Assembly: GCA_007122335.1 (NCBI GenBank)
Contig: SKTZ01000092.1
Location: forward strand, 285-64,284
Direction of reading: 5' to 3'
Origin: Bacillota bacterium
GTDB lineage: Bacteria > Bacillota > Halanaerobiia > B1SED10-174
DNA: 64,000 nt
Below the pieces are notes generated by a model. The model saw nothing but the letters and a program-made list of their open reading frames with translations, searched no databases and was not told the origin of the DNA. The stretch's first letter is position 1. Every line of letters starts with the position of its first letter. Below, piece by piece: positions 1 to 64,000 of the stretch. The position numbers and the translations under genes were made by a program.

Positions 1-1755
1 AAGGAGGTGGGTGGCATAACCTTTGGCGGACTGATTTTTCCCCCCAAAATCTTTGCAGATTTTTTCAAATTTTTCTTTTAAATTTGCTTTTTCCAGTTCA
101 CGTTGAAAAAACCGCTGATCTGGAGGCCCGGGAACAAGGCGTTTGGGTAGTAGTTTTTCTCTGGAGAAATTTCTGGACTTTTCTTTTTCAGCAAGGGGAG
201 CGAAAGAAAGGGCAATCTGCCGCAGGCTTTCTATGTATTTTGTTGTATCGAATGTTTCCTTGAATCTATTTAAATCCTGGAGATGTTCGAGTTTTTTTTC
301 GAGCAGCCAGTCCAATTTTTTATCTGTCAGTTGGCCTCCTGATAGCCGGGAGCTGATCTCCGCGGCAAAGGAGGCAAACATTTGCTTAGCGAGGAATTCG
401 AGACCAGCAGGATCCAAAGCTGCAAGAAAGGAGGCATAAGTTGCTGCGATGCACCCTACATTATGGAGCATAAGAGGGTCAATTGTCCCGGGCTGATCAG
501 CGTCAGTGTGGTAGTGGCGGTCCGGCCACTGAATCAGCATCGGGCAGGGAATATCAACGGTAGGGTCGGAGAGGATGTAATGATCGCTCCCGCCGGAAAA
601 GGGAAGGGTTCGCCAGGTGAAACCCGGAAAACTGGCAGTCTGGTAGGGATTCTGGGCTTTATGGAAATAGGGGTTTTTCAGTATGGACTGCAGGAGGTCT
701 GCTCCCCAGGAAGCTGAAGCGAGGGGAGGGTTTTCCACAATAAGAGACCCTCCGCCTACTTCCTGTTTTTGCCCTACCATATCCAGGTTTAGGGCTGCAA
801 GAATTCGGGGTGAATTATTAACCCGAGAGGCAAGGTAAGCATAAGTTCCAGTCATCTCAGGAACCCAGAGCAACCTGATACTGTATTTCAGAGGGGGTAT
901 TTCCCCCGAACCCAACAATTTTTTCAGGGCGGTAGCAATTTCCAAAAGAACTGCTGACCCAGAAGCGTTATCTCCTGCGGAAGGTCTGGGATGGCAGAGA
1001 TGGGCGATAAGAAGAATTTCTTCTTCTTTTTCCCCGGGAAAGAGGAGGCTCAGATTTTCAAAGTTCCCGCTGTAAAAACTGGTTTTGGCAAAACCCCGGG
1101 CGGAAACTTTTTCTCCTTTTTCCAGTTTGGCCCGGATTTTTTTGCCCTGGGCAGGGGTCAGGACGAATCCAGGGGGATTTTCATTTTCGTTTAGACCCCA
1201 GAAAGAAGTATACTGTCGGTTATGGGGCAAGCCCCCCTCTTCCCGTACCGGAGGCAAAGCGGGCATTCCATCGTAGATAATGCCCAACCCCTTTTCTTTA
1301 ATGACTTTGCTGCGGACGGTTTCAGGTGCTGCTCTGGTCAACAACCATTTACCCTTGATCGGAGGAAGCTCATCCTTTTTATCCCCTCTAACAATGGGGC
1401 CTTCTGCTCCCTGAGGGGGAGTTGAGCCAAGCCTTTGGATGACAGATAATTCACTGTGTTCATAGTCCGCCAGGATTTCAGTCTCTTTTTCCTGGATCAA
1501 CTCGAGCCTGGCTTTAGAGGCTTTCCACTCCAGCAAGGCCTGACTGGCCAAGAAACGGGATTTGCCGTCGGCAGGGTAGGAAATAATATCGGCCTGGAGA
1601 CCATTTTGGGCCAGTATCTCCTGGCAGGTTATGGCGGCGTCCCTAAATCCAGGGCTGGCCTGGATCCTGTGGTGCTGGACGATCAGGTTTAGGTAACGGA
1701 AGGTTCTTTCTCCAGAAATTTCCCGGGAGAATAGTTTTAAAAATTTTTTGTCCAT
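1..1755 (-). CDS. M28-type aminopeptidase-like protein (DUF4910-like); 3-prime end lies beyond the window edge
   Basis: My minus-strand translation from ATG at 1755 (GGAGAAAAG upstream) stays open to position 1. It contains IAHLCHPRPSAGDNASGSAVLLEIA, LNLDMVGQ and GGSDHY, which resemble M28 metallopeptidase motifs. The short + strand ORFs listed here are shadow ORFs. Confidence 0.6.
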   Translation of the reverse strand, partial: MDKKFLKLFSREISGERTFRYLNLIVQHHRIQASPGFRDAAITCQEILAQNGLQADIISYPADGKSRFLASQALLEWKASKARLELIQEKETEILADYEHSELSVIQRLGSTPPQGAEGPIVRGDKKDELPPIKGKWLLTRAAPETVRSKVIKEKGLGIIYDGMPALPPVREEGGLPHNRQYTSFWGLNENENPPGFVLTPAQGKKIRAKLEKGEKVSARGFAKTSFYSGNFENLSLLFPGEKEEEILLIAHLCHPRPSAGDNASGSAVLLEIATALKKLLGSGEIPPLKYSIRLLWVPEMTGTYAYLASRVNNSPRILAALNLDMVGQKQEVGGGSLIVENPPLASASWGADLLQSILKNPYFHKAQNPYQTASFPGFTWRTLPFSGGSDHYILSDPTVDIPCPMLIQWPDRHYHTDADQPGTIDPLMLHNVGCIAATYASFLAALDPAGLEFLAKQMFASFAAEISSRLSGGQLTDKKLDWLLEKKLEHLQDLNRFKETFDTTKYIESLRQIALSFAPLAEKEKSRNFSREKLLPKRLVPGPPDQRFFQRELEKANLKEKFEKICKDFGGKNQSAKGYATHLL

Positions 1756-1767
1756 GCTTTTCTCCTT

Positions 1768-2733
1768 TCAATCCTGGGTAGCTTTTTCCAGGATGGTTAA
1801 TTCACAGTTGTAGGCATCCATGCGGGCTTTTACCCCCAGGGGCAGGGTGGCAATATTTCGACCGTGGCCCAGAGGTAACCCGTAAAAAGCTGGAATATCA
1901 AGAGAACCAATAATATCGGCCAGAACCTCTTCTAAAATAAAGGAACCAGTGTTAAAAGAAGGGGAATGTTCGCGGGGTTTACACTTGCTGCATTCTCCCA
2001 CAACTATTCCAGCTGCTTCCTCCAACTTACCGGCGCGATAAAGTTGATGAAGCATCCCATCAATTTTATAGGGTTCCTCTCCGACCTCCTCGAAAAAGAG
2101 AATTTTTCCTCTGGTATCTATTTCGTGGGGGGTCCCCAATCCCTGGGCAATAAGCGCAAGGCAGCCTCCCACCAGGGGTCCTTCGGCATGGCCGGGATTG
2201 ATGGTATAGGTAAATGGTTCTTCCTCGGGAGCGGGAGGGATTGTCCCTATTGGCTTGGAATTCATCACTGCTTTGCGCAAACCTTCGATTATGTAGGGGT
2301 TTTGTCTTTCGGGGGCCATCTGGGAAAAAACCGGGCCGTGAAAGGTGACCAGACCAACTTCTTTTTGAATGGCCAAGTGGAGAGCAGTTATATCGCTGAA
2401 CCCAATAAAAACCTTGGGGTTTTTCCGGATGATATCCCAGTCCAGAAATTCCAGGATGCGGGCTGATCCATAACCGCCTTTAATGGCCATGATTCCATTG
2501 ATATTTCCCCGGGAAAAAAATTCGTTAAGATCTTCCGCCCTGTCCCTGTCGCTTCCGGCGAGATAGCCGTTTTTCTTCCAGAGGTTGGGGGCGGGAACCG
2601 CTTTTATACCAAGGTTTACTAACGCAGCAGCAGCGCGATAATAGTTTTGCCTGGAGCGGTGGGGGCTTGAAGGGGCACATATTCCCATGGTATCGCCGGG
2701 GTTTAGTTTTTTGGGCTTAATCAGTGTATTCAT
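1768..2733 (-). CDS. LD-carboxypeptidase (peptidase S66, LdcA/MccF family)
   Basis: The ORF 1768..2742 contains GFSDITALH and a GHG motif near the C-terminus. The GTG at 2742 lies inside the SD GAGGTGGA, so the ATG at 2733 (MNTLIKPKKL...) is the likely start. Confidence 0.85.
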   Translation of the reverse strand: MNTLIKPKKLNPGDTMGICAPSSPHRSRQNYYRAAAALVNLGIKAVPAPNLWKKNGYLAGSDRDRAEDLNEFFSRGNINGIMAIKGGYGSARILEFLDWDIIRKNPKVFIGFSDITALHLAIQKEVGLVTFHGPVFSQMAPERQNPYIIEGLRKAVMNSKPIGTIPPAPEEEPFTYTINPGHAEGPLVGGCLALIAQGLGTPHEIDTRGKILFFEEVGEEPYKIDGMLHQLYRAGKLEEAAGIVVGECSKCKPREHSPSFNTGSFILEEVLADIIGSLDIPAFYGLPLGHGRNIATLPLGVKARMDAYNCELTILEKATQD

Positions 2734-2841
2734 TTTATCCACCTCTACTTTGTCGAATTAAATGGAACTTCGATAAGCAGCCGGCCTTCTCCTTTGGAAA
2801 GCCAGTTTTTTGTGGTATTATGAGGTAAATAATTCAAAAAA

Positions 2842-4275
2842 ATGGGGGCGGTTAAAATGGAAAAGATGCGGAGGGAGAAGGATAGCCTGGGAGAAATGGA
2901 AGTTCCTGCAGAGGTTTACTGGGGTATTCAAACCCAGCGGGCAGTTGAAAATTTTGCCTTCAGCTCAAATACTCTTCCCGTTGGGCTGATCAAAGCATTG
3001 GGCCTGGTAAAACTTGCTGCCGTCAGGTCCAACCTTGAGCTGGGATTGTTGGAAGAAAAGCAGGCCAGGGCAATTATTACTGCCGCAGAGGAGGTAATTG
3101 AAGGCAGGTTTAATGACCAGTTTCCAGTAGATATTTTCCAGACCGGCTCGGGAACCTCGTCCAACATGAATATAAATGAGGTTATAGCCAATCGGGCCAA
3201 TGAAATTTTAGGTGCTGAACTTGGTAAATATTCCCCCGTTCATCCCAACGACCATGTTAACCTGGGGCAATCCAGCAATGATGTTTTCCCTACTGCAATT
3301 CACCTGGCGGTTTTAGAAGCCCTGGAGGAAAGGTTTTTCCCTGCTCTTGAAAATCTGAGAACTATGTTAAAAGAAAAAGCAGGGGATCTGGAAAAAATCG
3401 TCAAACTGGGGCGGACGCACTACCAGGATGCGGTTCCGGTGACCCTGGGCCAGGAATTCTCTGGTTTCACCGGAATGATTGAGAAAAGCCTGCGGCGCCT
3501 GGAAAATGCCGGCGAAGCTTTACTGGAAGTTCCCCTGGGTGGAACTGCAGTTGGAACGGGTTTAAACAGCCATTACCGTTTTGCAGGTCTGGCGGTTGGA
3601 TATCTCCAGGAATTAACCGGTCTACCACTTCGGGAAGCAAATAACCACTTTGAAGCTCAAGGAGCCCGGGAGGATCTTCTGGAAATGAGTTCTGCCCTGA
3701 AGAATCTGGCGGTAAGCTTGAGAAAAATTGTAGATGATATCCGTGTGATGGCCGCTGGACCCAATGGAGGCCCGGGAGAAATTAACCTGCCCCAGCTGCA
3801 ACCCGGTTCTTCGATTATGCCGGGCAAGGTTAACCCTGTCCTGGCCGAAGCTCTGGCCCAGATTTCTGCACGGGTAATAGGTAATGACCTGGGAGTAACG
3901 GTGGGAGGGTTTGGGGGCCAGCTGGAGTTAAACCTTATGATGCCGTTAATGGCACATAATATTCTAGAATCCAGCGAACTTTTGGAAAAAGGTTGCGAAA
4001 GGTTCGCGGAAAAATGCGTTAAAGGGATTACAGCAAATCCCGATCGCTGCCGGGAACTTGTGGAGTTAAGCCCGGGGCTTGCAACTGCTCTCGTTCCCAT
4101 TATTGGCTATGAACAGGCTGCGGCCATAGCCCAGGAAGCAGCAAAAAGGAAAATCAAGGTCATAGATCTCCTTATAGAAAAAAAACACTTTTCCAACCAG
4201 CAGCTAAAATCCCTTCTGGATCCCATTAATTTAGCCTTCCCCCACCAGGGAAAAAAGCAGGAAAATCGGGGTTGA
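2842..4275 (+). CDS. fumC: Class II fumarate hydratase (fumarase/aspartase superfamily lyase)
   Basis: Carries GSSIMPGKVNP, QTGSGTSSNMNINEVIANRA and GQSSNDVFPTAIH, which are closer to FumC than to AspA. An aspartase assignment is not fully excluded. An alternative start is the ATG at 2857, which follows GGGGGCGG. Confidence 0.7.
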   Translation: MGAVKMEKMRREKDSLGEMEVPAEVYWGIQTQRAVENFAFSSNTLPVGLIKALGLVKLAAVRSNLELGLLEEKQARAIITAAEEVIEGRFNDQFPVDIFQTGSGTSSNMNINEVIANRANEILGAELGKYSPVHPNDHVNLGQSSNDVFPTAIHLAVLEALEERFFPALENLRTMLKEKAGDLEKIVKLGRTHYQDAVPVTLGQEFSGFTGMIEKSLRRLENAGEALLEVPLGGTAVGTGLNSHYRFAGLAVGYLQELTGLPLREANNHFEAQGAREDLLEMSSALKNLAVSLRKIVDDIRVMAAGPNGGPGEINLPQLQPGSSIMPGKVNPVLAEALAQISARVIGNDLGVTVGGFGGQLELNLMMPLMAHNILESSELLEKGCERFAEKCVKGITANPDRCRELVELSPGLATALVPIIGYEQAAAIAQEAAKRKIKVIDLLIEKKHFSNQQLKSLLDPINLAFPHQGKKQENRG

Positions 4276-4335
4276 CGCTGAAATTTTTTAAATATAGGCC
4301 AACTGTTTCAGTGCTTTATTAAGGAGGTAAAATCA

Positions 4336-5262
4336 ATGTCAAAAAAAATGTTTTTGCTTATTCTTTTATCGGTTTCTCTACTTTTTTCCGCATGTGGGGG
4401 AGAGGAAGAAGCAAAAGGCCCGGTTACTGTTGCATCTAAAATTGACACCGAGGGGGCTCTTTTGGGGCAGATGATAATCCTGGCCCTAGAGAATGAGGGG
4501 TTTGAAGTGAACGACCGGACGGAATTTGGACCGACCAATGTAATAAGGCAGGCCATAATCAATGATGAAATAGATCTGTATCCGGAATATACCGGCAATG
4601 GTGGTTTCTTTTTTAGCGATACTGATCCCGAAATCTGGAAGGATGCCCAGAAGGGTTATGAAACTGTTAGGGACCTGGACCGGGAGGCCAATGGACTGGT
4701 TTGGCTTGAGCCTGCAACAGCCAACAATACCTGGGCTATAGCTGTCCGGGGTGATGTGGCAGAAGAAAATAACCTGGTTTCATTGGAAGATATGGGCCGC
4801 TATGTAAACGAAGGTGGGAGGGTTAAACTTGCTGCCTCGGAAGAATTTGTTACCCGAGTGGATGCACTACCCGCCTTTGAAGAGGCTTACGGATTTAATC
4901 TGACACAGGACCAGCTCTTGATTTTTGCAGGAGGCAATACCGCCCAGACAATCCAGGCCGCTGGAGAAGGAACAGATGGGGTTAATTTTGCCATGGCTTA
5001 TGGGACTGATGGGCCAGTTTCAGCTCTCGGCTTAATTGTTTTAGAAGACAGCAAGGGAGTCCAGCCAGTTTACGAACCCGCTCCCCTGGTCCGGGAGGCA
5101 ATCCTTGAAGAATATCCTGAAATTGAAGAAATCCTCCAGCCGGTTTTTGCCTCCCTCAATCTGGAAACCCTGCAGAGGATGAACGCCGCTATTGCCCTTG
5201 AAGGCCGTGACGCAAGGGCAGTAGCAAGAGAACATTTGGAAGCAGAAGGGTTAATAGATTGA
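4336..5262 (+). CDS. Glycine betaine/osmoprotectant ABC transporter substrate-binding lipoprotein (OpuBC/OpuCC-like)
   Basis: Preceded by the SD AAGGAGGT. Signal peptide with lipobox LLFSAC. The fold resembles OpuAC-type binding proteins, and the gene is followed by two Opu-type permease genes. Confidence 0.75.
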   Translation: MSKKMFLLILLSVSLLFSACGGEEEAKGPVTVASKIDTEGALLGQMIILALENEGFEVNDRTEFGPTNVIRQAIINDEIDLYPEYTGNGGFFFSDTDPEIWKDAQKGYETVRDLDREANGLVWLEPATANNTWAIAVRGDVAEENNLVSLEDMGRYVNEGGRVKLAASEEFVTRVDALPAFEEAYGFNLTQDQLLIFAGGNTAQTIQAAGEGTDGVNFAMAYGTDGPVSALGLIVLEDSKGVQPVYEPAPLVREAILEEYPEIEEILQPVFASLNLETLQRMNAAIALEGRDARAVAREHLEAEGLID

Positions 5263-5273
5263 TTTAAACGGAG

Positions 5274-6482
5274 GTGGTGGGTTTGATCCGGATTTATATT
5301 GACCGGGTAGCAATGCTCGGTGTAATTACTGGCTTGCTTTCCTTTTCTTTGCCCTTTCTCCGGATTAAACCCAGCCGCCTTGCGGGAGGAACTCCTGCCG
5401 GCTGGGAAGAAAGCCTTCCGGGAGCAGCTTTGTTTCTCCTGGTAGTTGTGTGGATAATGATTGGCCTTTTAAGCCTGGTCAGCCGGGGGGATTCCCGGGC
5501 TGCTTTTGGAGCAGGTATAGGAGCCAATTTAATCATATTATTACTGTTTTTCTGGGCTGGTTTTCAATCGGGTATTTTGCTTCCTGAAGAGTATACTTTT
5601 GGCCGGGTTTCCCTGGGTGCGGGTTTTTGGGTAATGGTTTTGGGGGCCTACCTGGTCATTCTTGCTGCCCGCAAGGTTTGGAGCGGGAATAACTGGCAAA
5701 CCTGGCTTTTATCCTGGTCTGCCCTCGCAGGAGTTTTTATCCTGATAACCGGTGGAGGTTTGAGTGGAATTTCTGTAATGGAAGAGTTGAGTATCAGGCA
5801 GAACCGCTTCCGTCAGGAATTTTTCAATCATCTTTTTATATCTTTTTCAGCTGTTGGGATAGCAACTGCAGTGGGAATGCCCCTGGGGATCTTTATTTAC
5901 CGGAGAAAGACCTGGGAAAGGCCTGTTTTCTTTTTGACCAATACGATGCAAACCGTTCCTGCCCTTGCACTTTTCGGTTTGCTTATTGGTCCCCTGGCCT
6001 TCTTTTCGCAGAGATTTCCTTTTCTCAGAGAACTGGGAATTGGCGGTATTGGCTGGTTCCCGGCCATGGTTGCCTTAATTCTTTATGCTCTTTTGCCAAT
6101 TCTCCGGAACACCTACACTTCTTTCCAGGTGCTTGATGAAAAAACAGTTGAGGCCGGCAGAGGAATGGGAATGAATTCCCGCCAGCTGTTATTCCAGATC
6201 CAACTTCCGCTGGCCATGCCCTTGATTTTAACCGGGATTCGAACTTCACTTGTTCAAACAATCGGCAATACCACCCTTGCGGCGTTAATCGGAGCGGGGG
6301 GATTTGGAGTTTTCGTTTTCCAGGGCCTGGGGCAGGCTGCCCACGACCTTATTCTCCTTGGGGTTTTCCCGGTTATTGCCCTGGCATTAATAGCTGATAA
6401 ATTAATGCAGCAGTTAACCATTCGCCTCACTCCCCGGGGAATTATCAAAGAAGAGAGGGGGAATGAGGATGGCTGGCAGTAA
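5274..6482 (+). CDS. ABC transporter permease (OpuCB/OpuBB-like) with a roughly 190-aa N-terminal multi-TM extension
   Basis: The C-terminal half has the BPD permease EAA-type loop EAGRGMGMNSRQLLFQIQLPLAMP. The N-terminal half is hydrophobic with no recognisable motif. Confidence 0.8.
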   Translation: MVGLIRIYIDRVAMLGVITGLLSFSLPFLRIKPSRLAGGTPAGWEESLPGAALFLLVVVWIMIGLLSLVSRGDSRAAFGAGIGANLIILLLFFWAGFQSGILLPEEYTFGRVSLGAGFWVMVLGAYLVILAARKVWSGNNWQTWLLSWSALAGVFILITGGGLSGISVMEELSIRQNRFRQEFFNHLFISFSAVGIATAVGMPLGIFIYRRKTWERPVFFLTNTMQTVPALALFGLLIGPLAFFSQRFPFLRELGIGGIGWFPAMVALILYALLPILRNTYTSFQVLDEKTVEAGRGMGMNSRQLLFQIQLPLAMPLILTGIRTSLVQTIGNTTLAALIGAGGFGVFVFQGLGQAAHDLILLGVFPVIALALIADKLMQQLTIRLTPRGIIKEERGNEDGWQ

Positions 6483-7212
6483 GGTTCGCTGGGTTTATCT
6501 GTTGGGACTTGTTTTATTTTTCATCTTCATCCTTGTCAATCCTGCCCCTCTGGAATGGTTTTTAAAAGTGCTTTTTCCCCGTGAAACCGTGCACATTTAC
6601 CAGCGGATTCCGGGAACTGTTCTGGTCCGCCAGCACCTGGCAATGGTTTTAATTTCAACCCTGATCGCCTTTGGGGTTGGTTTTCCCCTGGGAGTTTTTG
6701 TAACCCGCAGGGCTGGTAGAGATTTTCTGCCCGCAGTTAATGACCTGATTTCCCTTGCCCAGACCTTTCCTCCTATTGCAGTCCTTGCACTGGCGGTTCC
6801 CATGCTGGGTTTTGGTTTTCGCCCGACAATTCTTGCCCTTTTCCTTTACAGCATCCTGCCCATAGTTCGGAACACAGTTGCTGGTCTGGAATCAGTTCCA
6901 GAAGAGGTTTTTGACGCTGCCCGGGGAATGGGAATGAATGCCCGGCAGAGATTTTCCCAGGTGGAATTACCCCTGGCCAGCAGGATTATCCTGGCGGGCC
7001 TCCGGATTGCGGTCATAATAAATATTGGGACTGCAACAGCAGGGAGTGTAATTGGTGCTGGAGGATTGGGTGTCCCTATCGTAGCCGGCCTGGTCTGGAA
7101 TAATCCTGCCCTGGTAATGGGAGGAGCAATTCAGGCGGCCCTGCTTGCCCTTATCTTTGACCAGTTTATTGGGTTAATTGATAACACTTTCCTGGCCAAA
7201 TTTGAAAGATAG
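6463..7212 (+). CDS. ABC transporter permease (OpuCD/OpuBD-like)
   Basis: Contains DAARGMGMNARQRFSQVELPLA and several TM segments. It overlaps the preceding permease gene. Confidence 0.8.
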   Translation: MRMAGSKVRWVYLLGLVLFFIFILVNPAPLEWFLKVLFPRETVHIYQRIPGTVLVRQHLAMVLISTLIAFGVGFPLGVFVTRRAGRDFLPAVNDLISLAQTFPPIAVLALAVPMLGFGFRPTILALFLYSILPIVRNTVAGLESVPEEVFDAARGMGMNARQRFSQVELPLASRIILAGLRIAVIINIGTATAGSVIGAGGLGVPIVAGLVWNNPALVMGGAIQAALLALIFDQFIGLIDNTFLAKFER

Positions 7213-7223
7213 GAGGGGATTTT

Positions 7224-7979
7224 TTGAACTACTTTATTATCACCGGGACTTCAAGAGGGATTGGTGCGGCACTTTCTGAGCGGCTGCTCAGAGAAGGAAA
7301 TTATCTATTCAGCATATCTCGAGGAGATAATCAGAACCTCAAAGAAATCGCAGCTTCCCGGGGAGCAAAATTAACCCATTTTAGCTTTGACCTGGGCCAA
7401 ATCTCTGCCATAAAAGGGCTTATGGAAAAAATATTTGCTGAAATTGACCTGAATTCTGCAGAAGGAGTTTTTCTGGTCAACAACGCCGGAACAATAGAAC
7501 CCGTGGGTCCGCTCCCCCAGAATGATCCCGGTTCGATCCAGGATGGCTTTAATGTCAACCTCCTTGCCCCGGTTTTATTAACCAGATTTTTTATTGAAAT
7601 GGTTCAGACCTGGCGGGGAACAAAAAGGGTAATTAATATTACTTCAGGGGCGGCCCAGAGGCCGGTTTTTGGCTGGTCAACATACTGTTCTTCGAAAGCG
7701 GGTATTGATATGTTTACCCGCTGTGTTACAACCGAACAGGAGGGAGAGGAATTCCCCGTACAGATTTGTGCCCTGGCCCCGGGTGTTGTTGATACCCAGA
7801 TGCAGGCTCAGATCAGGGAAAGAGGGGAAGATGAATTCAGGGATGTCCAGAAATTTATCAACTACAAAAAGGAAAACAAATTGCTGCCGCCAGAGGAAGT
7901 GGCCCGGGTGATTTCGTGGTTATTATTAAGCGATGATTTTCCGGCGGGAATTATAACCCGGATCGATGAATTTATTTAG
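7224..7979 (+). CDS. Short-chain dehydrogenase/reductase (SDR; YueD/sepiapterin-reductase-like)
   Basis: TTG start after the SD AGGAGGGG. Contains ITGTSRGIG (TGxxxGxG), NNAG and YCSSKAG (YxxxK). Confidence 0.8.
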   Translation: MNYFIITGTSRGIGAALSERLLREGNYLFSISRGDNQNLKEIAASRGAKLTHFSFDLGQISAIKGLMEKIFAEIDLNSAEGVFLVNNAGTIEPVGPLPQNDPGSIQDGFNVNLLAPVLLTRFFIEMVQTWRGTKRVINITSGAAQRPVFGWSTYCSSKAGIDMFTRCVTTEQEGEEFPVQICALAPGVVDTQMQAQIRERGEDEFRDVQKFINYKKENKLLPPEEVARVISWLLLSDDFPAGIITRIDEFI

Positions 7980-7999
7980 AAGGAACTGGAGGTTGAAAA

Positions 8000-8740
8000 A
8001 TGACTGAAAATATTGGGTGCAAATTTATGATGGAAACCCAGATTAGGAGGCTCAGCCTGTCCGATCAAATGAAAGGCATGGAGCAGCCACCTCAAACCAA
8101 AGGAATGGGGAGAACAGAACAAACTGTATTCCTTCCAGACCCGGAAAACCTTGAGATTAAAGATAAAAGCCTATTTGCAACTATCAGGGATCGGAGGAGC
8201 ATAAGGAAATATAACGATGAACCCCTGACTCTTCCCGAATTAACCTTTTTGCTCTGGACAACTCAGGGTGTTATCAGGGAAATGGGTAATGCGACCCTTA
8301 GAACAGTCCCTTCTGCAGGAGCAAGGCATGCTCTAGAAACATACCTGCTTGTCAACCGGGTTGATCCCCTGGCGCCGGGTCTTTATCGTTACCACCCCCC
8401 TGAACATATCCTGATTCAGGAAAAAAAGGATGACCAGTTAGCCGAACCAATGACCCAAGCCTGCCTGGGCCAGAAAATGATTTCAACCAGCGCAGTTACT
8501 TTTATCTGGACAGGTATTCCCTACCGGATGAACTGGCGTTACGGGGAAAGGGGTTATCGGTACCTGCACCTTGATGCAGGTCATGTTTGCCAGAACCTTT
8601 ACCTTGCTGCCCAAGCCCTAGGGTGTGGGGTCTGTGCCATTGGTGCTTACGATGACGAGGAGGTACACCGTTTGCTTGGTGTTGATGGGGTGGAAGAGCT
8701 TGTTATTTACATGGCTACAGTAGGGAAAAAGGAAGGATGA
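8000..8740 (+). CDS. SagB/ThcOx-family (nitroreductase-fold) dehydrogenase
   Basis: Contains RRSIRKY..., LTxxELxFLLW, RTVPSAGARHALETYL and GLYRY, which matches the SagB-type pattern. GGAGG lies 8 nt upstream of the ATG. Confidence 0.7.
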   Translation: MTENIGCKFMMETQIRRLSLSDQMKGMEQPPQTKGMGRTEQTVFLPDPENLEIKDKSLFATIRDRRSIRKYNDEPLTLPELTFLLWTTQGVIREMGNATLRTVPSAGARHALETYLLVNRVDPLAPGLYRYHPPEHILIQEKKDDQLAEPMTQACLGQKMISTSAVTFIWTGIPYRMNWRYGERGYRYLHLDAGHVCQNLYLAAQALGCGVCAIGAYDDEEVHRLLGVDGVEELVIYMATVGKKEG

Positions 8741-8750
8741 GGAGAAGCTC

Positions 8751-9626
8751 ATGGTAAAATTTCTCGGGGTTATATTTTTGTTGGTGGTTTTAACTTTTCC
8801 TGCCCTTGCAGGAGAAGGGATCCTTTATTTAAATAGTGGGGAGCTGAAACAGGGAGAGCTTTTGGTGTTAAAAGTTGAGACCACAGAACATGCCCCTACC
8901 GGAACTTTCCGGGGAGTTAATCTTCATTTTATCCCCTGGGAAATGGGCTGGGTGGCTTTTTTCGGGATTTCGTACTGGACCCAGCCGGGAGATTACCAAT
9001 TGAAAATTCATCTGGGTGAAAAGGAAATTACCAGGACTATTGTGGTTCTGGATGGAGATTTTTCGGAAAGCCATCTTACGGTTTCAGAGGAGCAGGAAAA
9101 ATTGATCCGTCCCAGCGAAGAAGATAAAGAGATAATTGAACGGCGGGGCAGAGACCAAAAGGCAGTCCAGAATGCTTATTCCAATCCAATAACAATGCCC
9201 CTCTGGGAGGAAGATTTTATACTTCCTACCACCGGGTGGAGGACGACGGGTTTTGGGCATACCCGTTATGTAAATAATGAACTTAATAATCGCCATTCGG
9301 GTATAGATATTGCCAATGAAGCAGGGACCCCGATAAAAAGTGTTAACCAGGGTAAGGTTAAACTGGCCGAAGATCTTCTGGTAACAGGAAAAACAATAAT
9401 TATTGATCACGGGGGCAGGATTTTTTCCAGCTATAGCCACCTGAGCAAAATAGAAGTTGTAGTCGGCGATATGGTGGAAAGGGGACAGAAAATTGGGGAA
9501 ATGGGCAGTACGGGTTTTTCCACAGGACCCCACCTGCATTGGGTTATCAGAACCCCGGAAGCTTTTTTAGACCCGGATCAATTTGTGGGGAATGATATTT
9601 TTTCTCTTTTAGATATCCCCGAATAG
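8751..9626 (+). CDS. M23 family metallopeptidase (LytM domain), secreted
   Basis: Has a signal peptide plus the HSGIDIA and GPHLHW motifs. Confidence 0.85.
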   Translation: MVKFLGVIFLLVVLTFPALAGEGILYLNSGELKQGELLVLKVETTEHAPTGTFRGVNLHFIPWEMGWVAFFGISYWTQPGDYQLKIHLGEKEITRTIVVLDGDFSESHLTVSEEQEKLIRPSEEDKEIIERRGRDQKAVQNAYSNPITMPLWEEDFILPTTGWRTTGFGHTRYVNNELNNRHSGIDIANEAGTPIKSVNQGKVKLAEDLLVTGKTIIIDHGGRIFSSYSHLSKIEVVVGDMVERGQKIGEMGSTGFSTGPHLHWVIRTPEAFLDPDQFVGNDIFSLLDIPE

Positions 9627-9796
9627 GGATCCCGGAAAATAATATGCAGGAAAAAGTAAGCTTACGAGGAATTAGTGAATAATGTAGCAATAAACTCTTT
9701 CCTGCCTGGAATTTTTGGCGGGGAAGGGTAAATTTTTGTGAAAAGGGGAGGGAAGGCAAAAACCCAACCTGACTTTACAGGGAATGCCGCAATTCA

Positions 9797-10735
9797 ATGG
9801 ATCTGGGATGGATAATATTGTTCTTACTAATCGGTCTGGCAATGGGCTACTGGAAAATAATTCCCCCCAACTGGCGACCTTTAATTGCAGTTAGTATTAA
9901 TCTCGCACTGGCCCTTTTACTCGGAGCTATGGGAGCTCAAATAGGCGGTGACCGGGAACTCTGGGGGCAACTGGATAAAATTGGGTTGCAGGCCCTGGCT
10001 CTAGCAGGGGGAAGTATAGCTGGAAGCCTGCTTTTTTTACAATTCATTTCTCCCCGGCGAAAATGGATGCAGGCAGGCCCTCCCGGTTTTAAGATTGGGG
10101 ATGGTCGGGGGCGTGGTTTTTTGATGATTTTTGTTTTGGCTTCACTTGCCGGGGGCTTTGGCCTGGGGATAATTATCCCGCCCACCTGGATTGCCTACTT
10201 GGACCAGTTAATAGTTTATGCCCTTGCACTGTTGCTCTGGGGGATCGGTCTTGACCTGGGATTTAATCCCCAAATTTTTAAAAGCCTGGGCAGACTGGGC
10301 TGGAGAATTATCCTGCTTCCTTTTTTGATTGCAGCTGGCAGTATTTTTGGTGCGGTAATTGCCGGGTATATCCTGGGTATCGCGGGAAATCAGGCTGCGG
10401 CTGTGGGAGCGGGTTTTGGGTGGTACAGTCTTTCGGGAGTATTATTAACAGGATTACATAGTGTTGAACTGGGGACCCTTGCCTTTTTATCCAATGTTTT
10501 TCGAGAAGTTTTGGCAATTCTTTCCCTGCCTCTTGTAGCAAAATATCTTGGTTCGCTGACTGCAATTGCACCGGGAGGGGCAACTACAATGGATGTGACC
10601 CTGCCCCTGATTAAAAAGGTCGCGGGAGAAGAAGTTGTCCTGCCTGCTTTTTTTAGTGGGGCAATGCTTTCAGCAATGGTTCCTGTACTGGTCCCCCTTT
10701 TTATTTCGCTTGATACTATTTTTGCAGGTTTTTAA
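9797..10735 (+). CDS. LysO-family (DUF340) membrane exporter
   Basis: About 310 aa, polytopic and Gly/Ala-rich, with the two-half architecture typical of DUF340/LysO. The SD is weak. Confidence 0.55.
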   Translation: MDLGWIILFLLIGLAMGYWKIIPPNWRPLIAVSINLALALLLGAMGAQIGGDRELWGQLDKIGLQALALAGGSIAGSLLFLQFISPRRKWMQAGPPGFKIGDGRGRGFLMIFVLASLAGGFGLGIIIPPTWIAYLDQLIVYALALLLWGIGLDLGFNPQIFKSLGRLGWRIILLPFLIAAGSIFGAVIAGYILGIAGNQAAAVGAGFGWYSLSGVLLTGLHSVELGTLAFLSNVFREVLAILSLPLVAKYLGSLTAIAPGGATTMDVTLPLIKKVAGEEVVLPAFFSGAMLSAMVPVLVPLFISLDTIFAGF

Positions 10736-10783
10736 CCGGTCCTTGCCGAATTTCTCTGGTAAGGACGGAGGGAGGTCGGAAAG

Positions 10784-11671
10784 ATGCAAAACAGGTTTGG
10801 GGTTGTAGTTTTTGTTCTAATAATGAGCATATCAGTGACGCTTCCGGCAGCAGGTTCCTTCGGGTATAATTTTGATTCTGGAGAAGAAATTCGCTACCAG
10901 AATATTTTCAAAATTTCCAGCACAATGGAAACGAATAATTTAATTGTAGGTTCTGAGTTGGAACTTTTCGGTGAATTAACCCAGGTTATCCGGGAGGTAG
11001 GGGAGGACAATTTCAGCTTTGCTGTTATTTTTGATTCCCTGGAAACTCGAGATTTTAAGCAGACAATGACTACCAAAAATAGTTCCGACAGGAGCTACCC
11101 CATCAACCAGAAAGATGAATTTCAGGGAGTGCTTGACTCTATTTTGGGTAGGGAATTGCTTAGTTTTTTAATTGACGGAAAAGGGAATCTCCTGGAGAAA
11201 GAGGTCCAGGAAGAGCTGAGAAATTTCCGGCATGTAAACCTTTCTTCCCTGGGCCAGCAGATTTTCATCTCTTTTCCCCAGGAAGAGCTTGAGATTGGGA
11301 CTACCTGGGAAAGCAAACAGGAATTTACCCTGCCTCAGGGAGGAAATATCAGGTCGATTAATACGAATGTAAAATATACAGTTTTGGATAGAGTTGAAGA
11401 AGAGGGCATCGATTGTTATAAAATTGAAGCTCGGATTGATTACTGGGGGGCAACTCCACTGGGAGAGGAAGCCAATAATAAAGTTGAAGTAAAACATTCA
11501 GGACTTGGTTATTTGTATTATTCTCCTGAACTGGGACGGTTGGTTCGAAGTGTAACCAGCCAGAATTACAAGGTGCAGGTATACATGGATCAGGGTGAAA
11601 AAAACCCGATAATAGAGAGTGTCCTGGAGATTAGAATGGACAACTCCATAAAATTAATTCAAGAAGAATAA
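10784..11671 (+). CDS. Hypothetical secreted protein
   Basis: Preceded by the SD GGAGGGAGG, with an N-terminal signal peptide (...VTLPAAGS). No family recognised. Confidence 0.5.
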   Translation: MQNRFGVVVFVLIMSISVTLPAAGSFGYNFDSGEEIRYQNIFKISSTMETNNLIVGSELELFGELTQVIREVGEDNFSFAVIFDSLETRDFKQTMTTKNSSDRSYPINQKDEFQGVLDSILGRELLSFLIDGKGNLLEKEVQEELRNFRHVNLSSLGQQIFISFPQEELEIGTTWESKQEFTLPQGGNIRSINTNVKYTVLDRVEEEGIDCYKIEARIDYWGATPLGEEANNKVEVKHSGLGYLYYSPELGRLVRSVTSQNYKVQVYMDQGEKNPIIESVLEIRMDNSIKLIQEE

Positions 11672-11676
11672 AAAAT

Positions 11677-11698
11677 GGGGCTGGAAGGCCCCTTTTTT
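11677..11698 (+). terminator. Intrinsic terminator
   Basis: Hairpin GGGGC-tggaag-GCCCC followed by TTTTTT. Confidence 0.7.
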
Positions 11699-11712
11699 AT
11701 TTGCTCTATAGT

Positions 11713-11741
11713 TAAAAAGCGAAGGGGCTTGAAAGCCCCTT
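11713..11741 (-). terminator. Intrinsic terminator of the DUF362 gene
   Basis: Hairpin AAGGGGC-ttgaaa-GCCCCTT with a T-run on the minus strand. Confidence 0.65.
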
Positions 11742-12855
11742 AATCAATGTTAATCAACTCATGTTTTCTGCTGCCCAGGCCAATTTTTTCCGCGTGTTGT
11801 AGTTGGTCTTCGGGGTCGACGTCGGGATGAACTCCCCTGAACTTATCCTGCCCGGGTTCGTGATTTTCTTTCAAGGCACTATCCTCAAATCCCCTTGCTT
11901 TATTAACCAGGTCCAGTGAAGCCTGGTCAATGGCTACAGGGTCGTCGGAATAAAGAAAGCCCTGGTCGGGTACTATTGGCCGATCGCTCCAGCCACAACA
12001 GTCGCATTCGGGGGTGATATCCATCAGGAAATTAAAATAACCCATCTTTTTCTCTTTCCCTTTAATTCCTCCCAGAGCATATTCAACCATTTTTTCCTGG
12101 ACGGCCCGGGTATTGGTAGTTCCACCCGAAACTTTAACGGCTTCATAATTACAGGTAACCTTACATTCTCCACACCCTATACAGAGGTCAGGATCGATCC
12201 TGCTTTCCTGGGGAGTTATGATAATTGCGTCAGCTGGACACCACTCCACGCACTCCCCGCATTTAATGCAGGCTTCTTCATCTATGTTAGGGATTGCGCC
12301 CTGGTGCATTTTATATTTCCCGCTGCGGCTTCCCAGCCCCATGCCCAGATTCTTTATGGCTCCCCCGAAACTTGTCAGCACGTGACCTTTGAAGTGGGAC
12401 ATTGTTACCAGACCATCGGCACTGTAAATATCCCCTGCAATTCTAACAGAACTGAGGTGTTCTCCTTTAATACCCACTTCAATGTAGTTTTTTCCTGTAA
12501 GCCCATCAGCGATAATCAGGGGTGCTCCGGTTGTGGCATAACCAAAACCATGGGCAAGGGCGGTTTCCAGGTGGTCAACAGAATTTGCTCTGGTTCCAAC
12601 GTAAAGGGTGTTGGTATCAGTGAGGAAGGGTTTGCACCCCTTTTCTTTTAGGCGAGCAATAATTTCCCGGGTATAAATGGGGTTAATAAATCCGGTATTT
12701 CCCTGCTCTCCGAAGTGAATTTTTATTGCAATTAATTCCTTTTCTTTAAACTTATCCCATAATCCGCCTGCCTTGGCGAGATTAGCCAATTTACTGACAT
12801 GATTTTCTTTCCTTTTCGTTGCTTTTAAACTGGAAAAATAAACTTTGGCAGCCAA
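11740..12855 (-). CDS. DUF362 domain protein with a 2x[4Fe-4S] ferredoxin insert
   Basis: Contains CIKCGECVEWCP and CIGCGECKVTC. The N-terminus is DUF362-like (IAIKIHFGE...FLTDTNTLY). Confidence 0.75.
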   Translation of the reverse strand: MAAKVYFSSLKATKRKENHVSKLANLAKAGGLWDKFKEKELIAIKIHFGEQGNTGFINPIYTREIIARLKEKGCKPFLTDTNTLYVGTRANSVDHLETALAHGFGYATTGAPLIIADGLTGKNYIEVGIKGEHLSSVRIAGDIYSADGLVTMSHFKGHVLTSFGGAIKNLGMGLGSRSGKYKMHQGAIPNIDEEACIKCGECVEWCPADAIIITPQESRIDPDLCIGCGECKVTCNYEAVKVSGGTTNTRAVQEKMVEYALGGIKGKEKKMGYFNFLMDITPECDCCGWSDRPIVPDQGFLYSDDPVAIDQASLDLVNKARGFEDSALKENHEPGQDKFRGVHPDVDPEDQLQHAEKIGLGSRKHELINID

Positions 12856-12911
12856 AACTGGTCCCTCCTGTGTTATAATTTAATAACTCCTTCGTTATAA
12901 TTCAATCATAA

Positions 12912-14444
<1,533 letters not shown>

Positions 14445-14445
14445 A

Positions 14446-14472
14446 AGGACAGGGCTTTCCTGTCCTTTTTCT
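14446..14472 (+). terminator. Intrinsic terminator after guaB
   Basis: Hairpin AGGACAGG-gcttt-CCTGTCCT followed by TTTTT. Confidence 0.75.
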
Positions 14473-14582
14473 TTAGGAATTTTTAATAAGGAATTTCCAA
14501 TTTCTCTGCCTTAAATACAGGTAATGGAGTTGGAAAAGGAGAAATAATTTAAGTAGCGAATAATGCAAAGGGGAGCTGGACA

Positions 14583-15230
14583 ATGAAGAAAGGCTTTTTC
14601 ATAACCTTTGAAGGCCCTGAAGGATCAGGAAAAACAACTCAGGCTCGGAAACTTGAAGAATCCCTGCGGGATAAAGGTTATTTCGTTCGGCTGGTCCGGG
14701 AACCCGGAGGAACTGCGGTGGGAGAAGAAATCAGACAGGTCCTGCTGCGAAAAGGAAGAGAGATTGTCCCTTTGACTGAACTCCTTCTTTACCAGGCTGC
14801 CCGGGCTCAAAACACTGATGAAAATATACTCCCCTTCCTGGACCAGGGAGGGATAATCATAAGTGATCGGTACGCCGACTCTTCTGTTGCCTACCAGGGT
14901 TATGGCCGGGGCCTGCCCCGGGATGAAATTGAAAGAATTAACCGGATGGTTTGTTCGGGCCTTCGCCCCGACCTGACAGTTCTATTGGACCTCGATCCAG
15001 AAGTTGGTTTGGAGAGGGGAAATAAGGAGGAATTTGACCGCCTGGAACAGGAAAATCTGGATTTTCACCGGCGGGTTAGAAATGGATACCTGGAAATGAG
15101 CCGGGAATATGACCACTACTGGACTCTACCCGCCACAGAAAACCCGGAGATCTTACAGGACAGAATTCTTAAAAAGGTTTTAACCCTGCTGGAGAGCAGG
15201 GCGCAGATGGGAAAGGGGGAGAACAATTGA
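14583..15230 (+). CDS. tmk: Thymidylate kinase
   Basis: Contains FITFEGPEGSGKTT (P-loop) and DRY. Confidence 0.95.
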   Translation: MKKGFFITFEGPEGSGKTTQARKLEESLRDKGYFVRLVREPGGTAVGEEIRQVLLRKGREIVPLTELLLYQAARAQNTDENILPFLDQGGIIISDRYADSSVAYQGYGRGLPRDEIERINRMVCSGLRPDLTVLLDLDPEVGLERGNKEEFDRLEQENLDFHRRVRNGYLEMSREYDHYWTLPATENPEILQDRILKKVLTLLESRAQMGKGENN

Positions 15231-15556
15231 AACTGGTAATTGCTGTGGTAGATGATAAGGATGCGGGTAATTTGATGAATGACCTGGTGGAAAATGAATT
15301 ACAGGTTACAAAACTGGCCAGTACCGGGGGTTTTTTGCGGGAAGGGAATACTACTCTGATGATTGGAACCAAGTCCGAGCAGGTGGATAAGGCAATGGAA
15401 ATTATCCGCAACAACTGCAAGTCAAGAAAGAAAACCGTTACTCCCGTAGCTCCTGTGGGCAATTCTCTTGATGTAAGTATGGCTTACCCCACTGAAGTGC
15501 AGGTTGGGGGCGCAACAGTGTTTGTTATTGATGTAGAAAGATGGGAGAAATTATAG
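15227..15556 (+). CDS. darA: Cyclic-di-AMP receptor protein DarA (YaaQ/PstA, PII-like)
   Basis: Contains MKLVIAVVDDKDAGNL...VTKLASTGGFLREGNTTLMIG...VGGATVFV, which aligns closely with B. subtilis YaaQ from memory. Confidence 0.9.
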   Translation: MKLVIAVVDDKDAGNLMNDLVENELQVTKLASTGGFLREGNTTLMIGTKSEQVDKAMEIIRNNCKSRKKTVTPVAPVGNSLDVSMAYPTEVQVGGATVFVIDVERWEKL

Positions 15557-15559
15557 GTC

Positions 15560-16543
15560 ATGGCCTTAGAAAATCTTCTGGGCCAGACCAGGGCCCAAAA
15601 AATATTAAAGGGGCACCTGGAAAAGACTCGCTATCACCATGCTTACCTTTTCCACGGTCCTGCCGGGGTGGGTAAAAGAACTGCGGCTCGGGAATTTTCT
15701 CATTCGATTTTTTGCGAGGAAACAGGACCCGGGTACTGCGGGAAATGTGTTTCCTGCCACCAGTTTTTAACCGGGAATCATCCCGACTACCAGGAGATCG
15801 AAGTGGAAGACCGGACCATCAAAATTGATGTAATCAGGGAACTGCGTCGATCTCTCACCTTAAAACCTTATAAAAGCGCCTACCGAATATTCGTTATCCG
15901 CCAGGCCGAAAAATTTACCCGGGAGGCGGCAAACAGTTTTTTAAAATCACTGGAGGAACCCCCTTCTTATGTAATTTTTATATTGACCAGTGATAATCGA
16001 AAACTTCTTCTTCCCACAATTATATCGCGGTCATTCCCTGTGGCTTTTAACCACTTGGGAAAGAATATAATTGAAAATTACCTCAAAAGTAAAATAGGGG
16101 ACCAGCAAAAAAGGAAAGTTCTGGCTGAGATTTCTGGGGGAAGCCTGGGTTTTGCCTGTAAGCTGGCCGAGGACGATAAATTTCTGGAACAGAGAAAGGA
16201 ACTGATTTCCCGCTGGTCCAGGATGGACAGGGGATCTTTCCTTGATGTTTATAGCCTGGTTCAGTGGCTGGAAAAGGAATGGAGTGGAGATTATTTCCAG
16301 TTTTTTCAGCTACTGCAGTACTGGCTGCGGGACCTTTTTTACTGGCAGAACGGACAGAAGCAGGCAATTTTAAACAGGGACTGTTCTGATTTGCTGCAGG
16401 AGGAAGGGCCCTGCTGGAAAATTGAAGATCTTGAAAAAGCCCTGAACCTCCTGGATGAATTGCAAAGAGGATTTGATAGAAAGATCAATCGGCGTTTGGC
16501 TCTCGAAGCCACGCTTTTGAAAATAAATGGTTGGAGGCAATGA
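15560..16543 (+). CDS. holB: DNA polymerase III subunit delta-prime
   Basis: Contains HAYLFHGPAGVGKRT and the Zn module CGKCVSCHQ. Conserved position between darA and yaaT. Confidence 0.9.
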   Translation: MALENLLGQTRAQKILKGHLEKTRYHHAYLFHGPAGVGKRTAAREFSHSIFCEETGPGYCGKCVSCHQFLTGNHPDYQEIEVEDRTIKIDVIRELRRSLTLKPYKSAYRIFVIRQAEKFTREAANSFLKSLEEPPSYVIFILTSDNRKLLLPTIISRSFPVAFNHLGKNIIENYLKSKIGDQQKRKVLAEISGGSLGFACKLAEDDKFLEQRKELISRWSRMDRGSFLDVYSLVQWLEKEWSGDYFQFFQLLQYWLRDLFYWQNGQKQAILNRDCSDLLQEEGPCWKIEDLEKALNLLDELQRGFDRKINRRLALEATLLKINGWRQ

Positions 16544-16549
16544 TGATAA

Positions 16550-17251
16550 ATGCCAACAGTAGTTGGAGTTACTTTTAAATCTGCAGGAAAGGTCTATTAT
16601 TTTGATCCAGATGGACACTCACTGGGTTTTGGGAACTGGGTTATTGTAGAAACATCGCGAGGTTTGGAAATCGGGCAGATTGTAATTTCAGCCCGGGAGG
16701 TTAAAGAAGAAGATGTTGTGCAACCCTTGAAACCTGTTTTAAGACCAGCAACTGTTGATGACCTTGCCCAGCTGGGTGAAAACAAAAAACAGGAAAAAGA
16801 AGCTCTTAAAATCTGCCAGGAAAAAATCAATGAACACGGACTTCCGATGAAACTGGTTGACGTGGAATATACTTTTGACCGCAAAAAAATAATTTTCTAT
16901 TTCACTGCTGAAGGCCGGGTTGATTTCAGGGAACTGGTAAAAGACCTGGCCCGTGTATTCCGGACCAGGATTGAACTCCGCCAGATCGGGGTTCGAGATG
17001 AAGCGAAGATGATTGGAGGAATGGGCCCCTGTGGTCGCGAACTCTGCTGCCAGAGCTTTTTGCGGAATTTTGAACCTGTTTCTATCCGTATGGCAAAAGC
17101 TCAGGACCTGGCCTTGAATCCAGCAAAGATTTCGGGTATTTGCGGAAGGTTAATGTGCTGCCTTCGCTATGAATCCGAAGCCTATGAAAATGGGGAAAAC
17201 CAGAATTCTGGTGGTTGTTCCTGCCAGAAGGAAAAACAGGAAGATGAATAA
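16550..17251 (+). CDS. ricT: PSP1-domain protein YaaT/RicT
   Basis: PSP1 C-terminal domain with a Cys cluster ([12 protein letters not shown]...CGRLMCCL). Synteny also supports the call. Confidence 0.9.
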
Positions 17252-17267
17252 CCCGGGAGGCGTTAAC

Positions 17268-17591
17268 ATGGAAAAAGATTTCTGGGCCCGCCTTGGTGAA
17301 TGCCAGGATGCCTTTACCCGGTGGGAAAAGAAGTGGAAAAAGTTAAAAGAAATGGCCGGCAACCTTTACCTGGAAAACCAGGAATTAAAAAATGAAAATG
17401 AAGAATTGAAGAAGATAATCCTGGGGCAGAAAGATGAAATTCAAAAAGGCCAGGCCGGTTATGAAAATTTACGCAGTCTTTATCAGGAGAACTATCATAT
17501 TTGCCCTTTAAACTTCGGTGACAGGAGAAAGGGTGATTGTCTTTTTTGCCGGGAATTTTTGGAGAAGGCCTATCGGGGGGAAGAGTCTTGA
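17268..17591 (+). CDS. yabA: DNA replication initiation control protein YabA
   Basis: ATG at 17268 follows GGGAGG. Coiled-coil N-terminus and a C-terminal Zn motif (HICPLNF...CLFCREF). The longer ORF starting at 17169 overlaps ricT. Confidence 0.85.
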
Positions 17592-18313
17592 ATGAAGAAA
17601 TTCGCCCCCTGGTGGGTGAAGACTTAAGAATTATCCAGAAACCCGGGCATTATAGATTCGGTCTGGAAGCAGTACTCCTGGCCAATATGGTTGGAGGCAG
17701 GTCCGGTTTGCGGGCTGCTGATCTGGGCAGTGGGGATGGAGTGATCCCACTGCTTTTGGCCTATAAAAAGAGGATGAGGGTAACTGGTTATGAAATCCAA
17801 AAATCGCTGGTAGAAATGGCTCGAAAGAGTTGTGCCCTGAATAAACTTGAAGGCCTTGTGGAAATCAGGCAGCAGGATATCCGTGAAATACCCGGAGATA
17901 TTCGGGCCGGTACTTTTGATCTGGTTACTGCCAATCCTCCATTTTTTTCTCCAGATGAGGGCAGGATCAGTCCCAAAAAAGAAATTGCTCTGGCCCGCCA
18001 TGAGTTGGCCTGCACACTGGAAGATGTTATGACCGCTGCGAGTCATCTCCTGAAAGAAGGTGGGGATTTTTACCTTGCCCACCGCCCCGACCGTTTGGCG
18101 GAGATCTTTTCCTGCTGCCAGAAAGCAAAGCTTGAACCCAAGGTTTTGCAACCTGTCCAGCCCAGGCCAGGAGAAGAAGCAAATATTGTTTTGCTGCGCT
18201 GCAGGCGGGGAGGGAAGACAGGTTTGAAGCTGAAAGCCCCCCTTTCGGTATATCAGGGCAGTGATTATTCCCACGAGATGAGGGCAATTTACCGGGGAGA
18301 GGAAAAACCATGA
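17588..18313 (+). CDS. tRNA1(Val) (adenine37-N6)-methyltransferase-like SAM methyltransferase (YabB/TrmN6)
   Basis: Contains [11 protein letters not shown] (SAM motif I) and NPPF (motif IV). The start is uncertain: the ORF opens at 17537, and the TTG at 17588 overlaps the yabA stop codon. Confidence 0.8.
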
Positions 18314-18549
18314 ACTGGAAAGTTTATATACTCCGCTGCGGAGATGGTTCACTTTATACAGGGGTAACCAGTGACCTTGAGAAAAGGATTGAACAGCACC
18401 GAAACGGGGAAGGAGCCCGCTACACAAGGGGACGAGGACCCCTGGAGCTGGTTTTTGAGGAATCCTTCTCTGATCGAGGTTCTGCTCAAAAAAGAGAGAT
18501 GGAAATAAAAGGTATGGACCGTTCCAGCAAACTGAAGTTATTGAGGTGA
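18310..18549 (+). CDS. GIY-YIG nuclease-family protein (YazA-like)
   Basis: Contains WKVYILRCGDGSLYTGVTSDLEKRIEQH. Confidence 0.85.
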   Translation: MNWKVYILRCGDGSLYTGVTSDLEKRIEQHRNGEGARYTRGRGPLELVFEESFSDRGSAQKREMEIKGMDRSSKLKLLR

Positions 18550-18553
18550 GACC

Positions 18554-19402
18554 ATGGGGGAAGGAATTTTTTATCTCTGTGCAACCCCAATCGGGAACCT
18601 TGAAGACATTACCCTTAGGGCCATAAGGATCCTAAAGGAAGTTGATTATATAGGGGCAGAAGATACGCGATGGAGCCGAAAGCTTCTCGACCACTATGGA
18701 ATAAAAAAACAGCCATTCAGCTGTTTTGTTCATAATGAACTGCAGAGAGCGGATTGGATCCTGGAACGCCTGCAGGAAGGGGAAAGCATTGCTTTAATTA
18801 CCAGTGCGGGAATGCCCGGAGTTTCTGACCCGGGTAATATCCTGGTAGAAAGAGTTTTGCAGGCCGGTTTTGAGGTCGATGTAATTCCCGGCCCCAGTGC
18901 TGTTACTGCCGCTCTCGCTCTTTCCGGTTGGGGGGGAGCCGAATTTTATTTCGCCGGTTTTCTGCCAAGACAGGGCAAAAAGAGAGAAGAAAACCTGAAG
19001 TTCCTTGAGGGCCTAACCTGCCCTGCAGTGATATTTGAATCGCCCCACAGGATAATTGCTACACTTGAAGAAATTGAGGAAATAATGGGTAGTGACCGCC
19101 AGGTTTTCCTGGCCCGGGAACTAACAAAAGTTCACCAGGAAACACTCCTGGGAAAAGTGGGGGAGATCATGTCCCGCCTTAAGGATAGGGAGAAGATCAA
19201 GGGTGAGATTACCCTGGTTATTCGGGGTGGAGAAAAAAAGGAAAAACCCGGCCCAGAGGGTGGGGTTTATCCAGATAAAGAAAAACTTCTGGAAAAACTG
19301 CTCCAGGCAGGGGTTAGCAGGAAGGATGTAGTTATAATCCTCCAGGAGGTTTTAAACTTATCCCGCAACGAAATCTACGATTTTGTGCACAAAAAAAAAT
19401 AA
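18554..19402 (+). CDS. rsmI: 16S rRNA (cytidine1402-2'-O)-methyltransferase
   Basis: Tetrapyrrole-methylase fold with LYLCATPIGNLEDITLRA and AEDTR. Synteny matches yabC. Confidence 0.9.
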   Translation: MGEGIFYLCATPIGNLEDITLRAIRILKEVDYIGAEDTRWSRKLLDHYGIKKQPFSCFVHNELQRADWILERLQEGESIALITSAGMPGVSDPGNILVERVLQAGFEVDVIPGPSAVTAALALSGWGGAEFYFAGFLPRQGKKREENLKFLEGLTCPAVIFESPHRIIATLEEIEEIMGSDRQVFLARELTKVHQETLLGKVGEIMSRLKDREKIKGEITLVIRGGEKKEKPGPEGGVYPDKEKLLEKLLQAGVSRKDVVIILQEVLNLSRNEIYDFVHKKK

Positions 19403-19420
19403 GGAGAGTAAACTCTCCTT
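19391..19420 (-). terminator. abrB terminator hairpin
   Basis: Hairpin AAGGAGAG-taaa-CTCTCCTT with an A-run on the + strand, which is a T-run on the minus strand. Confidence 0.55.
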
Positions 19421-19661
19421 AGCCTTCTTTCATCAGGTCGATGCAGTCGGGGCATACGTTTTTATTTTTAAAAACGATGGTGTTGCCTGCGTTACCACAG
19501 AAGATACAGGCGGGTTCGTATTTTTTCAGAATAATTTTTTCATCGTCCACGTAAATCTCAAGAGCATCCTTCTGCGCGATGCGGAGCGTCCGGCGAAGTT
19601 CGACAGGAATTACAACCCGTCCCAGTTCGTCCACTTTACGGACGATGCCGGTTGATTTCAT
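19419..19661 (-). CDS. abrB: Transition-state regulator AbrB (SpoVT/AbrB domain)
   Basis: Begins MKSTGIVRKVDELGRVVIPVELRRTL. The C-terminus is unusual, with four Cys (CIFCG...CPDC). Confidence 0.9.
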   Translation of the reverse strand: MKSTGIVRKVDELGRVVIPVELRRTLRIAQKDALEIYVDDEKIILKKYEPACIFCGNAGNTIVFKNKNVCPDCIDLMKEG

Positions 19662-19686
19662 AAAAGTCCCTCCTTAAATAGCAAAA

Positions 19687-19736
19687 TTCGACAGCTCTTT
19701 TATGAAAATTATACTTGAATTTCCACAAAAAGTCAA
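19687..19736 (-). promoter_or_regulatory. abrB promoter plus a downstream Spo0A (0A) box
   Basis: On the minus strand: TTGACT (19731-19736), 17 nt spacer, TATAAT (19708-19713). TGTCGAA, matching the 0A box consensus TGNCGAA, lies at 19687-19693 just downstream of the -10. Confidence 0.6.
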
Positions 19737-19759
19737 TAGTGGAAGTTCAGTTACAATTC

Positions 19760-19788
19760 TTGACAAACGCCCTGATATCAAGTATATT
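19760..19788 (+). promoter_or_regulatory. Promoter of the metG T-box leader
   Basis: TTGACA, 17 nt spacer, TATATT. Confidence 0.6.
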
Positions 19789-19796
19789 TAATTATA

Positions 19797-20066
19797 AGAT
19801 TAAAAGCAATGAAGGGAAGAGTAGACTCCTGGAAGGACCAACAGAGAGCTGCGGGAGCTGAAAAGCAGCGTCCGGGAAGGGAGTTGAAGATGGCCCCGGA
19901 GCTCTGCAATTGAAATCAGAGTAGGTTGCAACGGATTGGCCTCCGTTAAAGGGTCAGGGTTTTACAGGATTCCTGTAAAACCCGGAAGAGAACCAGGATT
20001 TTTTCCTGGTTGAATAAGGGTGGTACCGCGGTCCCTCGCCCCTTGCCGGGCTGAGGGATTTTATAA
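19797..20066 (+). promoter_or_regulatory. T-box riboswitch leader with Met specifier
   Basis: AGAGA and GCTGCGGGAG boxes are present. The ATG specifier lies at 19890-19892. The T-box motif AATAAGGGTGGTACCGCG lies at 20014-20030. A terminator hairpin (TCCCTC...GAGGGA) plus a T-run follows. Confidence 0.9.
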
Positions 20067-20087
20067 TTTTTGAAGGAGGTTTTAAAG

Positions 20088-22016
20088 ATGAAAAAAGGGC
20101 CTTATTATCTAACCACGCCTATTTATTACCCCAGCGGGAAACTGCATATTGGCCACACCTATACTACAGTGGCAGCAGATACCATTGCCCGCTATAAACG
20201 ACTGCAGGGTTATGATGTGTTTTTCCTCACGGGAACCGATGAACACGGTCAAAAAATTGAACGGAAAGCAAAAGAAGAGGGGAAGAACCCAAAAGATTAT
20301 GTGGATGAAATTGTTTTCTGGATCAAGGATCTCTGGAATTATTATGGGATTTCCTATGACCGGTTTATTCGGACTACTGATGAAGAACATAAAGAGGGTG
20401 TTCAGGAAATATTCCGCAGGTTGGAGAAGAAGGGAGACATTTACAAGGATAAATACGCAGGCTGGTACTGTGTACCCTGTGAAACCTTCTGGCTGGAAAG
20501 GCAGCTGGAGAATAAAACCTGTCCGGACTGCAATCGTAAGGTGGAGTGGATGGAGGAGGAAAGCTATTTCTTCCGTCTTTCCAACTACGCTGATCGCCTT
20601 CTGGAATATATTGAAAACAATCCGGAATTTATCCAGCCCGATACCAGACGGAATGAAATGGTTAATTTCATTAAACAGGGCCTGGAAGACCTCTGTATTT
20701 CAAGAACTTCAATTAACTGGGGAGTTCCAATTCCCGGAGCTCCGGGGCATGTTGCTTATGTCTGGATTGATGCTTTAAGCAACTATCTGACGGGGATCAA
20801 TTTCCCGGAAGGAAAGAAGTTCCAGAAATTCTGGCCCGCCGACCTGCACCTTGTTGGTAAGGAAATAATGCGCTTCCATACAATTATCTGGCCCATTATG
20901 CTACTGGCCCTGGACCTTCCTCTACCCAAACAGGTATTCGGCCACGGCTGGCTCATTTTAGACCAGGAAAAAATGTCTAAATCCAGGGGAAACGTTGTTG
21001 ACCCTTTTGCCCTGGGAGAGGAGTTTGGTGTTGACGCCATCCGTTATTACCTGTTGCGGGAAGTGGTTTTCGGTTCTGACGGGAATTATTCCCTCTCCGC
21101 ACTGATTAAAAGGATAAACTATGATCTGGCCAATGATCTGGGTAACCTCCTGCACCGGACGGTGACCATGATTGATAAATATTTTGGCGGAAAGATTCCC
21201 AAACCCGGTCCCGAAATTGACCCCGATGGTTCTCTCAAGGCCGAAGCAATAAATGCCCTCGGGGAAGTAGAGACAAATTTGGACCGGCTTTTTTTCCAGA
21301 ACGGCCTGGAAGGGTTGTGGAAATTTATCCGCCGCAGCAATAAATATATAGATGAAACCCAGCCCTGGATACTGGCCCGGGACGAGGCTCAAAAAGAAAG
21401 GCTGGGAACAGTTCTTTATAATCTTGCGGAAGCCCTGCGGATAATTTCCCTGGCCTTACGACCCTTTATGCCTGACACCCCACATGGGATCTGGCAGCAA
21501 CTGGGTCTGAAAAAAGACTTGGCCAAAATTCCCTGGGAAGCCGCTAAAAAATGGGGAGAAATTCCTGCGGGAACTAAGATCAGAAAAGGAAAGCCCCTTT
21601 TTCCTCGCCTGGAGCTTGAAGATTATGAGGATTGGGTCGCAAAAGAAAATGGAGAAAAGGAAGGTAAAGAAGAAACCAAGCAAGAACAACAATTTTCCCA
21701 GGTTGACTTTGCCAGGTTCAAGGAAATTGACCTGCGGGTGGCCCGTATTGAAAGGGTGGAGCCTGTTGAAGGCAGTGATAACCTGCTCAAGTTACAGGTA
21801 TCGCTGGGAGAAGAAACAAGACAGGTTGTTGCCGGACTGGCCCAGGAATATGAGCCCTGGGATCTGGTCGGGCGAAATGTTGCTTTTGTGGCCAACCTTG
21901 AACCTGCGGAAATATTTGGAGTGCGCTCTGAAGGAATGATTCTTGCCGCCGGAGAAAAAGGTAAGATGAAGATTGTCGAAATTCCGGGGGTTAATCCTGG
22001 AAGTCCAATTAGCTAA
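20088..22016 (+). CDS. metG: Methionine--tRNA ligase with a C-terminal tRNA-binding (EMAP/Trbp111-like) domain
   Basis: Contains PSGKLHIGH (the HIGH motif), KMSKS and a Zn knuckle (CVPC...CPDC). ATG at 20088 follows GAAGGAGG. Confidence 0.95.
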   Translation: MKKGPYYLTTPIYYPSGKLHIGHTYTTVAADTIARYKRLQGYDVFFLTGTDEHGQKIERKAKEEGKNPKDYVDEIVFWIKDLWNYYGISYDRFIRTTDEEHKEGVQEIFRRLEKKGDIYKDKYAGWYCVPCETFWLERQLENKTCPDCNRKVEWMEEESYFFRLSNYADRLLEYIENNPEFIQPDTRRNEMVNFIKQGLEDLCISRTSINWGVPIPGAPGHVAYVWIDALSNYLTGINFPEGKKFQKFWPADLHLVGKEIMRFHTIIWPIMLLALDLPLPKQVFGHGWLILDQEKMSKSRGNVVDPFALGEEFGVDAIRYYLLREVVFGSDGNYSLSALIKRINYDLANDLGNLLHRTVTMIDKYFGGKIPKPGPEIDPDGSLKAEAINALGEVETNLDRLFFQNGLEGLWKFIRRSNKYIDETQPWILARDEAQKERLGTVLYNLAEALRIISLALRPFMPDTPHGIWQQLGLKKDLAKIPWEAAKKWGEIPAGTKIRKGKPLFPRLELEDYEDWVAKENGEKEGKEETKQEQQFSQVDFARFKEIDLRVARIERVEPVEGSDNLLKLQVSLGEETRQVVAGLAQEYEPWDLVGRNVAFVANLEPAEIFGVRSEGMILAAGEKGKMKIVEIPGVNPGSPIS

Positions 22017-22032
22017 CAAAGGAGGCTAATCC

Positions 22033-22812
22033 ATGCAGTGGAAGGGCTTAATAGATACCCATGTCCACCTGGATTTTGGTCATTTTGATGGAGAAAGAGA
22101 GCAGATAATTGAAAGGGCCCGAAATGGTGGTGTGGAAAAGGTTATAAATATAGGGAGTAACCTAAAATCTTCGCAGGAAACAGTTAAGCTTATCAGAAGA
22201 TACCCAGATTATATCTTTGGGGCTGTGGGTGTCCACCCTCACAATGCCCGGGACCTTAATGGAGACATGCTTAGGAAAATAAAAGAGCTGGCTATAGAAG
22301 AAGGGATAGTTGCCCTGGGGGAGATGGGCCTTGATTTCCATTACGACAATTCTCCTCGTGATGATCAAAAAAGAGCATTTCGGGCCCAGCTCCGGCTGGC
22401 CAGGGAACTTGAAAAACCAGTCGTAATCCACTCCCGCTCTGCTGAAGGAGAAACAATTACTATTCTGCGGGAGGAAGGAATCCGGGAAATAGGTGGAGTA
22501 ATGCATTGTTTTTCGGGGAATCAGATTACAGCGGAAAAAGCCCTTGAAATGGGGTTATATCTTGCTTTTGGCGGGGTTATAACATTTCCCAAGGCTGATG
22601 AACTGAGGGCAATAGCAGCTTCTACACCCCTGGAGCGATTATTGATTGAGACAGATTCTCCCTACCTTACTCCCGTCCCTTACAGGGGGAAGAGAAATGA
22701 ACCCCTTTATGTGGGGTATGTCGCGGAGAAGCTGGCTGAAATTAGAGCGGAAAGCCTGGAAGAGGTAATAGAAGCAACCGCCGATAATGCTCGGAGATTA
22801 TTTAGGATCTAA
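22033..22812 (+). CDS. tatD: TatD-family metal-dependent hydrolase (YabD)
   Basis: Contains IDTHVHLD, GEMGLDFHY and ETDSPYL. Confidence 0.9.
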   Translation: MQWKGLIDTHVHLDFGHFDGEREQIIERARNGGVEKVINIGSNLKSSQETVKLIRRYPDYIFGAVGVHPHNARDLNGDMLRKIKELAIEEGIVALGEMGLDFHYDNSPRDDQKRAFRAQLRLARELEKPVVIHSRSAEGETITILREEGIREIGGVMHCFSGNQITAEKALEMGLYLAFGGVITFPKADELRAIAASTPLERLLIETDSPYLTPVPYRGKRNEPLYVGYVAEKLAEIRAESLEEVIEATADNARRLFRI

Positions 22813-23063
22813 GGAATGGATAATTAAAGGGAGATCCAGAGATAGGGTCTCTCTTTTTCTTTTCGGGGTTAAACAGCAAACTACCCATGGGGGGAAAAAC
22901 AGGATGACTTTTTTGGAGAATGGAACGCTTTAATGTTATGGTTTCAGCAGTATCCTGTCCAAAGGGGTTTCTAAGACGGAGCAGGATAGTAATGCCCTGG
23001 GGTTATATTATTTTCAAGCCTATGATTTTCCGAGGTTCTGGTTAATTTAAAACCGAAAACCAA

Positions 23064-23106
23064 AAGACCCGGTCCCTATTTTATGATAGACCCGGGTCTT
23101 TTTATT
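23064..23106. terminator. Bidirectional intrinsic terminator
   Basis: Hairpin AGACCCGG...CCGGGTCT, with TTTTTATT on the + strand and TTTTGGTTTT on the - strand. Confidence 0.7.
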
Positions 23107-23133
23107 CCCTTTCTGCAATATTTTTTATTTTCA

Positions 23134-23235
23134 TCAGCCAATCAGTCCCCATTTCAGGCATAACCTTCTTATGTAGGCTCTGATGGCTTCCTCGTCATAA
23201 AGTAATTTATTCGGGCATTCATTCTTACAGATCAT
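23134..23235 (-). CDS. Micro-ORF D (33 aa): MICKNECPNKLLYDEEAIRAYIRRLCLKWGLIG
   Basis: ATG lies 7 nt after CAAGGAGGT. Translated by hand. Too short to appear in the ORF track. Confidence 0.4.
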   Translation of the reverse strand: MICKNECPNKLLYDEEAIRAYIRRLCLKWGLIG

Positions 23236-23259
23236 CTTTTCACCTCCTTGCTCAAGAAT

Positions 23260-23343
23260 TTATTTCCGAAACCTGTCTCGCCTGTTGCTCTTCCGGGAGA
23301 TTTCTCTTTCCTTGAACTCAGCAATTAAGCTTCTATCAAACAT
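23260..23343 (-). CDS. Micro-ORF C (27 aa): MFDRSLIAEFKEREISRKSNRRDRFRK
   Basis: ATG lies 7 nt after AAAGGAGGT. Translated by hand. Confidence 0.4.
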   Translation of the reverse strand: MFDRSLIAEFKEREISRKSNRRDRFRK

Positions 23344-23367
23344 CTCAATACCTCCTTTTGATTTTTT

Positions 23368-23451
23368 TTACCTTCGCTTCTGGCGCTGTCGAATTTGCGC
23401 AGAATAGAGAAGGTTGTCCCTGTGATTATTGGGGAGAGGGATTGCTGTCAT
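23368..23451 (-). CDS. Micro-ORF B (27 aa): MTAIPLPNNHRDNLLYSAQIRQRQKRR
   Basis: ATG lies 8 nt after GGGAGGGAGG. An in-frame GTG at 23460 is an alternative start. Confidence 0.4.
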   Translation of the reverse strand: MTAIPLPNNHRDNLLYSAQIRQRQKRR

Positions 23452-23478
23452 TCCATTCACCTCCCTCCCTCTCGCCTT

Positions 23479-23559
23479 TTAGCCTTTTCGACTTCTTTGG
23501 CGCTGGGCTTGAGCCCTTAGTTCCTGGATTTTTTCTTTTGCCAGAAGATATTCTATCAT
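23479..23559 (-). CDS. Micro-ORF A (26 aa): MIEYLLAKEKIQELRAQAQRQRSRKG
   Basis: ATG lies 8 nt after AAAGGAGG. This is the first cistron after the promoter. Confidence 0.4.
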   Translation of the reverse strand: MIEYLLAKEKIQELRAQAQRQRSRKG

Positions 23560-23598
23560 TTTTTGGACCTCCTTTCCTTTGATTTTAACAATAATGAG

Positions 23599-23627
23599 AT
23601 TATATGCTAAAAATAGATGATAGTCAA
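23599..23627 (-). promoter_or_regulatory. Near-consensus sigma-A promoter of the micro-ORF unit
   Basis: On the minus strand: TTGACT (23622-23627), exact 17 nt spacer, TATAAT (23599-23604). An A/T-rich UP-like tract lies at 23630-23700. Confidence 0.65.
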
Positions 23628-23707
23628 GCATAATTTCAATAAAAATCAATAAAAAAATTAAAAAATTTAATCAATACCTAATAAATATTTTGATAATGTT
23701 TAGCCTG

Positions 23708-25204
23708 CTATTCTGCTGCTGGACTAAAGGGAGACTGCAAGAAGATTATTTCCCCATTTGATAGATGGGGAAAATAGGGGGTTGAAGGGAGTCGAGTGAT
23801 AGTTTTTTCCCAGTTTTGGGTCCTTGTTTCGAAAAGCCCAAGGGCTTCTGCTCCGGTCTGGGGATGGATAAACTTAAGCAATAATTTACTTTCTTCCCGA
23901 TCCAGTATTTCCAAAAGCCTTTGGTTTTCGGTTAAGGAGGTAATTGCTCCCTCCTGGTAAAAGTAAAGATTGCCCCCGGGAACTTTCCGGGGTTCCTCCC
24001 GATTGGATAGGAAATAAACCCGGTCATTATCTCCGGGCCAAGGAGACCAGTTCTGGAAGGGGCCCTCTGCGATGGTTTTTAATTCCCCGGTGCTATCCAG
24101 ACCAAGAAGATGGCGGTAGGGTCCTTCATCTTCTGCAAAGTAAAGTGTAGCGTTTGACTGGCCGTAATAAAGGTTGCTCAGGTATTGTGGGGAGCTAAGG
24201 AGAATCTCTTGCTCTGGTTTTTGGGGACTTCCCAGTACGATTTCATATTCACCCTCGTTGCGGCGAACATAATAAATATTTTCATCATCTTTAGCGGTAG
24301 GCCAGTCTAGGTAGTTTTCCGAAATTAAATAGGGGGAAAAAGAGTTGTTATCCAGATCATACAGAGCCAGGCTGTGATAGGTTCCTTCCAGGTAAAAACT
24401 GTGAAAAATAAAAGAGTTGTTAACCCTGGTAAATGTAACGGGAGTTGGGATAATCCCGGGGGTAAGAGGAAGAGAAGCGAAATCATCTCTTGTAATAAAG
24501 GAATAAATGTCTTCTCTTTTTTCCACATAATCAAGGGCGCTGGAAACAACCTGTTGGTGGCGGTGGAGCAAATTCTCACTCTGCAGGGCGATAACAAGCT
24601 GATGCATCAGGTCTGGCCTTAATCTATATCTATCCAGGAGATAATCCATAACTACCAGGCCCAGCCCACGGTTATAACGCCAGTCCAAGTCCCTGCCAAG
24701 TCTTCTCCGGATTTCATCGGGGTTGAAGTTCAGGTTCTGGCGGAGGTGAGCATGGTATTCGGGCCCAAAAAAATGCAGGCCAACCAGATATTCCGTCTGA
24801 ATATCAGAAAACCAGACATTATGGGGTGTAAGGGAATAGAATTCTTTCTGGAAGATGTGGACCAATTCGTGGTAAAGGACCATTTCGTTGCTGTAGGGGC
24901 GACGTTTTTCAATGATAAAGTGGATTCGGTTGTAAAGAAGCAATGCATCGATACTTTCTGGGGCGGAAGGGTGAGGTTTATTCTGCAAATAATCGAGCCG
25001 CCCGTCATAAAAGGTAATGTTAATTGGAGAAGGAGGACGGACTCGAAAAATTCTCCGGAGTTCTTCCCAGAATTCTTCTCCGCGGTTGAGTAAATATGAA
25101 GCAAATTCTTCGTCGCCCCTGAAATTTCCCTGGAGGCTCTCTGCCCCGACCGGGCCTGAGAACAATAAAGAAACTATCAGGAATAAAAAGATTACCTTTC
25201 TCAT
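23708..25204 (-). CDS. Secreted HExxH-motif protein with a C-terminal TolB/PD40-like beta-propeller region
   Basis: Has a signal peptide (...GPVGAES) and YHELVHIF. The C-terminal half is rich in repeated Y/W-containing strands. The ORF opens at 25222, and the likely start is the ATG at 25204 after GGGGGCGG. Confidence 0.5.
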   Translation of the reverse strand: MRKVIFLFLIVSLLFSGPVGAESLQGNFRGDEEFASYLLNRGEEFWEELRRIFRVRPPSPINITFYDGRLDYLQNKPHPSAPESIDALLLYNRIHFIIEKRRPYSNEMVLYHELVHIFQKEFYSLTPHNVWFSDIQTEYLVGLHFFGPEYHAHLRQNLNFNPDEIRRRLGRDLDWRYNRGLGLVVMDYLLDRYRLRPDLMHQLVIALQSENLLHRHQQVVSSALDYVEKREDIYSFITRDDFASLPLTPGIIPTPVTFTRVNNSFIFHSFYLEGTYHSLALYDLDNNSFSPYLISENYLDWPTAKDDENIYYVRRNEGEYEIVLGSPQKPEQEILLSSPQYLSNLYYGQSNATLYFAEDEGPYRHLLGLDSTGELKTIAEGPFQNWSPWPGDNDRVYFLSNREEPRKVPGGNLYFYQEGAITSLTENQRLLEILDREESKLLLKFIHPQTGAEALGLFETRTQNWEKTITRLPSTPYFPHLSNGEIIFLQSPFSPAAE

Positions 25205-25244
25205 TATTTTAACCGCCCCCAAATAATCGCTTGATTTTTTTCGA

Positions 25245-25275
25245 AAGTCAAAAAGGAGCCCCGTCGGGGCTCCTT
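25245..25275 (-). terminator. Intrinsic terminator after the beta-barrel gene
   Basis: Hairpin GGAGCCCC-gac-GGGGCTCC with TTTTT on the minus strand. Confidence 0.75.
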
Positions 25276-25278
25276 TGT

Positions 25279-26541
25279 TTAGAAACTAATTGATGAACCG
25301 AATTGGAGGGATACTTCTTTACCGCTCCCCGTTGCGAGTTTGATATCAGAGATTGTGAAATTAAAAATTTCCCAACCCCAGGCTTTTATTCCAAAGCCTG
25401 CAAAAAGAGAAGGAGTTCCCTTATGAGAGGCAAAATCCAGGCCAACCGTTACAGGAAGCCACTGGGGATAGAAAAAACGGGTTGCAGCAGAAATTCCCAG
25501 GTGGAAAACAGGAGCCTGGTAAAGCCCAATTGTCCCCCCAAGGTGGATTTTGGGGTGGGCTACGTAGTGGACTCCACCTTCAAGACTAATGGGAGTGCTT
25601 CGGATGATCGGGTCATGGGGCTGATCAGTTATTTGATCTTCTTCATATTCTATCCATTCCTCACCTTCTTCAACAAGGAGGGGATGTTTTATTTTTGCTT
25701 CTCCTGAGAATTTTGTTTGCCTGACTCCGCTCCAGCGGATGAAACCCAGGTTATTCAGAGAAATTCCCACCCCGAGTTTGGGATTAATTTGGCCCCAGGC
25801 GCCAATGTCAATTGCTGCACCGTGCCCTCCGCCTCCTTCCATGCCCCTAGCAGAGTAGAGGGCATTAAATTCTCCTTCGGCATAGAATGGATCTTCTCCT
25901 TCTTCCGATGAAATCAGGATAGTTCCATCGGTGTTGACTTCGGCGTAGGCCAGGCCATTAAGGTAGTGGATACCCCCTCCAATAGTTACCCGGTCAAAGT
26001 CAAACTGCTGGGCTAGGGAAGGGAAGTCTAAGGCATGGGAAAACCCAATATCAACTACTCCCTGACCCTGCAGGAAGGAATTATCAAGATGGATCTCTTC
26101 ATCCAGCTCGTTGCCAAAAAGGGCCAGTTCAAAGAAATCCTTATCAAGCCCTGTTGCAGCAAAGGCTTTTAATCCTCCCTGGACTCCGGAGCTACCGAAA
26201 CCAAAAAACACGTTAGAAGATGCTCCCATTCCTACTGAGAAAGCATCTCCAGAGATTGCTCCCAGGAGTTCGGATTTTTTTTCTTCGTCCCAGTATTCAT
26301 TGAAGTTTTCCAGGATTTGGTTTACAGTCCAGGCATTGGACCACATATTCAGAGAGAGAGAGTTAAACTGGAGTTGATAATTATAGGTGGCAAAACCAAG
26401 CAGAGCAGGGTTTGCCTCTAGACTGGCGACCTGTCCGGGGAAAATCCGCAAGGAGGCGGGTGTTTCACCTGCTGCAAGGGCTGGGAAAGAAACAGTCAGG
26501 AGCAACAACAAAACCAGAGAAACAACTTTTACTTTATTCAT
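25279..26541 (-). CDS. Putative outer-membrane beta-barrel protein
   Basis: Preceded by the SD AAAGGAGG. Signal peptide ...SFPALA. An ANPALLG motif lies near the N-terminus. Alternating hydrophobic pattern, Gly/aromatic-rich. C-terminus is ...VSLQFGSSISF (terminal Phe). Confidence 0.45.
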   Translation of the reverse strand: MNKVKVVSLVLLLLLTVSFPALAAGETPASLRIFPGQVASLEANPALLGFATYNYQLQFNSLSLNMWSNAWTVNQILENFNEYWDEEKKSELLGAISGDAFSVGMGASSNVFFGFGSSGVQGGLKAFAATGLDKDFFELALFGNELDEEIHLDNSFLQGQGVVDIGFSHALDFPSLAQQFDFDRVTIGGGIHYLNGLAYAEVNTDGTILISSEEGEDPFYAEGEFNALYSARGMEGGGGHGAAIDIGAWGQINPKLGVGISLNNLGFIRWSGVRQTKFSGEAKIKHPLLVEEGEEWIEYEEDQITDQPHDPIIRSTPISLEGGVHYVAHPKIHLGGTIGLYQAPVFHLGISAATRFFYPQWLPVTVGLDFASHKGTPSLFAGFGIKAWGWEIFNFTISDIKLATGSGKEVSLQFGSSISF

Positions 26542-26557
26542 CTAATTGGGCCTCCTT

Positions 26558-28492
26558 TCAATCTTCATGCGGGTTAACCCGGATTTCAACATCCAGATTA
26601 GCCTTTGTGGAGAAGGAATCTCCGTATTTAAAGATGATCTCTTGGGGTTCGGTGATATCTTTTAGGATTTCTACCCTGATGCCATACCAGGCAGGTTCTT
26701 TGAAAGTCTCCAAATCATCCTTGGAAATTTCAACAAGGTAATTTTCCGCTGTCCCGGTTTCAGGCAGGCCAATTGTCCAATTAGGATTATCCTGATCGAA
26801 TATGTTTTCTTCATCATTGCTGAAGAAAACCGTTATATCCAGATAAAGGGGCAGGTCATTGGCGTTGTAGAAATCAATCAGGACATTTTGGATCCATCCA
26901 TCTAAAACATCCTGGTCATCGGTATCCAGTTCCAGTTTTCCGGTAGCAACATCATTTTCTACTCCTCCTGGTTGAACCAGGAATTTTAACTTGAAATCAG
27001 CGTCCCCGACCATGCTGAAATAATCAGCGCGAGTAATTGTAATGTCGTCTTCACCTTCGGGAATGGCTATTTCAAGGGTTGATTCGGGAATCTTAATGGA
27101 ATGGGGCATGCTGGGTATTTCTCCACTTAAGAATCGGATTTCTTTGGCTTCCCGGGGGTCAACATTGAAGTCATCTGCTTCAATTACACTTTCTTCTTCT
27201 GTCCCCTCGTGAGTATAGAGAAGGATCAGGGAAAGATCGCTGCTAAGTACAAAATCTGTTTGATTGTCTACCTGGAGGATTAGGGTAATGGCCTCTTCGG
27301 CCAGCCCGATTCCTTCAAGCCATTCTTCCAGTTCATCCAATCCTGTTGCAAATATTTCTTCATCGATGGTGAAATCCTCCATATCCGTCAGGAGTCCGGA
27401 AACCGTAATTTCTTTCCAGAGAAGGTCGGCTAAGGATATGTTAAAATCAACAGTTTCGGTAGTGTCATAAGTAACGTCAGTTCCCGCGGCCCGGAAATCA
27501 ATTTTCACTTCCAGGCTATCTTCCAGGTTAAAAACGACACCCTCAATGGAGAAAACTCCCTCGCTGACCGGGGATAGCTCCTGGTCATTGATATAAATTT
27601 TTTCAATGGAGAAGTCAATGTTCCAAGCATCTGGAATATTTGGGGCCAGGATTAATTTACCCTCTTCCATTACAATCTCTTTTATATTTTCATCAAATTC
27701 ATCAGCAAGTAGATTTAGGGTGAGGGATTCCTCGACATCTATTTCATCCAGGCCGGTTACTTTTTCTATTGTTATTGAATCCATTTTCACCGAATAATTC
27801 AATTGCCCATTGTAGTCCTGGTTGGGGTTAGTTATTCTAAATTCCAGATCGATTTCATTGGGTAAATCTGTTCCAGCGAGGTCAATTTCCACATGTGCTG
27901 TCCCATCGCTGAACTGGGATGATCCTTGGGCAAGTTCCTGCCCGTTATCGAAGAGAATTATTTCTATATCGAATTCAAGGTCATTATCTTCCGGATCGAT
28001 TGCCAGGAATAAATCAAGAGTCCCCTGCCTGATTGTAATGGTAGTAAAATTATCGCTCAGGTCCACAGGAGGAACCTCTTCATCCAGAGTGATATCGGTG
28101 TTTTCAGCGAAGCCAAAAGAATCAATTGTTCCATTGAAAACCTCGCCAAAATCAATCTTAATTTCAGGCATTGTAGTTTCTATAGGATCGTAGTCAATAT
28201 CCTCCAGTTCAATTTCATCCAGCCCGAAGTCCATTTTATCAAGTTCGAACTCGAAAGAAAAAATATCTTCGTCATCGTATTCTTGGTCATTTTCATTAAG
28301 AATATCTACCAGTTTTATTTCCTGCGTTGGGATCAGAGGTAACCTCACATTTGTATCCCAGGAGGGCCCACGCATCTCTTCCTGCATGAAGTCGTTAATT
28401 GCACTACAGCCCGCAATCAAAAACAAGGCAATGAATAATAACAGGGGAATTTTCCAAAAGCTGCATTTAAGCAAAATTCTCCCTCCTTTCAT
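26558..28492 (-). CDS. Large, highly acidic (Asp/Glu-rich) lipoprotein, function unknown
   Basis: Lipobox LIAGCSA. D/E-rich throughout. An alternative TTG start at 28474 is preceded by AAAGGAGGGAG. Confidence 0.5.
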   Translation of the reverse strand: MKGGRILLKCSFWKIPLLLFIALFLIAGCSAINDFMQEEMRGPSWDTNVRLPLIPTQEIKLVDILNENDQEYDDEDIFSFEFELDKMDFGLDEIELEDIDYDPIETTMPEIKIDFGEVFNGTIDSFGFAENTDITLDEEVPPVDLSDNFTTITIRQGTLDLFLAIDPEDNDLEFDIEIILFDNGQELAQGSSQFSDGTAHVEIDLAGTDLPNEIDLEFRITNPNQDYNGQLNYSVKMDSITIEKVTGLDEIDVEESLTLNLLADEFDENIKEIVMEEGKLILAPNIPDAWNIDFSIEKIYINDQELSPVSEGVFSIEGVVFNLEDSLEVKIDFRAAGTDVTYDTTETVDFNISLADLLWKEITVSGLLTDMEDFTIDEEIFATGLDELEEWLEGIGLAEEAITLILQVDNQTDFVLSSDLSLILLYTHEGTEEESVIEADDFNVDPREAKEIRFLSGEIPSMPHSIKIPESTLEIAIPEGEDDITITRADYFSMVGDADFKLKFLVQPGGVENDVATGKLELDTDDQDVLDGWIQNVLIDFYNANDLPLYLDITVFFSNDEENIFDQDNPNWTIGLPETGTAENYLVEISKDDLETFKEPAWYGIRVEILKDITEPQEIIFKYGDSFSTKANLDVEIRVNPHED

Positions 28493-28570
28493 TTTTTGAG
28501 AAGGTGACTTTACAATAAAAAATGGATTTTGGCTAAAAACCTCCTTTCTTTCCAGGCTTTAATAGTAATT

Positions 28571-28600
28571 ATTAAAAATAAAAGGCCGGGATAGGGCCTT
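28571..28600 (-). terminator. Terminator of the PspC-domain gene
   Basis: Hairpin AAGGCC...GGCCTT with a T-rich run on the minus strand. Confidence 0.55.
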
Positions 28601-28786
28601 TTATTCTTGCGGTATAACAACCCAGGCGATTATATATGTGAAAATCATGGGAAAAATCCCGGTAGCGATGGTAATGAAAATAACCAGAAGGCGGATTAGA
28701 GTAGGATCAATATTAAAAAATTCCCCTAACCCCCCGCAGATCCCGGCAATTTTTTCATCGGTCCGGGAACGGTATAATCTTTTCAT
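28601..28786 (-). CDS. PspC-domain membrane protein
   Basis: Contains RLYRSRTDEKIAGICGGLGEFFNIDPTLIRL followed by one TM segment. The SD is GAGGAGGAG. Confidence 0.85.
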   Translation of the reverse strand: MKRLYRSRTDEKIAGICGGLGEFFNIDPTLIRLLVIFITIATGIFPMIFTYIIAWVVIPQE

Positions 28787-28924
28787 TTTTCTCCTCCTCT
28801 CATTATATATCTATTTGAGTAAAACCCGAAAAAACCCTGCAAAAATGGTTAAAATTTTAAATGGAAAAAGGGTATTGGAGTTCTGGATAGTTATGATATA
28901 ATAAAAAAATGGAGGGATGGGCAA

Positions 28925-29497
28925 ATGGCAATTGTTTACCCCTATGGTGAAAATATCTATATCAACCAGACCAATGTGTGCACAAATGCCTGTGTTTTCT
29001 GTATCCGGCGGGGTAATTCTGGGCTGGATGGTTATAACCTCTGGCTTGCAGAAGAACCATCGGCAGAGGATATTTTACAGGCACTGAGAAAAAATGAAAT
29101 ACAGGGCGAAGCAGTTTTTTGTGGTTTTGGAGAACCCATGGTCCGCCTGGACCGCTTATTAACTGTTGCCCGGGGTTTAAAAGAGAGAGGCTGGTGGGTT
29201 CGGATTAATACCAATGGACATGCTGATCTCATTCATGGTTATGAGACTGTCCCCCGCCTGGAAGGTTTGGTCGATGCGATAAATGTAAGCCTGAATGCCC
29301 AGGATGGAAAAACCTATCAACGGCTCTGCAATCCCCTTTTTGCAGACCGGGCTTATCCAGTATTGTTAGATTTTGCCCGGAAAGTAAGGGAATATGTTCC
29401 GGAAGTAATACTTTCTGTTGTCAATTACCCCGGGGTAGATGTACAAGCCTGCCGGGAAATTGCAGATAAAATGGGGACTGAATTCAGACTCAGATAA
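28925..29497 (+). CDS. Small radical SAM protein, probably the TatD-associated type
   Basis: Contains CTNACVFC (CxxxCxxC) and GFGEP, and is about 190 aa. Assignment to the TatD-associated family is from memory of that family's size and motifs. Confidence 0.6.
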   Translation: MAIVYPYGENIYINQTNVCTNACVFCIRRGNSGLDGYNLWLAEEPSAEDILQALRKNEIQGEAVFCGFGEPMVRLDRLLTVARGLKERGWWVRINTNGHADLIHGYETVPRLEGLVDAINVSLNAQDGKTYQRLCNPLFADRAYPVLLDFARKVREYVPEVILSVVNYPGVDVQACREIADKMGTEFRLR

Positions 29498-29516
29498 AAA
29501 ATAAGGAGGTTGCAAC

Positions 29517-30164
29517 ATGAAATTATTTCTTGATACTGCTAACATCGAGGAGATTATTGCTGGCAAAGAACTGGGTGTAATTGAGGGTGTAACTACAAAT
29601 CCCAGCCTGATAGCCAAGGAAACCGGACAGAGCTTCCAGGAAGCGATTGAACAGATTACCGATTTAATACCTGGACCAGTTAGTGCAGAAGTTATCAGCA
29701 CTGAAGCAGATGGAATGGTTGAAGAAGGCCGGAAACTGGCCGCTATTAATGATAATGTGGTAATAAAAGTTCCGATTACTGCTGAAGGTTTGAAAGCCAC
29801 TCGCCGCCTTGCGGATGAAGGAATAGCAGTTAATGTTACCCTGATTTTCTCTCCCAACCAGGCTCTGCTCGCCGCCCGGGCGGGAGCCCGCTATATTAGC
29901 CCTTTTGTGGGAAGACTTGATGATATAGGGGAGGATGGGATAGGACTTGTTGCTGATATAGCGGAAATGCTGGCCATTCATGGTTTAAACTCGGAAATAA
30001 TTTCTGCCTCTATTCGTCATCCCCGGCATGTTTTTGAATCAGCAATGGTTGGCGCCGATATTGCAACTGTTCCCTACCAGGTGCTTTTAAAAATGCTGAA
30101 CCACCCCCTTACTGATATCGGATTGGAAAAATTCCTTGCTGACTGGGAAAAAATGCAAAAATAA
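29517..30164 (+). CDS. tal: Transaldolase / fructose-6-phosphate aldolase (short, type 3B)
   Basis: Contains [26 protein letters not shown] and SPFVGRLDD. Confidence 0.9.
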
Positions 30165-30187
30165 GGGAGGAAAAGTGGGGGAGCAAT

Positions 30188-31036
30188 TTGCTTTCATTAA
30201 AACAGGTTAGAAAACTTTTAAAAGTAAACCAGCTCCACTTAAGCAAAAAGATGGGCCAAAATTTTCTCATTGACAGGAACATCAGGGATAAAATATTGCA
30301 GGCTGCCGGAGTTGCTGCAGGTGACCTGGTGGTGGAAATTGGACCCGGCCTGGGAGCTCTTACAGAAGGATTTTTAGAGAAGGGAGCCCGGGTCTGGGCT
30401 GTAGAAAAGGATCGCGGCCTTTACCGTGTCCTTGGGGAAAGGCTTCCCTCTTCAGACCTGGAGTTGATCTGTGAGGATGCCCTTAAAGTGGACTGGGAAA
30501 AATTGCTTCCTGAGGATCACGGGAGCTATAAGCTTGTGGCTAACCTGCCCTACAACATTACAACCCCGCTCCTTTTTCACCTGCTGGATTACAGCCACCT
30601 TTTTTCCCACATGGTTATTATGGTGCAAAAAGAAGTAGGTGAACGTTTTTCTGCAAGTCCGGAGAGCAAACAATATGGATCACTGACTTTGAAGCTGGAG
30701 TATTGTGCCCAAGTAGAATCCCTTTTCCTTGTGGCACCTGGTTCATTTTTCCCCCAACCAGATGTCTCTTCCCTGGTTCTAAAGATTACCCCCCGCACCT
30801 CTCCGCCCGTAACTGTAAAGGATGAATTATTGTTATTTGAAATTATCAATTTAGGATTTGGACAGAGGCGAAAGACCCTGGCCAATAACTTAAAAAGGGG
30901 CGGCTGGGTTCCTGACCAAATAAAGGCTGCTTTTGATTTTTGCGGACTGGAAAAAAGAGTTCGAGCAGAAGAACTTGACCTGCATAAATTTTCCTGCCTG
31001 GCCAATGTTTTTGTGAGACAGAAAGAAGGTGAATAA
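30188..31036 (+). CDS. rsmA: 16S rRNA (adenine1518/1519-N6)-dimethyltransferase
   Basis: Contains GQNFLID, VVEIGPGLGALT and ANLPYNITTP. Confidence 0.95.
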   Translation: MLSLKQVRKLLKVNQLHLSKKMGQNFLIDRNIRDKILQAAGVAAGDLVVEIGPGLGALTEGFLEKGARVWAVEKDRGLYRVLGERLPSSDLELICEDALKVDWEKLLPEDHGSYKLVANLPYNITTPLLFHLLDYSHLFSHMVIMVQKEVGERFSASPESKQYGSLTLKLEYCAQVESLFLVAPGSFFPQPDVSSLVLKITPRTSPPVTVKDELLLFEIINLGFGQRRKTLANNLKRGGWVPDQIKAAFDFCGLEKRVRAEELDLHKFSCLANVFVRQKEGE

Positions 31037-31526
31037 GGTGAGTAAGTTCTATTTCATCAGCCCATCAAGGGGCCGGTTAACCATAGAAGAAACCTTTAAA
31101 AACATTATTAATTATGTTAAAGAAGCCCCCGAGTACCAGTACAAACTGGTTGTAGGCACCGATTCCCAGAGTGCCGAAGGAAGGGTTCAGTTTGTTACTG
31201 CCATTATTGTTTACCGGGTTGGCAAGGGAGGCAGGTTTTTTTACAGGCGTACCAGGGAACCTCAATCCCGGAGTTTGAGGCAGCGAATTTATCTGGAAAC
31301 TGCAAAGAGTCTTGATGTTGCAAGTAGAATTACTCACATGCTGGCCGAAACGGATTATCTGGTTGATGAAATGGACGTTGAAATTCACCTGGATGTTGGC
31401 CGACATGGATCTACCAGCAATATGGTTAAGGAAGTCGTGGGAATGGTAACCGGAAGTGGTTATGGAGCAAAAATCAAGCCCGATTCTTACGGAGCAAGCA
31501 AGGTTGCAGATAAATATACAAAATAA
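31029..31526 (+). CDS. DUF458 / YkuK-family RNase H-like protein
   Basis: Contains YKLVVGTDSQ, with the size and pattern of PF04308-type proteins. Overlaps rsmA by 8 nt. Confidence 0.65.
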   Translation: MNKVSKFYFISPSRGRLTIEETFKNIINYVKEAPEYQYKLVVGTDSQSAEGRVQFVTAIIVYRVGKGGRFFYRRTREPQSRSLRQRIYLETAKSLDVASRITHMLAETDYLVDEMDVEIHLDVGRHGSTSNMVKEVVGMVTGSGYGAKIKPDSYGASKVADKYTK

Positions 31527-31548
31527 CCCCCTTCCGGGGTTTTTTTTA
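31525..31548 (+). terminator. Intrinsic terminator
   Basis: Hairpin AACCCC-cttcc-GGGGTT followed by TTTTTTT. Confidence 0.7.
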
Positions 31549-31588
31549 TAAGGAAAATCAGGGGGAAATGAAAAAAATGTTGAAAACC

Positions 31589-31655
31589 TTGACAGGGACA
31601 GTCTCGTCTGATATACTAATTTGTTCTTGACTAAAAGCCACCTTTTTGGTATAAT
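31589..31655 (+). promoter_or_regulatory. Tandem veg promoters
   Basis: TTGACA-17-TATACT (31589-31617) and TTGACT-17-TATAAT (31627-31655). Confidence 0.65.
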
Positions 31656-31689
31656 ATTGGGGTAAGGATTTTGTGAAAGGTGGTTTGCG

Positions 31690-31950
31690 ATGACCAAGAA
31701 TGCCCTGCAGGAGATAAAGCAGGACCTGGATTCCTGGGTAGGTCGCCAGGTGGAATTCAGGGCTAATCGTGGGCGGAAGAAGATTCTCCATAAAGAGGGA
31801 ATACTGGAAAGAACCTATCCCCACATTTTTGTTGTTAAGGTTGTCGAAGAAGGCTACCCGAGGAGAGTTTCTTTTTCCTATGCTGATGTTTTGACTGAAA
31901 CAGTTGAGATTACAGCGAAGAACAAAAGAATTGGTTTAACAGGAGCCTAA
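31690..31950 (+). CDS. veg: Veg protein
   Basis: Contains LQEIKQDLDSWVGRQVEFRANRGRKK...GILERTYPHIFVV. Confidence 0.9.
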   Translation: MTKNALQEIKQDLDSWVGRQVEFRANRGRKKILHKEGILERTYPHIFVVKVVEEGYPRRVSFSYADVLTETVEITAKNKRIGLTGA

Positions 31951-31960
31951 TTTAATTATG

Positions 31961-31990
31961 AACCCGACTTTGTGTCGGGTTTTTAATTTT
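31961..31990 (+). terminator. Intrinsic terminator after veg
   Basis: Hairpin AACCCGAC-tttgt-GTCGGGTT followed by TTT. Confidence 0.75.
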
Positions 31991-32093
31991 CGGAGGACAT
32001 GGCTGCGCAGAAAAGAATTAATTCCAGAAATAAGCGGGAGAAGGAATTGTTAGCAGGGTTAGCGAAACGAAACAAGGGAAAGGGGTTGATCTG

Positions 32094-33596
32094 GTGAACC
32101 GCCTGGCACTTTTTGCAGCAGCCTTGGGAACAGGTTTGCTTCTTTTTCTGGCAATGGCTTTTCCCAACCTGGGTTTTTTAAGTTTTGTGGCTTTTTTGCC
32201 CCTTTTTTGGATGCTGGAAAACACCCCAGATCCCCGCCTTTCCTTTTTCGGGGGTTGGTTTGGGGGGAGTGTTTTCTTTGTGTTGCTCCTCTACTGGCTT
32301 GCGATACCGGTTTGGGACTTTGGGGGAGCCTATAGACATCTTGGGATCTTTGGCCTGTTAATTTTATTTATTATCATGGGTCTTTTCTGGGGGCTTTTTT
32401 CTTACCTGGCCAACCTGGGCCTGAGAACCATACCCGTTTCATTCATTCTTTTCACTCCTGCCCTGTGGACCATTATCGAGTTTATCAGGATTAAGCTTAT
32501 CTCCCCTCTCCCCCTGGGGGTTGTGGGGTATTCTCTTGCTCCCTATCCCAGCTTGATTCAGAGTGCAGGAATTTTTGGTGTACTGGGGATCAGTTTTTTT
32601 GTTTTGCTAATAAACGCTTGCTTATGGGTTATTTTCAGAGGGGATATGGTTCGCTACCCCGCAATTATTATTCTTATAGTTGCTCTTGCGGGGAACCTGG
32701 GTTATGGGTACCTGAATCTGCAAAAGGAACAGGAAAAAATAATGGAGGTGGGCCTGGTTCAACCCAATATTTCCCAGGAGGAAAAATGGGATTATCAGAG
32801 GAGAGAAGCTAATCTGGAGGCTCACCTGGGTCCTTCCCGGGCCCTGGAAGAAGATGTTGATCTGGTAGTATGGCCGGAAACCTCTATTCCTGCGACTCCA
32901 ATAGGGAGTCAAGCCGAGTGGGGTGTTATGCAGGATCGCCTTTATTTTCTGGAAGTTCCCTTGCTGGCAGGGATTCTTTCCCCTCAAAATGCCAGGGTTC
33001 ACAATACATCTCTCTTGCTGTTGCAGGGTGAGATCAGAGGATATTACCACAAGAAATGGCTGGTCCCATTCGGTGAATATATACCCTTACAGGGATTACT
33101 GGGTTGGGTTGATACAGGTTTTTTCCCTACAACCCCGGGGGAGGAAATTAAAACCTTTGAATATGAGGGGTGGAGCTGGGCAACCCCTATCTGTTATGAA
33201 ATTCTCAATCCCGGCCTGATTCGGCGAATGAGTTCTAATACAGATATCTTATTCAACCAATCCAACGAGGCCTGGTTTAAAGATTCTATCGGCCTGCCTA
33301 TTTTGTGGTCTGTTGGTATCCTCAGGGCAGTAGAGGTAAGAAGGCCTCTGGTTAAAGCAGCAAATACGGGGTACTCGGGTTGGGTTGATGATCTCGGAAG
33401 GACAAGGGTTCTTTTTCCCGCTCTGGAGCATTATTACGATAGCATGACCATTGAAGCAACTGGAGAAGATTCAGTGTACCTGCGGTTTGGAGATTTCCCG
33501 ATCTGGCCATTGTTTATCCTGAGTTTTGTTTTAAGTTTTCTCCTGGGGCCAATGCGGAAAAAGAAAATTGACTTTAAAAAATATGCGGAGAGGTAG
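32094..33596 (+). CDS. lnt: Apolipoprotein N-acyltransferase
   Basis: N-terminal polytopic region plus a CN-hydrolase domain (VVWPETSIP, KKWLVPFGEYIP, ICYE) and a C-terminal TM segment. Confidence 0.8.
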   Translation: MNRLALFAAALGTGLLLFLAMAFPNLGFLSFVAFLPLFWMLENTPDPRLSFFGGWFGGSVFFVLLLYWLAIPVWDFGGAYRHLGIFGLLILFIIMGLFWGLFSYLANLGLRTIPVSFILFTPALWTIIEFIRIKLISPLPLGVVGYSLAPYPSLIQSAGIFGVLGISFFVLLINACLWVIFRGDMVRYPAIIILIVALAGNLGYGYLNLQKEQEKIMEVGLVQPNISQEEKWDYQRREANLEAHLGPSRALEEDVDLVVWPETSIPATPIGSQAEWGVMQDRLYFLEVPLLAGILSPQNARVHNTSLLLLQGEIRGYYHKKWLVPFGEYIPLQGLLGWVDTGFFPTTPGEEIKTFEYEGWSWATPICYEILNPGLIRRMSSNTDILFNQSNEAWFKDSIGLPILWSVGILRAVEVRRPLVKAANTGYSGWVDDLGRTRVLFPALEHYYDSMTIEATGEDSVYLRFGDFPIWPLFILSFVLSFLLGPMRKKKIDFKKYAER

Positions 33597-33661
33597 GGTT
33601 GTTTCCCTGATCTGCCTCCCCTGGATAACAAAAAAGAAGCGATATTCTTTTCCTTTGTTTT

Positions 33662-33696
33662 CCCCCTTTGCCTTTTCAGGTGGAAGGGGTTTTTTA
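33662..33696 (+). terminator. Possible terminator after lnt
   Basis: Hairpin CCCCTT...AAGGGG followed by TTTTTT. The loop is about 15 nt. Confidence 0.45.
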
Positions 33697-33782
33697 GGTT
33701 TAACCAGAGGGGTAGGGGTTTTCTCCAAATAAAGGAGGTTGAAGTTTGATCTGGAAATATTATATATGGTGGAGGTGAAGAA

Positions 33783-34643
33783 ATGAATAAAACTGCAAAA
33801 GTTAAGGCTCCTGCCAAGATCAACCTTACACTCGATGTTTTAAACCGCAGACAAGATGGCTACCATAATATCGAATCGATAATGCAGACGCTTGAATTAT
33901 CTGATACTGTTTATTTGCAAACTACAGCAAAGGATATAGGACTTGAAACAGACACCTCCAGTATTCCTCCAGGCCCAGAAAACCTTGCCTGGCGAGCTGC
34001 TCGAATAATGTTCGATGAATTCGGACTGGAGGGAGGACTAAAAATAAAGTTGGAAAAAAGGATCCCGGTTCAGGCCGGACTGGCTGGAGGCAGCACAGAT
34101 GCTGCAGCGGTTATTAGAGGAATTGCTGAACTATTCAGTCTTGAGCTTAAATCCCGGGAAATTTTAAATTTAGTAGCCCGGCTGGGCTCAGATGTTTCCT
34201 TTTTTCTTTTTGGGGGTACAACTCTTGTTTCGGGAAAAGGAGAAAAAATTTGGGAACTTCCGGATCTTCCCCCACAGGATGTTTGCCTTATTAGATTCCC
34301 CTTTGGGCTTCCAACACCGGGAATTTACAGGGCCTGGAGGGGAAGAAAAACCCTGCATAGAAGCAGAAAAGCTCTTCCTGCAGTCTTTTCAGGGTCCTGG
34401 GAGGGAATTAAAAAAGAAGTCGGGAATGACCTGGAAAGATGTGCAGTAAAAAAAGCTCCTGTAATCCGGAAGGTTTTGGAAACCTTGCGGAATGAAGGGA
34501 TAAAACCGGCACACCTTAGCGGAAGTGGCCCCACAATTGTTATTTATGAACATCCCCCTGCTTGGTTGCAAAAAAAACTTGCTGCTTTCCGGGTTGACCT
34601 TGTTCCAACTCGAACCCGGGAGAAGGATTTTGAGAAAAAGTGA
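33783..34643 (+). CDS. ispE: 4-(cytidine 5'-diphospho)-2-C-methyl-D-erythritol kinase
   Basis: Contains APAKINLTL and IPVQAGLAGGSTDAAA (GHMP kinase motif). Confidence 0.95.
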   Translation: MNKTAKVKAPAKINLTLDVLNRRQDGYHNIESIMQTLELSDTVYLQTTAKDIGLETDTSSIPPGPENLAWRAARIMFDEFGLEGGLKIKLEKRIPVQAGLAGGSTDAAAVIRGIAELFSLELKSREILNLVARLGSDVSFFLFGGTTLVSGKGEKIWELPDLPPQDVCLIRFPFGLPTPGIYRAWRGRKTLHRSRKALPAVFSGSWEGIKKEVGNDLERCAVKKAPVIRKVLETLRNEGIKPAHLSGSGPTIVIYEHPPAWLQKKLAAFRVDLVPTRTREKDFEKK

Positions 34644-34692
34644 TGAATAGAAGAAAGATAATTAAACAAGGCCGGTTGGAGGAGGGCTATTC

Positions 34693-35469
34693 ATGGCAGA
34701 TGTTTTAATCCTGGCCGGGGCATTTAATGATGGAGCCCTGCAGGAATCGAGTTCGGAAGAATATGAAGCATTAATTGAAGTTGCAGGACGGCCCATGGTG
34801 GAATATGTTCTAAAGGCTGTCAGGGGTTCTAAATTTGCCCAAAGAATCGCCCTTATTGGGCCGGAAGAATTATTGAAAGAAAGATTAAGCCTGCAAGCCG
34901 ACGCGTATGTTGAAGGAGGGGACTCTCTTTTTCAGAATATCCGGCGGGGAGCAACCGTTCTTGATCCCCAGGGACCGGTGTTAATAATAACCTCAGATAT
35001 TCCCCTTATTACTTCTGAAGCTATTGACGATTTTGTTGAAGTTGCAAAAAAGAGGCCCGGGGAAGTCTATTATAGTTTGATAAACCGGGAAGCCTGTGAG
35101 AAATCTTTTCCCGGAATGGAGCGGACCTACGTTAAATTGAGAGAAGGTATGTATACAGGGGGAAACCTGGGAATGGTTGAAGCCGATATAATCAGGAACT
35201 GCAGCGAAGAATTGAGCCAGTTTTTCACCCACAGGAAAAGTGCCATGCGCTTGAGTCGCCTGCTGGGACCAAACATTTTACTCCGCTTTGCCCTGGGGCG
35301 CTTAAAACTGGCCCAGATCGAAAAGAGAATAAAGAAAATAACCGGGTACGATGGTGTAGGAGTTTTAAGCGAGCACGCTGAAATCGCTTTTGATGTTGAT
35401 AAACCTTCGGATCTTCAACTGGCCGATAATTTCCTGAAGAAAAGAAAAGAAGAGGAGGGCGCCAGGTGA
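34693..35469 (+). CDS. MobA-like NTP-transferase family protein
   Basis: Has an LILAGAFNDG N-terminus and a nucleotidyltransferase fold pattern. Overlaps purR. Confidence 0.55.
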   Translation: MADVLILAGAFNDGALQESSSEEYEALIEVAGRPMVEYVLKAVRGSKFAQRIALIGPEELLKERLSLQADAYVEGGDSLFQNIRRGATVLDPQGPVLIITSDIPLITSEAIDDFVEVAKKRPGEVYYSLINREACEKSFPGMERTYVKLREGMYTGGNLGMVEADIIRNCSEELSQFFTHRKSAMRLSRLLGPNILLRFALGRLKLAQIEKRIKKITGYDGVGVLSEHAEIAFDVDKPSDLQLADNFLKKRKEEEGAR

Positions 35470-36260
35470 AACGAAGCGAGAGATTGATTATTTTAACCAG
35501 TATTTTGGTGGACCGCCCAGGAGAAACCCTGGGTCTAAATGATTTTTCCCAGGTGGTAGGTGGGGCTAAATCCACCCTAAGTGAAGATCTGGCAATAATC
35601 AAACAGGCCCTCTCCTCCAGAGGCTTGGGCAGAGTTGAAACGGTTACAGGAGCGGGTGGGGGAGTTACCTTTACTCCTGCTCTTGATGGGGAAAGAGTTC
35701 AGGAAAAGCTGTGGGAGCTCTGCGGGGAACTTTCTGACCCCCGTAGGATTCTCCCGGGTGGATTTATTTATATGACCGATTTATTATATTCCCCAATCTG
35801 GGCCTGGGATATTGGGCGAATTTTTGCTGATAATTTTCGTGCAAAAAAACCTGAATATGTCCTGACTATGGAAACCAAGGGCATTCCACTGGCTACCATG
35901 ACTGCAAGGGCTTTAAACTGCCCCTTACTTATTATCCGTAGAGCCCACAGGGTAACTGAGGGGCCTGCCGTGAGTATAAATTACATAACCGGTTCATCCA
36001 AAACCATTGGAAATATGTCCCTGCCGCGGAGAGCTCTCCCGCTGGGAGCAAGAGTTGTTCTGGTTGATGATTTCATGAAAGCCGGGGGAACTGCCCGAGG
36101 TATGATGGATTTAATGCAGGAATTCCAGGCTGAAGTCATTGGTCTGGGGGTGGTTGTAGCAACTGCCCAGCCAGAGAAGAAGTTAATTGATGATTATTTT
36201 TCCCTGTTAACTCTGAAGAAGGTCGAAGGAAAGGAAGTTCAAATTGAACCATCATATTGA
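35466..36260 (+). CDS. purR: Pur operon repressor
   Basis: N-terminal winged helix (RSERLIILTSIL) plus a PRT domain (VVLVDDFMKAGGTA). Confidence 0.9.
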   Translation: MKRSERLIILTSILVDRPGETLGLNDFSQVVGGAKSTLSEDLAIIKQALSSRGLGRVETVTGAGGGVTFTPALDGERVQEKLWELCGELSDPRRILPGGFIYMTDLLYSPIWAWDIGRIFADNFRAKKPEYVLTMETKGIPLATMTARALNCPLLIIRRAHRVTEGPAVSINYITGSSKTIGNMSLPRRALPLGARVVLVDDFMKAGGTARGMMDLMQEFQAEVIGLGVVVATAQPEKKLIDDYFSLLTLKKVEGKEVQIEPSY

Positions 36261-36310
36261 ACTTTTTTCTTGTAATTAATTATAGTAATCTATTCTGGGA
36301 GGAAAAGAAC

Positions 36311-37633
36311 TTGGAAGAGAGAGATATTTACCGGTTGGTTGAAGAATGGGATGTTAAGTTTATAAGGTTGCAGTTTATCGATATTCTTGGGGTGAATAAA
36401 AATGTGGCTATTTCTCTGGAGGAATTGCCCAGGGCCCTGGCCGGGGAAGTAATGTTTGATGGTTCATCTATTGAAGGTTTTGCCCGGATTCAGGAATCGG
36501 ATATGTACCTCCGGCCGGACCTGGATTCTTTTGCTATTTTTCCCTGGCGACCACGTCCTGGTGCTGTTGCCCGTTTGATATGTGATGTTTATACCCCCCG
36601 AGGTGAACCCTTTCCGGGATGTCCACGTTATATATTGAGAAAGGTAATTAAGGAAGCGGCAGATATGGGTTTTAGTCTCGAAGCAGGTCCTGAACCCGAA
36701 TTCTTTCTTTTTCAACTTGGAGAGAAAGGTGAGCCGACTACAATAACCAATGATCAGGGTAGTTATTTTGACCTGGCCCCGAGTGATCAGGGAGAAGATG
36801 CGCGGAGGGATATTGTCCTCCACCTGGAAGAGATGGGTTTTTCTGTGGAAAGTTCTCACCATGAGGTTGCTCCTGGGCAGCATGAAATTGATTTTAAATA
36901 TGCTCCGGCCCTGAAGACCGCGGATAATATCGGTACATTTCGTCTTGTTACCAAGATAGTTGCAAAAAAACACGGTCTTCATGCAACTTTTATGCCCAAG
37001 CCTATGCATGGAATTGCTGGCTCTGGCATGCATATCCACCAGTCCCTTTGTAAAAACGGGGAAAATGTTTTTTTTGACCCGGAAAGCAAGGATGGTTTAA
37101 GCGACATCGCTCGCTATTATACAGGTGGGATTCTCCGCCATGCCCGGGGATTTACCGCAATTACAAACCCATTAATTAATTCTTATAAGAGGCTTGTTTC
37201 GGGCTTCGAAGCTCCTATATATGTTTCCTGGTCAGAAGCCAATCGTTCTGCCCTGATTAGAATTCCGGCGGCCAGAGGAAATGGGACCCGCCTGGAATTA
37301 AGAAATCCAGACCCATCTGCAAACCCATATCTTGCTCTTGCCGTAACCCTAAAATCAGGGCTGGAAGGGATCCGGGAAAAAATTGATCCAGGGCCCCAGA
37401 CTTTTAATAATATTTTCACCATGACCCAGGAAGAAAAAAGAAAATGTGGTATCCAGGAATTGCCCCGCTCCCTGGAGGAAGCCTTAAATTGTCTCGAGCA
37501 GGATGAACTTGTGTGCTCTGCTCTAGGGGACCATGTACTGGAAAGGTTTATTGATGCCAAAAGAATTGAAATTGCCCAGTACAGGGAAGTAGTCCACGAC
37601 TGGGAAAGAGACCGTTACCTGCAAACCTACTAA
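36311..37633 (+). CDS. glnA: Glutamine synthetase, type I
   Basis: Contains FIRLQFIDILG, FDGSSIEGF, GSGMHIHQS and NPYLA. The ORF opens at 36257, and the TTG at 36311 follows GGGAGG. Confidence 0.9.
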   Translation: MEERDIYRLVEEWDVKFIRLQFIDILGVNKNVAISLEELPRALAGEVMFDGSSIEGFARIQESDMYLRPDLDSFAIFPWRPRPGAVARLICDVYTPRGEPFPGCPRYILRKVIKEAADMGFSLEAGPEPEFFLFQLGEKGEPTTITNDQGSYFDLAPSDQGEDARRDIVLHLEEMGFSVESSHHEVAPGQHEIDFKYAPALKTADNIGTFRLVTKIVAKKHGLHATFMPKPMHGIAGSGMHIHQSLCKNGENVFFDPESKDGLSDIARYYTGGILRHARGFTAITNPLINSYKRLVSGFEAPIYVSWSEANRSALIRIPAARGNGTRLELRNPDPSANPYLALAVTLKSGLEGIREKIDPGPQTFNNIFTMTQEEKRKCGIQELPRSLEEALNCLEQDELVCSALGDHVLERFIDAKRIEIAQYREVVHDWERDRYLQTY

Positions 37634-37644
37634 GGGGGGATATA

Positions 37645-38178
37645 ATGCGCGAACAGCAGCTATTAAGGCGGGCACTGAATATTAACTTTTCCAATTTAAA
37701 AACACTGGATCTGGCTTTTCTGGCCCTTTTTATTGTTTTTACTTCTGTCGCAACAGCAATAGCCATCCCCGGCCCCTATGGTTCATATTTCAACATGGGA
37801 GAAGTGGCAATTTATCTTGTGGCCCTTCTCTGTGGACCGATTACGGGAGCTCTGGCTGGTGCAGTTGGTTCAGCTCTGACGGATGTTTTCCTGGGTTACA
37901 GCATCTGGGCTCCATTCACCTTTATTATTAAAGGAGTTGAGGGCTATATAGTGGGGAGTTTAGGGCGCCCGCTAAGCTTTAAACGGAGTCTTCTGGCCAT
38001 TATTGTTGGTGGAGTTTGGATGATTACTGGATACGGGATTACTGCAGGAATTCTCTACAGCTGGCCCGCGGTTATTCCGGAGATCTTGATTGATATTGCC
38101 CAGGTTTCTCTCGGAGCATTTATTGCCCTACCTCTTGCTTTTAAAGTTAATCGAGCCCTACAGGAAAAGGAGAATTAA
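37645..38178 (+). CDS. ECF-transporter S (substrate-capture) component, specificity unknown
   Basis: About 177 aa with 5-6 TM segments and the GxxxG-rich pattern typical of ECF S components. Confidence 0.6.
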   Translation: MREQQLLRRALNINFSNLKTLDLAFLALFIVFTSVATAIAIPGPYGSYFNMGEVAIYLVALLCGPITGALAGAVGSALTDVFLGYSIWAPFTFIIKGVEGYIVGSLGRPLSFKRSLLAIIVGGVWMITGYGITAGILYSWPAVIPEILIDIAQVSLGAFIALPLAFKVNRALQEKEN

Positions 38179-38183
38179 TAATT

Positions 38184-39179
38184 ATGGAAACGGGGAAACT
38201 GACGCCCGACCAGTTGCACAAATTAGTCTTAAAAGGAATTGGAAAGAGGCGAAACGATGTCTTATTACCCCCAGGCCTCGGAGAGGATTCGGCGGTAATT
38301 GACTTTGGAGAAGAGGTCTGTGTTGTTGCTACTGACCCTATTACGGGAGCCGGAGAAAATATTGGGAAACTTGCCGTTCACATTTCCTGCAACGATATTG
38401 CAGCTACTGGAGCTGTTCCCCTGGGTATCCAGGTCTGCCTTTTATTGCCCCCGGATGTTCGGGAGGAAGTGGTCAGGGAAATAATGGACCAGATCGAAGA
38501 AGAGGCCAATCGCCTCCAGATTGAAATACTGGGAGGGCATACAGAAGTCACCAATGCGGTAAACCAGAATGTTATAGTTGCTACTGCCCTTGGTCGAACG
38601 GCAAAGGATAAATTCATTACTTCAGGAGGGGCGAAACCCGGGGATGCTCTTATAATGTCCAAGGGAGCTGGAATTGAGGGAGCAGGGATTATTGCCACCG
38701 ATTTTTCTGATCTTTTGCTCCAGGGAGGACTTAGTCCAAAAACAATTGAAGAAGCAAAGGCCTTCCTCGAGCAGATTAGTGTAATTGAGGAGGGTAAAGT
38801 TGGTTCGGAAAATGGGGCCACTGCTCTGCATGATGTTACAGAGGGAGGGATAATTGGAGCTGTCTTTGAAATGGCGACAGCAGCCAAGGCAGGGTTTATT
38901 CTTCGGGAAAGAGATATTTTTATTCCTCCCGCAGTTGGTAAGATCTGTCGGGCTTTGCAGATTGATCCCCTCAAACTAATTTCCTCTGGAGCGATGATTT
39001 TTGCTTCTCCCAGGCCTGAAAAAATAATTGAAGCACTGGAAAAGAAGGGCATTAAAGGTTCTGTTATTGGGGAGATTACTTCTGAAAAAGGGATCCTGGA
39101 AAGGATTGACGGCTCTCGAGAGGTTATAGAAAGTGCTCCTAGAGATGAATTATGGAGCTTTTTAGAGAGAAAGGGGTAA
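38184..39179 (+). CDS. AIR synthase-related protein (PurM/ThiL/HypE/SelD fold)
   Basis: Contains GEDSAVI, ATDPITG and DIAATGA, with an N- plus C-domain layout. Confidence 0.7.
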   Translation: METGKLTPDQLHKLVLKGIGKRRNDVLLPPGLGEDSAVIDFGEEVCVVATDPITGAGENIGKLAVHISCNDIAATGAVPLGIQVCLLLPPDVREEVVREIMDQIEEEANRLQIEILGGHTEVTNAVNQNVIVATALGRTAKDKFITSGGAKPGDALIMSKGAGIEGAGIIATDFSDLLLQGGLSPKTIEEAKAFLEQISVIEEGKVGSENGATALHDVTEGGIIGAVFEMATAAKAGFILRERDIFIPPAVGKICRALQIDPLKLISSGAMIFASPRPEKIIEALEKKGIKGSVIGEITSEKGILERIDGSREVIESAPRDELWSFLERKG

Positions 39180-39225
39180 ATAGACAACTCTATTTAAGCA
39201 ATTTGCATTTAATGGCGGTTAATAG

Positions 39226-39254
39226 TTGACTGTTTTTCAGTTTATTGGTATACT
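39226..39254 (+). promoter_or_regulatory. spoVG promoter
   Basis: TTGACT, 17 nt spacer, TATACT. Confidence 0.55.
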
Positions 39255-39290
39255 GTTTTGTACACGCCACGCATGAAAGGGGATAGCAAT

Positions 39291-39608
39291 TTGGAAGTTA
39301 CAGATGTACGGGTGCGTAAGGTTGACCACGATAACCGAACCAAGGCCTATGTGACTATTACCCTGGACGACTGCTTTGTGGTAAGGGACATACGTGTGGT
39401 GGAAGGGCAGAATGGTCTTTTTGTGGCAATGCCCAGCCGCAAAAGACCCGATGGGCAGTTTAAAGATATCGCCCACCCCATTAACACAGAAACCCGAAAA
39501 ATGATTGAGGAAGCAATTTTTGCCGAATACAACCTTGATGAAGAAGAAAAGGAAAAACCAAAGAAACCCGAAGAACCCCAAGAGGCACCTGAGGCGGAGG
39601 AAGAGTAG
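39291..39608 (+). CDS. spoVG: Septation/regulatory protein SpoVG
   Basis: Contains (M)[53 protein letters not shown] start at 39291. The C-terminal tail is Glu/Pro-rich. Confidence 0.9.
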
Positions 39609-39619
39609 TCTTAAGGCTG

Positions 39620-40351
39620 TTGGCAAAGGTGCCGGCAGCCTTATTTAAAATTAACCCGGGGGAGGCTTTACTGCTGGAAAAAAGAAAACAAATCAGAAAG
39701 TTTCGATCTTCCGATAGAGAGCAGGTCACAAGGATTTTTATTGACAATGCTTTTGCCGGGGAAGGCCTTGCCGATTATTTCCCCCGTTTTGGGTTTCTGG
39801 CCTGGGCAATGATGGGAAGGTATTTTATTTTTCGCAGGGATTTTTTCTGGGTGGCCCAGGATGAAAAGGACCAGGTTATCGGTTTTATATGTGGGGATAC
39901 AGAGCATTTTTGCTTGAACTTATTAAAAATTTTTTTGCTCGCCCCGGTTATTGCCTTTTGGTTTATTTTAGACGCCCCCTTTATTACCCGGAGAGGATGG
40001 GATCTTCTGGGTGGTTTTTTTTGGTCTTTAATCCGCGGAGAATTTAATTTTAACTCCCGGGAGATTCCACGGGATTATCCCGCCCACCTCCATATTAATA
40101 TTGCCCCGGGTCTGCAGCAGAAAGGCCTGGGTTCGGAATTAATGGAAATTTTTCTCCAGGAATTAGAAAAGAGATCAATTAAAGGGGTTCATCTGCGCCT
40201 TTATGATGGAGATGATGAGGGTCAGGCCTACAGGTTTTTTAAAAAGTTCTCTTTTAAAGAAGTTACTCGCAAAGAAGCTTCTTTTATGTCAAGGGTTTCA
40301 GAAGAAAAAAAATTCCTGATAACAATGGTCAGGAAAATAGAAAGGGGTTAG
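39620..40351 (+). CDS. GNAT-family N-acetyltransferase (probable)
   Basis: The C-terminal part has a QQKGLGSELM acetyl-CoA-binding motif. The start is uncertain. Confidence 0.55.
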   Translation: MAKVPAALFKINPGEALLLEKRKQIRKFRSSDREQVTRIFIDNAFAGEGLADYFPRFGFLAWAMMGRYFIFRRDFFWVAQDEKDQVIGFICGDTEHFCLNLLKIFLLAPVIAFWFILDAPFITRRGWDLLGGFFWSLIRGEFNFNSREIPRDYPAHLHINIAPGLQQKGLGSELMEIFLQELEKRSIKGVHLRLYDGDDEGQAYRFFKKFSFKEVTRKEASFMSRVSEEKKFLITMVRKIERG

Positions 40352-40355
40352 AATT

Positions 40356-41219
40356 TTGCTGCTTTTACGTAATATTATAATTAGTGTCCTGGCAATCATT
40401 TTAATTGGCGGTTTTTCTTTCTGGTTGAGCGGCTTGATTTCCCGACCCCTGAGGTGGCGTTACTGGAAACGGCTTTTGGGAGTAATTATTTCTCTATTGA
40501 TAATATCCGCGGTATTCCATTTTTACGTTTATCATGGCTTCGGTTTCCAGGCTGATATTTATAGAAGTGGAAATACCCGGGAAAGGATTGTCGCAATTAC
40601 TTTCGATGATGGTCCCAGCCCCATTTACACTCCATTGATTCTGGATATTCTTGCCGAGTATGGAGTCCCTGCCGCTTTTTTCCTGGTAGGAGATCAAGTA
40701 GAGCGGTACCCGGAAATTGCCCTGCGGATTCATGAAGAGGGACATGAAATTGGCAATCACACTTATAATCATGTTCATGTTCCCACTACTCCTTCCCGAA
40801 GGCTTTCCGCGGAAATAATACAGACGGACCTGGAAATTTTACAGGCAACAGGAATTTACCCCGATTATATCCGCCCGCCCCGGGGGTTTTATGATGACCG
40901 CTTCCGGCGGTTGGCTGAACTTTTCGGCCACCGAATTGTTCTTTGGAGTCTTTCCAGCCAGGACTGGAGGGGAACTGCTACAGCCGATGGAATAACCAGG
41001 AGGGTTTTAAACAATGTAAAGCCCGGGGACATTATCCTCTTCCACGATAGCGGGGCCCTCTTGAATAAAGAGGGGGGTAACCGAATGAACACCGTCCAGG
41101 CTCTTTCCGGAATAATAGAGGGGTTGTGGGAGAAGGGCTATCGAATTGCTTCCCTGGAGGAAATTCTGGAAACTGCCACACCTGTTCAAATTGAACGCCA
41201 GGAAGATTATGTATATTAA
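40356..41219 (+). CDS. Polysaccharide deacetylase (NodB domain), membrane-anchored
   Basis: Contains ITFDDGPSP and GNHTYNH, with N-terminal TM segments. Confidence 0.85.
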   Translation: MLLLRNIIISVLAIILIGGFSFWLSGLISRPLRWRYWKRLLGVIISLLIISAVFHFYVYHGFGFQADIYRSGNTRERIVAITFDDGPSPIYTPLILDILAEYGVPAAFFLVGDQVERYPEIALRIHEEGHEIGNHTYNHVHVPTTPSRRLSAEIIQTDLEILQATGIYPDYIRPPRGFYDDRFRRLAELFGHRIVLWSLSSQDWRGTATADGITRRVLNNVKPGDIILFHDSGALLNKEGGNRMNTVQALSGIIEGLWEKGYRIASLEEILETATPVQIERQEDYVY

Positions 41220-41247
41220 AAAACGGGGCAGCGAGCCCCGTTTTTTA
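41219..41247. terminator. Bidirectional terminator
   Basis: Hairpin AACGGGGC-agcga-GCCCCGTT flanked by A- and T-runs. Confidence 0.75.
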
Positions 41248-42639
41248 CTGTCCAAACTGTAGTTCCTCGGTATAATCATCTTCATGGCTAACAATTTTCT
41301 CCTGCCAGTGGCCAAGAGAAAATAGGCCGAAGGCAATAAGGCAGATTAAAAGGTTGCTGGTGGCCATTGCATACCAGACGGATTTTTCTCCCAGGGTGGT
41401 GACATTTTGCAGGAGAAGAATTAAGGGGATTCTCAGGACCCATAACCGGCCTGTTGTAATCAGCATGGCTGTTACGGTATGGCCTGATCCCTGGAATGTT
41501 CCCACAAAGGACTGGAAAATTCCCATCAGAGGGAGAGAGATGGAGATTACCCGAAGGTAGTAAACTCCCTGTTCTAAAACAACCTGCTCGTTGCTGAAAA
41601 TTCCTACTACCCAGGGCGCCGAGATAAATAGTGCAGCTCCCCCGATTGCGAGGAGAGTTACAGATAACTTTATTGCTTCTTTAACGGCCAGGGTTGCCCG
41701 CTCTATCTGATCTGCTCCCAGGTTTTGCCCGACAATAGCAGCGAGCGCTGCTCCGATCCCCATGGCCGGCATAAGTACGAGGGAGTTAATCTTGTTCCCG
41801 ATTCCAAAGGCGGCGATTGTAAAACTACCAAAGCTCAAGACAAAAATGTTCAAGACCATAAAACCAAAGCCTTCGACTGAATTGCCAAATGCTGCCGGCA
41901 AACCAACCCGGATAATTTTTTGCAAGACGGTTAAATTGAAACGCAAATCCTGGATCCTCAAACGAATTCCGCTATTGGTAAAAAAGAGCAGGTACAATCC
42001 TGCAACTGAACTCAAGGCCCTGGAAAAAACGGTGGCCCAGGCTGCGCCTGCGATACCCATATTTAGGGAAAACATAAAAATAGGATCCAGAACTATGTTT
42101 AATAAAACCGAGCCACCGGCGAGGATCATGGGAATAAGCGTATCCCCCTGACCCTGTTTTATGGATTGAAATGCGAAAAAAACAAACATTGTTGGCATCC
42201 CAGCAAAAATTATTGCGAGGAACTCCCAGCTTAAATCGAAAAGGGTTCCGGAAGCACCTGTTGCTGCCAGGAGGTTTCGGCCAAAGAGTACTCCCAAAAT
42301 ACCCAGGGCCAAAGAGAACAGGAAAGAGAACGAGATTAACTGGCCGGCGACCTTCCTCGCTTCCATTTCTTTATTTAATCCTATAAACTGGGCAATAATA
42401 CTGGTCCCGGCGATATTTATCCCGATGCCAAAAGCAATGGTCACAAAAATAATGGGCCAGACAAAATTTATAGCCGCTACTGCGTGGTCTCCATCAGCGA
42501 GGCGGCTTACCCAGAACATATCGACAACCTGGTAAATGGTCTGGATGGCGTTGCCCAGCATAATGGGGAGTGATAGAGATATTATAGCTTTTTTTATATC
42601 CCCTTTTAAAATCCTATCCCTGTTGGTATTTTTTATCAT
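41245..42639 (-). CDS. MATE-family efflux transporter
   Basis: 12-TM pattern with an N-terminus typical of the family (ILKGDIKKAIISLSLPIMLGNAIQ). ATG at 42639 follows GGAGGCGGGAGA. Confidence 0.85.
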   Translation of the reverse strand: MIKNTNRDRILKGDIKKAIISLSLPIMLGNAIQTIYQVVDMFWVSRLADGDHAVAAINFVWPIIFVTIAFGIGINIAGTSIIAQFIGLNKEMEARKVAGQLISFSFLFSLALGILGVLFGRNLLAATGASGTLFDLSWEFLAIIFAGMPTMFVFFAFQSIKQGQGDTLIPMILAGGSVLLNIVLDPIFMFSLNMGIAGAAWATVFSRALSSVAGLYLLFFTNSGIRLRIQDLRFNLTVLQKIIRVGLPAAFGNSVEGFGFMVLNIFVLSFGSFTIAAFGIGNKINSLVLMPAMGIGAALAAIVGQNLGADQIERATLAVKEAIKLSVTLLAIGGAALFISAPWVVGIFSNEQVVLEQGVYYLRVISISLPLMGIFQSFVGTFQGSGHTVTAMLITTGRLWVLRIPLILLLQNVTTLGEKSVWYAMATSNLLICLIAFGLFSLGHWQEKIVSHEDDYTEELQFGQ

Positions 42640-42776
42640 TGTTTCTCCCGCCTCCGGGATAATTATAGCACAAACAGGAAAAAAAGGGGAAAAATATGGA
42701 GGGCCCAATAATTTTTTTCAGAAAAAATAAAAAAGGGAATTTGCCTTCAAGGGGTTTTGCAGGCAAGGGTTCCGCC

Positions 42777-42805
42777 TTGACACACAGGGGTAAATTTGTT
42801 ATAAT
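42777..42805 (+). promoter_or_regulatory. glmU-prs promoter
   Basis: TTGACA, 17 nt spacer, TATAAT. Confidence 0.6.
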
Positions 42806-42860
42806 TCTTTTGCTATTCATAGGAGCGGCGGCTCCTATTTTATTAAGGAAAAAATGATGG

Positions 42861-44237
42861 GTGGGAGGGTTTGTGGTGGATAAAGAGCTGGCCGTGGTAA
42901 TTCTGGCCGCTGGAAAAGGAACCCGGATGAAATCAAAAAAGCCCAAGGTTCTGCATGAACTTATGGGCAAGCCCATTATCAGGTATATACTTGACGCTGT
43001 TTCTCCCCTTAACCCTGCCCTTACCGGGCTGGTGGTTGGCCACAATGGGGAACAGGTAAAAAAACAACTGGGAGATTCCCCCCTGGTATTTATAGACCAG
43101 GAACAGCAATTGGGCACAGGCCATGCCTTAAAGCAGGCCCGGGAAGCTCTTGTTGATTTTAAAGGAAACCTACTCGTTATTTATGGGGACACTCCCCTTT
43201 TAACAACTGAGAGCCTGGAAAAGTTGTTAGAAGTCCATACTGAAAACAATTCTTGGGCTACGGTTCTTACTACCGATATGCCGGACCCACATGGATACGG
43301 CAGGATTATTCGCAGCGAGAATGGGGAGGAATTACAGGCTATAGTGGAACAAAAAGATCTGGAACCTTCCCAGCAACAAATCCAGGAGATTAATTCTGGG
43401 ACCTATGTTTTCCGGTGCCCGGAAGTATTTTCAATCCTGGAAAAACTGGATACAGATAATAAACAGGGTGAATACTACCTGACCGATATTGTCCATATCT
43501 GGGCTCAAGAAGGTAAGAAAAACTACCCGGTTAAAGTTGATGATTACCAGGAAGTTATGGGAATTAATGATAGAGTCGATTTATCCCAAGCATTTGAAAT
43601 TCTCCGCGGCAGGATCAACCGCCAACACCAGTTAAATGGTGTTACCATTGAAGACCCTGCCAATACTTATATCGAACCCGGGGTAAAAATAGCCCCGGAT
43701 ACTGTTATTCGACCTGGAACTATACTCGAGGGCAATACAGAAGTTGGGGAAAATGTGGTTCTGGGACCAGATACCACTCTAATTGATACCCGGGTGGGCC
43801 GGGACAGCAGGATAATTAAATCTCACGTTAATAAGACAGAAATTGGCCCGGGATGCAGTGTGGGGCCTTTTGCCCACATCCGGCCGGAAACAGTGCTGCA
43901 AAAAGGAGTTAAGATTGGGGATTTTGTTGAGGTAAAAAAATCAACTATAGGTGAGGGTAGCAAAGTTCCCCACCTGGCCTATGTTGGTGATGCTACTCTT
44001 GGTCCTGGTTGCAATATTGGAGCGGGGACCATATTTGCCAACTATGATGGGCAGAAAAAGCACCATACTCACCTTGGCCGGGAGGTCTTTATTGGAAGCA
44101 ACTCCACTCTGGTAGCGCCGTTGCGAATTGGAGATCGGGCCCGAACCGGGGCCGGAGCTGTAGTAACCAGGGATGTGGAAGCAGGAGTAACAGTTGTAGG
44201 GGTCCCAGCGAAACCATTTTCCAAGAAAAACAAGTAA
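42861..44237 (+). CDS. glmU: Bifunctional UDP-N-acetylglucosamine pyrophosphorylase / GlcN-1-P acetyltransferase
   Basis: Contains ILAAGKGTRMKS and LbH hexapeptide repeats in the C-terminal half. The start may be a few codons downstream. Confidence 0.95.
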   Translation: MGGFVVDKELAVVILAAGKGTRMKSKKPKVLHELMGKPIIRYILDAVSPLNPALTGLVVGHNGEQVKKQLGDSPLVFIDQEQQLGTGHALKQAREALVDFKGNLLVIYGDTPLLTTESLEKLLEVHTENNSWATVLTTDMPDPHGYGRIIRSENGEELQAIVEQKDLEPSQQQIQEINSGTYVFRCPEVFSILEKLDTDNKQGEYYLTDIVHIWAQEGKKNYPVKVDDYQEVMGINDRVDLSQAFEILRGRINRQHQLNGVTIEDPANTYIEPGVKIAPDTVIRPGTILEGNTEVGENVVLGPDTTLIDTRVGRDSRIIKSHVNKTEIGPGCSVGPFAHIRPETVLQKGVKIGDFVEVKKSTIGEGSKVPHLAYVGDATLGPGCNIGAGTIFANYDGQKKHHTHLGREVFIGSNSTLVAPLRIGDRARTGAGAVVTRDVEAGVTVVGVPAKPFSKKNK

Positions 44238-44250
44238 GGAGAAATCAAAA

Positions 44251-45189
44251 ATGGCCGCTCTGCAGAATATTAAGTTGATTACCGGAAATGCCAATCCTCA
44301 ACTCGCCGAGAAAATTGCCCGCTACCTTGAAGTGGACCTGGTCAGCTGCCAGGTAGGACGATTTAACGATGGAGAAGTCCAGGTGAAAATGGAAGAGAGC
44401 GTGAGGGGAGGGCATGCCTTTGTCCTGCAGCCAACCTCTCCTCCTGTCAACGACAATCTCATGGAATTATTAATTATTATTGATGCCTTGAGACGAGCTT
44501 CGGTCAACCAGATTACTGCTGTTCTTCCTTACTTTGGTTATGCCCGGCAGGATCGAAAAACTCAACCAAGGGATCCGGTATCCGCAAAGCTTGTTGCCAA
44601 CCTGATTACCGCATCTGGTGCGGACAGGGTTGTTAGTATTGATCTTCACGCTCCACAGATTCAGGGTTTTTTTGATCTTCCTTTTGACAACCTGCTGGCA
44701 GAACCTATTTTTGTTGATTATTTTCGCCAGAAAAGCCTGGAAGATGTTGTAGTAGTTGCTCCCGACGTGGGAGCTGTCAAGGAAGCCCGCCGTTTTGCGG
44801 CTAAATTAAAGGTTCCCATGGCCATTATTGATAAAAGACGGCCTGAACCTAACCGGGCCGAGGTCATGAATATTATTGGCCAGGTTAAGGGTAAAAATGT
44901 TATAATCAGGGATGACATTATTGATACCGGTGGAACCCTTACTGAAGGCGCAGCACACCTGAAAGAAGCGGGTTGTGAGAGAGTAATAGGTTGCTGTACT
45001 CACCCCATACTTTCCGGTCCCGCGCGTGAAAGGTTGAGCTCAGGAGTTTTTGATGAAATTGTTTTTTCTGATACGATTCCCCTTGATTGGGATGATCCGA
45101 AAGTAAAAATACTCTCTGTGGACAAGCTTTTAGGTGAAGCCATAGATAGAATAAGCAAGAATATTTCGGTATCAGCCCTGTTTTATTGA
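44251..45189 (+). CDS. prs: Ribose-phosphate pyrophosphokinase
   Basis: Contains the PRPP-binding loop RDDIIDTGGT, YFGYARQDRK and FNDGE. Confidence 0.95.
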   Translation: MAALQNIKLITGNANPQLAEKIARYLEVDLVSCQVGRFNDGEVQVKMEESVRGGHAFVLQPTSPPVNDNLMELLIIIDALRRASVNQITAVLPYFGYARQDRKTQPRDPVSAKLVANLITASGADRVVSIDLHAPQIQGFFDLPFDNLLAEPIFVDYFRQKSLEDVVVVAPDVGAVKEARRFAAKLKVPMAIIDKRRPEPNRAEVMNIIGQVKGKNVIIRDDIIDTGGTLTEGAAHLKEAGCERVIGCCTHPILSGPARERLSSGVFDEIVFSDTIPLDWDDPKVKILSVDKLLGEAIDRISKNISVSALFY

Positions 45190-45217
45190 TATTTAAATCT
45201 GGAAGGAGCGGATAGGA

Positions 45218-45883
<666 letters not shown>

Positions 45884-45888
45884 AAACA

Positions 45889-45918
45889 GGGGCGCAGCAG
45901 GGCTGCGCCCTTCCTTTC
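45889..45918 (+). terminator. Terminator-like hairpin after rplY
   Basis: Hairpin GGGCGCAGC-aggg-GCTGCGCCC followed by TTCCTTTC. Confidence 0.55.
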
Positions 45919-45931
45919 AGGAGAGATGTTA

Positions 45932-46507
45932 ATGAAGATCCTGGTGGGACTGGGCAATCCCGGCCAAGAATACAAGCTTACCCGCCACAACATAGGTTTT
46001 TGGGTTGTAGAAGCTCTGGCCCTGGAACTTGGCTTTAAATGGTCCGAAAGGATTTGCCGGAGCCGTCTTTGTCGGGGCAAAGTTTTTGGACAGGAAATAA
46101 TTCTGGCCAAGCCGCATACCTTTATGAACAGGAGCGGCTCGGCCTGTTTGTGTTTGCAGAATAAAGAGGAAATTGATCCCCGTGATTTTTTTATTATTTA
46201 TGATGACCTGGACCTTGAGCCAGGACAAATGAGGCTGCGCAAACAGGGAAGTTCAGGAGGGCACCGGGGCATGGGATCGATAATTAATGTTCTGGGAACA
46301 AGGGAAATTCCCCGATTGCGAATGGGGATTGGCCGCCCCCTGGGTTCGGAGGAACCCAGGGAATATGTTCTTAAACCTTTAAGCAAATCCGAACAAAAAG
46401 AACAGCAGGAACATGTAGATAAAGCTGTAGAAGGTTTGCTTGTTTTAATGGAAGATGGTTTTGAGCGGGCCATGCCTATTCTCAATAAACGGCTTGATTC
46501 TGAATAA
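45932..46507 (+). CDS. pth: Peptidyl-tRNA hydrolase
   Basis: Contains MKILVGLGNPGQEYKLTRHNIGF and GGHRGM. Confidence 0.95.
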   Translation: MKILVGLGNPGQEYKLTRHNIGFWVVEALALELGFKWSERICRSRLCRGKVFGQEIILAKPHTFMNRSGSACLCLQNKEEIDPRDFFIIYDDLDLEPGQMRLRKQGSSGGHRGMGSIINVLGTREIPRLRMGIGRPLGSEEPREYVLKPLSKSEQKEQQEHVDKAVEGLLVLMEDGFERAMPILNKRLDSE

Positions 46508-46589
46508 AAAAGTGAAAAATTCCAAGGAGAACCAACCCTCCGGGAAAATCCCGGTGGGATTTAAGTTATTTACAGGAAAGGGGCTAAAA

Positions 46590-49500
46590 ATGTTCTTAAA
46601 AATTCTTGCTCAAAATGCATCGTTTTCCAAACTACAACAGGTACTTCCGGGGAATAAAAATATTCAATTGAAAGACCTGGAAACAGGGCCCAAGTCCCTT
46701 TTCTTCTGGGGAGCGAGCCAGGAAAACAAAAATCTGATTGTGCTTACAGGAGGGCCCCAGGAAGCCCTGGAATTGTTTGAGGATTTAATTCAGTTTGATG
46801 GTGACCAGGTTTTATATTTCCCCGCCCAGGAGATTCTTCCCCACGAAAGGATCCAGGCGGATATTTCTCTGCGCCGGGAAAGGATGGAAGTTTTAACCCG
46901 TCTGGCGGCGAGCAAAAAAAATTTCCTGGTGGTAACATCCATCCAGGCTGTCCTCCAGGGGTTACTTCCCCCCGAGGTATTTCAAGCCCATATCAGGAAA
47001 TTATCCCTCGGGGAAACTTACGACCTTAAGGGTCTTCTTAAATTTTTGCAGCGAGCAGGTTACGAAAGGGTGCCCCAGGTTGAAAACTGGGGACAATTTT
47101 CCCGCCGGGGAGGTATTCTTGATATTTTTCCTTTAACCCGTGATACCCCGGTCCGAATTGAATTTTTTGATGACGAGATTGATTCAATCCGGTCCTTTGA
47201 CCTGGGGACCCAGCGATCCCAGGAAAAGTTGAATGAAGTTATTATTCCCCCGGCCAGTGAACAGATGCTCCCATCTCAGAGGCAGGAAGCTTTAAAAGAA
47301 ATAAGAAAAAACAGGGAGCGGGAAGAGGAAAGATTAAAAAAAGCTGACAAAAACGAAGAAGCGGAATACCTGAAAGAAAAAACCGGAGCCGACCTGGAAC
47401 TAATTCAGCAGGGGCAACTCTCGGAGGGTGCTGGACAGTACCTGCCTTATTTTTACCGCAAAATGTCTTCTCTCCTTGATTTTGCAGGCCCGGTCCCCAT
47501 GATTATGGATAATCCCCGCTTCATTGAACAAAGAGCACAGAATTTTGCCATAGAGATGGCGGAAACTGAAATTTCTCTCCGGGAACAGGGTAGTATTTTA
47601 CCAGGATACGGGGAGAATTTCCACAAGTTTGCAGATATCCTGGAAGTGCTTTTACAAAGACAGCTAATTCTGGTTAATGAAAACGCTCCTGAAGATTGGC
47701 AACTGGGAAATCTGGAGGAGATTACAGTTGAGGCAGAAGGAGTAAGCAATTTTGGGGGTAACCTGGAAAAACTTGTAGAAACTGCTCAAAAACGTCTGAA
47801 AAGTGGCTACCGGGTTATCCTGAGTTTTGGGACAAGAGCAAAAATTTCCAAGGTGAGAGAACACCTGGAAGGGCAGGAGTTGGGTTGCCGAACAGTAAAT
47901 CTAAAGGAAAATATTTCCCCGGGCAAAATTAATCTGGTTAACGCCACGGTCCGAAGGGGTTTTAATTTTCCCGGAGAAAAACTGACCTGGTGGAGTGAGC
48001 AGGAGGTATTCGGCAAACAACAGCTTCGCAAAAGAAAGGTTCAGAATTTACAGGAAGGGATCCAGATTTCTTCTTTCCAGGAATTAAATCCGGGGGACTA
48101 TGTTGTTCATGAACATCACGGAGTGGGCAAATACTTAGGGGTCAGGACCGAAAAGGTTCTCGAGGTCCACCAGGATTACCTGGTTATAAAATATGCTGGA
48201 GATGACCGTCTTTATGTTCCCACTCACCAGATTCACCTGATTCAGAAGTACGTGGGGATGGAAGACCAGCCACCCCGCCTTTACAGGCTGGGGGGCGGCG
48301 ACTGGAATCGGGTAAAGAAAAAGGTTAAAGAATCTGTTCAGGAAATGGCCCAGGGGTTGCTCCAGCTTTACGCCGAAAGGGAATCGGCCCGGGGATATCA
48401 GTACTCTCCCGATACAGTCTGGCAGGCTGAATTTGAAGAAGCTTTTCCCTACGAGGAAACACCGGACCAGATCCGGGCAGTTGAACAGATTAAAGGGGAC
48501 ATGGAAGACGGCCGCCCCATGGACAGGCTTTTATGTGGTGATGTTGGTTATGGAAAAACCGAGGTGGCCATCAGGGCTTCTTTTAAGGCGGTAATGGAGG
48601 GAAAACAGGTTGCTTTCCTGGTTCCGACAACCATCCTGGCCCAGCAGCATTTCAATACTTTTCTGGACCGTTTCGAAGATTACCCGGTAAATATTGAGAT
48701 GATTTCCCGGTTTCGCAGTCCGGGTAAGCAGAAAGAGATCTTGAAAAAAACTCGTGAGGGCCAGGTGGATATAATTATCGGGACTCACCGGTTGCTATCA
48801 AAAGATGTTTCTTTCAGGGATCTTGGCCTTTTAATCGTAGACGAGGAACAGCGGTTTGGTGTTGTTCATAAAGAGAGGATTAAGGAATTGAAAAAGGATG
48901 TGGATGTCCTTACCCTGACGGCGACACCCATACCCAGGACCCTGCACATGTCCATGGTCGGGATGCGCGATATGAGCCTGATTGAGACTCCCCCCCGGGA
49001 TCGGTACCCGATCCGGACCTATGTCCGGGAATACAATAAGGATTTGATCAAGGAAGCAATCCAGCGTGAACTTGCGCGAGAAGGGCAGGTTTATTTTGTC
49101 CACAATAGGGTGGAAGATATTCAGGACCGGGCAGATGAAGTCCGAAGGCTGGTCCCTGAAGCAAGGGTTGCCGTAGCTCATGGTCAGATGGCAGAGAACA
49201 CCCTGGAAAAAATCATGCTCAGTTTTTTGAAGAAGGAATATGATATTCTGGTCTGTACAACCATAATTGAGACCGGGATGGATATTACCAATGTTAATAC
49301 AATTATCGTTAATAATGCGGATCAGATGGGCCTGGCTCAGCTGTACCAATTAAGAGGCAGGGTTGGCCGTTCCAACCGGGTTGCCTATGCTTATCTTCTT
49401 TACCGTCAGGGCAAGGTCTTATCAGAGGTTTCGGAAAAACGGCTAATGGCAATCAAGGAATTTACCAACCTGGGTTCGGGTTTTAAGCTGGCCCTGCGGG

Positions 49501-50081
49501 ACCTGGAAATCAGGGGTGCCGGAAATATCTTAGGTCCCGAACAACACGGCCATATTGCTGCAGTAGGGTTTACTCTATACTGCAAGCTCCTCGAAGAAAC
49601 CCTGCAGGAGCTTTCAGGGAAGAAAGAAAAGGCGGAACACACGGAAGACATTGTTGTGGATACGGACTGGGATGCATACATTCCCGAAGATTATATCCCT
49701 GATACCCGGCAAAAAGTTGAAATTTACAAAAAGATTTCTGGTTTAAAGGAGGAAAATGACCAGGAAGATCTTCTTGACGAATTAATTGACCGCTTTGGGG
49801 ACCCACCTGAGCCCGTTATGAACCTTCTTTATCTGGCCCGGCTGCGAAGTAAGGCCCGGGAGAAAAATCTGGGGGAGATAAGGCTGCGCAAGGAACAAGC
49901 TCATATATATTTATCTCCGGATATTCCCCAGTTGGGAGAAAAGATAATTGCCCTGGGAGAAAAGTATAAGCGGCGTTTGAGAGTGAAGGGTAGTCGAAAT
50001 CCCCAGATTGTTCTTGATGTGGGGGGGATGGAAGACGGATTGGTTAAAAAGACCCTGGAAGAAATCCTGGAAAGCCTCTAG
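46590..50081 (+). CDS. mfd: Transcription-repair coupling factor
   Basis: Contains the CarD-like region (GDYVVHEHHGVG), helicase motif GDVGYGKTEVA, DEEQRFG and the TRG motif. ATG at 46590 follows AGGAAAGGGG. The ORF-track start at 46455 overlaps pth. Confidence 0.95.
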   Translation: MFLKILAQNASFSKLQQVLPGNKNIQLKDLETGPKSLFFWGASQENKNLIVLTGGPQEALELFEDLIQFDGDQVLYFPAQEILPHERIQADISLRRERMEVLTRLAASKKNFLVVTSIQAVLQGLLPPEVFQAHIRKLSLGETYDLKGLLKFLQRAGYERVPQVENWGQFSRRGGILDIFPLTRDTPVRIEFFDDEIDSIRSFDLGTQRSQEKLNEVIIPPASEQMLPSQRQEALKEIRKNREREEERLKKADKNEEAEYLKEKTGADLELIQQGQLSEGAGQYLPYFYRKMSSLLDFAGPVPMIMDNPRFIEQRAQNFAIEMAETEISLREQGSILPGYGENFHKFADILEVLLQRQLILVNENAPEDWQLGNLEEITVEAEGVSNFGGNLEKLVETAQKRLKSGYRVILSFGTRAKISKVREHLEGQELGCRTVNLKENISPGKINLVNATVRRGFNFPGEKLTWWSEQEVFGKQQLRKRKVQNLQEGIQISSFQELNPGDYVVHEHHGVGKYLGVRTEKVLEVHQDYLVIKYAGDDRLYVPTHQIHLIQKYVGMEDQPPRLYRLGGGDWNRVKKKVKESVQEMAQGLLQLYAERESARGYQYSPDTVWQAEFEEAFPYEETPDQIRAVEQIKGDMEDGRPMDRLLCGDVGYGKTEVAIRASFKAVMEGKQVAFLVPTTILAQQHFNTFLDRFEDYPVNIEMISRFRSPGKQKEILKKTREGQVDIIIGTHRLLSKDVSFRDLGLLIVDEEQRFGVVHKERIKELKKDVDVLTLTATPIPRTLHMSMVGMRDMSLIETPPRDRYPIRTYVREYNKDLIKEAIQRELAREGQVYFVHNRVEDIQDRADEVRRLVPEARVAVAHGQMAENTLEKIMLSFLKKEYDILVCTTIIETGMDITNVNTIIVNNADQMGLAQLYQLRGRVGRSNRVAYAYLLYRQGKVLSEVSEKRLMAIKEFTNLGSGFKLALRDLEIRGAGNILGPEQHGHIAAVGFTLYCKLLEETLQELSGKKEKAEHTEDIVVDTDWDAYIPEDYIPDTRQKVEIYKKISGLKEENDQEDLLDELIDRFGDPPEPVMNLLYLARLRSKAREKNLGEIRLRKEQAHIYLSPDIPQLGEKIIALGEKYKRRLRVKGSRNPQIVLDVGGMEDGLVKKTLEEILESL

Positions 50082-50239
50082 AAAAACCCTTACAGCCGGG
50101 GAAGGTAAAAAGCTTTCCCGGTTTAATCATTATCTGGAGGGGTATTGTTGTAATTTAACTTTAAAGGAGTTAGTGCTGGGGGTATAGAATTAATTTCTTT
50201 GGTTGGGGAGTTGCTAAACAATGTTAGGGGGCCCTGGAT

Positions 50240-51835
50240 ATGGGAGAAGGAACCGGCAGCAAATTTTTACGTGGTGCCTTAATATTATCGATTGCCGGCC
50301 TTACGAGTAAGCTGATTGGCTCGGTTTACCGGGTTGTGCTGACCCGGATTCTGGGAGCAGAAGGGATTGGTCTTTTTGAACTGGCCTATCCTATTTATGT
50401 TACACTTCTAACAATCTCCCGTTCGGGAATTCCTGTAGCCCTGGCCCGCCTTGTGGCCAGTGATATCGCCCTGGGTAAAAGAAGTGAAGCTCTTTCAACT
50501 TTCCGGACCGCCAGGTTTTTAGCCCTGGTAATTGGCCTGGCAGTTACAGTGCTCCTGATGGCCGGGAGCAAAAGTCTGATCAGTTTACTGGGCTGGGACC
50601 CCAGGGTTTTGCCTTCAATTCTTGCTATCGCCCCGGCCATATTTTTTGTTTCGGTTATGGCATCCTACCGTGGGTATTTCCAGGGTTTTCAGCGGATGGG
50701 CCCTACTGGATTTTCCCAGGTAGTTGAACAATTTGTCCGCATGGTAAGTATGATAATCCTGGTTTTTTTATTGTTACCACTTGGAGTGGAGTTTGCTGCT
50801 GCGGGAGCTACTTTTGGAGCAGTATCAGGGGCAATAGGCGGCCTTTTTGTAATGCTTTATTATTTCCGAAAGAGCGGACATGCGCCGGAAGGACTTGGAT
50901 TGCCGGGGCGAAATGAAATAAAGCTTCGCACTGGACGGATTTTTGAAGTGGCCTTACCTGTGACCTTTGGGGCCATGGTTTTTCCCCTGATGCGCCTGGT
51001 TGACGCAGTTATAATTCCCTCCCGACTTCAGTTCGCAGGCTGGACTGCTGTTGAAGCTACTTCCCTTTACGGAATTCTTTCCACTGCGCTGGTTCTGGTT
51101 AACTTTCCCACGATTTTAACAATTTCTCTGGCTGCATCTCTGGTTCCATCTATTTCCGAGGATTACGCCCTGGGCAATCGCGAAGTTCTGCGAAAAAGAG
51201 TTGACACCGCGCTCAGAATTGCTTTAATAATTGGCATCCCTGCTGCGGTAGGACTGGTTGCTCTTGCTCTACCCCTTACTGATGTAATAATGGGCCTGCC
51301 AGAAGCAGCAGTTCCCCTGCGGATAGTTGGCTGGGGGGTTCTTTTTATGGCCCTGCAGCAGACCAGTTCTGCCATTTTGCAGGGAGCAGGCAGACCCCGA
51401 ATTCCTGCTTTCAACCTTTTCTGGGGGGCTCTTCTGAACGGAGTAATCAACTTTACTTTGACTTCGATCCCGGAGATTGGGATTAATGGTGCGGCCCTGG
51501 GGACAACTATGGGTTTTGCTCTGGCGGCAGTCTTAAATCTGATCTGTGTTCACCGACATCTGGGGTATTCTTTAAATACATCCGGATTTTTGCCTGTCCC
51601 AATTAGCAGCCTGGGAATGTATCTTGTAATCTGGCCTGTGGGAAAGATCCTGGAAGATTTAACCGGAGCTGGATATGTTTTCGGAACTCTTTTAACGGTT
51701 ATCCTGGGAATGATTGTATTTTTTGTTCTGCTGCTTTTAACCGGGGGGATTAAAGATAGTGATTTTAATATGATCCCCAGGTATGGAGATAAATTAAGGA
51801 GTTTTCTTAGGCGAAACCGGCTGTGGAGGGGGTAA
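50240..51835 (+). CDS. MOP-superfamily flippase (YabM / SpoVB / MurJ-like polysaccharide biosynthesis protein)
   Basis: About 14 TM segments with an N-terminus typical of the family (FLRGALILSIAGLTSKLIGSVYR). Synteny matches B. subtilis yabM. Confidence 0.75.
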   Translation: MGEGTGSKFLRGALILSIAGLTSKLIGSVYRVVLTRILGAEGIGLFELAYPIYVTLLTISRSGIPVALARLVASDIALGKRSEALSTFRTARFLALVIGLAVTVLLMAGSKSLISLLGWDPRVLPSILAIAPAIFFVSVMASYRGYFQGFQRMGPTGFSQVVEQFVRMVSMIILVFLLLPLGVEFAAAGATFGAVSGAIGGLFVMLYYFRKSGHAPEGLGLPGRNEIKLRTGRIFEVALPVTFGAMVFPLMRLVDAVIIPSRLQFAGWTAVEATSLYGILSTALVLVNFPTILTISLAASLVPSISEDYALGNREVLRKRVDTALRIALIIGIPAAVGLVALALPLTDVIMGLPEAAVPLRIVGWGVLFMALQQTSSAILQGAGRPRIPAFNLFWGALLNGVINFTLTSIPEIGINGAALGTTMGFALAAVLNLICVHRHLGYSLNTSGFLPVPISSLGMYLVIWPVGKILEDLTGAGYVFGTLLTVILGMIVFFVLLLLTGGIKDSDFNMIPRYGDKLRSFLRRNRLWRG

Positions 51836-51839
51836 AATA

Positions 51840-52640
51840 GTGAGCCAAGAAAAGACCAAGGGGAATGCTGCGAGGGAAATTGAAGAATTAATTGAAGTTA
51901 TGGCAAAATTGCGAGGACCAGGTGGTTGCCCCTGGGATCGGGAACAGGATCATCAGAGTTTAGCAGGCTACCTTTTACAGGAAACATATGAGGTTCTCGA
52001 TGCCCTGGAAAAAGGGGCTGACGGGGAGATATGCGAAGAACTGGGGGACCTGCTTTTGCAGATTGTTTTCCATGCCCAGGTTGCCAGGGAAACGGGGAAT
52101 TTTGATTTTGCCGATATCTGCAGGGGAATCAAAGAAAAATTAATTCGCAGACATCCCCACGTTTTTGGAGAAGGAAAGGTCCAGGATAGTGCCGAAGTAA
52201 GTAAAAATTGGGAAGCCATAAAAAAAGAAGAAAAAAAGACTCGAAAAGGCATGTTGACCGGGGTCTCAAGGAGTCAACCCGCCTTACTTGAAGCGGAAGA
52301 ATTGCAGAGCAGGGCCCGGACTGTCGGTTTTGACTGGCCCGAGGTGGAGGGTGCTCTGGAAAAAGTTTCCGAAGAACTGCAAGAATTGAAAGAAGCCATA
52401 TCGAGTGAGAATGGCCCGACAGAAGAAGAACTGGGTGATTTACTTTTTGCCGTGGTTAATGTTGGGCGGTTTTTAAATATTGATGGTGAGCTTGCCCTGC
52501 GCAAAACAAACAGCAAATTTCGACGGAGGTTTGCTTTTATCGAGTCCGAATTAAAAAAGCAGGGTAAGGAACCCCAGGAAAGCAATCTGGAAGAAATGGA
52601 TAAAATCTGGGAAAAGAGCAAGGAGGAGCCAAGGGAATGA
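51840..52640 (+). CDS. mazG: Nucleoside triphosphate pyrophosphohydrolase MazG
   Basis: Two MazG EExxE modules (ETYEVLDA...EELGDLLLQ and EELGDLLFA). Confidence 0.9.
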   Translation: MSQEKTKGNAAREIEELIEVMAKLRGPGGCPWDREQDHQSLAGYLLQETYEVLDALEKGADGEICEELGDLLLQIVFHAQVARETGNFDFADICRGIKEKLIRRHPHVFGEGKVQDSAEVSKNWEAIKKEEKKTRKGMLTGVSRSQPALLEAEELQSRARTVGFDWPEVEGALEKVSEELQELKEAISSENGPTEEELGDLLFAVVNVGRFLNIDGELALRKTNSKFRRRFAFIESELKKQGKEPQESNLEEMDKIWEKSKEEPRE

Positions 52641-53791
52641 AAAATTTGGCAAAACTTTTTTTAATCTTGATGTTTGTTTGTTTGAGTTTAACCCCGGCCT
52701 GGGCCAGTGATTTTGAGGTGGGCGGTGTTTCTGCAATCCTTATGGATCCGGAAACAGGACAAATCCTGTTTTCTCAGAATCCCCATGTCCGGACCGAACC
52801 TGCTTCAATTACCAAAATTATGACTATGCTAATTATCAAGGAAGCTATTGAAGCCGGGGAAATGTCCTATGATGACATGGTTACAATCAGCCGACACGCC
52901 CAGTCCATGTATGGATCACAGATTTTCCTGCACGCAGGAGAGCGAGTTTCTGTTTATGATTTAATGAAGGCCGTGGCGATAAGTTCCGCAAATGACGCTA
53001 CAGTTGCTCTTGCAGAATTCTATTCAGGGTCAGAAAATGTTTTTGTCCGGCTGATGAACAGGCGGGCTGAAGAACTAGGGATGGAAAATACTCATTTTGA
53101 AAATACTACGGGGCTTCCCCCCGAAGAAGGGGAACACTATTCAACGGCATATGATATTGCTCTTATGAGCCAGGAGTTCATCAAGCACCCCAAACTCCTT
53201 GAAATGACATCAATCTGGATGGAGAATATTGACCTTCCCGGCCGGCAGGCGATGCTGGTTAATTTTAACCGGCTGGTCCGAAGTTACCCAGGAGTTGATG
53301 GAATTAAAACAGGTCATACCTCCCGGGCAGGATACTGCCTCGCGGCAACAGCGAAAAGAGATGACCGCCGCTTTATTGCCGTAATTATGAACGTGGAATC
53401 CGAAGAGGCCCGCCAGGAAGAAATGACCCGTTTACTGGATTTTGCTTTTAGGGCTTTTGACCGCCAGGAACTTGTCAGGCAGGGAGATGAGGTTAAAACC
53501 ATTGAAGTTCTATCGGCAAGCAACCCCAAGGTAAGTATTGTTGCTTCAGAGAGCCTGATGCCATATGTCCGGCGGGGTTCTCCTGAAGGGGTCCGCCTGG
53601 AAACAGAGCTTCAGGAAATCAGGGCACCCCTGGAAGCCGGTCAGGTAGTTGGCAAGGTAATGGCCTATCACGAAGGAGACCTGCTTGGCGAAGTTGACCT
53701 TGAAGTTAAGGAAAGTGTAAGCAGAGCTAACTTCCTTGTTGTAATATGGAGGTCAATTATTAACTTTATCAAAAACCTTCTGACTGTATAG
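52637..53791 (+). CDS. D-alanyl-D-alanine carboxypeptidase (PBP5-type, S11)
   Basis: Has a signal peptide plus ASITK (SxxK), SSAND (SxN) and KTGHT (KTG). Confidence 0.9.
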   Translation: MKNLAKLFLILMFVCLSLTPAWASDFEVGGVSAILMDPETGQILFSQNPHVRTEPASITKIMTMLIIKEAIEAGEMSYDDMVTISRHAQSMYGSQIFLHAGERVSVYDLMKAVAISSANDATVALAEFYSGSENVFVRLMNRRAEELGMENTHFENTTGLPPEEGEHYSTAYDIALMSQEFIKHPKLLEMTSIWMENIDLPGRQAMLVNFNRLVRSYPGVDGIKTGHTSRAGYCLAATAKRDDRRFIAVIMNVESEEARQEEMTRLLDFAFRAFDRQELVRQGDEVKTIEVLSASNPKVSIVASESLMPYVRRGSPEGVRLETELQEIRAPLEAGQVVGKVMAYHEGDLLGEVDLEVKESVSRANFLVVIWRSIINFIKNLLTV

Positions 53792-53888
53792 TAATTTCAA
53801 TATTTCAAAAACCAATTAATAGTTCCTCAAATGCATGGTTTTTCAGGTGTTCCAAATTGAATTAATTCTAAGCGTGAGGAGGGGAAGT

Positions 53889-54317
53889 ATGGAAACAAAA
53901 ATGGAAAGAATGAAGAAAAAGGTCGGACAGTTGTTCAGCAAGTCAAAAATGCGAACCGAAGAAGCTCTTCAGATTACCCAGCTGAATCAAAAACTCCGCT
54001 CCTTACGCAGTGAACGCGAGGAGGGAATAAGGAAAATAGGCGAAAAAGCTTTTTCTCACTGGAAGGAAGGGGAGAAGGATTTTGGCCTTTTGGAAGAGTT
54101 ATTCCTGATGGTGGATAAAAAGGAAATTGAAATAGCCAGGACTGAACAGGAAAAAGAAAAGGTCCGTTTAGCTTTCTCTGAAAAAATCCGGGAAGTTGAA
54201 GAGGAAAAAGCCACCCCAGAAGAGGAAATAGAAGAGGAAAAGGAAGAAGAAAAAGAAGAAATAGTTCCGGAAAAGGACCAACCCGGCCCCGAAAAAGAAG
54301 AAGAAAAAAAGGCTTGA
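53889..54317 (+). CDS. Hypothetical coiled-coil protein with a Glu/Lys-rich tail
   Basis: ATG at 53889 follows GAGGAGGGG. The C-terminus is low-complexity (EEEKEEEKEE). Confidence 0.45.
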   Translation: METKMERMKKKVGQLFSKSKMRTEEALQITQLNQKLRSLRSEREEGIRKIGEKAFSHWKEGEKDFGLLEELFLMVDKKEIEIARTEQEKEKVRLAFSEKIREVEEEKATPEEEIEEEKEEEKEEIVPEKDQPGPEKEEEKKA

Positions 54318-54419
54318 CATCCCCCGCAGAAATATGTATTATCTTAAGAGGACGGTGAAGTCAACCGTCATTCTTTTTGGGGAAAAAGGATTGACAAGGT
54401 TTCATTCAGCAGGTATAAT
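54314..54419 (+). promoter_or_regulatory. Tandem promoters of the tRNA operon
   Basis: TTGACA-17-TATTAT (54314-54342) and TTGACA-17-TATAAT (54391-54419). Confidence 0.65.
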
Positions 54420-54442
54420 ATAAAACGCACACCGAAGAACAC

Positions 54443-54517
54443 TGGGGTGTGGCCAAGTGGTAAGGCAAAGGACTTTGGATCCTTTATTCCCAGGTTCGAA
54501 TCCTGGCACCCCAGCCA
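54443..54517 (+). tRNA. tRNA-Gln (UUG)
   Basis: Cloverleaf with anticodon loop CTTTGGA between AAGGA/TCCTT. CCA is encoded. Confidence 0.9.
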
Positions 54518-54520
54518 GAC

Positions 54521-54596
54521 GGGCCATTAGCTCAGTTGGCAGAGCACCTGACTTTTAATCAGGGTGTCCCAGGTTCGAATCCTGGATGGCTCACCA
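54521..54596 (+). tRNA. tRNA-Lys (UUU)
   Basis: Anticodon loop CTTTTAA between CCTGA/TCAGG. GGTTCGAATCC T-arm. CCA is encoded. Confidence 0.9.
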
Positions 54597-54599
54597 AAT

Positions 54600-54676
54600 C
54601 GCGGGATAGAGCAGTCTGGTAGCTCGTCAGGCTCATAACCTGGAGGTCGTCGGTTCAAATCCGACTCCCGCAACCA
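54600..54676 (+). tRNA. Initiator tRNA-fMet (CAU)
   Basis: Has the C1-A72 mismatch (CGCGGGA...CCCGCAA) and is nearly identical in layout to the E. coli and B. subtilis initiators. The anticodon stem has only two of the usual three G-C pairs (CAGG/CCTG). Confidence 0.85.
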
Positions 54677-54693
54677 ATGCTAAAAACTTAGGC

Positions 54694-54787
54694 GGAGAGA
54701 TACCCAAGTCGGCTGAAGGGGCGGGTTTGCTAAACCTGTAGTAGGGGATCTCCCCTAGCGAGGGTTCGAATCCCTCTCTCTCCGCCA
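54694..54787 (+). tRNA. tRNA-Ser (GCU)
   Basis: Acceptor stem GGAGAGA...TCTCTCC plus G plus CCA. Long variable arm. Anticodon loop TTGCTAA. Confidence 0.9.
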
Positions 54788-54792
54788 TATAC

Positions 54793-54868
54793 GCCCCCAT
54801 CGTCTAGTGGACTAGGACACCGCCCTTTCACGGCGGCGGCAGGGGTTCAAATCCCCTTGGGGGTGCCA
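54793..54868 (+). tRNA. tRNA-Glu (UUC)
   Basis: Anticodon loop CTTTCAC between CCGCC/GGCGG. Confidence 0.9.
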
Positions 54869-54871
54869 TAC

Positions 54872-54947
54872 GGGCGGATAGCTCAGTTGGGAGAGCACCT
54901 GCCTTACAAGCAGGGGGTCACAGGTTCAAGTCCTGTTTCGCCCACCA
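54872..54947 (+). tRNA. tRNA-Val (UAC)
   Basis: Anticodon loop CTTACAA between CCTGC/GCAGG. Confidence 0.9.
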
Positions 54948-54959
54948 TTTTAAACAAGC

Positions 54960-55036
54960 GGAGCTGTAGCGAAGTGGCTCAACGCGCCGGCCTGTCACGC
55001 CGGAGACCGCGGGTTCGAATCCCGTCAGCTCCGCCA
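54960..55036 (+). tRNA. tRNA-Asp (GUC)
   Basis: Anticodon loop CTGTCAC between CCGGC/GCCGG. Acceptor stem GGAGCTG/CAGCTCC. Confidence 0.9.
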
Positions 55037-55044
55037 CTTTTTTT

Positions 55045-55120
55045 GCCGATGTAGCTCAGCAGGTAGAGCACATCCATGGTAAGGATGGGGTCACCGGTTC
55101 AAATCCGGTCATCGGCTCCA
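55045..55120 (+). tRNA. tRNA-Thr (GGU)
   Basis: Anticodon loop ATGGTAA between CATCC/GGATG. Confidence 0.9.
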
Positions 55121-55128
55121 CTTTTTGT

Positions 55129-55204
55129 GGGGATGTAGCTCAGTTGGGAGAGCGCGTGAATGGCATTCACGAGGTCAGGGGTTCGATTCCCCTCATCTCC
55201 ACCA
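55129..55204 (+). tRNA. tRNA-Ala (GGC)
   Basis: The G3:U70 identity pair is present. Anticodon loop ATGGCAT between CGTGA/TCACG. Confidence 0.9.
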
Positions 55205-55211
55205 TGAATTT

Positions 55212-55250
55212 AAACCCCTGAGAACAAGGTTCTCAGGGGTTTTTTGTTTT
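55212..55250 (+). terminator. Terminator of the tRNA operon
   Basis: Hairpin CCCCTGAGAAC-aagg-GTTCTCAGGGG followed by TTTTTTGTTTTT. Confidence 0.85.
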
Positions 55251-55465
55251 TGGGCAAAAAAATAATTGTTCTGAAAGTGGGCCCATGGTGTACTCGCTTT
55301 TTACTTGTGTTATTGTTTTACACTTAATCGGTTTAGGTTTAATTGTTCTTATTTGCAGGAGGCTAGCAGAAAGATGCAGAAAATTTAATAAATATGATCC
55401 TAAATGAATTTGTGGGGAGAAAATATTAATAACAGATGAACTCGCAAGCAGAAAGAAGGGTATGT

Positions 55466-55651
55466 ATGTCGGGAAAAAATAATGAAAAACTCAGTAATAA
55501 GCTGTGGAGTGCAGCAGACCAGTTTTGGGAAAATTCCAAAATGAACTCAATTAACTTTTCATTACCTGTTTTAGGTCTGATTTTCTTGAACTGTGCAGAC
55601 CCCAAGTTTCCAGTTATGGACTTTAAAAAAACAAGCAAAAATTCCAGATAG
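55466..55651 (+). pseudogene. N-terminal fragment of a type I restriction-modification methylase (HsdM)
   Basis: MSGKNNEKLSNKLWSAADQFWENSKMNSINFSLPVLGLIFL resembles the HsdM N-terminal pattern (LWxAAD...EYxxxvLGLIFLK). The frame stops after about 60 aa, and no catalytic domain follows. Confidence 0.5.
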
Positions 55652-55689
55652 AAACTAATCGAGGCTTTTCTTGATTAGAATTGATAGTC

Positions 55690-56100
55690 AATATAAATAA
55701 GCTTTCTCCCGAGAAATACTGGAGAAACACTGGGGGGACTCCAGTGAATATTGATAGCCAGTGGATTATTTTGATAGTTGTCAAACCCATTCCACGCTCT
55801 GCAATGTTGTCCAGGAGAGGGGAGTGTTCATAGGCAAGATGCACGGCTACATGAGGATGCACTGGACTAAAAAGGACCTGGAATGGACGGTTTATCCCCG
55901 GCAGGTTATGGAGATAGCAACCGGCCTGAATAATAAGTGCTCCCTGGACGGGCGCGATCCTGACGGATATGCCGGTATCGTCTGAAGCGTGGGAGGATTC
56001 CAGGGGCTGGCCTGAAGAGCCCGTTTAGGGCAAAATCCGCTATATGAGTTACAGCAACAAGTCTAAGTTTAATGTTAAGAGATAGATCGAAAAGGTGTCC
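55690..56100 (+). pseudogene. Class II CPD photolyase C-terminal remnant (frameshifted, with stop codons)
   Basis: GKMHGYMRMHWTKKDLEW...LNNKCSLDGRDPDGYAGI matches the photolyase class II C-terminus. The continuation GKIRYMSY...KFNVKRYIEK is in another frame and is interrupted by stop codons. Confidence 0.65.
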
Positions 56101-56164
56101 TCATATACTGGGCAAGAGTAGCAATCTAAAAGTTGATTTTAGTGTTATTCAGGAGGTGGAACTT

Positions 56165-57118
56165 GTGCAAGCGGAAATAAAAATAGGAGTTAGCTCCTGC
56201 TTATTAGGGAATCCTGTCCGTTATGACGGGGGCCATAAGCATGACCGTTACATAACGGATACCCTGGGCAAATATTTTAAGTTTGTGCCCGTGTGTCCCG
56301 AAGTAGAATGCGGTTTGCCGGTACCCCGTGAAGCAATGCGCCTGGTAGGTGATATCGAAAACCCCCGCCTTTTGACATCGCGTTCAGGCCAGGATTATAC
56401 TGAGCAAATGCAGCAGTTTAGTGCCAGGAAGGTGGAGGAATTAGAAAAAATGAACCTGTGTGGGTTTATCTTTAAAAAGGATTCACCCAGCTCCGGCCTT
56501 TTTCGTGTTAAGGTTTACCCACCTTCCGGTCAATCTTCCCTTAAAGTAGGCAGGGGTTTTTTTGCTGCAGCGATGGCAGAGCGATTTCCCCAACTACCCA
56601 TGGAAGAGGAGGGACGCCTGCACGATCCTCTAATACGGGAAAACTTTTTAGAGCATGTCTTTAGCTACAGGCGCTGGAGAGATTTTCTGGAGGACCGGCC
56701 GGATTACAAAAAGCTTATCGCCTTTCACACTCGGCAAAAACTTCTTCTCATGGCCCACAGCCCGCCGCACTATGCCATCCTCGGGAAGCTGGTTGCCTCC
56801 GGCAAAAAACAGCCCAAAAAGCAGTTGCTGGAAGATTATGAAATTAAATACATGGATGCTCTCTCCAACTTTTCCTCAATAAAAAAACACACCAACGTCA
56901 TGCAGCATATTATGGGTTACTTTAAAGACCGGATTACCCCGGATGAAAAACAAGAGCTTTTGGAATTAATCTGGAATTATAGGGAGGGGTTGGTACCCCT
57001 AACGGTTCCTTTAACCCTAATAAACCATTATGTACGCAAGTATGATACTGCATACCTGAAAAAACAGGTTTATCTCTCTCCCCACCCCGCGGAACTTATG
57101 CTGAGGAATCACGTCTGA
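56165..57118 (+). CDS. DUF523 (TudS-like) plus DUF1722 (YbgA-like) fusion protein
   Basis: Contains IGVSSCLLGNPVRYDGGHK and VPVCPEVECGLPVPR, plus a C-terminal YbgA-like region. GTG at 56165 follows AGGAGGTGGA. The longer ORF-track start overlaps the photolyase remnant. Confidence 0.75.
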   Translation: MQAEIKIGVSSCLLGNPVRYDGGHKHDRYITDTLGKYFKFVPVCPEVECGLPVPREAMRLVGDIENPRLLTSRSGQDYTEQMQQFSARKVEELEKMNLCGFIFKKDSPSSGLFRVKVYPPSGQSSLKVGRGFFAAAMAERFPQLPMEEEGRLHDPLIRENFLEHVFSYRRWRDFLEDRPDYKKLIAFHTRQKLLLMAHSPPHYAILGKLVASGKKQPKKQLLEDYEIKYMDALSNFSSIKKHTNVMQHIMGYFKDRITPDEKQELLELIWNYREGLVPLTVPLTLINHYVRKYDTAYLKKQVYLSPHPAELMLRNHV

Positions 57119-57217
57119 TACCTGTAAAAAGCCGGAGGGGAAGGGCTATATTTTCCGGAAAGTTTTCTAAAAAGCTTTTCTACCAACGTCTTATACTCTT
57201 GTAAATGGACAGGAATC

Positions 57218-57667
57218 TCAGGGTTCTTGTGAGCATTTGTCTTCTGCTGCCCAGGTTTTCACCCTGTCTTGTGCATCTGATATAACTGCATGCCGGAGAT
57301 TAACGGTAATAATGGAAATGTTTTCTCCCTTAATAAAGGCTCCCTTATTCCGGTGATGTTCGTAATGGTTCTCCCTGTAGTAGCTGTCGTTAGCGGTGGG
57401 AACTATCGATGCCGTGCCGAAAAGAGTGCAGCTGATGGGTGGCTCACCGGCTTTTCCTGTGTTGTAAAAAAGTAACGCTACTTCTTTGTTTTCCTCGATG
57501 TGCTTAACTTTGCTGGAATCAGTCCTGCTGCTCATAATAATCAGATTTTCTTGGGATAAATAGGTAAAAACCATCAGGAAAGCATGGGGACGATTAGCGT
57601 AACTGGTTGCTAAAGTACAAAGCTTTTCCCCGTTAAGCAGTCTAAGCATTTCTGCAGGTAATTTCAT
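57218..57667 (-). CDS. Pyridoxamine 5'-phosphate oxidase-family (general stress protein 26-like) protein
   Basis: ATG at 57667 follows AAGGAGGTGGA. The split-barrel pattern LCTLATSYANRPHAFLMVF...VALLFY is present. Confidence 0.65.
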   Translation of the reverse strand: MKLPAEMLRLLNGEKLCTLATSYANRPHAFLMVFTYLSQENLIIMSSRTDSSKVKHIEENKEVALLFYNTGKAGEPPISCTLFGTASIVPTANDSYYRENHYEHHRNKGAFIKGENISIITVNLRHAVISDAQDRVKTWAAEDKCSQEP

Positions 57668-58320
57668 ATCGTCCACCTCCTTTATATTTAAATTGTTTGC
57701 TTTCGAAGCAAATTTCATCTCCTTCCACACCTCTTATTTTCTCTTTATTCCTCTCCTGACCTCTTTTTTCTCTCCTTTTATTATATTGTAAATATTGGGG
57801 GAATAAAAAGAATTAGGGTTATGTGCAGCTAGTTTTGCAAATAGCAAAACCATTTTGACGGTTGCCAGGGATTATCAGTAATGTCTTAAAAAATATTTAT
57901 ATGGAATTTCCACCTCTTGGGAGGGGCAGGGTGGTTATAATCTATGAAGCGGGCTAAAAAAATTAGCCCCTGGAGGGCTAAAATGCTGGAGTTCAATTAG
58001 CTTGGCTAGCTGCTAAACCTGTACATTCGGAATATATTGCCTATTTAATGATTGGTTCAATTTTTTCCTTTGGTTTTGGAGTTCTTAAAAACTCACAACA
58101 TTAGTAACTCTCAATTTAATACAACCTTTTCTTAGGGACCGCTAAAAAGTTCCCGGGATTTCTGCATTTGTTAAAACTTTGCAGTCCTTAGTTGCCTTAG
58201 TTTAGAAAAATCTTTACTCACTGTCCTGAAAATATAACAAACATATTCAATACCAACTCGACAAAACTATTAATGTGGTTATTTCCATTTTTCCGGTGGA
58301 ATCGTAGGTGGCATGATTGT

Positions 58321-58449
58321 CTATTTTGCAAACAACACCACTTCCAACTTATTTGCAGCTCCTTGTTGCATATCGGGCAGAATATGTGAATAGGTATCAG
58401 TAGTTAGGTTAATACTGGAGCGACCCAGTCTTTCGCTTACAACCTTTAG
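58321..58449 (-). pseudogene. C-terminal remnant of a tyrosine recombinase / phage integrase
   Basis: The minus-strand translation ...LKVVSERLGRSSINLTTDTYSHILPDMQQGAANKLEVVLFAK* includes the LGHSSI..T..Y.H catalytic-Tyr region. Upstream integrase sequence is absent. Confidence 0.65.
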
Positions 58450-58950
58450 CCCCATGATCGAATTGGTATTCCGAAGCTCTGCTATGCTCTGTTTTCCTCC
58501 CCGGTTCCGCGGTGACCCTTTAGCGGAGTCCCAAACCCACGCCGATGGAGTGGCTGACTATTTTCGAATAAGGCAGTGGAGGCCAGAGAAGCCGGCATGC
58601 GTCGGGAGTGTTGATTTGTTTTCCAACCGATAACTCAAAGAGTTGCCGGCTGCTACGGCTCATGGTTCAAAAGCAAATTGTAAACAGGTGGTTATCAAGG
58701 CTTCTGGAAAAGACCTGTATGGGCTAGGGCAATCGAAGCTGGGGCGCTGGGAAGTATGGTAGACAGGTAAAGCGCCTGGCTGTCCCAAGGAACTGCGAGG
58801 TAGCGTAGGATGGATCAATGGGTAAGATGGCCGTAGAGCGAGCGAGGCCGAATTATTTGGAGGAAGAAACTGCCGCAATGCAGGGATGAACTAATGGATC
58901 GCAGCGAAATGGTTTAAGTGATGAAGAAATGGTATAGTGTAATCGACAGT
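58450..58950 (+). mobile_element. Group II intron fragment (structured RNA region followed by the first ~10 codons of the intron RT), 3-prime truncated
   Basis: About 470 nt is GC-rich, structured-looking and ORF-free. It is followed at 58921 by ATG AAG AAA TGG TAT AGT GTA ATC GAC (MKKWYSVID), which matches the typical (K)WYSLIDKV start of bacterial group II intron reverse transcriptases. The RT body and domains V/VI are missing, and I found no GTGYG 5-prime end. Confidence 0.45.
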
Positions 58951-59027
58951 CCTGTTAAGAGTAATTGGTGCTTTTCATTAGCAGAGCTTATCAAGACGCA
59001 TTTCAGCACGGGACGGAAATTTGAATC

Positions 59028-59426
59028 ATGGGTGGCATTGACATGAATACAACAAGAACGGAAGTTTTTATCCTTAAAGGATTACTCATCACGTATATTC
59101 TTGCGGGGATCGGCATTGCGGGGCTGAATCAAGGCTATGCTCCTGCTGGGATGGCCCAACTGATTGACACAGTTTGGCATGCCTACGAAAACTGGTCCAA
59201 GATGCTGTTGATCATTGTCGGAGTCATTCTAACCATTCGAATCATGGGACAGCAAGGAGCGAGCAAGCTTCGTCGAAGGAACCTGTATGGGTTTTCTATC
59301 GTAGCTTTAATCATTCATATCATAGGCCCCATTTTGACCACCAATAGTGAACTCTACCTTTTCACTATGCCTCTGCATTGGAACTCTCTGCCCCTGCAAG
59401 CAGCGGCCTCCGAATCTCCCTATTAA
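59028..59426 (+). CDS. Hypothetical polytopic membrane protein, possibly a truncated fragment
   Basis: Four predicted TM segments, followed by about 320 nt of non-coding DNA. No family recognised. Confidence 0.35.
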   Translation: MGGIDMNTTRTEVFILKGLLITYILAGIGIAGLNQGYAPAGMAQLIDTVWHAYENWSKMLLIIVGVILTIRIMGQQGASKLRRRNLYGFSIVALIIHIIGPILTTNSELYLFTMPLHWNSLPLQAAASESPY

Positions 59427-59746
59427 AGAATAAAATCCTTTTTCACCTCGGTATGTAAATCTCAAAAAGAATTGGTTTCCTAATAACCACTACCCCTTTT
59501 AAAATTACCGTAAGCTCCCGTAAAACTTCTCAATATGGTTAAGGAATGAATTTTCAATTTTCATTAATACCCAGGCAAAAAAGGTTTTGAGAAAGGATTC
59601 TAAAAAGGAAGATGCTGAGAAAACTGACATTAACAATTCCGGGTGAGGGTTTATAAATATTCCTTGCCCTGGTGGCAGAGTGCTGATAATTAATTAAAAA
59701 GATAAAGAAAAATTCCCCGCGGATTTATTTTACAAAGGAAGCCTCT

Positions 59747-60019
59747 TCAAATATTCAGGAAATTCAGGAATTCTCGGAATTTTTTTTGTATAATATCCTG
59801 ATTAAGATGGTAATAATGAGAAGGCGCTTCAACCCTCATCCCCACAACTCCCTGCATTTTCAGCTGCCCTAAATGCCGGGATACGGTGGAAGGCTGGATT
59901 TCCATTTTTTCTGCTATTTCTTCAACAGTCATTTCACCATTTTTACCCAGTAAATGAAGAATTCCGTTTCTAGATTCATGGGCGAAGCTTTTAAAAAAGT
60001 AAGCGTGTTTTTCTGGCAT
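59747..60019 (-). CDS. ArsR/SmtB-family transcriptional regulator
   Basis: Contains FKSFAHESRNGILHLL...MTVEEIAEKMEIQPSTVSRHLGQLK (wHTH). ATG at 60019 follows AAGGAGGT. Confidence 0.85.
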   Translation of the reverse strand: MPEKHAYFFKSFAHESRNGILHLLGKNGEMTVEEIAEKMEIQPSTVSRHLGQLKMQGVVGMRVEAPSHYYHLNQDIIQKKFREFLNFLNI

Positions 60020-60086
60020 CAAGATACCTCCTTAGAAAGATAGTAAAAAATAGTGAAAAATAATTTCCCAGTAGCCCTTTAACTTA

Positions 60087-60158
60087 TTGACAAATTAGCA
60101 TATTCTATAATATACTATATATGCACATATGAGCATTTGTCAAGATATAAATATGTGC
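60087..60158. promoter_or_regulatory. Divergent promoter/operator region with nested inverted repeats
   Basis: TTGACAAAT (60087-60095) pairs with ATTTGTCAA (60135-60143). GCACATAT (60123-60130) pairs with ATATGTGC (60151-60158). A possible promoter is TTGACA-18-TATACT. Confidence 0.45.
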
Positions 60159-60745
60159 AAATGATAAAAAGAGGAAAAGGGGGGTTAAAATTGATTGCAA
60201 TTAAAAAAGGTTTGAGCAAAATCAGTTTAAAGTGGAAGATTTTCTTTGTCCTGGCTTTAGTTGGCGTAATCAGCTTTGGCTGGTATACTTCTTCAGTTAG
60301 AAGTGAGGATAGGGTTACAAAATCTTTTTCGAACATGCCGCTGGGGGTTATTCGGGCAATAAATGATCAGGGTGAAGAAGTAATTCTTTGGACAAAAGTA
60401 GCAACAACTTCTGAACAAAGAAGAGCAGGTTTTAGCGGAATTGGAGAAAATGTGGTAAGGGAAACTGCACTTCTGTTAATTTATCCTCGGGATACCACTG
60501 AAAGGCACAGTATTAGTGGGGTAAGGTTACCCCTGGAAATGGGCTTTTTCCAGGAGGACGGGACTCTCGTATCCATTTCCAGAACCACAGTGGGGGCATC
60601 AACCACTTACGGTGCTCCTGCGAGGGTAAACTACCGATATGTTTTAATGGCCCCGCAGGGTTATTTTGCAAGACATGCATTTTCAGTGGAAGGGGAAGCT
60701 AAATTGCTTCCGGACACCCTGTTACGTGCTCCATCCTGGCCCTAA
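60137..60745 (+). CDS. DUF192-like secreted or membrane-anchored protein
   Basis: N-terminal TM segment. The core resembles the DUF192 pattern (ATTSEQRRAGFSG...LLLIYP...LPLEMGFFQEDGTLVSI...YVLMAPQGYF). The start is uncertain (60137, 60161 or 60191). Confidence 0.45.
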   Translation: MSRYKYVQMIKRGKGGLKLIAIKKGLSKISLKWKIFFVLALVGVISFGWYTSSVRSEDRVTKSFSNMPLGVIRAINDQGEEVILWTKVATTSEQRRAGFSGIGENVVRETALLLIYPRDTTERHSISGVRLPLEMGFFQEDGTLVSISRTTVGASTTYGAPARVNYRYVLMAPQGYFARHAFSVEGEAKLLPDTLLRAPSWP

Positions 60746-60807
60746 GCTTTGTGTTCTTTTTGGAATAAATTAGACTTTGCTTTTAATGGATTTCTTAATA
60801 GGATAAT

Positions 60808-60851
60808 GCTCTTATTCAGGATTTAACCCTGAATAGAGCAAAACTTTTTTA
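60808..60851 (+). terminator. Intrinsic terminator; a second hairpin lies at 60865-60897
   Basis: Hairpin GCTCTTATTCAGG...CCTGAATAGAGC followed by AAAACTTTTTT. Next comes AAGGGTATA.CCGTT...AACGG.TATACCCTT. Confidence 0.65.
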
Positions 60852-61160
60852 AAAAAAGTGTTTTAAGGGTATAGCCGTTTTTTAACGGATATACCCTTTC
60901 TTTATTAGTTTGGATTACCACTTGTGATTTTGCTGAAGCGGGACTAATGGTTTCAGCTATTTTTACCTTAACGTTTTTCTGGAGTGATGAGCAAACATTA
61001 GCTTTTAAGCCCTGCTTATGGAAACTATCAGGGGATTGTGTTATTCTATTTACAGCAGGAGGAAATAAACCGAAATATTTTCCCTGATTTTTTAATCAAA
61101 TTCCTTATTGTTTATATTAGTCATTTAATTTATGAGCAAAAAAGAGAGAGGGTGAAGAGG

Positions 61161-61589
61161 ATGAAAGTAACAATGATGTTAGCTGATTCAGCCCAGGCGG
61201 TAAACGGAAAACTTTATATCCTGGGGGGAGGGTGGTCAATAATCGGTCCCAAGCCGCGACCGATGGCAATTGTCATGAAAATCGAAGTCCCCTGGGACCA
61301 GGCTAACATTGAGCAACGGTTTAGATTGAGACTTATTGATCAGGATGCCCGGCCGGTTATGATCCCCACGGAAAAAGGAGAGAGACCGGTTGAAATTTCC
61401 GGGACGTTTACAACAGGCCGGTCGGCACATCTTCCTTATGGTAAACCTGTTGGGGTTCCTCTTGCAATTAACCATCCCCCGATAAAAATTGAACCTGGTG
61501 CAAGCTATGTCTGGGAATTATATATTAACGATGATACCAGGGAAGATTGGAAGCTTGATTTCTCGGTAAGTACATCTGGAAGACGCTAA
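61161..61589 (+). CDS. Hypothetical protein (142 aa)
   Basis: ATG at 61161 follows GAGAGGGTGAAGAGG. Begins MKVTMMLADSAQAVNGKLYILGGGW. No confident family assignment. Confidence 0.5.
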   Translation: MKVTMMLADSAQAVNGKLYILGGGWSIIGPKPRPMAIVMKIEVPWDQANIEQRFRLRLIDQDARPVMIPTEKGERPVEISGTFTTGRSAHLPYGKPVGVPLAINHPPIKIEPGASYVWELYINDDTREDWKLDFSVSTSGRR

Positions 61590-61646
61590 GGATTTATTAG
61601 TATGAAGTCCCTCTTTTGTCTTTAAAAGCGGAGGTATGGAGTTCTT

Positions 61647-62564
61647 ATGAAAGAGATAATCGACCGTCTCATTGAAAAAAATCGGAAATGGGTAAAATAT
61701 GGGCAGGTAGCGACTTACATTCCTGAACTTTCCAAGCAGGACCCAAATCTGCTGGGCATAAGCATTTGTGATATAAAGGGAAATAAATTCAATGCAGGGG
61801 ATTGGAATGCAACCTTTACCCTGCAGAGTATTGCAAAGGTACCATCCTTTATCTGCGCCCTGCAGGATAATACCCTGGAGGTTTTATCGGGAAAAATAAG
61901 TGTTGCTCCAACCGCAGATGGTTTTAATTCAATCGAAAACCTGGAAACAAAAAATGAGAAGAAACCATTAAACCCCATGATAAACTCCGGGGCGATCGCT
62001 GCAATTTCTATGGTCAGGGGAAAAACCCTTGAAGAAAAATTTCAACGAATTTTCCAGATGATTAAAAAGATGGCGGGCAATGAAAATCTAAAAGTTAACG
62101 AAGCAGTTTATAAGTCGGAAAAAGAAACAGGTGATAGGAACCGGTCTTTAGCCTACTATATGAAAAGCACGGGAATCATTGACATAAATGTGGAAGATCT
62201 GCTCGATGTTTATTTCAGACTGTGCTCAATTGCAGTAAATTGTCAGGATGTTGCAGGAGTAGCAGGTGTTTTAGCTGGAGATGGTAAATCTCCCCTGGAT
62301 GGATCTGTTTTATTTGATGCTCAAACCGCAAAAATTGCCAAAGCAGTTATGGCCACCTGCGGCATGTATGACGGGTCTGGAGAATTTGCTGTGGAAGTCG
62401 GACTGCCAGGGAAAAGCGGAGTTGGTGGGGGTATAATGGCTGCCGTTCCAAAAAGAATGGGAATTGGTGTCCTGGGCCCTGCCCTGGATAGGAAAGGGAA
62501 CAGTCTGGCTGGCTGGAAGCTCCTGCAGGAACTGTCTGAAGAGCTTAATTTAAGTATTTTCTGA
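61647..62564 (+). CDS. glsA: Glutaminase A
   Basis: Contains GQVATYIPELSK, QSIAKV (the S-x-x-K nucleophile), NPMINSGAI and GKSGVGGGI. Confidence 0.9.
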   Translation: MKEIIDRLIEKNRKWVKYGQVATYIPELSKQDPNLLGISICDIKGNKFNAGDWNATFTLQSIAKVPSFICALQDNTLEVLSGKISVAPTADGFNSIENLETKNEKKPLNPMINSGAIAAISMVRGKTLEEKFQRIFQMIKKMAGNENLKVNEAVYKSEKETGDRNRSLAYYMKSTGIIDINVEDLLDVYFRLCSIAVNCQDVAGVAGVLAGDGKSPLDGSVLFDAQTAKIAKAVMATCGMYDGSGEFAVEVGLPGKSGVGGGIMAAVPKRMGIGVLGPALDRKGNSLAGWKLLQELSEELNLSIF

Positions 62565-62658
62565 AATTACTTATTGAGGGCTCCTCTTATTTTAAGAAAC
62601 GGAAATTCAAAAATATAACCGGAGTAAAATTACCCGGTAGATAAACGGTGGTGGGATT

Positions 62659-62955
62659 ATGCAAGCGAAAATAGATGTAAAAAAGGCAGTGGAAATTGCC
62701 ATTGAGTTTGCGGAACATATTTACGGGGGAGAGAAAGAAGAATCTCCCCTTCAGGCAAAAAGGGTCGAGGAAGTAGATTTCCTGGAAGAAAAAAACAGGT
62801 GGTTAATAACCCTGGGATGGAACGATACGGCTTTTAAGGAAATTCCCAGTGCAGAGATGGCAGGAGCTAAAAGCAAAATCCCCCGAACCTTCAAAGTTTT
62901 CCACATTGACGCTGAACTGGGGGAAGTTATTAAGATGGAAACAAAAGAACATTAA
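62659..62955 (+). CDS. Hypothetical small protein (98 aa)
   Basis: SD GGTGGTGGG. No family recognised. Confidence 0.45.
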   Translation: MQAKIDVKKAVEIAIEFAEHIYGGEKEESPLQAKRVEEVDFLEEKNRWLITLGWNDTAFKEIPSAEMAGAKSKIPRTFKVFHIDAELGEVIKMETKEH

Positions 62956-63360
62956 AATTGGTTTTTTGGAGTGGGAAAAAATTAAAGCCAAAAAAGGCTC
63001 ATTATAAAATGATATCAAATAGGTAGAAAAAGTAGAACCATGGCGAGAAACCATGGATTATTTTAGTAACAACATAAATACATATGGGGTTTCGGTAGAG
63101 AACTTATAAGAAAACTATCGTGCGGGAAATTTGTTCTCTTACTTTGATTTTTCCCATTCATTGTGACCATTTTTTAAATTGGGGTATTATAGTGGCAGTC
63201 TGGAGGAGTTTCATTTTTAGAAATTTTTCCAAAAAGGATAAAAAAAAGAAAAAAATATAGGGATACTACCCATTTGGGTAGTATTTTTCTCTTTTGGGAT
63301 ATGCTAACTTAACAATTAGACTATTTAGCAATTAAATAGACATTAAAAGGAGGTAAAAAA

Positions 63361-64000
63361 TTGAGCAAGAAAAAGAGTTCTGGAAAAATTTCTCTGGTGG
63401 TTGTCCTTGGCCTTTTTTTGGTATTAGTTCTGGCAGGTTGTGGAGGAGAGGTCAAGCCGACACTCTATAATGTTTCAGGAGAAATTCTGGATTCCAAGGG
63501 TAATGGAATTCCTGATGTTGACCTTTTGTTCAGTGGAGAATTTGGCACGGCCAAATCCAATGAAGAGGGGAAATGGACTGCAGTTGGTTTAACAGGAACC
63601 GTTACAGTTACACCTCAAAAAACCGGCAGGTATTTTTTTCCTGAGAACAGGGAATTAACCGTTGCCAGCAGCAGTGTCGATTTTACTGGACTGGTTTCCC
63701 AGGTTGTCAGCACGGCCCAGGAACTATCAGATGCTCTGGAAGATGAAGATATTGAAGTTGTTCTCCTGGAAGATGGAACTTTCCAGGGAGGATTTGTTGC
63801 TCAGTATTCGCAAATTATTAAAGCAATAAATGAACAAGGGGCAATTATCGATGCTGCTGGGGGTATTGGAATCGAGATAGCTGCGGACGATGTTACAGTA
63901 TCGGGAATAAAAATAATTAATGCAGGCATTTATGGGATTTTTGTTGACCAGGGTGAAAACGGAGGTTACACAGATATTACCATTAACGATTGCTACATTG
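63361..64000 (+). CDS. Lipoprotein with a carboxypeptidase-regulatory-like domain followed by a right-handed beta-helix (NosD/pectate-lyase-like) region; 3-prime end lies beyond the window
   Basis: TTG follows AAAAGGAGGT. Lipobox LVLAGCGG. My translation stays open to the window end. Repeats of the form GIGIEIAADDVTVSGIKIINAGIYGIFVD are present. It is not in the ORF track because it runs off the edge. Confidence 0.6.
   Translation, partial: MSKKKSSGKISLVVVLGLFLVLVLAGCGGEVKPTLYNVSGEILDSKGNGIPDVDLLFSGEFGTAKSNEEGKWTAVGLTGTVTVTPQKTGRYFFPENRELTVASSSVDFTGLVSQVVSTAQELSDALEDEDIEVVLLEDGTFQGGFVAQYSQIIKAINEQGAIIDAAGGIGIEIAADDVTVSGIKIINAGIYGIFVDQGENGGYTDITINDCYI

Follow-up and report, generated by a model that had tools for sequence, protein, structure and literature searches.

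A conserved operon of four microprotein genes in a small clade of uncultured soda-lake Halobacteroidaceae

Organization of the locus

The window, which is the whole stretch of 64,000 nucleotides that was analyzed, carries a self-contained unit on its minus strand at positions 23053-23700. The unit is composed of an AT-rich tract, a promoter, four micro-ORFs (A, B, C and D), each with a Shine-Dalgarno (SD) sequence and an ATG, and a terminator with a hairpin and a T-run. The features of the unit and its upstream neighbor are as follows.

23708..25204, minus strand: gene of the 498-aa upstream neighbor, with a signal peptide, a helical domain containing an invariant HELVH (HExxH) and a C-terminal TolB-like beta-propeller
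23628..23707, minus strand: A+T-rich UP-like tract, 84% A+T over 80 nt, between the stop codon of the 498-aa gene and the -35 element
23599..23627, minus strand: sigma-70/sigma-A-type promoter, TTGACT-17 nt-TATAAT, 11/12 match
23479..23559, minus strand: ORF A, 26 aa, MIEYLLAKEKIQELRAQAQRQRSRKG; SD GAAAGGAGGT; conserved in 7 lineages plus L012
23434..23473, minus strand: invariant RNA hairpin, stem GAGAGGGA / UCCCUCUC, 24-nt loop; identified by conservation and folding
23368..23451, minus strand: ORF B, 27 aa, MTAIPLPNNHRDNLLYSAQIRQRQKRR; SD GGAGGUGA in the hairpin loop; conserved in 7 lineages
23260..23343, minus strand: ORF C, 27 aa, MFDRSLIAEFKEREISRKSNRRDRFRK; SD AAAGGAGGT; conserved in 7 lineages
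23134..23235, minus strand: ORF D, 33 aa, MICKNECPNKLLYDEEAIRAYIRRLCLKWGLIG; SD AAGGAGGTGA; conserved in 7 lineages
23053..23106, minus strand: intrinsic terminator hairpin, AAAAGACCCGGGTC...GACCGGGTCTTTT, with T-runs on both strands

The -35 element TTGACT (23627-23622) and the -10 element TATAAT (23604-23599) are separated by a 17-nt spacer, and this promoter ranks best among the promoter matches in 22000-25500. The 84% A+T of the 80 nt upstream of the -35 element compares with 54% over the entire window, and a block within this tract, TTAAA(A/T)TTTTTAAT.TTTTTATT, is partly conserved among lineages. When the window was scanned for terminators, none was found between the upstream 498-aa gene and the AT-rich tract; thus, read-through from this gene is possible. 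The hairpin of the terminator downstream of D is G+C-rich and spans 23102-23062. The promoter, SD sequences, ORFs, peptides and bidirectional terminator that had been described in a first-pass annotation are all present where it had placed them. Gene finders call D alone among the four ORFs.

In this window, the ATG-to-ATG distance is exactly 108 nt throughout the four ORFs, which lie in one common frame. When the 108-nt units were compared in register, the DNA identity was just 24-44%. Tandem Repeats Finder did not detect a 108-nt repeat at A-D, because the units are too diverged at the DNA level.

Translation signals of A-D

ATG ORFs of 18-45 aa with GGAGG located 5-12 nt upstream were counted on both strands of the 64 kb. 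Only five were found, and four of the five are A-D. The complementarity to the anti-SD sequence is 10, 8, 9 and 10 nt for A, B, C and D, respectively. Among the long reading frames in the window, 10 of 55 reach at least 8 nt and none reaches 10 nt, even though these frames were scored generously with the best candidate start for each. Thus, the ribosome-binding sites of A-D are the strongest in the window. Both the census and the comparison bear out the earlier proposal that four good ribosome-binding sites in a row are unlikely to be due to chance.

Relatives and their source lineages

A set of 15 billion predicted proteins contains D and lacks A, B and C. The contigs that encode D derive from soda-lake sediment metagenomes and MAGs, and they share an identical gene order and a unit that is 99-100% identical. 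Since the first 10 D-bearing contigs show this 99-100% identity, they are uninformative for conservation. A search of 5.8 billion proteins for homologues of the 498-aa protein gave only seven clusters at 90% identity, with identities of 100, 84, 67, 66, 52, 51 and 47%. Seven lineages were assembled from the contigs of these clusters together with genome and metagenome scans; scanning genomes and metagenomes with a profile of the 498-aa protein yielded no lineage beyond those already recovered. Two of the recovered contigs, which are MAGs, carry the label "Halobacteroidaceae bacterium". SRR16248219, SRR16248207 and SRR13089373 are among the source samples of L001-L010, which are sediments from Kulunda-type soda lakes.

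The identity of the radical-SAM homologues is at least 73% within the clade, then 63% and 56%, and at most 53% in unrelated Bacillota. No trace of A-D was detected in the two outgroup contigs with 63% (L023) and 56% (L024) radical-SAM identity, which at just 2-3 kb are too short to prove absence.

Conservation and coding status

In all seven lineages, whose 498-aa neighbors are 100 to 47% identical, the promoter, four ORFs, four ribosome-binding sites, start and stop codons and terminator are kept. GTG replaces ATG as the start codon of B and C in L016, the most divergent lineage. The promoter has the form TTGAC[AT]-17/18-TATAAT in 7/7 lineages, with a spacer of variable sequence, and its end lies 37-40 nt upstream of the ATG of A. 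In all lineages, the hairpin of the terminator is conserved as well, and L016 supplies three compensatory pairs.

The exact 108-nt interval is not kept across the lineages, in which the start-to-start spacing ranges from 104 to 115 nt. The indels in the spacers between ORFs are not multiples of three, and the relative frames of the ORFs therefore differ between lineages, whereas length changes within the ORFs are in frame. The first-pass annotation had proposed to look for a bias toward synonymous substitutions, and such a bias was found: the pooled dN/dS by the Nei-Gojobori method is 0.10-0.24, with synonymous sites near saturation. Differences at the three codon positions show a third-position excess (24/12/49 in one example). 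For each ORF taken singly, pS is well above pN; in ORF A, for example, pS is 0.48-0.75 and pN is 0.17-0.44. At closer range, L005, which belongs to the same population as the window, differs from it by five intergenic changes and one synonymous change, and L001 differs by a single conservative R-to-K change.

Since the ORFs, SD sequences and starts are kept, the indels within ORFs are in frame and dN/dS is low, A-D are real protein genes rather than chance ORFs or parts of a non-coding RNA. Conservation of frames and starts in relatives that keep the locus, chosen beforehand as the test of this reading, was observed in the seven lineages, and it supports the earlier view of a self-contained, translated four-cistron operon.

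The transcript might instead be a non-coding or structured RNA, in which the ORFs are incidental or only the act of translation matters. Alternatively, the real gene might be an antisense 74-aa ORF or a 56-aa TTG-extended version of ORF A. A strongly conserved hairpin does lie inside the unit, long antisense open stretches exist, and gene callers annotate the 56-aa ORF in some contigs. However, an RNA-only role accords poorly with the dN/dS and third-position bias of every ORF and with frame-preserving indels confined to the ORFs, and Rfam gave no match even at E<=1. Each lineage has antisense open stretches of its own frame, extent and sequence. The 56-aa extension is not conserved, and a stop one codon upstream closes it in L019. 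We consider these explanations extremely improbable, and a non-coding RNA, an antisense gene and an extended ORF A are essentially excluded.

Taken together, the comparative data indicate that A-D almost certainly form an operon with a promoter and a terminator of its own, in which four microprotein genes are translated separately and each is under purifying selection on its amino acid sequence, and that this operon occurs only in a small clade of uncultured Halobacteroidaceae from soda lakes.

An invariant hairpin around the start of B

Two segments, CGAGAGGGAGGGAGGTG ahead of B and TCCCTCTCC in codons 4-7 of B, make up the most conserved DNA of the unit. They lie in a predicted RNA hairpin with a stem of 8-9 bp and a loop of about 24 nt, which holds the SD sequence (GGAGGUGA) and the AUG of B. 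The stem is invariant even at the third positions of B codons 4-6, whereas synonymous sites elsewhere are near saturation. The folding energy is -17 to -22 kcal/mol, with z values of -2.1 to -3.7 in three of four lineages. As the stem does not vary, it shows no covariation. The motif is unique in the window, and its arm gave 0 matches in viral contigs.

The hairpin is a candidate cis-regulatory element, which may act in translational control or as an mRNA-processing site. It might also be bound by one of the peptides, in a form of autoregulation. Its conservation could, however, stem from the overlapping constraints of the SD sequence and the coding region.

Searches for known families

No match for A-D was found in Pfam (to E<=1), NCBIfam, PHROGs or PADLOC. 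Rfam 15 gave nothing at the gathering thresholds across the window and nothing at E<=1 over 22800-23720. Profile searches of the PDB with A and D returned chance-level matches only (E>=0.8), and tblastn against phage and plasmid records gave no match. Known ribosomal mini-proteins (bL34, bL36, Thx, bS22 and others) were also considered; Pfam/NCBIfam gave no match for A-D, and the ribosome chains in the PDB gave none for A and D. With a profile of the concatenated A+B+C+D, nothing was listed at E<=10, including D's own cluster; this result means only that no fused or longer relative was found.

An exhaustive phmmer search with D against 1.84 billion representative proteins gave genuine matches only to its own cluster and to the L016 version. 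Two other proteins, P0009 (884 aa with 14 repeats) and the TPR protein P0010, were rejected as relatives of D, being chance matches amplified by repeats. The pattern LLYDEDAIR had 12 matches in viral contigs, all of them within one 443-aa phage protein, and was likewise rejected as a chance 9-mer.

The first-pass annotation had not recognized the peptides as a named family, and the libraries of families, phages and plasmids, structures and proteins agree with it. By these sequence comparisons, A-D are a new peptide family encoded in a polycistronic microprotein operon.

Properties of the peptides

A-C are strongly basic and hydrophilic, with a pI of 10.2-12.0, a net charge of +4 to +8 and a GRAVY of -1.1 to -1.55. 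Their tails are rich in Arg, Gln and Lys; at the C-terminus, 40-60% of the final 10 residues are K or R, with conservation of the basic positions. Among the invariant positions of A-C are these basic residues of the tail and an L-L/I-A or L-L-x-x-A motif. In A and C, the N-terminal segment has an L/I pattern of the helical, heptad-like kind, and in B it contains Pro.

D is less basic than A-C, nearly neutral in hydropathy (GRAVY -0.06 to -0.39), and carries an acidic YDEEA patch. Its invariant core is LLYD..AIR.YI..LC..W.L, over which a single amphipathic helix is predicted at residues 15-28 with a pLDDT of about 72-85. The three Cys that had been pointed out in D are all present in this window; as a conserved feature only C26 holds, and the other two are not kept.

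Over 11-residue windows, the Kyte-Doolittle mean does not rise above 0.44 in A-C or above 1.11 in D. By hydropathy, no transmembrane or hydrophobic segment and no signal peptide was found in A-D, in agreement with the earlier view that A-C do not look like type I toxins, signal peptides or SpoVM-like helices.

A duplication had been suggested from the common tail of A and B, which is also visible in the DNA. The tail and the 8-mer CAGCGCCA are both real, although the support for a duplication of A and B is statistically weak in hhalign (P=0.02). Neither A-B nor B-D paralogy is significant by this method. A better paralogy signal was obtained between A and C (P=1.4e-4 over 13 columns). With the unit length of roughly 108 nt and the weak similarity between A and C, the array would probably derive from an ancient tandem duplication.

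Proposed function of A-D

The products of A-D may be abundant, soluble cytoplasmic peptides that act by RNA binding, possibly on rRNA or the ribosome. In A-C, a short N-terminal segment would be followed by the Arg/Gln/Lys-rich tail as the RNA-binding part. D, with its amphipathic helix and acidic YDEEA patch, might associate with the basic peptides or seed a small hetero-oligomer. As the likeliest reading, we tentatively propose that A-D are cytoplasmic RNA- or ribosome-binding microproteins. Binding of nucleic acid or the ribosome through the Arg-rich tails had been raised in the first-pass annotation as a speculation, and it keeps that standing here. A more specific version, put forward with greater reserve, is a new RNA-binding microprotein family in which three peptides like those with an arginine-rich motif (ARM) and an amphipathic partner assemble on the ribosome or on their own hairpin, the latter as an autoregulatory circuit.

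ARM peptides (lambda N, HIV Rev/Tat) and lineage-specific mini ribosomal proteins (Thx, bS22, bL37) are basic peptides of about 20-35 aa that bind an RNA hairpin or rRNA through an Arg/Gln-rich segment. The tails of A-C are like these in size and composition and have no sequence homology to them, and the likeness to ARM peptides is compositional. We know of no precedent for a single narrow clade with four new ribosomal proteins.

Action on RNA by small proteins that are Arg-rich or basic has precedents in FbpA-C (PMC10730256) and DUF1127/CcaF1 (PMC8034643). FbpA, FbpB and FbpC of Bacillus subtilis are small basic Bacillota proteins of 54, 48 and 29 aa, respectively, and were proposed to be RNA chaperones (PMC10730256). 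Being small and basic, they offer a plausible functional analogy for A-D. However, they do not form a four-gene tandem array and are Fur-regulated, and no Pfam or NCBIfam family matched A-D. A Fur box (7-1-7, at most 3 mismatches) is absent over the promoter of A-D; the nearest match, with 3 mismatches, lies at 23691-23705, and the matches overall are about as many as chance would give. The comparison with Fbp, suggested in the first-pass annotation, thus fails on the Fur box at the promoter. DUF1127 proteins (CcaF1, YjiS) are small, arginine-rich, RNA-binding or regulatory proteins often present in several copies (PMC8034643). Their domain, of 45-50 aa, is found chiefly in Alpha- and Gammaproteobacteria. 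For DUF1127 (PF06568), no match to A-D was found at E<=1, and A-D are also shorter than this domain.

Genomic neighborhood and the envelope protein

The 498-aa gene adjoins A-D in every lineage and is their sole constant neighbor; the called gene is the 498-aa ATG version, which is why a 504-aa version with a TTG start had no exact match. The other neighbors vary: PspC, a 638-aa protein and DUF5723 lie upstream in some lineages, and tatD or other genes lie downstream. Thus, of the co-occurrence with neighboring envelope genes that had been raised earlier, the part that concerns the 498-aa gene holds in the seven lineages, but the remaining flanking genes differ. The constant link to a secreted envelope protein is not readily reconciled with a cytoplasmic RNA-binding role.

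In the window, a convergent tatD lies beyond the terminator of A-D, and a 190-aa radical SAM protein is encoded at 28925-29497. Since the latter is of the "TatD-associated" TIGR04038 type, the block on the opposite strand, which runs from PspC to A-D, separates tatD from its usual partner. This block looks like a clade-specific insertion.

The main rival to RNA or ribosome binding is that A-D are partners of the 498-aa HExxH/TolB-like envelope protein, as its substrates, inhibitors, pre-export chaperones or propeller ligands, and form one module with it. The 498-aa gene lies directly upstream in 7/7 lineages, with 473-485 nt from its stop to the start of D and no terminator in between, and both its family (7 clusters) and D (2 clusters) are confined to one clade. 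The TolB-like fold match in the 498-aa protein also points in this direction, as TolB-type propellers bind short disordered peptides. However, the 498-aa protein has a signal peptide and A-D have neither a signal peptide nor a hydrophobic segment; therefore, the two should occupy different compartments. Moreover, A-D own a conserved strong promoter, and co-occurrence within one narrow clade may be mere inherited synteny. We regard a module with the envelope protein as rather unlikely.

Comparison with known microprotein operons

Leaderless bacteriocin operons (aureocin A70 aurABCD, garvicin KS and cereucins) resemble A-D in that they consist of three to four tandem, leaderless genes for cationic peptides of about 30-34 aa with a pI of about 11, which are individually translated (PMC6131525). 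The aureocin A70 peptides have 30-31 aa, a pI of 10.7-11.0, a net charge of +4 to +5 and a GRAVY of +0.53 to +0.71 (PMC6131525). A-D might accordingly be read as a leaderless multi-peptide bacteriocin, or another exported set of cationic peptides, that acts on the membranes of competitors. The architecture and bulk properties are alike: four genes in tandem, peptides of some 30 aa, a pI above 10 and a net charge of +4 to +5. However, leaderless bacteriocins are hydrophobic (GRAVY +0.4 to +0.7), mutually homologous and accompanied by transporter and immunity genes, whereas A-C are strongly hydrophilic and barely alike and have no such genes nearby. The hydropathy of A-C (-1.1 to -1.55) is opposite to that of aureocin, and they have no amphipathic membrane-active segment. 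The four peptides also do not show the mutual homology typical of the group, the conserved neighborhood contains no ABC transporter or immunity gene, and A-D match no family. A bacteriocin function is thus improbable.

The staphylococcal psm-alpha operon encodes four tandem peptides of 20-22 aa on one short, highly expressed transcript. PSMs are amphipathic, hydrophobic cytolysins that are exported via a dedicated transporter. A-D are similar to psm-alpha in having four consecutive micro-cistrons in one short unit, but A-C do not have a hydrophobic face long enough for membrane activity. We know of no sequence relation between A-D and PSMs.

A toxin-antitoxin, addiction or phage-defense cassette of micro-ORFs might be suspected from small, clade-restricted, rapidly gained genes in an apparent insert between tatD and its radical-SAM partner, but PADLOC and PHROGs gave no matches, nothing was found in phage and plasmid records or viral contigs, the peptides have no hydrophobic toxin-like segment, no antisense ORF is conserved, and the locus is stable and vertically inherited across the seven lineages; such a cassette is very improbable.

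Three other classes were considered and rejected. RiPP precursors do not apply, as there is no common leader and no adjoining modifying enzyme, and the nearby radical SAM protein is of the housekeeping TIGR04038 type. Attenuation leader peptides do not apply, as no gene lies downstream and the terminator is followed by the convergent tatD. Sporulation-specific small proteins were rejected because the promoter is of the sigma-A type.

Significance

Genes of fewer than about 30 codons are overlooked in an almost systematic way, and here three of the four are absent from 15 billion predicted proteins. The case of A-D indicates that the reality of such tiny genes can be established by comparative genomics alone. 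The practical value is limited by the narrow and uncultured clade and by a function that is inferred. The tandem microprotein operons known to us (those of PSMs and leaderless bacteriocins) encode hydrophobic, membrane-active peptides. A conserved, strongly signaled operon of hydrophilic, highly basic microproteins differs from these hydrophobic toxin and bacteriocin operons. If RNA or ribosome binding is true, diderm Bacillota would have in A-D a small-protein regulator of a new type.

The ORF B Hairpin and the Genomic Neighborhood of the Micro-ORFs

Features of the window in and around the operon of the four micro-ORFs A-D
19800-20046, plus strand: T-box leader (Rfam RF00230, 119 bits)
20070-22016: methionyl-tRNA synthetase gene, directly downstream of the T-box leader
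22033-22812, plus strand: tatD
22826-22856, plus strand: terminator-like hairpin belonging to tatD
23434-23473, minus strand: purine-rich/pyrimidine-rich hairpin, with the Shine-Dalgarno sequence and AUG of ORF B in its loop
23708-25204, minus strand: gene for a 498-aa secreted protein with a signal peptide, an invariant HELVH motif and a TolB-like beta-propeller
25279-28492, minus strand: two poorly characterised genes, upstream of the 498-aa protein gene
28925-29497, plus strand: gene for a "TatD family nuclease-associated radical SAM protein" (TIGR04038, 229 bits)
54443-55201, plus strand: nine-gene tRNA cluster

Within the A-D unit, DNA conservation was highest at the ORF B hairpin. This element was unchanged across the soda-lake Halobacteroidaceae lineages that carry A-D, synonymous positions included; synonymous sites elsewhere were near saturation.

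In the approximately 200 nt between the tatD hairpin and the A-D terminator (22857-23052), no convincing ORF or Rfam match was detected, and a by-eye comparison with L019, the contig of the lineage whose 498-aa protein is 84% identical, revealed no conservation. Another 11/12 promoter-like site (TGGACA-16-TATAAT, 22235-22208, minus strand) lies antisense within tatD and is probably a chance match. In L019 (approximately 173-250), an extra ATG, out of frame and 7 nt 5′ of that of ORF A, opens an overlapping 26-aa ORF, MKNDRTSSGKRKNQGSKGPGQAPKKS. Since this ORF is confined to that lineage, it is probably not functional. The T-box leader ahead of the methionyl-tRNA synthetase gene is an ordinary arrangement.

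Among 5.8 billion proteins, relatives of the 498-aa protein fell into only seven clusters, and no Pfam family was found for this protein. Just upstream of its gene are a terminator hairpin (25276-25252) and then the gene's own promoter, with TTGACT at 25251-25246.

Between tatD and the TIGR04038 gene, approximately 6 kb on the opposite strand encodes PspC, a 638-aa protein, a DUF5723 protein, the 498-aa protein and A-D. Because this block parts two genes that are normally linked, the arrangement suggests a clade-specific insertion. In the two lineages with 51 and 52% identity of the 498-aa protein, the block is reduced to PspC, the 498-aa protein and A-D. Within 25279-28492, the 420-aa product is the DUF5723 protein (E=4e-18), and no family was found for the 638/644-aa protein. 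In related contigs, a PspC-domain gene (61 aa) stands ahead of these two genes. The PspC, 638/644-aa and DUF5723 genes may form an envelope gene cluster in a diderm member of the Bacillota.
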